From a virus (taxonomy: Duplodnaviria > Caudoviricetes): a stretch of 33,346 nucleotides of DNA. Both the position numbers and the translations under genes were made by a program. Shown here piece after piece: positions 1-33,346 of the stretch. Position 1 is the stretch's first letter, and each line of letters opens with the position of its first letter. The DNA lies in IMG/VR virus record IMGVR_UViG_3300026260_000017, positions 1 through 33,346 of that record; one strand, given 5' to 3'. Under the pieces are notes generated by a model that had not been told where the DNA came from, made no database searches, and saw only the letters and a list, made by a program, of their open reading frames with translations.

Positions 1-1
1 T

Positions 2-3000
2 ATTGATTTCCAAGACAAGTTTGAATTTTTTACTGCTGGTGTATGGGGTGAACCAGGATGCTTTACTGATGTTGTAATGAAACCTGATTGTAATACAGGT
101 ACTCAAATTGTTCGTTATGATTGTGCAAACCATCCTGGAATGGGTCCTGCAGGCGGTAATATTACCCTACAAGACACATCAACTTATACTTACTATGGAT
201 GGCAAGGTTTTGCTGATGTCACTGTTTCAGGAGGCATAGTAAGTGATGTTACTTGGACTAATCCAGGTATCACATATAAAAATGGAGATAGACTACAATT
301 AGCATTTGTAAATATTGGCGGAACAGGATCTGGATTCCTTTACACAGTTAACAACGTTGTTAATACAGGTACAGTTACTAGTGTAACAATTACTGATAGT
401 GGTGCTGGTTACCAAAATGCAGATGTACTTAGCGTAGCTGATTCTACTGTAGGAAATGGTGGTGGATCTGGGTTCCAATTTACAGTTACCAATGTTCCTG
501 GTGATCTTACTGATTTTATTCTAAATGATAGAGGATCTGGATATCAAGTTGGTGATGTACTAAGACTACCTGAACAAATTGCAAATCAGTCTGTATACTT
601 ACCTGGCGAATCTGCATCATTCTCTGCAACTCTAAGCACAGGCAGTGCTCAGATTACTATCTCAGATACATCTAGTTTACAAGCAGGACTAAACGCAAAT
701 GGAACTGCTGGAGACGTTGGACAACTTGATCAGGCAACCACAATCATATCTATTGATAGTGGAACACAATTAACACTGTCTTCAAATCCAATTGTATCTG
801 GTGCAGCAAATATAACGTTCTCTACTTCAAATCCAAACGAACTTACTCTTGCAGATACAACAGGACTTTCTATTGGATATAAAGTAGAAAAAGTAAGTGG
901 TACAGGTGTACTAGCAGCAGACACAACTATTGCTAACGTTGATAGTGCTACCACTGTTACATTATCAGATGCTCCAACTGCACTTGGACCGACTGTTGTT
1001 AATTTTGTTCCTGCATTTGGCGACCCAGCGGACGATTTTAGTTACACAATTGACACTCTTGGTGAAGTAGGAAGTTTTACTCTAGTCGATGTAGGTAATG
1101 GATATTCACCAGCAGATGAATTTACTGCAAATGCTACAGACCTTACACAACCTATTACATATCCTGTAACATCTAAAGATGTTCAAAGAATTACATTAGT
1201 ACAAACTGTTGTTGGTGGTACCATCACAACTTCTGATACTATTTCAACTTTAGCTGGTGACATCACAAACTTTTCGTTCACTGGTGGTGACGTTACACAA
1301 ACTACAACTGGTCCTCTTGCTTGTAGCTGTGTTCAGGGAGCATTTACAGCAACACTCGCAGATACAACTGGTATTAGTGTTGGAGACTTAGTAACAGAAG
1401 ATGCAAGTGGTAACCTTGCAGTTGATGTCACTGTTGCATCTGTTGATAGTGCAACTCAAGTAACACTATCTGCTGCATTCCTTCAGACTGCTAGTATCAA
1501 CCTAACATTCACATCGGATGAGCAGGGATCATTTACTGGTGTTGCATCAACATCTGCTGGTGGTGGTAGTGGTGCAACATTTGATGTAGAGAGAAGCACC
1601 AATGGTTTAATTATTGGCGTAACTCTCAATGCTGCTGGTCTTGGATACTCTAATAGTGATACTTTAACTATTGCTGGTAACTTAATTGGTGGAGCTACTC
1701 CTGCAAACGATATTACAGTTACTGTTGATACTGTAAATGCTGCTGCAACCATTGCTATACTAGATGTTGGTTTGGATGGCAGTGGAAATATTTCTTCTAT
1801 TCTTCTAGAACAAGATCAAGCAAATATTCTTTCTTCTAGTGATACAATTATTAAGACTGGTGCTGCAGGAACTCAATACACTGTTGACGCTGCTGGTGCT
1901 TTAGCATATAGATTCTATATTGATACTGGATCTGGTGCTGTACTAACAGCATCATTCACAATGTATGTTGGTAGTACATATAGATTTGATTTAAGTGACA
2001 ACAGCATGTCTGGTCACCAATTTAGTTTCTCTAAATTCAGAGATGGTTTTAATTCTCCAAGTTTAGTTGAAAATTTAAGTACAACATTTGATCTAGTAAG
2101 TTATACATTAACACTAACATCTACCACTGGTATTTTACCTGGAATGATTGTTACCGTTTTAAGTGGAGACGGTGTTCTTGATTCTGATACTAGAATTGTT
2201 TCTGTAGATAGTGCTACTCAAGTTACGTTAGACAAATTACCAATAACAGCTGGTGTTACTGTTATTAATATCTCTGGTATTGAATACACTGATGGTGTTC
2301 AAAGAGTTGTTGATGCTCAAAACAATTATGTTGACATCAACGTTACTTCAGCAACACCAAACCTTTACTATTTCTGTGCTTCTAGTGCTGGTCACGAAGA
2401 CGAAGGTGGTGAAGATAACAACGAAGCATTGATAACTATTGATCCTAACAACCCTAAAGTTTTTGGTAGTGGATTAGTTTTAAGAGCTACAGATATTTCT
2501 TCTGTAAATATCATCACAATGGAAGTTCTTACTGGTGAGGTAACTGTTGCTGATATTAAATCTACTGAAGGTACTATTGATGTTCTCAGTGCTCCTGATC
2601 TTTCGTCTACTACTGTTGCAGCAACAGTAAGCGTTACAACTCCATTAGTTACCTCAGGTGCTGCTCTTACTCTAACGGGAACTTCTGTAGAGTCTACTGC
2701 AGATTTCACAGTTGGTGGATTAACTGTTACTCAGGCAGACGGTAATGTTGTTACTTCAGGTGAACTTAAGACTACAGATAAACTGAATATCAATGACAAA
2801 ATAAGCATTGAGAATAATATTATTTCTACTGATGCTGGTAGTGACCTAGTTCTAACCGCACCTACTGGTAAAATTACTAAATTTACTGGTTTTGGTTCTA
2901 TTAACATTCCTTCTGGTACAACCGCACAACGTCCTGGTGCTAGTGGTGCAGAAAATGGATCTATCAGATATAACACAGATAGTAATCAATATGAAGGTTA

Positions 3001-4441
3001 TAGTGCTTCTTCCTCTTCTTGGTCTTCTCTTGGTGGTATCAGAGACCTAGATGGTAACACATACATCACTGCAGAATTTTCTATTGGTTCTAATGATAAC
3101 ACACTTTGGTTCTATAATGATGGAGCTAATACTGTTAAGTTTACTCCAAATGAATTAGAATTTAGAACCAATAAGACTATTAAGTCTGCAAATACATCTG
3201 CTCCAGCATTCACTAATTGGATTGCTAACGCACCTGTATTAGTTGGTGCATATCTAAAGTATAAGAATAATCTTTATGAAGTAACAGTAGCTGGTACAAC
3301 TGGTACAAGTGGTAACGAACCAACACATACTACTGGAACTTCTTCAAACGGAACTGCAACTTTATCCTTCTGGGGTCTTGCAGTTGCACCTCTGACATTT
3401 GTTGACGTTGAGGAAATTAGATTAGATCCATTAGGTTCTTCTCCCTTAGTGATTAACGGAGATTTGAGACTTAGAGATAATATTATTTCTACAGATATTA
3501 GTGATCTTACTCTTCAACCTAATGCTGGTAAGAAAATTATATGTAATACAACTACTAGTATAGCAATTCCTTCTGGTACTAACTCTGAAAGGGGTGCAGT
3601 AATTCAAGGTGGTATCAGATTTAATACAGATGGTAGTCAGTTTGAAGGTTATGATGGAACTAACTGGGGTTCACTTGGTGGTGTTAAGGACGTTGATCAA
3701 AACACTTATATCATTCCAGAAACTGCACCTGGCGCAAATGAAAACATCTTGTACTTCTACAATGATGGAACAAACACGATGCGTCTTACTGCATCTGCAC
3801 TTGAATTCTATACTGTAGATACTATCATCTCTAGCACATCTAGTGAGTTTGAAATTACAGCAAGTTTGATGACATTCGACAATGCTGAAACAACTCTTGA
3901 TAACACTGATGTTGATAGAACATTCTTACATACCAGTAAGCAATACTTTGATCTAGGTCTTTCTGGTGGTTTATCAGTTGACCCAGTTCTCAGACTTGAT
4001 AATCAAGGTGATGTTTACTTCAACACCTCATTTGGTACAGGTAACTTTACTGGAGTTAAAGTTTTTGATGGAGATCTTAAGGAGTTTGAACTTGCAGACA
4101 CCAAGATCCTAAGTGAAAAAATTACTTTAACTAAGGGTTCTGCAAATACAGGTGGATCTGATATCTACAATGCTACAGCTGCAGTAGGAGCTAAAACAGT
4201 TGTAGTTGCTGAGAACTTAAATAACAATGATAGAGAATTTTTTGAGTTTGGTATTATAGATAATGGAACAGACATCTTCCATACAGAATATGGTAATGTT
4301 AGAACGGGGCAACAATTAATTGTTCCTACGTTCGAGAGAACATCTGGCAACCTTGCTAGAATCAATTTTGAAGTTGGTGCAAACCTTACTGTTGGTCAGC
4401 AAATTGAGATCACTATCGTATCTACTATTACTAAGAAATAA
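2..4441 (+). CDS. Giant virion structural protein (baseplate/tail-fibre associated), 5'-truncated by the window edge
   Basis: The frame is open from nt 2 (IDFQDKFEFF...) through the ATG at 77, so the true start lies upstream. Gly/Thr/Ser/Val-rich with GxGY...GD.L repeats, four ~45-aa beta repeats, C-x-x-H-x-G-M type motifs and a duplicated IPSGT..R..G.IR(Y/F)NTD..(Y/F)EGY..W.SLGG module typical of cyanophage fibre proteins. Confidence 0.8.
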   Translation: MDFQDKFEFFTAGVWGEPGCFTDVVMKPDCNTGTQIVRYDCANHPGMGPAGGNITLQDTSTYTYYGWQGFADVTVSGGIVSDVTWTNPGITYKNGDRLQLAFVNIGGTGSGFLYTVNNVVNTGTVTSVTITDSGAGYQNADVLSVADSTVGNGGGSGFQFTVTNVPGDLTDFILNDRGSGYQVGDVLRLPEQIANQSVYLPGESASFSATLSTGSAQITISDTSSLQAGLNANGTAGDVGQLDQATTIISIDSGTQLTLSSNPIVSGAANITFSTSNPNELTLADTTGLSIGYKVEKVSGTGVLAADTTIANVDSATTVTLSDAPTALGPTVVNFVPAFGDPADDFSYTIDTLGEVGSFTLVDVGNGYSPADEFTANATDLTQPITYPVTSKDVQRITLVQTVVGGTITTSDTISTLAGDITNFSFTGGDVTQTTTGPLACSCVQGAFTATLADTTGISVGDLVTEDASGNLAVDVTVASVDSATQVTLSAAFLQTASINLTFTSDEQGSFTGVASTSAGGGSGATFDVERSTNGLIIGVTLNAAGLGYSNSDTLTIAGNLIGGATPANDITVTVDTVNAAATIAILDVGLDGSGNISSILLEQDQANILSSSDTIIKTGAAGTQYTVDAAGALAYRFYIDTGSGAVLTASFTMYVGSTYRFDLSDNSMSGHQFSFSKFRDGFNSPSLVENLSTTFDLVSYTLTLTSTTGILPGMIVTVLSGDGVLDSDTRIVSVDSATQVTLDKLPITAGVTVINISGIEYTDGVQRVVDAQNNYVDINVTSATPNLYYFCASSAGHEDEGGEDNNEALITIDPNNPKVFGSGLVLRATDISSVNIITMEVLTGEVTVADIKSTEGTIDVLSAPDLSSTTVAATVSVTTPLVTSGAALTLTGTSVESTADFTVGGLTVTQADGNVVTSGELKTTDKLNINDKISIENNIISTDAGSDLVLTAPTGKITKFTGFGSINIPSGTTAQRPGASGAENGSIRYNTDSNQYEGYSASSSSWSSLGGIRDLDGNTYITAEFSIGSNDNTLWFYNDGANTVKFTPNELEFRTNKTIKSANTSAPAFTNWIANAPVLVGAYLKYKNNLYEVTVAGTTGTSGNEPTHTTGTSSNGTATLSFWGLAVAPLTFVDVEEIRLDPLGSSPLVINGDLRLRDNIISTDISDLTLQPNAGKKIICNTTTSIAIPSGTNSERGAVIQGGIRFNTDGSQFEGYDGTNWGSLGGVKDVDQNTYIIPETAPGANENILYFYNDGTNTMRLTASALEFYTVDTIISSTSSEFEITASLMTFDNAETTLDNTDVDRTFLHTSKQYFDLGLSGGLSVDPVLRLDNQGDVYFNTSFGTGNFTGVKVFDGDLKEFELADTKILSEKITLTKGSANTGGSDIYNATAAVGAKTVVVAENLNNNDREFFEFGIIDNGTDIFHTEYGNVRTGQQLIVPTFERTSGNLARINFEVGANLTVGQQIEITIVSTITKK
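650..2242 (+). repeat. Four dispersed ~45-aa protein repeats (T(L/I).(D/S)T..(L/I)..G...G.L......(S/N)(V/I)DS.T.(V/L)TL)
   Basis: Copies at about 650-790, 840-975, 1350-1480 and 2105-2242, e.g. TLADTTGLSIG...ANVDSATTVTLS versus TLADTTGISVG...ASVDSATQVTLS. Confidence 0.8.
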
Positions 4442-4443
4442 AA

Positions 4444-4944
4444 ATGGCAACTACAACCGAAAAATTTGATTCTAAAGGTGGTTTTGCTATCGGCAAAACT
4501 ATCATTATTGATGAAGAAAGAAATGCAAAAGATTTTAATACTCTAGAAGTAAAGAACAGACATTTCACAGATAGTTCACAAACTCGTTATATTTTAAGAG
4601 GTCTTAATACCTCTACTCTTGACTTGGATGGATTAGGAACAAAAATTTCTATTGCAAATAATACTATAAATTTTGTCACAGGAAACATTATTGCAGCTAA
4701 TGATTCAGGAACTGTATATGCTGTTAAGTTTGAGACTGCTGTCTCATGTGACGGATCAGGAAATGTAAATATTATGTCTAGTTTCCAAACAGTAATCAAA
4801 GATGATATTCCCATAGGTGAAACTTGGAGTATCGAACCTACTGGTGGAACAAACGTTTTTAGCTACAATACCGTAAGAGCTGGTACGACTGCAACTATTA
4901 AATGGGCTTCATCCACAGAAGTTATCAGTATTGCTTGGGCTTGA
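4444..4944 (+). CDS. Putative virion structural protein, 166 aa
   Basis: ATG 2 nt after the upstream stop; beta-rich composition; lies between two giant structural genes. Confidence 0.7.
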   Translation: MATTTEKFDSKGGFAIGKTIIIDEERNAKDFNTLEVKNRHFTDSSQTRYILRGLNTSTLDLDGLGTKISIANNTINFVTGNIIAANDSGTVYAVKFETAVSCDGSGNVNIMSSFQTVIKDDIPIGETWSIEPTGGTNVFSYNTVRAGTTATIKWASSTEVISIAWA

Positions 4945-4946
4945 TG

Positions 4947-4953
4947 CTAAATA
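4947..4953 (+). promoter_or_regulatory. T4-like late promoter variant CTAAATA
   Basis: Intergenic, 36 nt upstream of the ATG at 4990; the same motif recurs before other structural genes. Confidence 0.7.
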
Positions 4954-4989
4954 TAGAATAGGAAAAAAGTCAAGAGCACGGGAACCACC

Positions 4990-7900
4990 ATGAGTTTTCA
5001 TATTAATTCCGATAAAGAGAAGATTAGAGGTGTAAACTCTAAATTCATCGGTGATAATGAAGCAACTATTAGAATCGGCACAGGCGCAGACGAAAAAGAA
5101 GTCTTGCGAGCTGAACTAGATTCTGCCACGCAATTACCCCGTATCGGTATTAACCGAACTGGACAACGAATTAACAACATTGTTCTTGATACGGCAGGTT
5201 CTGGATATACCGTAAACCCGAATGTAACTATCGGACCTCCTAATGTTGAAGGTGGTATTCAAGCACTTGCTTCCGCATTTATTTTTAACGGTAAAGTAAC
5301 TACAATTGCTGTTAACAACCCAGGTTCTGGATATACTGTTGTTCCCCTTGTTACTGTTTCCGACGGTGGTGGTGCTGGTGCTACTGCAACCGCAGAACTT
5401 GATACTGTTGACTACGAACTTGACATCAACGGTGCTATTAGAACATCTACGTCTATCATTTCAGATACGGCGAGAATTCTAAACCTTGATATTGACAACT
5501 TTATTACTCCAGATCCTAACTTCAGGGGTCCTAACCTGAAGACTTATATGAATAACACAGGCACATTGTGGTCTGCTAATGTTATCATACAAAAAGATCA
5601 ATACAGATATTTTGGTGCTAATGTTTATCAATCATTAAACACTGGACAAACAGGATCTGAAGCTCCAGAACATAAGGATGGAATTGTAAAAAATGGTTCT
5701 GTTGACTTCAAACATATCGGTTTCCGCGTCAATGATCCAACTGAGTTTAGATATAACGATACTGGAGAAGCTGGTGTATTCCCAAGATCTATTACACCTC
5801 TACTAGGTGATAGATCAGACAAAGTTGCTACTACAGAATACGTCCTTAACCTAGCAACGAATGACGTTGGTGGTCGTATTTACGTTTCAGCACAGATTGG
5901 TTCTGACCTTAACGATGGTAGATCTGCTGTAAACCCAGTTAGAACTATTAAAAAAGCAGCACAAGAGGCATGGAAAACGCCTGGTGTTAAAGAAACTATT
6001 ATTGTATCTGGTGGTGAATATGTAGAAGACAACCCAATCTCTCTACCACCTGATGCATCAATCGTTGGTGACAACCTTCGTCTTGTAATAGTCAGACCTG
6101 CCAATCCTGGCAAACACATGATGAAGTTTGGTGATAAGAACTATGTGCTTGGTATTACTTATCGTGACCAAATTGATTCCAATGGTGACGCTGTTGCTAC
6201 TTGGGACTACGCCATGGTCTTTGACGACAAGCAAAGAATCGTGGTCGATTCTGAAGCTAATGGCGACATTGGCACAACATTCCCAGTTGGTCATCAGATT
6301 TTCGGACCTCAACAGTTCCGTGTTAGTTTCCAGAACAACACAGGTTTAGCTACACTGGTATCTGGTTTAATTGTAAAGGGTGTTAACACTGGTTCTAGAG
6401 CAAAAATATTTGATGTTGCATTTGCAACTACAATAGGTGCTAGTGCATACGTTAGTGGTACTGTTGATGTTCAACTACAATCTGGTTCTTTTGTTGAAGG
6501 TGAGCAATTTAATTATATCACATCTGCTGGTGCAGGTAGTGCTATTAACCTTGCTATCACTGGTCAACAAGGACCAAATACTTTAAGATTTTCACAAGAT
6601 CCTACTGGAACTATTCCAGGTGGTACAATTGTTCAATTAGTAGGAACACCATCAACAGGTGCTGCTTTCACAGGATTCTATGAAGTTGCTGAAATTGATA
6701 CTACACAATCTGCAAGTAATATTTGGGATGTAACATTCTTCCCACTCCTAAGTGCTCCTACATGGGATGCAACAGGTGTTGGTGGTACATATGTAATTAA
6801 TCAAGCTACTACACAAACTGAAACTATTGACACTACTGCAATTAAGTCAATTAGAGCTGAGGGTGAGGTTGTATCAGTAGACGACGATTACACTACAACT
6901 CTACCTATTTCTAGAATTGACTTCTCTTTACAAGGAGATGCAAGTATTACTCAAGGTGGTTTCCAAAATGCACAGTTTGGTAATGCTGAAGACATTGGTG
7001 GTATTGTATTCTATACAAACCAATTAGTTGGTAGAACAAATATACACGAGTTTAAAGAAGGTCAAGAAATCTTAATTGAAAACCTTCCTACTTCAAGTCC
7101 CGATTTATCAGAATTAAATGGTAAGCAAAGAATTTATAAAGTATTAGAAGATGCTGATGGTCGTTGCAGAAGATTTGTAATTCCTAAGAAGATGCCAGCG
7201 ATTACAGATCCCAATCTGGATCCTGGTCAGTTTGCAACTGTTAAGAGTTTTTCAAAAATAGTTACATTATCTCTACTCAACTCTCCAAATAGTTTCCCTC
7301 TATCTACTCCTGTAGAAAGAAGATTCCAAGACGCATGTGTATTACTACGCAATAACAGAGAGTTTATTGCCGATGAAGTATTAGGAAGAATCAACAAAGA
7401 ATTTTCTAATGATTATTATCAGGTATCTGAAATTAGTGGTGGTGGAGATACATTTAAAGTATACTTGGGTCAAACTCCAGTAACTCATACTTATGTTTCT
7501 GGTGGTACAGTTAAATTTGAAAATGCAACTATAAACATTACTAATTTTGTTTATGATAATTCTGTAACAGGTTATGCAACTATTACAATTGCTTCTGCAC
7601 TATCAGCTTTAGTAGAAGATGATACTGTAAAGCTAGCAGATATTCTACTATCATGTGATTCAGGTCAAAAGACTTATCCTTCTTACAGTTCTCCAACTAG
7701 CGGAGATAACACAGGAAGTGATGGTGATGAGCAATGTAAGCAAGATATTGTCCATTTTGTTAATGCTATTGTTAGAGATTTAGAATTTGGTACCAACCAC
7801 AATACTATTGAAGGTGCTAATAAAGTCATTGTTGGTGGTGACATTGCATATATTAAAGATGAGATAGTTCAAAACTTCCGTGCTATTGAATATGCACGAG

Positions 7901-10900
7901 AGCTTTGCATCTATGCAATGAGAAATTGGAAAATTGGTAATGGTACTACAACAGAACCAACTTATGTTCCAAAATATTCATCAATAACAAGATATTTTGA
8001 TAGTACAATTATCAACACAACTGCAGGAAATCCTGTTTGTGCTGATGTTAAATCTGCAATTGATACTTTAACATATCTTTGGGTAGATGTTATTACAAAG
8101 AACCAAAGTGCAACATTTCTAGATGCTGCATACTTAATTGAAAGGAATAAGTATTTAATTGCTGATCAAGCTTTACGTGATACATTAGGTCAGTTCCCAT
8201 TATTTGCACTTAACAATACAAACGAAAGAAAATGTAAGAGAGATCTTCGTATTACTCTAAGCAATCTAGCAAAAGATTTGGTATTAGGTGGTAACGAAAA
8301 TATTGTTATAGCTGCTGAAGAATATTTCACACAAACTGCTTTAACTGGTATTCCTGAGGCACAAAAAGCAGAAACAATTTATGCATACCAGAGAGCTAAA
8401 ACATATGCTATCGCAGCAATGCGTAACTGGACAGATGGAACATATGTCGATCTAACTCCAACTAACGCAACATACAATCCTTCTACTGGTGCATTAGAGG
8501 TACTTTTCCCTGATCCTCTTATTGCTCCTAGTGTAGGAGATAGAATTGCATTCAAAGAAGATGCTTTAAATTGGGAGTGTACTTATAACAGTGTAACTGG
8601 TCAGCATCCTGGTCCTTCAAGAACTGATCCTACTTATGGAAAGAGTTTTGAAATTACACAAGTTGCATCTGCAGGTGGTACAACTACAGTTTCCACTAAC
8701 GTTGGTAATGCAGGTGCTGCTTCTGGTTCATCTCATACATTTATTAGTGCAGTAGCAGATGGAACTATTATTGTATACAATCCTACTGTATTAACTTCTG
8801 CTTATCCTAAAGTTGAAGATTGGAATATTCTTCCAGATTCAAATGCAGGAGCTCCTACAGCACAGCATACACCATCAGCAGTAACCTACAACCCTGTTAA
8901 TGGTGATCTTACAATGACCGTAACTGGTCATAGTGTTACTACTAGTAACAGTGTTAAAATTGCACCAGAGTCAATGGTGTTTACTTGTGCTATGGATGGA
9001 AATGCTACAGAGCATAAGTATCCACAGGTAGGTCAACCAGCATACGGAAATTCTATCGCAGTTACATCAACAACTGCATCTTCATTTACAATTAATATTG
9101 GTGCTACAGGTGCTGATGCTCAATGGACTCCATCAGATGCTACATACGATCCAGCTACAGGTGCATTAGTTTTAACAATTGGAAGTGGTCATGGACTTGG
9201 TGTTGGAGAAGGTGTTGTACTTGATAACGACAGTCTATCGTTCACATGTACGATGGATGGAGATAGTGTTACTAAAACATATCCAAGAGCAGGTCACGAC
9301 CCATTTTCAGGAAGATCTATACCTATTGACAGTGTATCAGATACAACTGTTACATTAAACGTTGGTGTTTCTCCTGCAAATAAAAACTTTACCCCAACTA
9401 ACGCAACTTATAATGCATCAACTGGTGATATGGTTCTTGCCCTTGGGCAGCATGGTCTTGCAGTTGATAAAGGTATTGTAATTGCAAATGGAGCTCTATC
9501 ATTTACTTGTGATAAAGATAATAATTCTACTCTTCATACATATCCACGTTCATCTGATCCTGCTTCAGGCGAATCTTTAAGTATTACAAATGTTGCTTCT
9601 ACTCAGCATACAGCTACCAATGCTGTTTATACACCAACTACAGGAAGTTTAGTTATAACGAGTGCTGGACATAATTTCGCTAATGGAGATTATGTAAAGA
9701 TTGCTGATGATTCTTTGACATTTAATTGTGTTTTAGATAGTGGATCAACAAACAAAACATATCCTCGTAATAACTTTGATAATTTAAGTGGTAGATGGGT
9801 AGCAATCAGTAACGTAACCACTGACACATTTGAAATTAACACTGGTCCATCTTCTTACACAGGAGCACATACTTTTGTAAGTGCATCTTCTAATGGTATT
9901 CAAAGACAAACTGGAAATGTTACAGTTAATGTAGGTGCTTCACCTCTAGTTAATCATCAGGTAACTGGTGCAACTTATGATCCTGCTACTGGAGATTTAT
10001 TATTAACAATAGGTGCTCACACTTTATCTGTTGGAGAAGGTGTTAAGATTGCAACGGATTCATTAACCTTCACTTGTGCTATGGATGGTGGTGCTACTAC
10101 GCATACTTATCCTCGAAATATAATTGATAATTATACAGCAACTGATGCTGCTTATGATCCAACAACAGGTGTATTAGGACTCAGTATTCCTGCTCATGGA
10201 ATAAAGGTTGGAGACTGGATTAAGTTAGATGATGATTCTCTAACATTCACTTGTGCTGCAGATGGTAATGGTACGCAACACACATATCCAAGATCAACTG
10301 ACCCAATAAGCGGTAAGTATGTAAAAGTTACAGCAGTACCAAATACAGACTCAATTGCTATTCAAGTATTAGCAATAATTCCTTCAACTAACGTAACTAC
10401 TCATACATTCGTTTCTGCTACTGCTAATGGTGTTAAAGCTAAACGTGACAGAGCATATGATCAGGCAGTACCAATTACTGCTATTGGAACAGGAACAATT
10501 ACTCTCAATGTTGGTCCATCACCTACTGTTAATCACACAGTAACAAATGCAACTTATAATACTACAAGTGGTGACATGGAACTCACCATTGGTAACCATG
10601 CATTACAAGTTGGAGAAAGTATTAAACTTGCTGCAAATTCATTAACTTTTGAATGTCCTGCTGCTGTTGGAACCCATACATTTGTAACTGGTGCTGCTGG
10701 AGGAATTACTCCTAATGCTGGAAGTGCTGTTACAGCAGCTACAGGTACAACATATAACCCAACAACGGGTGATATGGTATTGGAGATTGGATCTCATAGT
10801 TTGACAACAAGTAACACTGTTCAGATCGCAAATGGTGCTGTTACATTTACTTGTGATGCTGATAACAATGGATCAAACCATGCTTATCCTCGTGCTACTG

Positions 10901-13900
10901 ACCCTGTTTCTGGTCAGAACATTGCTATTACAGCAGTGGGAGCAACAACAATTACTGTTAACGTTGGTGTAGCATCTTCAAATAGTCAGAGTTCATATCC
11001 TCGTGCATCTGGAGCATCTACTGGAAGCGGTGCTGATTATGCATATGATGCTGCTCTACCAATTACTGCTAGAACTGCCACTACTGTTACTATAAATGTT
11101 AACGGTGGACAGGGTGCTATTAGTGTTAATTCTGCTCATACATTCGTATCTGCCACAACTAACGGTCTATTGAGTGGTAGTGGATATTCTCACACATGGA
11201 CTGCTGCTGCTACAAACGCAATAGTATCTGGTGGTGGATATCCACATACATTTGTAAGTGCTGTAACTGACGGAGTTCAATTTATTCCACAATCTGCACA
11301 TACATTTGTATCTGCTACATCTAATGCCCTTAAGCATTTACCAAGATCTGCACACACATTTATTAGATCAGGTACTAATTCTGTATTGATATACAGCACT
11401 GGAACACTTAGCCAATGTGCTAACGTTGAATCTTCTATTGATACATCAATGAGTCTCTTTGAAGATATTCTAGATGGAACAGTTCTTGCAGGTGCGACAA
11501 CTAGAACTAGTAACGCTTTATATGATACTGCACAAATTATTTCATATTCAGATAATTATCTCACTGATGCTAACAACCAGAGAGTTGCAATCCGTGGTGA
11601 CTTTGATGAATATCCAATCATTGAGGCATCTCCATATACTCAGAACTCTTCTGTTATCTCATTCTTAGGTGGTAGTGGTGCTCTAGTTGACGGTGCTAAG
11701 GTTAAGCAACCTAACTGTCCTTTCCCTGGTCTTGAATTAGATGGATCTGCATCCTTCCCTAATCAGGGTAAGTCGATGGTTGCATCTGCATTCACGATTG
11801 TATCCTTTGGTGGTATTGGTTATAAGATTATCAATGACGGTTATGTTCAGTTGGTGTCTGTGTTCGTTATCTTCTGTGCTGATGGTGTTCTTGCTGAGTC
11901 TGGTGGTTATGCATCTATCACGAACTCTGCTACTAACTTCGGTACATTCGCACTGAGAGCAAGAGGTTTCAGTGCAACACCATACGTATTTGATATTGCA
12001 ACTGTCTCTAACGTATCTTCTACACCTACTGGTAGAACAATTCTTACAGTTAGTGGATTAGGAAGAGAACCACTAGAGCACTATGTTGTTAAGATTGATG
12101 GTTATACCAATACTAATACTGACATTGAATACTTTGTTGATACTGTTTCAGCAGTAACAGTTGGTCCTCCTTTCTCTGCTCAGTTAACCATTGATGATGG
12201 TACTGGTGGTGCCATGGATCTTACAGATATAGCTACTGGTCAAGCAGTATCTACCAGTGTCCTATCTGGTAAGACTATCAACTTACACAGACCATCTATT
12301 TGTAACTCCTCATCACACACTTGGGAATTTGCTGGATCTGGTACTAACTACCTTGCTCTACCTGAGAACGGTGGTACTAAGATTGAAGCATACGAACAGG
12401 TATCGGAAAACTACGGTCGTGTTTATGTTTCTGGTACTGACGAACTTGGAGACTTCAAGGTTGGTACATTCGCTAGAATTGAGAACAGAACTGGTAACAT
12501 TACCTTTACTGGTACGGTTACAATTTCTGAAGTTGAATTCTTGAAACTAAAAGGTGGTGACGTTGTTGTTACTGGATTTGATGCATCAAACACACTTGGT
12601 GGTGCTAACGCTAGTGACTCTAAGCTACCTACACAGAAGGCAGTTAGAGATTATATCACTAACAACCTTGGACCTTTCATTAACAAACCATACTCTACGA
12701 ACGCTGTTCCTAGAGCATTGGTTGAATTAACAGACTCAGGTAAGATATCTGTTGATCAGATTCCAGCATTAAGACCATTCAGTGTATTCACTGTTGCAGA
12801 TCAAGCAGAAAGAACTTCTCTAGAAGGAGCACTTGCTGGTGACATCGCAATCCAACAGGATACATCAACATCATTCATTCTAAACAATGATACTGATAGT
12901 TTGTTCCTTGGATTTAACCCAGATGCTGCTTTAGCATTTACCATTGGAGATATCTTTACTGGTAGCTTAACTACTGGACGTATTCAATCTACAGAATACA
13001 GAAAAGGGGTTGTCTATCAGATCAACGTCAGCAACGGTGGTTCTGGATATACTGTTGCTCCTGTAATTACATTTGCTGGTGGTAATCCAGAAGCAGGTGC
13101 AGTAGCTGCATCGGCAACTTGTACGATTGCAAATGGTCAAGTTGTTACTGTAACTATTAATGAATTTGGTGGATTTAAAGGTGGTAAAGGATATACTACT
13201 GCTCCTACTATAACATTTGCTGCTCCTACTGGTGCTGGTACACAAGCAGTTGGTACTGCTTTAATTGAAAGCAGATTATATGGTGATATCGTCAACAATA
13301 TCAAGATTGAAGATACTGATACATTTGATGATAGTACAACACCTACTGCTACAACAGTTAATATTACTAGAGTTGTTAATACTTCATCCTTTGATGTTAA
13401 CAACTGGGTATCTCTATCATCTAATCAAATTGCTGCTTCTGATATCACATCTGGTGTTATTGAAACAGACAGACTTGCACTTGGTGGAGCTGCAAACTCC
13501 TTCACATTCTTAAGAGGTGATTCTAACTTTGCACTAGCAATGCAATCAATTAAGGGTGCAGAAAGCAGATACTTTGCAAGATTAAATTCTCAGTGTACTA
13601 CAGGATCATCTCAGATGATCTTCACAACTAACTCTGATGTTCTTATCGGTCACGAAGTCAAGAACTCTGTAAGTGGTGTTCAATCTAATACAAATATTAC
13701 TGGAGTTATTACTGCTGCAGGTCTAACTACGATCTCTCTAAACAATCCAGTCAATGCAACTATTCCTTTAGGAACAATCATTGAGTTTGAGCGTGGTGCA
13801 TCACCTCTGACATTTGAATCAACATTTACTCAGGGTAACTTTGTTGATGCTGTAATTATTGCAAATGGTGGTACTGGATATACTAATGGTCAATACTTCG

Positions 13901-16734
13901 ATGTATCACTAACAGGTGGTGCTGGTACTGGACTTAAAGTTAATATAGTTGTTGCCAACAATGTTGTTACAGAACTAACAGTTACTGATGGTGGTGTTGG
14001 ATACAGTGCAGACTTTACAGTTACAACTGCTCCTGGTGCTATTGGTGGTGGATCTTCTCTTGTTCTAGAAGCAAAAATTTCTACTGTTAATAGACAGTAT
14101 GCAAACGCATCTATTGACGTTAAGAGAGTTACAGATTTAACAATTTCTGCTGACCTTTATGGTGAGATTGGTGTTTCTAGATATAAGAAAGCACAGTTCA
14201 ATATCGGTCAGGCAGGTAACGGTTCTGTTGAACTTAAGACTGGTGCAGATAGTGGTCTTGACGCTGACTTACTTGACGGTGTACAAGGTTCCTTCTATCT
14301 AAACTCTAGTAACCAGAGTGCTGGTACTCTATCTTCTGATAGACTATCTGGAACTTACAACATTGCAATATCTGGTACAGCAGGTAACACTATTCGTGTT
14401 CTTACAGGTACTAACAACCCATCATCTTCTCCTGCCCCTAACAACTTCAGTTCTGGTATTGTTTCTAACACAATCTTTAACAGTGCTAATGGACTAAGTG
14501 ATGGTGGTACCAGAAATATGACGGTAACCTTCAGAGCTGGTGGTACTGGTTTCGATGCTGGATTTGGTGGTGTAAGACAACTTGCATTCAGTGATAATGA
14601 CAACATGTGGATCCGAGGTTCTGGAACTGGTGTTAGTTCTTTCGGTACATGGGCAAAGGTCTGGACAGGATTAAACGATGGTCTAGATTCAGGTCTTGAT
14701 GCTGACAAACTTGATAACAAAGAAGGTACTTGGTATCAGAATGCTTTAAACATTAACTCTGGAACTCTATCTGATAACAGACTTCCAAGATTTGTTAGTG
14801 CAACTAACTTTAGAGATAACGTAACTGTTAAAGGATTCCTTGGTGATCCTAAGTTCAGGATCTACTTCTCTGGAGTTATACTTGATACATCTGCTACTGG
14901 TGTATTTGCTCCAGGTAATCCAATTAACCTATACAACTCTAACGCACAGGCAGTCGGTAGCTTTATTATTGATAGTGTTGTAACAAACGATGACACTGCA
15001 GACAACTTTAATGATTACACAATTCTAATTGGTAGACTTAATTCTGGTAACTTTGTTGGTGCTATTACTGCTGGTAGTGCATCTAACAGACAACCATTTG
15101 ATGACTTTACTCTAGAAGATGGTAACACAGTAGATGTTGGTAAGATTGTTAATAATGCTGGATCTGGTGAACTAAAACTTGGAAGAGTTGATGGTCAGTC
15201 ATCCAATCCTGCAATCTACTTCAGATCTTCTCAATTAGTTTCTGGTGGAGATGCTCACTATACAGCTAAATTAGAAGCTGCTGGTGGTAATGCTTCAGCA
15301 GGTTCTGGTACATTAGCATTAACAGTTTTAAATGCTGATGCATTTACTATCAATGGTCAAAAAGCATGGAACGAAGGTAACATCCAATTTAGTAGTGCTA
15401 ACCTTGCTAGCTATGCAGTACAACGTGATGGTTCTGGTAACTTCTCTGCTGGAACAATTACTGCAAACTTAACTGGTGCAGCATCACTCAACGTTCTTAA
15501 GACTGGCGACACCATGACTGGTTCGCTTGTCCTAACTGGTGCAGGTTCTAACCTTACTGTTAGTGGAACAGCAACTGTTAATAATACAACAACTATCAAC
15601 GCTGACCTTAACGTTGATAGCAATACATTGTTCGTTGATGCTTCTGAGAATAAGATTGGTATTGGTGAGACTGTATTTACTAACCGTGCTGGTCAGTCAT
15701 ACGTTAAGTTGAGAATGAGAACTTCCAACTTTGATAGTTATGATGATGATCATCGTATGGACTTTGGTCAGTTCAATGGTAACTGGGTAGATGGTTCTGG
15801 TGGTAGTGATACTCAGTTTGGTGTGTCATTTACATGGCAAGATAAGGTAAGAGGTGGTCTACTTTATGACCACAGAAGTTCTGAGAGAATGGCACTCTGG
15901 TCTTCTTATGGACGATTAGCGTTCATGGTTGATCCTGGTACAAGTGGTGATGAGGTTCCAATCACTGTTGGAACTGAGGCAATGACCATTGTTCCATCTG
16001 GTACGGTTGGTATTAACACAACAGGTCCAAGCACTAGCTACAAGTTAGATGTTAACGGACAATCTAGATTTAGAAATTACGTTACTCTTGATACCGCAAA
16101 TGATAACTCTGGTGCTGGTATCCAGTTCTTAGGTTCTTCATCAGAAAGAAACTTTAGAATTGGTAACCAATGGGGTCATAGTAATGCGTTTGAGATAACA
16201 CCATCTACAGCTGCTGGTAATTCTTCATGGGATGGAACACCCGCAATTTATGTAAGAGGTGACCATCGAGTTGGTATCTATACATCATCAATATCTGGAA
16301 CTGACCCAACCAATAATCAGGTAAGATCATACAGGTTGAATGTCAATGGAGATATGAACATCGATGGTCAATTCTTCCAGAACAACCAAGAGTTCGTAAC
16401 ATCTAGATGGACAGAAGCTTCTAATGGCAATGACATCTATAGATTATCTAAAGTTGGTGTTAAGAAGCAAGATCCTACATATGACTTACATGTTCTTGGA
16501 ACTGCAAACATTGAAGGTCAAACTTTTGTTAACCAAGCAAATACAAGTGTTCTTTACGCTAACGGCGTAAGACAGTGGATTGACTCTTACGGTATATTCA
16601 AATCTAACAGTCAAGTTGTTGCTGAGAACATTACTGTTCCCAACGGAACAAATTGTGGTAGTTTTGGTCCCATTACTATAAATAACAATATTGCGATTAC
16701 AATTGCTGATGGCGGTAGCTGGAACATTGTCTAA
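4990..16734 (+). CDS. Giant tail-fibre/baseplate-appendage protein, 3914 aa, with split beta-helix, two helical domains, nested beta repeats and fibre-type C-terminus
   Basis: Motifs seen: YVSAQIGSDLNDGRS...RTIKKA and GGEYVEDNPI (beta-helix cap); GSGYT..P.V repeats; GLDADLLDG and GLDADKLD; VLKTGDTMTG; VGINTTGPS..KLDVNG; C-terminal GPITI...WNIV. Located upstream of the neck genes. Confidence 0.85.
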   Translation: MSFHINSDKEKIRGVNSKFIGDNEATIRIGTGADEKEVLRAELDSATQLPRIGINRTGQRINNIVLDTAGSGYTVNPNVTIGPPNVEGGIQALASAFIFNGKVTTIAVNNPGSGYTVVPLVTVSDGGGAGATATAELDTVDYELDINGAIRTSTSIISDTARILNLDIDNFITPDPNFRGPNLKTYMNNTGTLWSANVIIQKDQYRYFGANVYQSLNTGQTGSEAPEHKDGIVKNGSVDFKHIGFRVNDPTEFRYNDTGEAGVFPRSITPLLGDRSDKVATTEYVLNLATNDVGGRIYVSAQIGSDLNDGRSAVNPVRTIKKAAQEAWKTPGVKETIIVSGGEYVEDNPISLPPDASIVGDNLRLVIVRPANPGKHMMKFGDKNYVLGITYRDQIDSNGDAVATWDYAMVFDDKQRIVVDSEANGDIGTTFPVGHQIFGPQQFRVSFQNNTGLATLVSGLIVKGVNTGSRAKIFDVAFATTIGASAYVSGTVDVQLQSGSFVEGEQFNYITSAGAGSAINLAITGQQGPNTLRFSQDPTGTIPGGTIVQLVGTPSTGAAFTGFYEVAEIDTTQSASNIWDVTFFPLLSAPTWDATGVGGTYVINQATTQTETIDTTAIKSIRAEGEVVSVDDDYTTTLPISRIDFSLQGDASITQGGFQNAQFGNAEDIGGIVFYTNQLVGRTNIHEFKEGQEILIENLPTSSPDLSELNGKQRIYKVLEDADGRCRRFVIPKKMPAITDPNLDPGQFATVKSFSKIVTLSLLNSPNSFPLSTPVERRFQDACVLLRNNREFIADEVLGRINKEFSNDYYQVSEISGGGDTFKVYLGQTPVTHTYVSGGTVKFENATINITNFVYDNSVTGYATITIASALSALVEDDTVKLADILLSCDSGQKTYPSYSSPTSGDNTGSDGDEQCKQDIVHFVNAIVRDLEFGTNHNTIEGANKVIVGGDIAYIKDEIVQNFRAIEYARELCIYAMRNWKIGNGTTTEPTYVPKYSSITRYFDSTIINTTAGNPVCADVKSAIDTLTYLWVDVITKNQSATFLDAAYLIERNKYLIADQALRDTLGQFPLFALNNTNERKCKRDLRITLSNLAKDLVLGGNENIVIAAEEYFTQTALTGIPEAQKAETIYAYQRAKTYAIAAMRNWTDGTYVDLTPTNATYNPSTGALEVLFPDPLIAPSVGDRIAFKEDALNWECTYNSVTGQHPGPSRTDPTYGKSFEITQVASAGGTTTVSTNVGNAGAASGSSHTFISAVADGTIIVYNPTVLTSAYPKVEDWNILPDSNAGAPTAQHTPSAVTYNPVNGDLTMTVTGHSVTTSNSVKIAPESMVFTCAMDGNATEHKYPQVGQPAYGNSIAVTSTTASSFTINIGATGADAQWTPSDATYDPATGALVLTIGSGHGLGVGEGVVLDNDSLSFTCTMDGDSVTKTYPRAGHDPFSGRSIPIDSVSDTTVTLNVGVSPANKNFTPTNATYNASTGDMVLALGQHGLAVDKGIVIANGALSFTCDKDNNSTLHTYPRSSDPASGESLSITNVASTQHTATNAVYTPTTGSLVITSAGHNFANGDYVKIADDSLTFNCVLDSGSTNKTYPRNNFDNLSGRWVAISNVTTDTFEINTGPSSYTGAHTFVSASSNGIQRQTGNVTVNVGASPLVNHQVTGATYDPATGDLLLTIGAHTLSVGEGVKIATDSLTFTCAMDGGATTHTYPRNIIDNYTATDAAYDPTTGVLGLSIPAHGIKVGDWIKLDDDSLTFTCAADGNGTQHTYPRSTDPISGKYVKVTAVPNTDSIAIQVLAIIPSTNVTTHTFVSATANGVKAKRDRAYDQAVPITAIGTGTITLNVGPSPTVNHTVTNATYNTTSGDMELTIGNHALQVGESIKLAANSLTFECPAAVGTHTFVTGAAGGITPNAGSAVTAATGTTYNPTTGDMVLEIGSHSLTTSNTVQIANGAVTFTCDADNNGSNHAYPRATDPVSGQNIAITAVGATTITVNVGVASSNSQSSYPRASGASTGSGADYAYDAALPITARTATTVTINVNGGQGAISVNSAHTFVSATTNGLLSGSGYSHTWTAAATNAIVSGGGYPHTFVSAVTDGVQFIPQSAHTFVSATSNALKHLPRSAHTFIRSGTNSVLIYSTGTLSQCANVESSIDTSMSLFEDILDGTVLAGATTRTSNALYDTAQIISYSDNYLTDANNQRVAIRGDFDEYPIIEASPYTQNSSVISFLGGSGALVDGAKVKQPNCPFPGLELDGSASFPNQGKSMVASAFTIVSFGGIGYKIINDGYVQLVSVFVIFCADGVLAESGGYASITNSATNFGTFALRARGFSATPYVFDIATVSNVSSTPTGRTILTVSGLGREPLEHYVVKIDGYTNTNTDIEYFVDTVSAVTVGPPFSAQLTIDDGTGGAMDLTDIATGQAVSTSVLSGKTINLHRPSICNSSSHTWEFAGSGTNYLALPENGGTKIEAYEQVSENYGRVYVSGTDELGDFKVGTFARIENRTGNITFTGTVTISEVEFLKLKGGDVVVTGFDASNTLGGANASDSKLPTQKAVRDYITNNLGPFINKPYSTNAVPRALVELTDSGKISVDQIPALRPFSVFTVADQAERTSLEGALAGDIAIQQDTSTSFILNNDTDSLFLGFNPDAALAFTIGDIFTGSLTTGRIQSTEYRKGVVYQINVSNGGSGYTVAPVITFAGGNPEAGAVAASATCTIANGQVVTVTINEFGGFKGGKGYTTAPTITFAAPTGAGTQAVGTALIESRLYGDIVNNIKIEDTDTFDDSTTPTATTVNITRVVNTSSFDVNNWVSLSSNQIAASDITSGVIETDRLALGGAANSFTFLRGDSNFALAMQSIKGAESRYFARLNSQCTTGSSQMIFTTNSDVLIGHEVKNSVSGVQSNTNITGVITAAGLTTISLNNPVNATIPLGTIIEFERGASPLTFESTFTQGNFVDAVIIANGGTGYTNGQYFDVSLTGGAGTGLKVNIVVANNVVTELTVTDGGVGYSADFTVTTAPGAIGGGSSLVLEAKISTVNRQYANASIDVKRVTDLTISADLYGEIGVSRYKKAQFNIGQAGNGSVELKTGADSGLDADLLDGVQGSFYLNSSNQSAGTLSSDRLSGTYNIAISGTAGNTIRVLTGTNNPSSSPAPNNFSSGIVSNTIFNSANGLSDGGTRNMTVTFRAGGTGFDAGFGGVRQLAFSDNDNMWIRGSGTGVSSFGTWAKVWTGLNDGLDSGLDADKLDNKEGTWYQNALNINSGTLSDNRLPRFVSATNFRDNVTVKGFLGDPKFRIYFSGVILDTSATGVFAPGNPINLYNSNAQAVGSFIIDSVVTNDDTADNFNDYTILIGRLNSGNFVGAITAGSASNRQPFDDFTLEDGNTVDVGKIVNNAGSGELKLGRVDGQSSNPAIYFRSSQLVSGGDAHYTAKLEAAGGNASAGSGTLALTVLNADAFTINGQKAWNEGNIQFSSANLASYAVQRDGSGNFSAGTITANLTGAASLNVLKTGDTMTGSLVLTGAGSNLTVSGTATVNNTTTINADLNVDSNTLFVDASENKIGIGETVFTNRAGQSYVKLRMRTSNFDSYDDDHRMDFGQFNGNWVDGSGGSDTQFGVSFTWQDKVRGGLLYDHRSSERMALWSSYGRLAFMVDPGTSGDEVPITVGTEAMTIVPSGTVGINTTGPSTSYKLDVNGQSRFRNYVTLDTANDNSGAGIQFLGSSSERNFRIGNQWGHSNAFEITPSTAAGNSSWDGTPAIYVRGDHRVGIYTSSISGTDPTNNQVRSYRLNVNGDMNIDGQFFQNNQEFVTSRWTEASNGNDIYRLSKVGVKKQDPTYDLHVLGTANIEGQTFVNQANTSVLYANGVRQWIDSYGIFKSNSQVVAENITVPNGTNCGSFGPITINNNIAITIADGGSWNIV
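8449..11385 (+). repeat. Nine ~90-110-aa repeats (ATY.P.TG.L.L...H...SLTFTC..D...YPR..DP..G...NVG...HTFVSA) ending in five tandem 18-aa HTF-type motifs
   Basis: Repeat starts at about 8449, 8866, 9127, 9391, 9601, 9961, 10117, 10540 and 10669. His codons of the trailing motifs are at 11137, 11191, 11245, 11299 and 11353, an exact 54-nt period. Confidence 0.9.
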
Positions 16735-16737
16735 ATA
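16677..16737 (+). promoter_or_regulatory. Two late-promoter motifs: TATAAATA (16677-16684) and CTAAATA (16731-16737)
   Basis: Both upstream of the ATG at 16762; Shine-Dalgarno AAGGAG at about 16744-16749. Confidence 0.65.
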
Positions 16738-16761
16738 ATACGGAAGGAGATCCTAATATCC

Positions 16762-17904
16762 ATGGCATCAGAATTAAGAGTAGATCAACTTAAATATACC
16801 GCCGCAGGTAGTTCAACCAATCCCAACATTTCGTTGAATACGGATGGTTCATGTACCTTTGGTGGTGATATCGATATCGGCAACAATGACTTGCTTGTTA
16901 ATGGACAACCATTTTCAACATTACCAGCACAATATCCTGATGGAAATGAGAATAGCACTGTTGGTGCTTCTCTAAAATCAGATGGTACTAACGCTTATTG
17001 GGAAAACATTGTTGCGTTTGCCGAAGGTTTTAATATTACTAGAGGATATCCAGCAGCAGGTTACCGAGGTGGTTCTGCATGGAGAAACATCAACCGTTGT
17101 ACACATGCTACGCTTAGTAACGCTAACATTGGCGACAGACTAGATCAGTCTGATGCGTATACCGCAGGTGCTCAAAACTCTGCTATGAGAGCATATGTTT
17201 TCTGCACAGCAAACGGTTGGAATTCCACTGGTAACTATGTTTCTACTTTCAGCATGTCCACTGAGTCCAACACTGGTGCTGGACAGTCAATGTCTACTTC
17301 TAGAAACAGAACTTCTGTTATGAAGAGAGACTTTAAATATGCATATGTTTGTGGAAATAACAATAACAACCCAGATAGATATGACTTAACCAATGACAGT
17401 GTAACAACTGTTAGTGGTAGTGGATCTACTGGTGGTGACAACCCTGCATGTGGTTATGGTGAGACTAAAGGTTGGTATAAGCAAGGTGGTAATGGATACA
17501 GCTTTGACTGGTCAACTCAATCGTGGTCTGGTTGGAGTTCTGCTCCTGGCACTGATGGAACTAACAAGACTTGTAACACACGTCTTGGTTTCTCTTATTG
17601 GAACACTGCAGGTGGTTACCAAACCAACGCTGCACTTTCAAGAAGAGATGACACTACTGGTTCTAACCTAGGATCTGTTGGTAAACCAGGAACTACTGGT
17701 GAAGAAACATTCCATACTGGAATGACTCATGGACTTATGAACGGTATGTATGATGGTAATCAGAACAATACTGGTGGTCAAATAAATTTCTCCACACACT
17801 CATTTGGATGGAACGGCAGTCTTAACTCTCAGGGAACACCTGGAAGAGCATCAGGTGCTGCTATTGAATATGGTACACTAGCTAGCGGTTACACAGGAGT
17901 ATAA
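16762..17904 (+). CDS. Gly/Ser/Thr/Asn/Trp-rich repeat protein, probable fibre-associated structural protein (beta-propeller-like C-terminal region), 380 aa
   Basis: Good RBS; N-terminus MASELRVDQLK resembles starts of cyanophage fibre-accessory proteins; recurring (G/A)Y..(G) blade-like segments (RGYPAAGY, RAYVFC, YAYVCG, KGWYKQG, FSYWNTAG, HGLMNG). Confidence 0.6.
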   Translation: MASELRVDQLKYTAAGSSTNPNISLNTDGSCTFGGDIDIGNNDLLVNGQPFSTLPAQYPDGNENSTVGASLKSDGTNAYWENIVAFAEGFNITRGYPAAGYRGGSAWRNINRCTHATLSNANIGDRLDQSDAYTAGAQNSAMRAYVFCTANGWNSTGNYVSTFSMSTESNTGAGQSMSTSRNRTSVMKRDFKYAYVCGNNNNNPDRYDLTNDSVTTVSGSGSTGGDNPACGYGETKGWYKQGGNGYSFDWSTQSWSGWSSAPGTDGTNKTCNTRLGFSYWNTAGGYQTNAALSRRDDTTGSNLGSVGKPGTTGEETFHTGMTHGLMNGMYDGNQNNTGGQINFSTHSFGWNGSLNSQGTPGRASGAAIEYGTLASGYTGV

Positions 17905-17906
17905 GC

Positions 17907-18671
17907 ATGACTAAAAGATATTTCGTTGGTAAACTCCCCGATCTAACAAAATTACTTACATACCAACCAATCAACTCTGTTCTTGATTGGTATGTTTTCT
18001 CGTTGGATTCTGAAGACGTAAATGGTATAAATTCTTTATCAGACAGATTTGTCGAGATGGATAAAGAGATGGCAGTATTTGGTATGAGAAGTCTTGGTGA
18101 TATTCGTTCTACCATTAAAGTTCCTGCTGATGATTTTAAAAATGAGGCAGATTTTGATAATCTATCTTATGCCGATATGGCACCTGAAGGATCTAAAGTA
18201 GCAGTTCCTGTTACACAAAAAAGATACGATACTATTCTAAGAACTATGAAGTTCTTAGCAAAATTAATTATTGAGCAAACCTATGAACAAAGGTTCTTAT
18301 CTCTAGATGAAGGTGCTACTTCATTAGAGAAAAAGACTTGGGATTATCAAAATGATGATGTAGATAATGATAACGATTATATTCTTAGAGAACTAGCAGA
18401 TGCTAAAGGTTCTTCTACATCTGATTTAAAAACAAAAATTCAAGAAAAAAGAAATGCTTACAACAGAAATGTAAAAGCACTCTACATTGCGTCTACAGGA
18501 TTAAAGAAAACGTTTTCAGATTGCACTTCTGTTAGGCAGATAAATAGATTATATGAGAACTACCTTGGTCTTCCAATGCCAGAACAACAGGCAAAAGAAG
18601 AAAATAAATACACCCAAAACGAACAGGGTGTATTTATTAGAGAAGAGGTAATTCCTGGTATTAAGTTCTAA
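17907..18671 (+). CDS. Hypothetical protein, possibly tail-fibre assembly chaperone-like, 254 aa
   Basis: ATG 2 nt after the upstream stop. LEKKTWDYQ...LRELADAKG...L..KI.EK..AY resembles the E..TW..Q...LA..RG...L...I..KA..Y pattern of proteins often encoded beside phage fibres (recalled, not searched). Confidence 0.5.
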   Translation: MTKRYFVGKLPDLTKLLTYQPINSVLDWYVFSLDSEDVNGINSLSDRFVEMDKEMAVFGMRSLGDIRSTIKVPADDFKNEADFDNLSYADMAPEGSKVAVPVTQKRYDTILRTMKFLAKLIIEQTYEQRFLSLDEGATSLEKKTWDYQNDDVDNDNDYILRELADAKGSSTSDLKTKIQEKRNAYNRNVKALYIASTGLKKTFSDCTSVRQINRLYENYLGLPMPEQQAKEENKYTQNEQGVFIREEVIPGIKF

Positions 18672-18691
18672 TCATTATTTTTTGATTTATT

Positions 18692-19468
18692 ATGGGTGTA
18701 ATTACAGATAAAGAAATTAGAGATATTGCTGTAAGAGTATCTCTTGGTATGTCGAAGAATCAAATTTTAGACTATGTGATCAAATCACATGTCACAGAAG
18801 ATCGACAGCTAAAACAAGTTCTACTAGAAATCGAAAACAGATCACATCAATATGAAAAAATGCTCCTTGATGAAAAGAAGGGAGACATTCGTTTACGTCG
18901 TGATAAAGCTACTTTGAAAAAACTCCAAGAAGAAGATGGAGATGAGTTTGATATTGAATTTGCTGCAGCTGAAGTTGAGTTTGCTGAACTCGATAAAGAA
19001 ATGTGGAATAGAAGAAAGGGTCAAGCAGAATATGAACTTCAAGTTTTCTTAGATTATATTAAAGACAAAGGTCTAACAAAACAAGATCTATTAGATTCAG
19101 TTGAATGGGATGAAGAAGATGAAAGAAAGTATTGGATTGCAAGACTTGGTAAACAAGCTGCTTTAGATATTATGGCAAATGGTAGAGTCGGTATTGGCAA
19201 CATGGATTCTATTGCTATGATGAAAGAAGAAGATCAAGTTGGTATTCTTGATGTTGCATCTCAGTATGCTTGTTTGATGAAAATTTCTATGGACAAGATT
19301 CAGGGAAGAACAGAAAAGTATTTCCAAGCATATGCAGAATCTCCTAACGTTCAAGTTCCTACATTCCATGGTGTAGAACACAACCTCAACATCCCACTCC
19401 TAGATCAAATCCGTGACCAACTCAATGACAAGCGTCTTCAGTCTGCCGATCAACCCGAAGATCAATAA
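18692..19468 (+). CDS. Hypothetical helical/coiled-coil protein, 258 aa
   Basis: Long charged helical ORF with motif EERKYW-like EDERKYWIARLGKQAALDIMANGRVGIGNMDSI; overlaps the next gene by 44 nt. Confidence 0.75.
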   Translation: MGVITDKEIRDIAVRVSLGMSKNQILDYVIKSHVTEDRQLKQVLLEIENRSHQYEKMLLDEKKGDIRLRRDKATLKKLQEEDGDEFDIEFAAAEVEFAELDKEMWNRRKGQAEYELQVFLDYIKDKGLTKQDLLDSVEWDEEDERKYWIARLGKQAALDIMANGRVGIGNMDSIAMMKEEDQVGILDVASQYACLMKISMDKIQGRTEKYFQAYAESPNVQVPTFHGVEHNLNIPLLDQIRDQLNDKRLQSADQPEDQ

Positions 19469-21131
19469 AAAATTTGCTGAGGAAACTTTTATACCATTCC
19501 TCATTGAGCATAAACATTTAATTTACGATCTTTATTTTACTTGTCGCATTCCTCCTTTTAGTCAGGATGCGATGGGTGATATTTTTACGGTTGATCCTAT
19601 TGCAGGAACTACAAGAAATGCAATATTTATTTCTCAAGAAACTGGCATTCCCTTATCAGCTACATTTAATAATATATGGATTAGACCAGATCAGGAAAAC
19701 CTAAATTTATGGATAGAAAATTTTAAACCTTTGTATGATAAGGGTGTTCGTATTGTAACGCTACCTCATACAACATGGGTTTCTTCAGGTCAAATTCAAA
19801 AAGAATTTCCTGAACTGTTTATTAAAAATACAATTCTTAGAGAAGTTACAAAAGCAAATGAAATTGTTGCTTGTGCTAGAGCAGGATTCCATTATGTGAA
19901 TCTTGATAGAGATTTGATGAGGGATAGGGATGCTCTTGATAGAGTTATCGTAGCAAAAGAATATTGTGCTTCTATTGGTAAACCAGTAAAATTATCATTA
20001 CTAGCTAATGAAAATTGTTGGGGTGGATGTCCTATCATGCCAGAACACTATCAGTTTAATTGTACTAGAACTGATGGTCCTCAGTATTTTAATGATGAGA
20101 TTAGTAGAGTATCTTGTTCTACTTGGGATGTAACAGAATCATCAGCATCTCTTAAAGCAGCAAACATTCCGCCATGGAGAGAAGACTGGCAAGAGTTTCT
20201 TGATCTAGGTATTGATGTATTTAAAATGCATGGTAGAGAAAGTGCTATCAGATTAATGGAGTCTATGGACATCATTAAAAAATGGAATGATGGTGATGAA
20301 ATTCTCTTCCCACGTATGAATGTATACATGGAAGATCTTAATATGAAAGATCGTCCCATTGATATGTGGAGAGATAAAATTAAAAATTGTAAGTTTGATT
20401 GCTGGGAATGTAATTATTGCGATACAGTTGTTGAAGCACATCTTAAAAAACAAGAGAGAGTATGTCACCCATTTGTAACCAGATGTTTAGACTCCATTGA
20501 TAAAGCTATTGAAGGGAAGTCAAAATTTGATCACGACATTCAGGGTCTAACTTCTGATAAGGTAAGGCACTTCCTCAACAATCTCTGTTCTTACGAGGAT
20601 ACAAAGTATCTAGAAATTGGTGTGTTTAATGGCAGCACATTCTGTGCAGCAATTCAAGGTAATGATATTACTGCTTATGCAGCAGATCATTGGCGTGATG
20701 TAGATATCAAACCAATCAGAGAAGACATTCCATGGGATGATGAAGAAGGATCTATTGAAACTTTCATTGAGAATGTAAAATCTGTATGGACAGACAACAG
20801 CAACATTGCAATTTTAAATGGTGATATCCGTGAAGCTACAGAAGAAAATTTAGATCAAAAAGTAAATACTATTTTTTATGATGCAGATCATGAATTGAAT
20901 GTACAGAGGAGTTGCTTAAATCACATTCTTCAATATACAGAGAATGAATTTATATTAGTGGTTGATGATGCAAACCTTGATGGTGTATTGACATCGACAA
21001 AAGATTTTATTGAAGAGAATAATCTTACAGTTTTGTATGAAAGAAGTATTCTTACTGGTGAAATTGAAGACATAAATTCTTGGTGGAATGGAGTAAATAT
21101 TTTTATATTAAAGAAACATGAACTTAATTGA
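19425..21131 (+). CDS. U32-family (UbiU/UbiV/TrhP/RlhA-like) Fe-S protein fused to a class I SAM-dependent methyltransferase
   Basis: N-domain: VNLDRDL (cf. U32 VVLAREL), ANENCWGGCP, DVFKMHGRE (cf. SLKIEGR), CKFDCWECNYC. C-domain: YLEIGVFNGST (SAM motif I), IFYDADH, LVVDDAN (Methyltransf_24-like). ATG at 19425 preferred over GTG at 19413. Confidence 0.75.
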   Translation: MTSVFSLPINPKINKKFAEETFIPFLIEHKHLIYDLYFTCRIPPFSQDAMGDIFTVDPIAGTTRNAIFISQETGIPLSATFNNIWIRPDQENLNLWIENFKPLYDKGVRIVTLPHTTWVSSGQIQKEFPELFIKNTILREVTKANEIVACARAGFHYVNLDRDLMRDRDALDRVIVAKEYCASIGKPVKLSLLANENCWGGCPIMPEHYQFNCTRTDGPQYFNDEISRVSCSTWDVTESSASLKAANIPPWREDWQEFLDLGIDVFKMHGRESAIRLMESMDIIKKWNDGDEILFPRMNVYMEDLNMKDRPIDMWRDKIKNCKFDCWECNYCDTVVEAHLKKQERVCHPFVTRCLDSIDKAIEGKSKFDHDIQGLTSDKVRHFLNNLCSYEDTKYLEIGVFNGSTFCAAIQGNDITAYAADHWRDVDIKPIREDIPWDDEEGSIETFIENVKSVWTDNSNIAILNGDIREATEENLDQKVNTIFYDADHELNVQRSCLNHILQYTENEFILVVDDANLDGVLTSTKDFIEENNLTVLYERSILTGEIEDINSWWNGVNIFILKKHELN

Positions 21132-21759
21132 TATCTTCCCCAAAGCTATTGGTAGAGAAGATTACCCAAATCATTCCGATTTGAAAAAACAAATCATTGA
21201 TATAATGATGGGTGAAAATATGGACACAAATACAATGTGTGAAAAATTACACCACTATGATAATAATTCTGGTAGATCGTTTCTACACAGAGAAGAGATG
21301 ACATCATTTAAAGAATGGTGTGAAGATCAATGCAAAATTTTTGTTGAAAATATGGGATATGAAGTTCCAGAAAAAATGATCGTCGTTGCCAGCTGGATAA
21401 ATCTATGTGATATGGGTGGTGAACAATATCCACATTTCCATACCAATGCATATGTCTCAGGAACATATTATCTTGCACATGAAGAAGGACATGCTCCATT
21501 ATTCTTTAGACATCCAGATAGTGCATCTCATTCATCAAGTGCATCTATCTCATTACAGGTAGATAAAAACACACTAGGAAAATATAACTGTGACGTTATT
21601 ATGTTACCTAACGAAGGAGAGTTGATGCTCTGGCCATCTAACCTTACACATGGGTATTCTGATAATCAAAAAGATGGTAGGATTTCTGTCTCTATGAATT
21701 TTATGCCATCTGTAGTTGTGGATGATAGGTATTCATTTAAGGCTTCTATCAACATATAA
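21118..21759 (+). CDS. 2OG-Fe(II) oxygenase (TIGR02466-like), 213 aa
   Basis: SWIN...QYPHFH..AYVSGTYYL...EGELMLWPSNLTHG...RISVSMN gives an H-x-H...H iron triad plus the 2OG-binding R-x-S; overlaps the upstream gene by 14 nt. Confidence 0.85.
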   Translation: MNLIDIFPKAIGREDYPNHSDLKKQIIDIMMGENMDTNTMCEKLHHYDNNSGRSFLHREEMTSFKEWCEDQCKIFVENMGYEVPEKMIVVASWINLCDMGGEQYPHFHTNAYVSGTYYLAHEEGHAPLFFRHPDSASHSSSASISLQVDKNTLGKYNCDVIMLPNEGELMLWPSNLTHGYSDNQKDGRISVSMNFMPSVVVDDRYSFKASINI

Positions 21760-21762
21760 ATA
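21755..21762 (+). promoter_or_regulatory. T4 late promoter TATAAATA
   Basis: Exact consensus overlapping the oxygenase stop codon, 27 nt upstream of the ATG at 21790. Confidence 0.75.
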
Positions 21763-21789
21763 CAGTATACACTATCATATTTGATAACA

Positions 21790-22005
21790 ATGACCATGGA
21801 TCCCGAACAACTCAAAAAGAATTTTGAAGAGCAAATTGCTACTACAGATAAGCAGATTCGTGAACTAGAGGAAAACCTAGCTAAAGCAAAAGAATATAAG
21901 ATTAAACTTTCAGGTGGTCTAGAGACTATTGGATTGCTTACTGGAGAAGGAGAAGCACCAGCAGAAGCACCTCAAGCACCCCCTGTAGAGGCACCAGCAG
22001 AATAA
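21790..22005 (+). CDS. Small coiled-coil protein with Ala/Pro/Glu-rich tail
   Basis: ATG at 21790 (alternatively 21796); heptad-like LKKNFEEQIATTDKQIRELEENL; own late promoter; tail EAPAEAPQAPPVEAPAE. Confidence 0.75.
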   Translation: MTMDPEQLKKNFEEQIATTDKQIRELEENLAKAKEYKIKLSGGLETIGLLTGEGEAPAEAPQAPPVEAPAE

Positions 22006-22008
22006 TCC

Positions 22009-22015
22009 CTAAATA
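22009..22015 (+). promoter_or_regulatory. Late promoter variant CTAAATA upstream of gp13
   Basis: Intergenic, 24 nt before the ATG at 22040. Confidence 0.7.
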
Positions 22016-22039
22016 TAAAAGAAGGGATTATTGTGTGAA

Positions 22040-22852
22040 ATGGCATCTCCAAGTTCAAAATCAGAATTAATTACATATGCTAAAAGGCAATTAGGTGAAC
22101 CTGTCTTGCAAGTTAATGTAGATGATGAGCAAGTAAACAATGTAATTGACGACACGTTTCAGTTCTTTCAGGAGAACTGTTATAACGGAATGGAGAGATG
22201 TTATCTCGTACATGAGATAACTGCAGATGATAAAACTCGTCTTGCAGCAAATGTAACTACAACTAAAGTTGAAGGAGCAGTAACTACAAGTTGGGATGAA
22301 GCTACAAATTATATACCTATACCAGCTCATGTAACTGGTATCACTAGGGTTTTTGGAATGGTAGGTAACTCTATTCGTTCTAACTTATTTGGTATTGAAT
22401 ATAGAATGTTCTTAAATGATCTATATGCTTTTGGATCCCTTGATATCTTAAACTACTATATGACCAAGCAATATCTAGAGACTCTAGATATGGTTTTAAA
22501 CAATGGTTCATTCCAGCAGTTTAGATATACTCAGCGTCGTGATCGTTTGTATCTTGATATAGACAAAGACTTCCTACAAGAAGGACAGAATCTATTGATA
22601 GAGGCTCATCGTATGATTGATCCTACAGATGCAACTGAAATGTACAATGATTTCTTTGTTAAAAGGTATGCTACTTCATTGTTGAAAAAGCAGTGGGGTC
22701 AGAACTTAATCAAATATAACAATGTACAGCTACCTGGTGGTGTAACACTTAATGGTAGAGAACTATATACAGACGCTATAGCAGAAATTGAGAAAATCGA
22801 AGGCGAAGTTCTCAGTAAGTATGCAATTCCACCAATGGATATGATCGGATAA
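22040..22852 (+). CDS. gp13: Neck protein gp13
   Basis: ELITYAKRQLGEPVLQVNVDDEQV and KKQWGQNLIKYNNVQLPGGVTLNG...PPMDMIG are T4-like gp13 motifs; ATG at 22040 preferred over TTG at 22031. Confidence 0.95.
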   Translation: MASPSSKSELITYAKRQLGEPVLQVNVDDEQVNNVIDDTFQFFQENCYNGMERCYLVHEITADDKTRLAANVTTTKVEGAVTTSWDEATNYIPIPAHVTGITRVFGMVGNSIRSNLFGIEYRMFLNDLYAFGSLDILNYYMTKQYLETLDMVLNNGSFQQFRYTQRRDRLYLDIDKDFLQEGQNLLIEAHRMIDPTDATEMYNDFFVKRYATSLLKKQWGQNLIKYNNVQLPGGVTLNGRELYTDAIAEIEKIEGEVLSKYAIPPMDMIG

Positions 22853-22853
22853 A

Positions 22854-23978
22854 ATGCCTACCAGTTCCTATTTTCCAACTTACTATCAAGGTCACAGTGG
22901 CGAACAAGGTCTCGTTCAGGATCTTGTGGATGAGCAAATCAAACTGTTTGGTACAGATATTTACTATATCCCCAAGATAGTCCTAAAAGACAGCACTCTG
23001 GATGAAGTTAGATACACTAAGTATCAAGAACAATTCCAAGTTGAGATGCTGTTACAGAACGTTATGGGTTTTGGTGACAATGCTGAATTTATATCTAAGT
23101 TCGGTTTAAGAATTACAGATGAGATCATCTTCCGTGTATCTACTAGAAGATGGGATGAAGAGGTAGCTGATCATAATCCTACACTGGAAGTTGATAGCAG
23201 ACCTAATGAGGGAGACTTATTGTACTTCCCATTAACACAAGATATTTACGAAATTAAATTTGTAGGAAAAGAAGAACCATTCTATCAGTTTGGTAAGATT
23301 CAATTCTATGCTATCACTGCTGAGATCTATGAGGTTGGTAGTGATGACTTTGATACTGGTGTTGCAGAGATTGATGTAGTAGAACAACTCTTTGATAATT
23401 CTATCAAACTAGTAATGGATCCTGGTGGTACAGGAGACTTCACTGTAGGTGAGGAAGTTGCTGGAGATGAGTTCTTAGCAAAGGCAACATCTGCTATTAC
23501 AGGAGATGCTGTATCAGGTGTTACAATTTCAGATGGTGGAGCACATTATAAAGTAGCTACACCACCAACAGTTACTATCACAGGAGGAGGTGGTACAGGT
23601 GCAACTGCTACTGCAACTGTTAGTGCTACTGGTATTGTCAATGCTGTGACTATTACTGCTGGAGGTTCTGGATACACATCTGCTCCTACTGTTACTATTG
23701 ATTACTCACCTAAGGATAATAGAGCAGAAGTCAAGGCATGGGATAGTGCAACTAGATCTCTCTCAGTTATCAATAGAACAGGAACATTCACAACTGACGA
23801 GGTAGTAACAGGTCTAACCTCAGGTGCTAAGTGGAGTCCTGAAACATTTGACACTCTAAATAACGTCAACAGCAGTTACGATCAAAATAGAGAGATCGAA
23901 AATGATGCTGATAACATTGTGGATTGGACTGAGAAAAATCCATTTGGTGAGTTTGGTAATTTTACAGGTAGTATCTAA
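22854..23978 (+). CDS. gp14: Neck protein gp14
   Basis: EQIKLFGTDIYYIP, SKFGL, RPNEGDLLYFP...EIKFV...PFYQFGK, C-terminal NPFG; follows gp13. Confidence 0.95.
   Translation: MPTSSYFPTYYQGHSGEQGLVQDLVDEQIKLFGTDIYYIPKIVLKDSTLDEVRYTKYQEQFQVEMLLQNVMGFGDNAEFISKFGLRITDEIIFRVSTRRWDEEVADHNPTLEVDSRPNEGDLLYFPLTQDIYEIKFVGKEEPFYQFGKIQFYAITAEIYEVGSDDFDTGVAEIDVVEQLFDNSIKLVMDPGGTGDFTVGEEVAGDEFLAKATSAITGDAVSGVTISDGGAHYKVATPPTVTITGGGGTGATATATVSATGIVNAVTITAGGSGYTSAPTVTIDYSPKDNRAEVKAWDSATRSLSVINRTGTFTTDEVVTGLTSGAKWSPETFDTLNNVNSSYDQNREIENDADNIVDWTEKNPFGEFGNFTGSI
23856..23862 (+). promoter_or_regulatory. Internal late promoter variant CTAAATA upstream of gp15
   Basis: Inside the 3' end of gp14, about 115 nt before the gp15 start. 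Confidence 0.45.
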
Positions 23979-24778
23979 TGTTAGGATCACATTTTTACAA
24001 TCAAATTGTTCGTAAGAACATTGTGGCGTTCGGTACGCTCTTTAATAATATTACAATGAAGAGTACAGATCCTAGCACTGGTGATGTTCTAGAAGAATTA
24101 AAAGTACCATTGGCATATGGTCCTAAGCAAAAATTTATTGTTAGATTAGAAGAGAACGCATCTAACAGAAAAGTAGCAATCACTTTACCACGTCTCTATT
24201 TTGAGATGACAAGTATCGATTACGATTCTACTCGTAAAACATCTCCTATTCAAAAATACAAAACTATCATTGATGGTAATGGTACTGAGGTAAAAGTACA
24301 ATATGTTCCTGTTCCTTATAACCTAAGTTTTGAACTAGGAGTTATTGCAAAGTCACAAGACGATGCATTACAAATTACTGAGCAAATATTGCCGTACTTT
24401 CAACCATCGTTCTCTATCACACTTAACATGATTCCTGATATGAATGAGAAGCGTGATATTGCTGTTGTTCTGAACAATGTTAGTTATGAAGATGAGTGGG
24501 ACGATAGTTTCTATGAACGTAGATATATCATCTATACTCTAAACTTTACAATGAAGTCTTATCTATACGGTCCTTATAACACATCAGATATTATTAAGAA
24601 AGCAATCATCCATGAAACACTTGGTGATCTTGCAGTCAACCGTAGAGCTATTACAAGAACATACACACCAGTTGCCAAGACTGATATTAATGCAGATGGT
24701 AATATAGATGCTGCTGATACAGCTATATTAGATGCTGGTGATGACTTTGGATTTAATGAGGGGATTGATATATTATGA
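23978..24778 (+). CDS. gp15: Tail sheath stabilizer / tail terminator gp15
   Basis: HFYNQIVRKNIVAFGTLFNNI, VPLAYGPKQKF, LPRLYFEM, QITEQILPYFQP, YLYGP; TAATG coupling to gp14. Confidence 0.95.
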   Translation: MLGSHFYNQIVRKNIVAFGTLFNNITMKSTDPSTGDVLEELKVPLAYGPKQKFIVRLEENASNRKVAITLPRLYFEMTSIDYDSTRKTSPIQKYKTIIDGNGTEVKVQYVPVPYNLSFELGVIAKSQDDALQITEQILPYFQPSFSITLNMIPDMNEKRDIAVVLNNVSYEDEWDDSFYERRYIIYTLNFTMKSYLYGPYNTSDIIKKAIIHETLGDLAVNRRAITRTYTPVAKTDINADGNIDAADTAILDAGDDFGFNEGIDIL

Positions 24779-25179
24779 GTAGCCTAGAAGAAAACATGGA
24801 GGAGATGCTAAACATCAGTGTTGATGTTGAGACTCCATCCAAACCATCTGCTCCTAAACTTAAAGCGGATGACCAGACAAAAGACTACGAATATACTCGT
24901 GGTGAATTGTACAGTCTCATAGACAAGGGTCAGGAGGCGGTACAAGGGGCGTTAGAGGTTGCACAGGAGTCAGGGCACCCTAGAGCGTATGAAGTCGCTG
25001 TAGCGGCAATGAAGCATGTCGCAGACATGACAGATAAACTTGCTGATCTACATAAGAAGATGAAGGATTTAGATGCAGAAACAAAAGGTCCATCTAAAGT
25101 CACCAACAATGCTATGTTTGTAGGTTCTACAGCAGAGCTACAAAAAATGCTAAAACAAATGAGTGGAGGTAAACGCTAA
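24775..25179 (+). CDS. gp16: Terminase small subunit gp16
   Basis: DYEYTRGELY...ALEVAQESGHPRAYEV...TNNAMFVGSTAELQKML. Confidence 0.95.
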   Translation: MSSLEENMEEMLNISVDVETPSKPSAPKLKADDQTKDYEYTRGELYSLIDKGQEAVQGALEVAQESGHPRAYEVAVAAMKHVADMTDKLADLHKKMKDLDAETKGPSKVTNNAMFVGSTAELQKMLKQMSGGKR

Positions 25180-25436
25180 TGGCATACGTAAAAAACGATA
25201 ATGATTGCGATCCAGTAGATCCTCAACCTGGCAGTACAACTGTCAACCAGTTTTCTGGTACTGAAGGTTGGGCAACAGTTACATATAAGAATTGGAATGA
25301 TGATTACGTTGCAAGAAATCCTAATAATTCCGCAAGAACTCCTGGTACATTTCAGGCAAGAAACACTGATAACACTACAAGAACACCATCTGCATACCAA
25401 AGACATGGTGTAACTAATAGTGTTATAGAGGCATAA
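25179..25436 (+). CDS. Hypothetical protein, 85 aa, with a tandem 15-aa repeat
   Basis: TAATG-coupled to gp16; YVARNPNNSARTPGT / FQARNTDNTTRTPSA. Confidence 0.7.
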   Translation: MAYVKNDNDCDPVDPQPGSTTVNQFSGTEGWATVTYKNWNDDYVARNPNNSARTPGTFQARNTDNTTRTPSAYQRHGVTNSVIEA

Positions 25437-25440
25437 AGTG

Positions 25441-25448
25441 TATAAATA
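25441..25448 (+). promoter_or_regulatory. T4 late promoter TATAAATA
   Basis: Exact consensus in the intergenic region. Confidence 0.75.
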
Positions 25449-25511
25449 AATGCACTTAGATCCACAACTCACCGTGTAGCTTTTGGTGGGGAGGTCATAA
25501 GTGAAGCATTT
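25448..25511 (+). ncRNA. Candidate structured RNA or 5' leader hairpin
   Basis: Nested complementary segments: AAATGC/GCATTT, CACTTA/TAAGTG, GATC/GGTC, CTCACC/GGTGGG around an 11-nt loop. Family not identified. Confidence 0.5.
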
Positions 25512-25520
25512 TAAACTACA

Positions 25521-25673
25521 ATGGATATCCAAAAGGAACTGGAAGAAGTTCAGAAAAAGGTAGACGAATTAAAAAGAAAACAAGATAATATAGAAAAGAT
25601 CAAAGAGCTTCAAGAGAGGCACGAAAAGAGACGAGGGATAAGACCTTTTAGTCATGCTTATGAAATGACTTGA
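25521..25673 (+). CDS. Small charged coiled-coil protein, 50 aa (below the ORF-track cutoff)
   Basis: Manual translation MDIQKELEEVQKKVDELKRKQDNIEKIKELQERHEKRRGIRPFSHAYEMT*; downstream of the late promoter and hairpin. Confidence 0.6.
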   Translation: MDIQKELEEVQKKVDELKRKQDNIEKIKELQERHEKRRGIRPFSHAYEMT

Positions 25674-25740
25674 AATCTTGACATATTGGTGTAAAATTAA
25701 AAATCGCACCTATAATTATTCATAGTTGTTTAATAGCACT

Positions 25741-25905
25741 ATGAGACTTAACGAGGATGATGTTGCTCGTCTGGTAACTGCTTGTAAATTATCTCAAGAG
25801 ACTACTGGTTCTGAATATATTTGGGATGAGTATGAACGCATCATAGAAAAGTTGCATAAACTATGTGATCAAGGATATTGTTCTATTAAAACCTTAAGCA
25901 AATGA
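25741..25905 (+). CDS. Small hypothetical protein, 54 aa (not in ORF track)
   Basis: Manual translation MRLNEDDVARLVTACKLSQETTGSEYIWDEYERIIEKLHKLCDQGYCSIKTLSK*; ATGA overlap with purN; the AC...Q..TGSEY.W..Y motif recalls small picocyanobacterial/cyanophage proteins. Confidence 0.7.
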   Translation: MRLNEDDVARLVTACKLSQETTGSEYIWDEYERIIEKLHKLCDQGYCSIKTLSK

Positions 25906-26456
25906 AACTAGGAGTCATGTGTTCAGGTAATGGCACTAATTTTGAGAACATAGTACGAAGCTGTGCCAAAGATGAAGTTGTGATTATGATTCACAACAAA
26001 GAAAAGTGTGGTGCAGTAAAGAGAGCAAATAAATTTGGTATCCCTCATTGTTATGTTCATCATAAGGATGAGGAAGATATGATTTCTCTCTTTGAAGCAT
26101 GGAATGTAGATCTCATTATCCTTGCAGGATACATGAGAGTGATTAAAAATCCTTCTGCTTTCCCTGCTCCTATTATCAATGTTCATCCATCATTACTTCC
26201 TAAGTATAAGGGATTGAATGTAGTAGAGAGAGCAATGGAGGCAGGTGAGAAAATCACTGGTTGTACTGTTCATTATGTAAATGAAGAGTTAGACGGTGGA
26301 GAAATTATAATGCAATCAGAGGTTGAAATTCTACCCCACGACACTGTTAAAACATTGACAAAAGCAATACAGAGAAAAGAATATGCATGTCTTCCTGCAG
26401 CTATAGATGTTGTAAAGAACACACTGTCATTAACTCCACACATGGTTGCGTTATAA
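25902..26456 (+). CDS. purN: Phosphoribosylglycinamide formyltransferase (auxiliary metabolic gene)
   Basis: SGNGTNF phosphate loop, ILAGYMRV, INVHPSLLPKYKG (catalytic N/H), TGCTVHYVNEELDGGEII (catalytic D). Confidence 0.95.
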   Translation: MKLGVMCSGNGTNFENIVRSCAKDEVVIMIHNKEKCGAVKRANKFGIPHCYVHHKDEEDMISLFEAWNVDLIILAGYMRVIKNPSAFPAPIINVHPSLLPKYKGLNVVERAMEAGEKITGCTVHYVNEELDGGEIIMQSEVEILPHDTVKTLTKAIQRKEYACLPAAIDVVKNTLSLTPHMVAL

Positions 26457-26473
26457 TACCTAGTCGCTATACT
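26446..26473 (+). promoter_or_regulatory. Possible sigma70-type promoter TTGCGT-N16-TATACT
   Basis: 30 nt upstream of the ATG at 26504; chance matches are common in AT-rich DNA. Confidence 0.35.
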
Positions 26474-26503
26474 ATATAAAATTAGTATGGGATTGAAACA
26501 ATC

Positions 26504-26677
26504 ATGCCCCTGACTCAACAGAGACATTATACTGTCGGTTATCACGACACACAACATAACAAGTATGAAATCTGCGAGTACGCAGTCGATTCATATGAAG
26601 CAATACAACACAGCAAAGAGGATGTCTCCTATTTAAGGATGCATCCTCATTTTATTGATTATGCAACAAGATCATGA
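26504..26677 (+). CDS. Small hypothetical protein, 57 aa, His/Tyr-rich (not in ORF track)
   Basis: Manual translation MPLTQQRHYTVGYHDTQHNKYEICEYAVDSYEAIQHSKEDVSYLRMHPHFIDYATRS*; ATGA overlap with the next ORF; motif recalls a small picocyanobacterial family. Confidence 0.75.
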   Translation: MPLTQQRHYTVGYHDTQHNKYEICEYAVDSYEAIQHSKEDVSYLRMHPHFIDYATRS

Positions 26678-26796
26678 AACATGAAATTATGTGGTGGTTA
26701 AGTAGATTGACCATTATGGTTACTTCACTTTTTCTATCATTTACATTAGCAGCACAAGCATACGCTGCTGATATGACAATGGGTGCAGGAGGCAAT
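26674..26796 (+). pseudogene. petE: Plastocyanin N-terminal remnant (signal peptide plus ~10 mature residues)
   Basis: Signal peptide ending AQAYA followed by ADMTMGAGGN, matching the plastocyanin mature start (x-D/E-V/I-x-MG-x-G-G-x-L-x-F-x-P); no Cu ligands follow; petE is a known resident of the gp16-gp17 region. Confidence 0.65.
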
Positions 26797-26967
26797 GTAA
26801 TCTGGTCAATTAACATTATGATTGCTATCCTTCTTATTGCTGTAGGGATTTCAATATACTACATAATGATGTATGATACTTGGTATCCTAATGAGCAAAT
26901 CAGTGAAGATAGCGGTATTAGAATCACAGGTAGAGAGATTACTGGAGAAGCAGAAGGAGCTCACTGA
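26674..26967 (+). CDS. Chimeric membrane protein: petE-like leader fused to a hydrophobic peptide (VIWSINIMIAILLIAVGISIYYIMMYD)
   Basis: Two hydrophobic segments with an abrupt change after GGN; the C-terminus overlaps the next ORF by 77 nt. Confidence 0.6.
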   Translation: MKHEIMWWLSRLTIMVTSLFLSFTLAAQAYAADMTMGAGGNVIWSINIMIAILLIAVGISIYYIMMYDTWYPNEQISEDSGIRITGREITGEAEGAH

Positions 26968-27169
26968 AAGAGTTCGTGCTAATGAGAAGGTAGTAGCTGC
27001 TATAGGTCTTCTTGGATCTATAGCAATTGCTATTATTAGTGCAGGATATTTTGCTCCAGAGGCAGATGCACACATGCTAAATAATACACTTATGGAGATT
27101 GACTATGGGTGCCATGGTCCCGCCAAGTCGGAAGAGTTGTTACAACTTCAGAGTAACAGAAATCGTTAA
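26891..27169 (+). CDS. Coiled-coil plus single transmembrane hypothetical protein
   Basis: ATG at 26891; IAVLESQVERLLEKQKELTERVRANEK followed by VVAAIGLLGSIAIAIISAGYF. Confidence 0.65.
   Translation: MSKSVKIAVLESQVERLLEKQKELTERVRANEKVVAAIGLLGSIAIAIISAGYFAPEADAHMLNNTLMEIDYGCHGPAKSEELLQLQSNRNR
27077..27083 (+). promoter_or_regulatory. Late promoter variant CTAAATA upstream of the nuclease gene
   Basis: 21 nt before the ATG at 27105, with GGAG RBS at 27094-27097. Confidence 0.6.
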
Positions 27170-27569
27170 AGTTCTTGACGGAGATACTATCGATGTACTT
27201 ATCGATTTGGGATTTGATCTCTATAAAAAGGAGAGAGTTAGAATCGCTGGCGTTGATACACCAGAGAAACGAACGAGAGACAAAGAGGAGAAAGCACTTG
27301 GAATCGACGCAACCAACTGGCTCAAAGAGAAATTGGAATCCACTATTGCTGGTGACGATGAGCTTACTATTAGGACTGAACTTGTTGGTGGTGTCGGTAA
27401 ATATGGCCGTCTTCTTGGGTGGTTATACATTGGGGATGCAGACGTGTCCCTCAACGAAGATATGATTGAAGAAGGATATGCTTGGAGCTACGATGGCGGC
27501 ACTAAACAGAAAGATTTTGAGAGCTTACGTGAAATTAGGCGTTCGCTTGGGACACTGGTCGAGTGTTGA
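27105..27569 (+). CDS. Staphylococcal/micrococcal nuclease-like (SNase, thermonuclease) protein
   Basis: KVLDGDTIDV, RVRIAGVDTPE, GKYGRLLGWLY, LNEDMIEEGYA are SNase-family motifs. Confidence 0.9.
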   Translation: MGAMVPPSRKSCYNFRVTEIVKVLDGDTIDVLIDLGFDLYKKERVRIAGVDTPEKRTRDKEEKALGIDATNWLKEKLESTIAGDDELTIRTELVGGVGKYGRLLGWLYIGDADVSLNEDMIEEGYAWSYDGGTKQKDFESLREIRRSLGTLVEC

Positions 27570-27649
27570 TCAGACCTACATAGATTCAAATGGTGAGACA
27601 GGTAGAAGAGTATACGCTGACTGGCTCATCCCACTTGAGGAATATTAAA

Positions 27650-27856
27650 ATGAGAGATACATTGATTAAGGCACTTCTGGCACACGCCCAAGGAGATATT
27701 GCCAAACATAAAGCAAATGTTGAAATTTATCTCACCAATCCTGCAGGTATAGGTGATCATTCAAATGTTCTTGAAGCAATAGAGCAAGAACTTAATATGA
27801 TTGCCAAGTATCAGGATCAAATTGATGTTATTAACAAATATTTTAAGAATGAATAA
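27650..27856 (+). CDS. Small helical hypothetical protein, 68 aa
   Basis: ATG at 27650 with GAGG RBS; ANVEIYLTNPAGIGDHSNVLEAIEQEL is a motif typical of T4-like marine phage small proteins (recalled). Confidence 0.8.
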   Translation: MRDTLIKALLAHAQGDIAKHKANVEIYLTNPAGIGDHSNVLEAIEQELNMIAKYQDQIDVINKYFKNE

Positions 27857-27875
27857 ATGACAGATTTGGAGAGCT

Positions 27876-27882
27876 CTAAATA
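27876..27882 (+). promoter_or_regulatory. Late promoter variant CTAAATA upstream of gp17
   Basis: Intergenic, 23 nt before the GTG at 27906. Confidence 0.65.
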
Positions 27883-27905
27883 TTAAGTAGTGAACTAGTT
27901 TTGTT

Positions 27906-29555
27906 GTGTCTAGTAATGATGTGTATTTGGGTAATCCCAATCTAAAGAAAGCGGGAACCCCAATACAATTTACAAAAAAGCAAGTTAATGAATGGATCAA
28001 GTGTAAAGAAGATCCAATTTATTTTGCAATGAATTATATTAAAATCATTAACTTGGATGAGGGTTTGGTTCCCTTCAGCATGTATGATTTTCAAAAAGAG
28101 ATTTTGCGTGACTTCCATGAAAACAGATTCAACATTGCAAAACTTCCTAGACAAACTGGCAAATCTACTACAGTTGTCGCTTATCTATTATACTATGCTA
28201 TCTTTAACGATAGTGTTAATATTGGTATCCTTGCTAACAAGGCTTCTACCGCAAGGGAACTACTCGGTCGTCTTCAATTAGCATATGAGAATTTGCCAAA
28301 GTGGATGCAACATGGAATATTAGTATGGAACAAAGGTAATGTCGAACTCGAAAATGGATCAAAGATACTGGCTGCTTCTACGTCTGCAAGTGCTGTCCGA
28401 GGCATGTCGTTCAATATCCTCTTCCTCGACGAATTCGCTTTCGTTCCGAACCATGTTGCAGAACAATTCTTTGCTTCTGTTTATCCTACTATTACTTCTG
28501 GTAAGTCCACGAAAGTCATAATCATATCTACACCCAATGGTATGAACCACTTCTACAAGACGTGGGAGGATGCTAAGAGAGGTAAGAATGGTTACATAAC
28601 TAATGAAGTACACTGGTCTCAAGTTCCAGGCAGAGATGCTAAGTGGAAAGAAGAGACATTAAGAAACACATCCAAGAGACAGTTCGCACAAGAGTTTGAA
28701 TGTGACTTCTTAGGATCTGCTGATACATTAATCAGTCCATCGAAACTCCAAAATATACCATTCCATGACCCCATAGCTAGTAATGCAGGACTTGACATTT
28801 ATAAGAGAGCAGAAAAGGATCACGAATACATTGTTACTGTCGATGTTGCCAGAGGAATCGGTGGCGATTATTCTGCTTTCATCGTGTTTGATATCACCAC
28901 TGTGCCGTATCAGATCGTTGCAAAGTACAGAAATAATGAGATTAAACCTGTACTGTTTCCCTCGGTAATTTTTCAGGTATGTAAAGAATATAGTAATCCA
29001 TACGTATTAGTAGAGGTAAATGACATTGGAGATTCTATTGCTGCTACTCTTAATTACGACCTTGAATACCCTAACGTACTTATGTGTGCTATGCGTGGTA
29101 GAGCTGGTCAAGTTGTGGGGCAAGGGTTCTCAGGAAACAAAACACAACTAGGTGTGAAGATGAGTATAACCGTGAAGAAGATCGGTTGCTCTAATCTCAA
29201 AGCTATTATTGAAGAAGATAAATTATTATTCAATGACTTCCAGATCTTCCAAGAGCTAACTACCTTTGTACAAAAGAAACAAGCATGGGAAGCAGACGAG
29301 GGATATCATGATGACCTCGTAATGTGTATGGTTATATTCGCATGGTTAGTCATGCAGGAATATTTCAAAGAAATGACTGATACAGATATTAGGAGGAGAA
29401 TTTACGATGAACAACGAAACCAAATTGAACAGGATATGGCTCCTTTTGGGTTTATTGACGATGGCATGGGTGATGATACCTTCGTGGACGCAGACGGCGA
29501 TCTGTGGGCATACGGAGACAAGCAAGAAGAGGTTGGCTATATGTGGAACTACTAA
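27906..29555 (+). CDS. gp17: Terminase large subunit gp17
   Basis: YLGNPNLK, Walker A PRQTGKST, Walker B ILFLDEFAF, ISTPNG, QEFECDF, nuclease VDVARG and HDDLVM; GTG start; uninterrupted. Confidence 0.97.
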   Translation: MSSNDVYLGNPNLKKAGTPIQFTKKQVNEWIKCKEDPIYFAMNYIKIINLDEGLVPFSMYDFQKEILRDFHENRFNIAKLPRQTGKSTTVVAYLLYYAIFNDSVNIGILANKASTARELLGRLQLAYENLPKWMQHGILVWNKGNVELENGSKILAASTSASAVRGMSFNILFLDEFAFVPNHVAEQFFASVYPTITSGKSTKVIIISTPNGMNHFYKTWEDAKRGKNGYITNEVHWSQVPGRDAKWKEETLRNTSKRQFAQEFECDFLGSADTLISPSKLQNIPFHDPIASNAGLDIYKRAEKDHEYIVTVDVARGIGGDYSAFIVFDITTVPYQIVAKYRNNEIKPVLFPSVIFQVCKEYSNPYVLVEVNDIGDSIAATLNYDLEYPNVLMCAMRGRAGQVVGQGFSGNKTQLGVKMSITVKKIGCSNLKAIIEEDKLLFNDFQIFQELTTFVQKKQAWEADEGYHDDLVMCMVIFAWLVMQEYFKEMTDTDIRRRIYDEQRNQIEQDMAPFGFIDDGMGDDTFVDADGDLWAYGDKQEEVGYMWNY

Positions 29556-29818
29556 TGGATATTGGGGAGCAGTTCAGCTTAGAACACCTTCTTTTTAAAG
29601 AGAGGACTTGTAGATCATGTCATAAAAATAAAAATCTGATTGAAGATTTCTATATGACTAGAAGATCTAAGAGGGGATTGCCATCAGCATATTCTTATGA
29701 GTGTAAAGACTGTACTATAAAAAGAATTTTAGAAAATAGAAAAAAGAGGAAAGATAAACCAGACATACCATATGATCCTGTCCCTAGATTTGGACCAGAC
29801 ATTTATCCTGACTGGTAG
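29555..29818 (+). CDS. Small Zn-finger protein (CxxC...CxxC), 87 aa
   Basis: TAATG-coupled ATG at 29555; CRSC...FY...CKDC, basic tail, ends YPDW. Confidence 0.75.
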   Translation: MDIGEQFSLEHLLFKERTCRSCHKNKNLIEDFYMTRRSKRGLPSAYSYECKDCTIKRILENRKKRKDKPDIPYDPVPRFGPDIYPDW

Positions 29819-29856
29819 GTTGTTCATGCATTGTTTCCCCAGTAGAGACCATGGAA

Positions 29857-29876
29857 TATCTAAATACTTTTAGATA
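29857..29876 (+). promoter_or_regulatory. Late promoter CTAAATA (29860-29866) embedded in a perfect 8-bp inverted repeat
   Basis: TATCTAAA-TACT-TTTAGATA; GAGG RBS before the gp18 ATG at 29903. Confidence 0.7.
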
Positions 29877-29902
29877 AATTTGATATCTAGAGGTAAAAAA
29901 AC

Positions 29903-31813
29903 ATGGCAAGTCAAGTCTCGCCTGGTGTTGTTATTAGAGAACGTGATTTATCCAATGCGGTTGTAGTTGGTTCTAGTGCCCTTCGTGGTGCTATTTCCTC
30001 TTCATTTCGCAAAGGACCAGTAGGCAAAATTGTACAGATAAGTTCTGAAAGAGAACTAATTGATATTTTTGGAGCACCATCCGAGGCCAACGCTGGCGAT
30101 TGGTTAGTTGCATCCGAATTCCTTCGTTATGGTGGAACACTAGCAGTTGTTCGTGCAGCAACTGGTGTACTAAACGCAACCCTTTCTGGAACAGGAGTCC
30201 TTATCGGTAGTGAAGAAGCTTTCGATGCAGGTGTAACTTCTGAAAAGTTTGCTGCTAGAGACGCTGGTTCCGATGGTAACAACCTTCGTGTTGTTATTGT
30301 AGATAAAGTTGCAGATGCAAAAATGACCAAAGCAGGTCATGGTCTTGCAGTTGGTGGCACAGTTAATGACGGTGCTAACGACCACGAAGTTACAGTTGTT
30401 ATTGATGCCAACACTGTTGGTATTAAAGAAGGTGCTGCTCCTGCAGTAACTGGTAACAGTTTCACTAAGTCTGCTTTCACCAACTCTGACTGGAACGCAC
30501 TTCCAATCGGATCAACTGGTTTAACATATAAAGCAATTGCTCCCCGTCCTAACACCAGTGCTTTCGCTTCTGAGCGTTACCTATCTGGTGATGAAGTACA
30601 CGTTGCTGTTATTGACGAAACATCAAACACTATTATCGAAAGATCTACATATCTTTCAAAACTTTCTGATGCTAAGACACCTGAAGGTGCTAGTGCATAT
30701 TGGAAAGATTACCTTAATGAATTTTCTGCATATGTTTATGCAGGTCAAGGATTAAGCTCTTCTGAGTTTAGTACACTTGGCGAAGATCCTGGTTCTGCTG
30801 CTGCATCTTACGGTGCTACTGCTGCATCTCCATTGGTTATTGCATACATCAAGTCTACTGCTGGTGGTCCTCTATCAGGTGGTACAGATGACTATGCATA
30901 CACTTCTGGTGAAGTACAAGCAGGATACGATCTATTCCTAGACACTGAAGAAACCACTGTAGACTTCGTTCTAATGGGTGGCGACGGTGCTAACGAAACT
31001 GACACAATCGCTAAGGCACAAGCAGTTGCTGCTGTTGCAAATAGTAGAAAGGATTGTATCGCATTCGTTTCTCCTTGGTCTGGTGCTCAAGTAGCTACCT
31101 CTGGTGGTGCTGCACTATCTCCTGCAACTCAATTAACGAATACTTTATCCTTCATGGATAATATTTCTTCTAGTTCTTACGTTGTAAAAGACAGTGGACT
31201 TAAGTACACATACGACAGATTCAACGACAAGTATCGTTACATCGGTACAAACGGTGATGTTGCTGGTCTTTGTGTTTCTACTTCCGCAATCCTAGATGAT
31301 TGGTTCTCTCCTGCAGGAGTGAGTCGTGGTGGTTTACAGAATGTTGTAAAACTCGCTTTCAATCCTAACAAGGCACAGAGAGATGATCTTTACACCAGTG
31401 CAGTAAACCCAATCGTTGCTTTCCCTGGTGCTGGTCCTATCCTATTTGGTGACAAGACTGCACTTGCTTCTCCATCTGCATTCGACAGAATTAACGTTCG
31501 TCGTTTATTCTTGAATGTTGAAAAGAGAGCTAAAGCATTAGCAGAATCAGTTCTATTTGAACAGAATGATTCAACAACTCGTTCTGGTTTCTCTTCTTCT
31601 ATTGGTTCTTACCTTGCTGAGGTTCAGGCACGTAGAGGTGTAACTGATTTTCTAGTTGTTTGTGATGATACCAACAATACTCCAGAAGTCATTGACAGAA
31701 ATGAGTTTGTTGCTGAACTCTACCTCAAGCCTACACGCTCGATTAACTACGTAACAGTTACTGTAACTGCTACAAGAACGGGTGTCTCGTTCGCTGAAGT
31801 CGTCGGTAGATAA
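29903..31813 (+). CDS. gp18: Tail sheath protein gp18
   Basis: SPGVVIRERDL, RKDCIAFVSP, WFSPAG..RG, GDKT...SAFDRINVRRLF, NNTPEVIDRNEF, KPTRSINY. Confidence 0.97.
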   Translation: MASQVSPGVVIRERDLSNAVVVGSSALRGAISSSFRKGPVGKIVQISSERELIDIFGAPSEANAGDWLVASEFLRYGGTLAVVRAATGVLNATLSGTGVLIGSEEAFDAGVTSEKFAARDAGSDGNNLRVVIVDKVADAKMTKAGHGLAVGGTVNDGANDHEVTVVIDANTVGIKEGAAPAVTGNSFTKSAFTNSDWNALPIGSTGLTYKAIAPRPNTSAFASERYLSGDEVHVAVIDETSNTIIERSTYLSKLSDAKTPEGASAYWKDYLNEFSAYVYAGQGLSSSEFSTLGEDPGSAAASYGATAASPLVIAYIKSTAGGPLSGGTDDYAYTSGEVQAGYDLFLDTEETTVDFVLMGGDGANETDTIAKAQAVAAVANSRKDCIAFVSPWSGAQVATSGGAALSPATQLTNTLSFMDNISSSSYVVKDSGLKYTYDRFNDKYRYIGTNGDVAGLCVSTSAILDDWFSPAGVSRGGLQNVVKLAFNPNKAQRDDLYTSAVNPIVAFPGAGPILFGDKTALASPSAFDRINVRRLFLNVEKRAKALAESVLFEQNDSTTRSGFSSSIGSYLAEVQARRGVTDFLVVCDDTNNTPEVIDRNEFVAELYLKPTRSINYVTVTVTATRTGVSFAEVVGR

Positions 31814-31853
31814 TCTAAAAGTATAACGAGAAAAAAACACGAGGTAACAAACA

Positions 31854-32441
31854 ATGGCAACAGTCAATAACGTAAGTTCGTTTCTACAGAATATTGGGCA
31901 AGGCGTCAAACCTAACATGTTTATGGTTGACGTTAAGTTCCCAGATGTTCTAGACAAAAACGATTCGCAGGACTTGATCAACGTAATGTGCAAGTCCGCA
32001 GCACTTCCAGGTTCTAACTTGGGAGTGATCGAGGTTCCTTTCAGAGGAAGAACAGTTAAGATCGCAGGTGACAGAACCTTCGATACTTGGACTGCAACAT
32101 TCTTCAATGATAAGGATCTCAAGCTACGCTCCTTCTTTGAGCAATGGGCAAATACCATCAATACTCACGATGATAACTCTGCTCCTCTGTTCAAACCTAA
32201 CAAGAGTGATGGTTACATGGGTGAACTAATTGTTAAGCAACTTGAGAAGGATTCTTCTGCAGGTGGAGCTATCCTAAGACAGTACACACTAATACATTGC
32301 TTCCCAACTAACGTTTCTCCTATCGATCTTGCTTATGATAGCAATGATCAGATTGAAGAATTCACAGTTGAGTGGCAGTATTCTTACTTCACTGCACAGG
32401 GTGGAAACCGTGACGGCGTAAGTACGCTTGGCGTGGTCTGA
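31854..32441 (+). CDS. gp19: Tail tube protein gp19
   Basis: KPNMFMV, CKSAALPGSNLG.IEVPFRGR.VKIAGDRTFDTW, IDLAYD..DQIEEFTVEWQY. Confidence 0.97.
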   Translation: MATVNNVSSFLQNIGQGVKPNMFMVDVKFPDVLDKNDSQDLINVMCKSAALPGSNLGVIEVPFRGRTVKIAGDRTFDTWTATFFNDKDLKLRSFFEQWANTINTHDDNSAPLFKPNKSDGYMGELIVKQLEKDSSAGGAILRQYTLIHCFPTNVSPIDLAYDSNDQIEEFTVEWQYSYFTAQGGNRDGVSTLGVV

Positions 32442-32447
32442 TAAATA
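32440..32447 (+). promoter_or_regulatory. Late promoter GATAAATA upstream of gp20
   Basis: Overlaps the gp19 stop, 31 nt before the ATG at 32479. Confidence 0.7.
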
Positions 32448-32478
32448 GTTGGAAGCATACTTATTTGAATAGGTAATC

Positions 32479-33346
32479 ATGAGTCAGTTATTTGGCTTCC
32501 AAATTAATCGCAAGGAGGGTCAGAAGGGTCAGTCCCCTGTCCCTCCTAATGCTGATGAGGCAATTGCCGTAGCAGCAGGTGGTTACTATGGAACATATGT
32601 TGACACGGACAATCAAGCTCGTAACGAGTATGAAATGATCCGTCGTTATCGTGACATGGCACTACACCCTGAGGTGGATAGTGCAGTTGACGAAGTTGTA
32701 AATGAATTTATTGTGAGTGATGCTCATGATACTCCAGTAGAAATTAATCTAGATAATCTAGATGCTGGAATGAATATTAAAAAGAAAGTTAGAGATGAAT
32801 TTGAGTATATCAAACGTCTTTTAAACTTTGACAATCGAGCACATGAGATTGTCAGATCTTGGTATATTGATGGAAGACTTTATTATCACAAGGTCATTGA
32901 CCTAGAAAATCCAAAGAAAGGTATTACGGAACTTCGGTATATTGATCCTATGAAGATCAAGAAGGTCCGACAAAAAATTGATCAAAAACCAAAAGACTCT
33001 TTAGCTAGAGAAGCAATTAAAGGCACTGCTCTTGAGTTTGAATACGGTACATTTGTTGACTACTATCTTTTCAATCCAAAAGGATTCTATAAAGGTGGAG
33101 TTCTTGGTCCTATAGGAGACATGTCATTGTCACAAGGTGTCAAGATGGCAGTAGATAGTATTACATATGCACCATCTGGACTACAAGATTTAAACAAGAG
33201 GATGACTCTTGGTTTCCTACACAAGGCAATCAAGGCACTCAATCAACTTAGAATGATTGAAGATTCGCTTGTTATCTATAGATTGTCCCGTGCTCCTGAA
33301 CGTAGAATATTCTACATCGATGTAGGTAATCTACCTAAGGTAAAAG
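32479..33346 (+). CDS. gp20: Portal vertex protein gp20 (3'-truncated by the window edge; not in ORF track)
   Basis: Manual translation MSQLFGFQINRK...IRRYRDMALHPEVDSAVDEVVNE...WYIDGRLYYHK...LHKAIKALNQLRMIEDSLVIYRLSRAPERRIFYIDVGNLPKVK. Confidence 0.97.
   Translation, partial: MSQLFGFQINRKEGQKGQSPVPPNADEAIAVAAGGYYGTYVDTDNQARNEYEMIRRYRDMALHPEVDSAVDEVVNEFIVSDAHDTPVEINLDNLDAGMNIKKKVRDEFEYIKRLLNFDNRAHEIVRSWYIDGRLYYHKVIDLENPKKGITELRYIDPMKIKKVRQKIDQKPKDSLAREAIKGTALEFEYGTFVDYYLFNPKGFYKGGVLGPIGDMSLSQGVKMAVDSITYAPSGLQDLNKRMTLGFLHKAIKALNQLRMIEDSLVIYRLSRAPERRIFYIDVGNLPKVK

Follow-up and report, generated by a model that had tools for sequence, protein, structure and literature searches.

Most repeat proteins are built as strings of domains and grow by tandem duplication, and the repeat array in this phage tail gene raises the question of whether its copies form such a string or lie inside one another. 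The window, the whole stretch of 33,346 nucleotides analysed, carries the array within the ORF at 4990–16734. The product of this gene matches the family phrog_5342, 'tail fiber protein' (E=0), and downstream of it are the neck, sheath stabiliser, terminase, sheath and tube genes; both the family match and the position in the tail module make it a candidate tail fibre or receptor-binding protein. Cultured Synechococcus phages carry orthologues, and past the array these match at up to 82.8%. The gene family is shared with the giant tail-fibre/baseplate proteins of cyanomyophages (phrog_5342, phrog_701, phrog_18802; S-PM2 p088, ACG-2014j, S-RIM44), which are likewise sited before the neck genes gp13–gp15. 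The cultured cyanomyophage orthologues examined have 0, 1, 4 or 5 domains, whereas the window allele has 9, with an extra D6–D9 layer. Isolates of one species differ in domain number (1 vs 5 in ACG-2014j, 4 vs 5 in S-RIM44), and their neighbouring genes differ too. The S-PM2 orthologue has 0 barrel domains and is annotated as hypothetical, its neighbours being annotated as virion structural. Pfam scans of the whole protein, and of its helical and C-terminal portions separately, yielded no convincing match, PF00502 being absent too, and barrel motifs were found in none of the seven other ORFs of the window that were scanned.

A regex parse and profile scans of the ORF found 9 A1, 9 A2, 9 B1 and 9 C motifs, all at aa 1157–2135, with one weak A3-type match elsewhere (aa 896). 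At a score >10, no motif exceeded 0.05 matches per 1000 aa in shuffled regions. The motif set is common to all nine domains, with 25–65% identity over A1+A2. Only D1, D5, D7 and a permuted D9 are contiguous in sequence by the parse, which does not fit a beads-on-a-string tandem-repeat stalk. In the stack parse, the eight copies D2–D9 nest like brackets to a depth of 6. The first-pass annotation had placed D5 within B of D4, D7 between the A and B of D6, and a permuted D9 within A of D8. The stack parse agrees on all three, with D9 C-first and sited just past the F-x-C strand in D8. The five trailing C motifs it had described at 11137, 11191, 11245, 11299 and 11353 were also found by the regex parse. 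Their 18-aa period is by far the commonest C-to-C spacing in the family (628 cases, the next being 23 aa with 53). The features are as follows.

4990–16734, + strand: host gene of 3,914 aa for a structural protein in the tail-fibre family, from a T4-like marine cyanophage (ORF, phrog_5342, orthologues)
8446–8781, + strand: D1, closed barrel (A-B-C), a separate insert ahead of the nest (motif parse, profile scans)
8860–9111, + strand: D2, open barrel (A-B), stalk base, predicted to be completed by C5 (covariation, complex model)
9115–9375, + strand: D3, open barrel, with C4 as its predicted closer (covariation, complex model)
9376–9597, + strand: D4, A plus the first half of B, with C3 as its predicted closer (parse, covariation, complex model)
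9598–9909, + strand: D5, closed barrel in B of D4, side branch (stack parse)
9910–9945, + strand: D4, last B strand, resuming after D5 (motif parse, profile scans)
9946–10125, + strand: D6, A part, probably completed by C2 (stack parse)
10126–10443, + strand: D7, side branch, a closed barrel lying between the A and B parts of D6 (motif parse)
10444–10524, + strand: D6, B part (motif parse, profile scans)
10525–10659, + strand: D8, first part of A, to the F-x-C strand (motif parse)
10660–10980, + strand: D9, C-first (circularly permuted) barrel in the D8 loop after F-x-C, pairing putative (parse)
10981–11190, + strand: D8, rest of A, B and closing motif C1, stalk tip (block recurs whole elsewhere at 50–81% identity)
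11191–11244, + strand: C2, returning motif, probably completing D6 (absent in L030, which lacks D6/D7)
11245–11298, + strand: C3, returning motif, predicted to complete D4 (covariation, complex model)
11299–11352, + strand: C4, returning motif, predicted to complete D3 (covariation, complex model, AlphaFold2 ranges)
11353–11394, + strand: C5, returning motif, predicted to complete D2 (covariation, complex model, AlphaFold2 ranges)

D1 is missing at the same site in the array-less orthologues L042 and L050. C1 joins the B of D8 via an ordinary short loop, D8 is therefore the closed tip, and the long-range returning strands are C2–C5 only. This refines the proposal of one returning strand for each of five open domains, with C1 as the short-loop closer of D8.

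The motif count in the window is a partly circular check, because the profiles were seeded on the same nine copies. In addition, a random order of eight opens and eight closes is well nested one time in nine, so that balance in one protein is weak evidence; the external test, which carries the weight, is the counts in orthologues. Opens equal closes in 75 of 78 orthologous loci, 40 of which have 0–1 domains. Among the 38 loci with at least four domains, which represent 10 distinct bracket strings, there is balance in 30, and in 37 once a variant closing motif derived from the exceptions themselves is added. The expectation that trailing closers should track open units is borne out, there being 3 in loci without D6–D9, 4 in those with D8/D9 only, and 5 in the window. 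In 120 more distant proteins, 58 balance exactly and 92 are within one (r=0.93); the counts are unequal in 62, misses having been traced to weak motifs in the orthologue set only. A parse with nothing left over was obtained for 91 of 181 proteins. Domain number ranges from 0 to 13 among orthologues, relatives reach 29 opens, and the stack parser gives a nesting depth of 9 in two relatives. Resumption motifs favoured a stack over a queue (45 vs 6 of 62), but this is discounted as proof because the parser assumes a stack. Profile typing of C3, C4 and C5 gave small margins, except for C5.

The pairing of returning strands with open domains was addressed through covariation and structure models. 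In 221 four-domain cassettes, a shallow alignment with an effective depth of about 56 at 80%, the nested partner is the best block for every domain (D2-C5 1.32, D3-C4 1.23, D4-C3 1.73, D5 with its own C 1.69). Cluster bootstraps, computed on a reduced column set, have the reverse order as best in 188/200 and 193/200; by MI, C4 and C3 are almost level as partners of D3 (0.167 vs 0.166). A complex model of window aa 1290–1652 with aa 2081–2136 scores 0.67, the best of three controls scoring 0.00; this mark is reached by 116/157 solved complexes and 2/215 mismatched pairs, a rough guide here given the use of own alignments, and two pieces of one chain are a pair type prone to pass. Contacts agree between runs at ≥98% with partner pLDDT ≥85, and 25/25 listed pairs are D2-C5, D3-C4 or D4-C3, D5 being outside the interface. 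Strand pairing between C and F-x-C is seen in this model. The AlphaFold2 model of the four-domain orthologue cassette L088 has a pLDDT of 94.7 and a pTM of 0.84, and single barrels of 63–82 residues align over its ranges 87..402 (D3) and 1..421 (D2). Because the cassette alignments overlap, the three approaches are not independent, and all are predictions.

Coupling transfer from 725 closed domains failed to reproduce the reverse order, which was best in 49–68/205 cassettes with forward order best in 52–95/205. An apparent Cys-His coupling is an artefact, both residues being invariant. Single-sequence AlphaFold2 of the whole nest reached a pLDDT of 33.7, and a window-first whole-nest alignment with cassettes and sub-blocks was dropped as its repeats were misaligned.

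The models therefore predict D2-C5, D3-C4 and D4-C3 pairing with D5 as a self-contained branch, and to this extent the out-and-back stalk with reverse-order donation put forward earlier is supported. The D6-C2 and D8-C1 pairs and the permuted D9 are suggested by the syntax and by blocks reused elsewhere; in L111, L113, L346, L364 and L392 a C motif comes straight after a D6(D7)-like block. It is very probable overall that eight predicted barrels are nested, the chain running out via D2, D3, D4, D6 and D8 and back with strands donated in reverse order, making a branched arm.

The trailing motifs might instead be a small repeat domain of their own, the open A-B units being complete without them, and their period is indeed very regular, like that seen in solenoids. 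This is highly improbable, however, as the closer count tracks the open count in both orthologues and distant proteins, the trailing piece is modelled at a pLDDT of 86 with D2–D5 and 28 with an unrelated partner, and D3+C4 and D2+C5 each align as one barrel. The same pairing could also arise by domain swapping, with the returning strands completing the barrels of a neighbouring chain in an oligomeric fibre. Tail fibres are usually trimers, C3–C5 sit on D2–D4 as a separate chain in the complex model, and covariation is blind to whether contacts are within or between chains. Such swapping is nevertheless improbable: the single chain of L088 folds with high confidence in AlphaFold2, the short closing loops at the tips D5 and D8 fit self-completion, and the nest is an insert in a short scaffold loop.

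A crossed arrangement at the tip, where the C after the F-x-C of D8 completes D8, C1 completes D9 and D9 is not a permuted insert, is geometrically possible as a direct hairpin after F-E-C, because of the C to F-x-C strand pairing in the complex model. It is unlikely in view of the mirrored stacks of L063 and P0034, which have two C motifs followed by two A-B units, and of the short loop from that C to the start of D9, as expected of joined termini. The D9-type pattern occurs as 63 distinct units in the collected sequences; the coupling score prefers the nested reading in 53–59 of them, and this support for a permuted D9 is given little weight and left uncounted because the positive control failed.

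The repeated domain is predicted to be a small beta-barrel resembling the FCCH of E1 and a barrel of endosialidases. A D5 orthologue aligns with E1 FCCH (PF16190; PDB 9mc4, 4p22, 2v31) at Z 8.1 and rmsd 2.5 Å over 76 residues, the solved FCCH matches having Z 8.1, 8.0 and 6.6 and rmsd 2.3–2.7 Å over 75–77 residues. Among the barrels of phage endosialidases, which include that of K1F, the phi92 barrel (PDB 4hiz) matches at Z 8.0 and rmsd 2.2 Å over 82 residues with 17% identity; Z of about 8 is the level that the tool calls possibly a common barrel arrangement. The best structural matches listed are FCCH and reductase-type barrels, with no hybrid-motif or tail-sheath domains among the 50 listed. 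Several relatives have precomputed PF16190 matches, and an FCCH cluster in the ESM Atlas has a feature score of 0.93. D5 is below the Pfam cut-off for FCCH (12.6 bits vs 29.5, E=0.14), and Pfam gave no FCCH match in D1, D2, D3, D7 or D9. In the PDB, Foldseek produced nothing meaningful (all TM <0.2), and searching the sequences there by profile turned up a single, unconvincing match. In the accessible text of PMC13576161, FCCH is defined as a six-stranded closed Greek-key barrel. Unlike E1 FCCH, the array domains add conserved F-x-C, YPR and HTF motifs and many self-nested copies. All 771/771 profile-picked closed domains have both the Cys of F-x-C and the C-motif His.

The branched arm is likely to project from a virion tail protein, and the nested build, a rare one, likely lets these viruses add or remove surface arms. 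An optional, variable arm could add weak contacts with the host envelope, for which the chances are about even. Somewhat less probable, though a serious contender, is that the architecture is right and the arm serves as a spacer, as a shield or as a decoration that adds stability, possibly binding metal via the invariant Cys and His, rather than as a point of host contact. The range of 0 to 13 domains among orthologues, with 0 in S-PM2, is consistent with this, as are the Cys and His themselves and the FCCH-like domains that decorate the exterior of siphovirus tail tubes, as described in the accessible text of PMC13576161. On the other side, the high turnover and the differences between isolates of one species, whose neighbouring genes differ too, fit selection at a host interface, and the like fold in endosialidase binds sugar. 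That barrel is, like the array domain, accessory to a phage attachment protein, and in the accessible portion of PMC12632334 it binds sialic acid and influences host range; it differs in being present once per chain, on a catalytic tailspike with sugar binding shown (PMC12632334), whereas the array barrels are many and predicted. The nest is a candidate source of variation in host range, and branched single-chain scaffolds could be designed on its pattern. It also gives a readable structure to giant cyanophage proteins left blank by Pfam.

The sheath domains of T4 carry a Russian-doll description. Recursive self-insertion is known from Si3 of the cyanobacterial RNA polymerase beta' subunit (RpoC2), made of sandwich-barrel hybrid motifs, as far as the accessible text of PMC10895346 and PMC13114784 describes it. 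There too, copies of one small beta domain are inserted in each other, discontinuous domains are completed by distant chain segments, and there are eight copies at six levels. In the array, discontinuous domains holding whole domains in the gap (A1-B1-C-B2-A2) are found in the models, and for D6–D9 by syntax only, and host and insert are the same domain by their shared motifs and 25–65% identity. Si3 belongs to a polymerase, in the trigger loop of beta', whereas the array is in a phage tail-module protein. In contrast to Si3 as so described, copy number and branching vary widely among close relatives of the array, insertions use five loops, and some copies are permuted to a C-first order. As to fold, the best matches of the array are FCCH-type barrels, with no hybrid-motif domain among the 50 listed. 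In a 2026 survey covering 2.7 million classified domains, the six-level cyanobacterial RNA polymerase nest is the example given of complex insertion, and the main text, as accessible, does not contain the words 'phage' or 'viral' (PMC13114784). Our literature searches, which covered listings and the openings of abstracts, found no paper on recursive self-insertion in phage fibres. Here the six-level depth is in a virion-type protein and variable between close relatives, which provides hundreds of natural alleles for studying the origin and folding of nested domains. In such a chain the first domain could close only about 830 residues later.

Growth of the nest by insertion is supported by empty-site alleles and by the reuse of pre-nested blocks. 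L016, L021, L026 and L035 have a short loop at the position of the arm, and blocks of the D6(D7) and D8(D9) kinds turn up again at 50–81% identity, both in other contexts and in non-orthologous proteins. No donor gene was seen in G001, a 26% complete record, and D6–C2 is not set apart as foreign by GC content (0.40 vs 0.37–0.39). The two ends of a closed barrel probably adjoin, so a closed block would fit whichever loop another copy offers. Where conserved motifs flank a short loop, recombination between them may swap that loop for a closed block from another copy or gene, which would keep open and close counts balanced. It is possible, on a tentative view, that this is a natural grafting system in which closed barrels or sub-trees enter any of the five loops, forward or mirrored, fastened by the invariant Cys-His pair, possibly a metal site, and tuned to host surfaces. 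If so, a single-chain tree of adjustable reach and valency would tune which Synechococcus or Prochlorococcus surfaces are gripped. Closed cassettes are also found in tandem, up to 7 in P0001 and 4 in L154. Insertion rather than tandem duplication, as first claimed, describes this nest, while in the family whole closed cassettes also duplicate in tandem. By eye, P0075, P0077, P0113 and P0118 have a hybrid closer with a C5-like head and a C3-like tail at a duplicated D3–D5 junction, which fits a crossover.

The nested bracket architecture of the repeat array is real and well supported. The window comes from a T4-like marine cyanophage and represents its structural module: the array gene is followed by genes for neck, sheath stabiliser, terminase, sheath and tube. 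The terminase shares 94.7% identity with its counterpart in Synechococcus phage Sf-CH1b. Organism names of the 329 phage records matching the array region start with Synechococcus, Cyanophage, Prochlorococcus or Marine. The gene concerned, for whose protein a Pfam search gave no match, is:

ORF 4990-16734: array-bearing gene, 3,914 aa, phrog_5342 'tail fiber protein' (E=0)

After the fibre genes and before the neck genes, window 19413-21759 holds one gene with a methyltransferase domain (PF13578) and another for a 2OG-Fe(II) oxygenase (PF13759).

The repeat was divided into six motifs, A1 (TY-D-P-x-T-G), A2 (F-x-C), A3 (YPR), B1 (DP-x-x-G), B2 (NVG) and C (HTFVSA), with profiles seeded on the window's own copies and refined on orthologues. 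The window protein contains nine each of A1, A2, B1 and C, at a threshold giving at most 0.05 matches per 1000 aa in shuffled regions. All five trailing C motifs of the first-pass annotation (C1 to C5; 11137, 11191, 11245, 11299 and 11353) were found at those positions. Parsing the nine domain copies as a stack, where an A-B unit opens and a C motif closes, reproduces the nesting that it had proposed: D1 is closed, followed by D2[D3[D4(D5)[D6(D7)[D8(D9)]]]]. The depth is six and D9 begins with its own C motif. The trailing motifs had all been read as returning strands, which holds for C2 to C5 but not for C1. This motif directly follows D8, therefore D8 is the stalk tip and four motifs return. 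A single balanced string has a 1 in 9 chance of arising randomly, so homologues are needed to decide the nesting.

Orthologous loci were collected through the 403 aa downstream of the array, giving 80, of which two with fewer than 300 aa before this anchor were excluded. Opens equal closes in 75 of the remaining 78. Of these 78 loci, 40 carry at most one domain. In the 38 loci with at least four domains, a redundant set representing 10 bracket strings, the counts are equal in 30 with the first profile and in 37 once a variant closer, H-x-Y-V-G-G, derived from the mismatching loci themselves, is included. The last mismatch, L037, has two weak closers visible by eye. Closer number tracks open-domain number, as had been anticipated, with three trailing closers in orthologues having only D2-D5, four in L030, which adds D8/D9, and five in the window allele. 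In more distant proteins (best 120 of 804 matches), balance is exact in 58 and within one in 92 of 120 (r=0.93). A complete parse with nothing left over was obtained for 91 of 181 proteins.

The order of pairing was addressed using 221 distinct four-domain cassettes (D2-D5 with closers; effective number about 56). Mean-field couplings peak in the blocks D2-C5, D3-C4, D4-C3 and D5 with its own C, and the reverse order ranks first among six orders on all four measures. When the 55 clusters are bootstrapped 200 times with mutual information, the reverse order comes first in 188 and 193 replicates, with a near tie for D3 taken alone. Couplings trained on 725 closed domains and transferred to 205 cassettes did not reliably pick the reverse order. 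A complex model of window aa 1290-1652 with aa 2081-2136, 430 residues apart along the chain, scored 0.67 versus 0.00 for the best control, for a pair (two pieces of one chain) of a kind prone to pass. Of 157 solved complexes, 116 reach this mark, compared with 2 of 215 mismatched pairs, a rough guide here with own alignments used. Contact agreement between runs is at least 98% and partner pLDDT at least 85. All 25 listed interface pairs are D2-C5, D3-C4 or D4-C3, with D5 outside.

The orthologous cassette L088, which shares 71% and 57% identity with the two window pieces, was modelled with AlphaFold2 from 106 alignment rows and reached pLDDT 94.7 and pTM 0.84. In a fold search with this model, single barrels align over 87..402 (D3 plus C4) and 1..421 (D2 plus C5). 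Neither sequence search nor Foldseek found a solved relative, but structures exist for single barrels with a similar fold. Covariation, complex model and AlphaFold2 are predictions with sequences in common, and together they favour the proposed reverse-order donation for D2-C5, D3-C4 and D4-C3, while D6-D9 lie outside the usable models.

The first-pass annotation also held that the array grew by insertion rather than tandem duplication. In nest-less relatives the nest position is occupied by a loop some six residues long, D1-less relatives have an empty site at D1 as well, and whole D6(D7) and D8(D9) blocks reappear at 50-81% identity in other loops and in non-orthologous proteins. These empty sites and reused blocks argue for insertion. 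However, closed cassettes are tandemly repeated elsewhere in the family (7 in P0001, 4 in L154), therefore both processes act. Parsed insertion points, in a redundant set, fall after B2 (762), B1 (307), A1 (123), A3 (104) and A2 (69). A short loop may have been swapped for a closed block by recombination between conserved flanks, and such a swap would preserve the balance of opens and closes. Recombination is very frequent in T4-like phages. In P0075, P0077, P0113 and P0118, which have gained a second D3-D5 block behind D4, the junction closer by eye resembles C5 at its head and C3 at its tail, as crossover between homologous motifs would give.

L063 (about 4690-6550) and P0034 contain a mirrored nest, with two closing motifs ahead of two A-B units, which suggests that a stalk can also go out on C strands and back on A-B units. 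Far larger branched nests, in proteins of 5,400-6,600 aa with 26-29 opening motifs, occur in P0012, P0013, P0017, P0018, L111, L113 and L346.

A closed D5 orthologue matches the E1 FCCH domain (Z 8.1, rmsd 2.5 A, 76 residues) and the phi92 endosialidase barrel (Z 8.0), along with phage neck and tail proteins. The Pfam FCCH match is only E=0.14. Judged from the models, the domain would work like an FCCH-type barrel, yet it falls outside PF16190. The last strand of C adjoins the first residues in the model, which places the two ends of a closed barrel side by side. The F-x-C Cys and C-motif His are kept in 771 of 771 profile-picked closed domains, and 106 of 106 cassettes have both residues in each of their four domains. 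In 651 of the 771, an Asp lies three residues after the Cys. At a guess, this could be a candidate metal site fastening the returning strand to its barrel. Asp and His/Lys are often near the invariant Cys and closing His, and aa 1150-2140 contains only nine cysteines, one per barrel (e.g. F-x-C at window 9118, 9502 and 9721).

The array is optional in this tail-module gene, with 0 domains in S-PM2, where the orthologue is annotated as hypothetical, 1 and 5 in two ACG-2014j isolates, and 4 and 5 in two S-RIM44 isolates. Between these same-species isolates (L398 and L399; L400 and L401), gene alleles and downstream genes differ, marking a swappable region before gp13. The endosialidase barrel has sialic acid as a ligand and its loops influence host discrimination (PMC12632334), outward-facing FCCH domains occur on two siphovirus tail tubes (PMC13576161), and a tail tip has a weak FCCH-like match (PMC13612043). 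The favoured role for the array, with about an even chance, is that of a putative accessory host-contact arm.

The nesting principle is already known, since it is shared by Si3 of cyanobacterial RNA polymerase, described as eight hybrid-motif domains, four assembled from distant chain segments (PMC10895346), and used by a 2026 survey as its example with six levels (PMC13114784). The phage array differs from Si3 in fold, virion setting, branching, permuted copies and allele-to-allele turnover. No phage protein of such nested build was found in the literature searched.

The array is framed by two helical modules that carry C-x-x-D and R-N-W motifs (window 7320-8440 and 11395-11470), and a Pfam scan of these segments gave no match. 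Relatives have precomputed PF00502 phycobiliprotein matches. Loops of the second helical module hold both D1 and the D2-D9 nest as inserts, adding one further nesting level. Within the first helical module, window 7430-7700 (aa about 815-905) holds a diverged C-first barrel-like repeat, in which H-T-Y-V-S-G-G is followed by a Y-D-N-x-x-T-G strand, C and Y-P. Several orthologues (L019, L033, L063 and L070) have a four-domain cassette inserted immediately ahead of this repeat.
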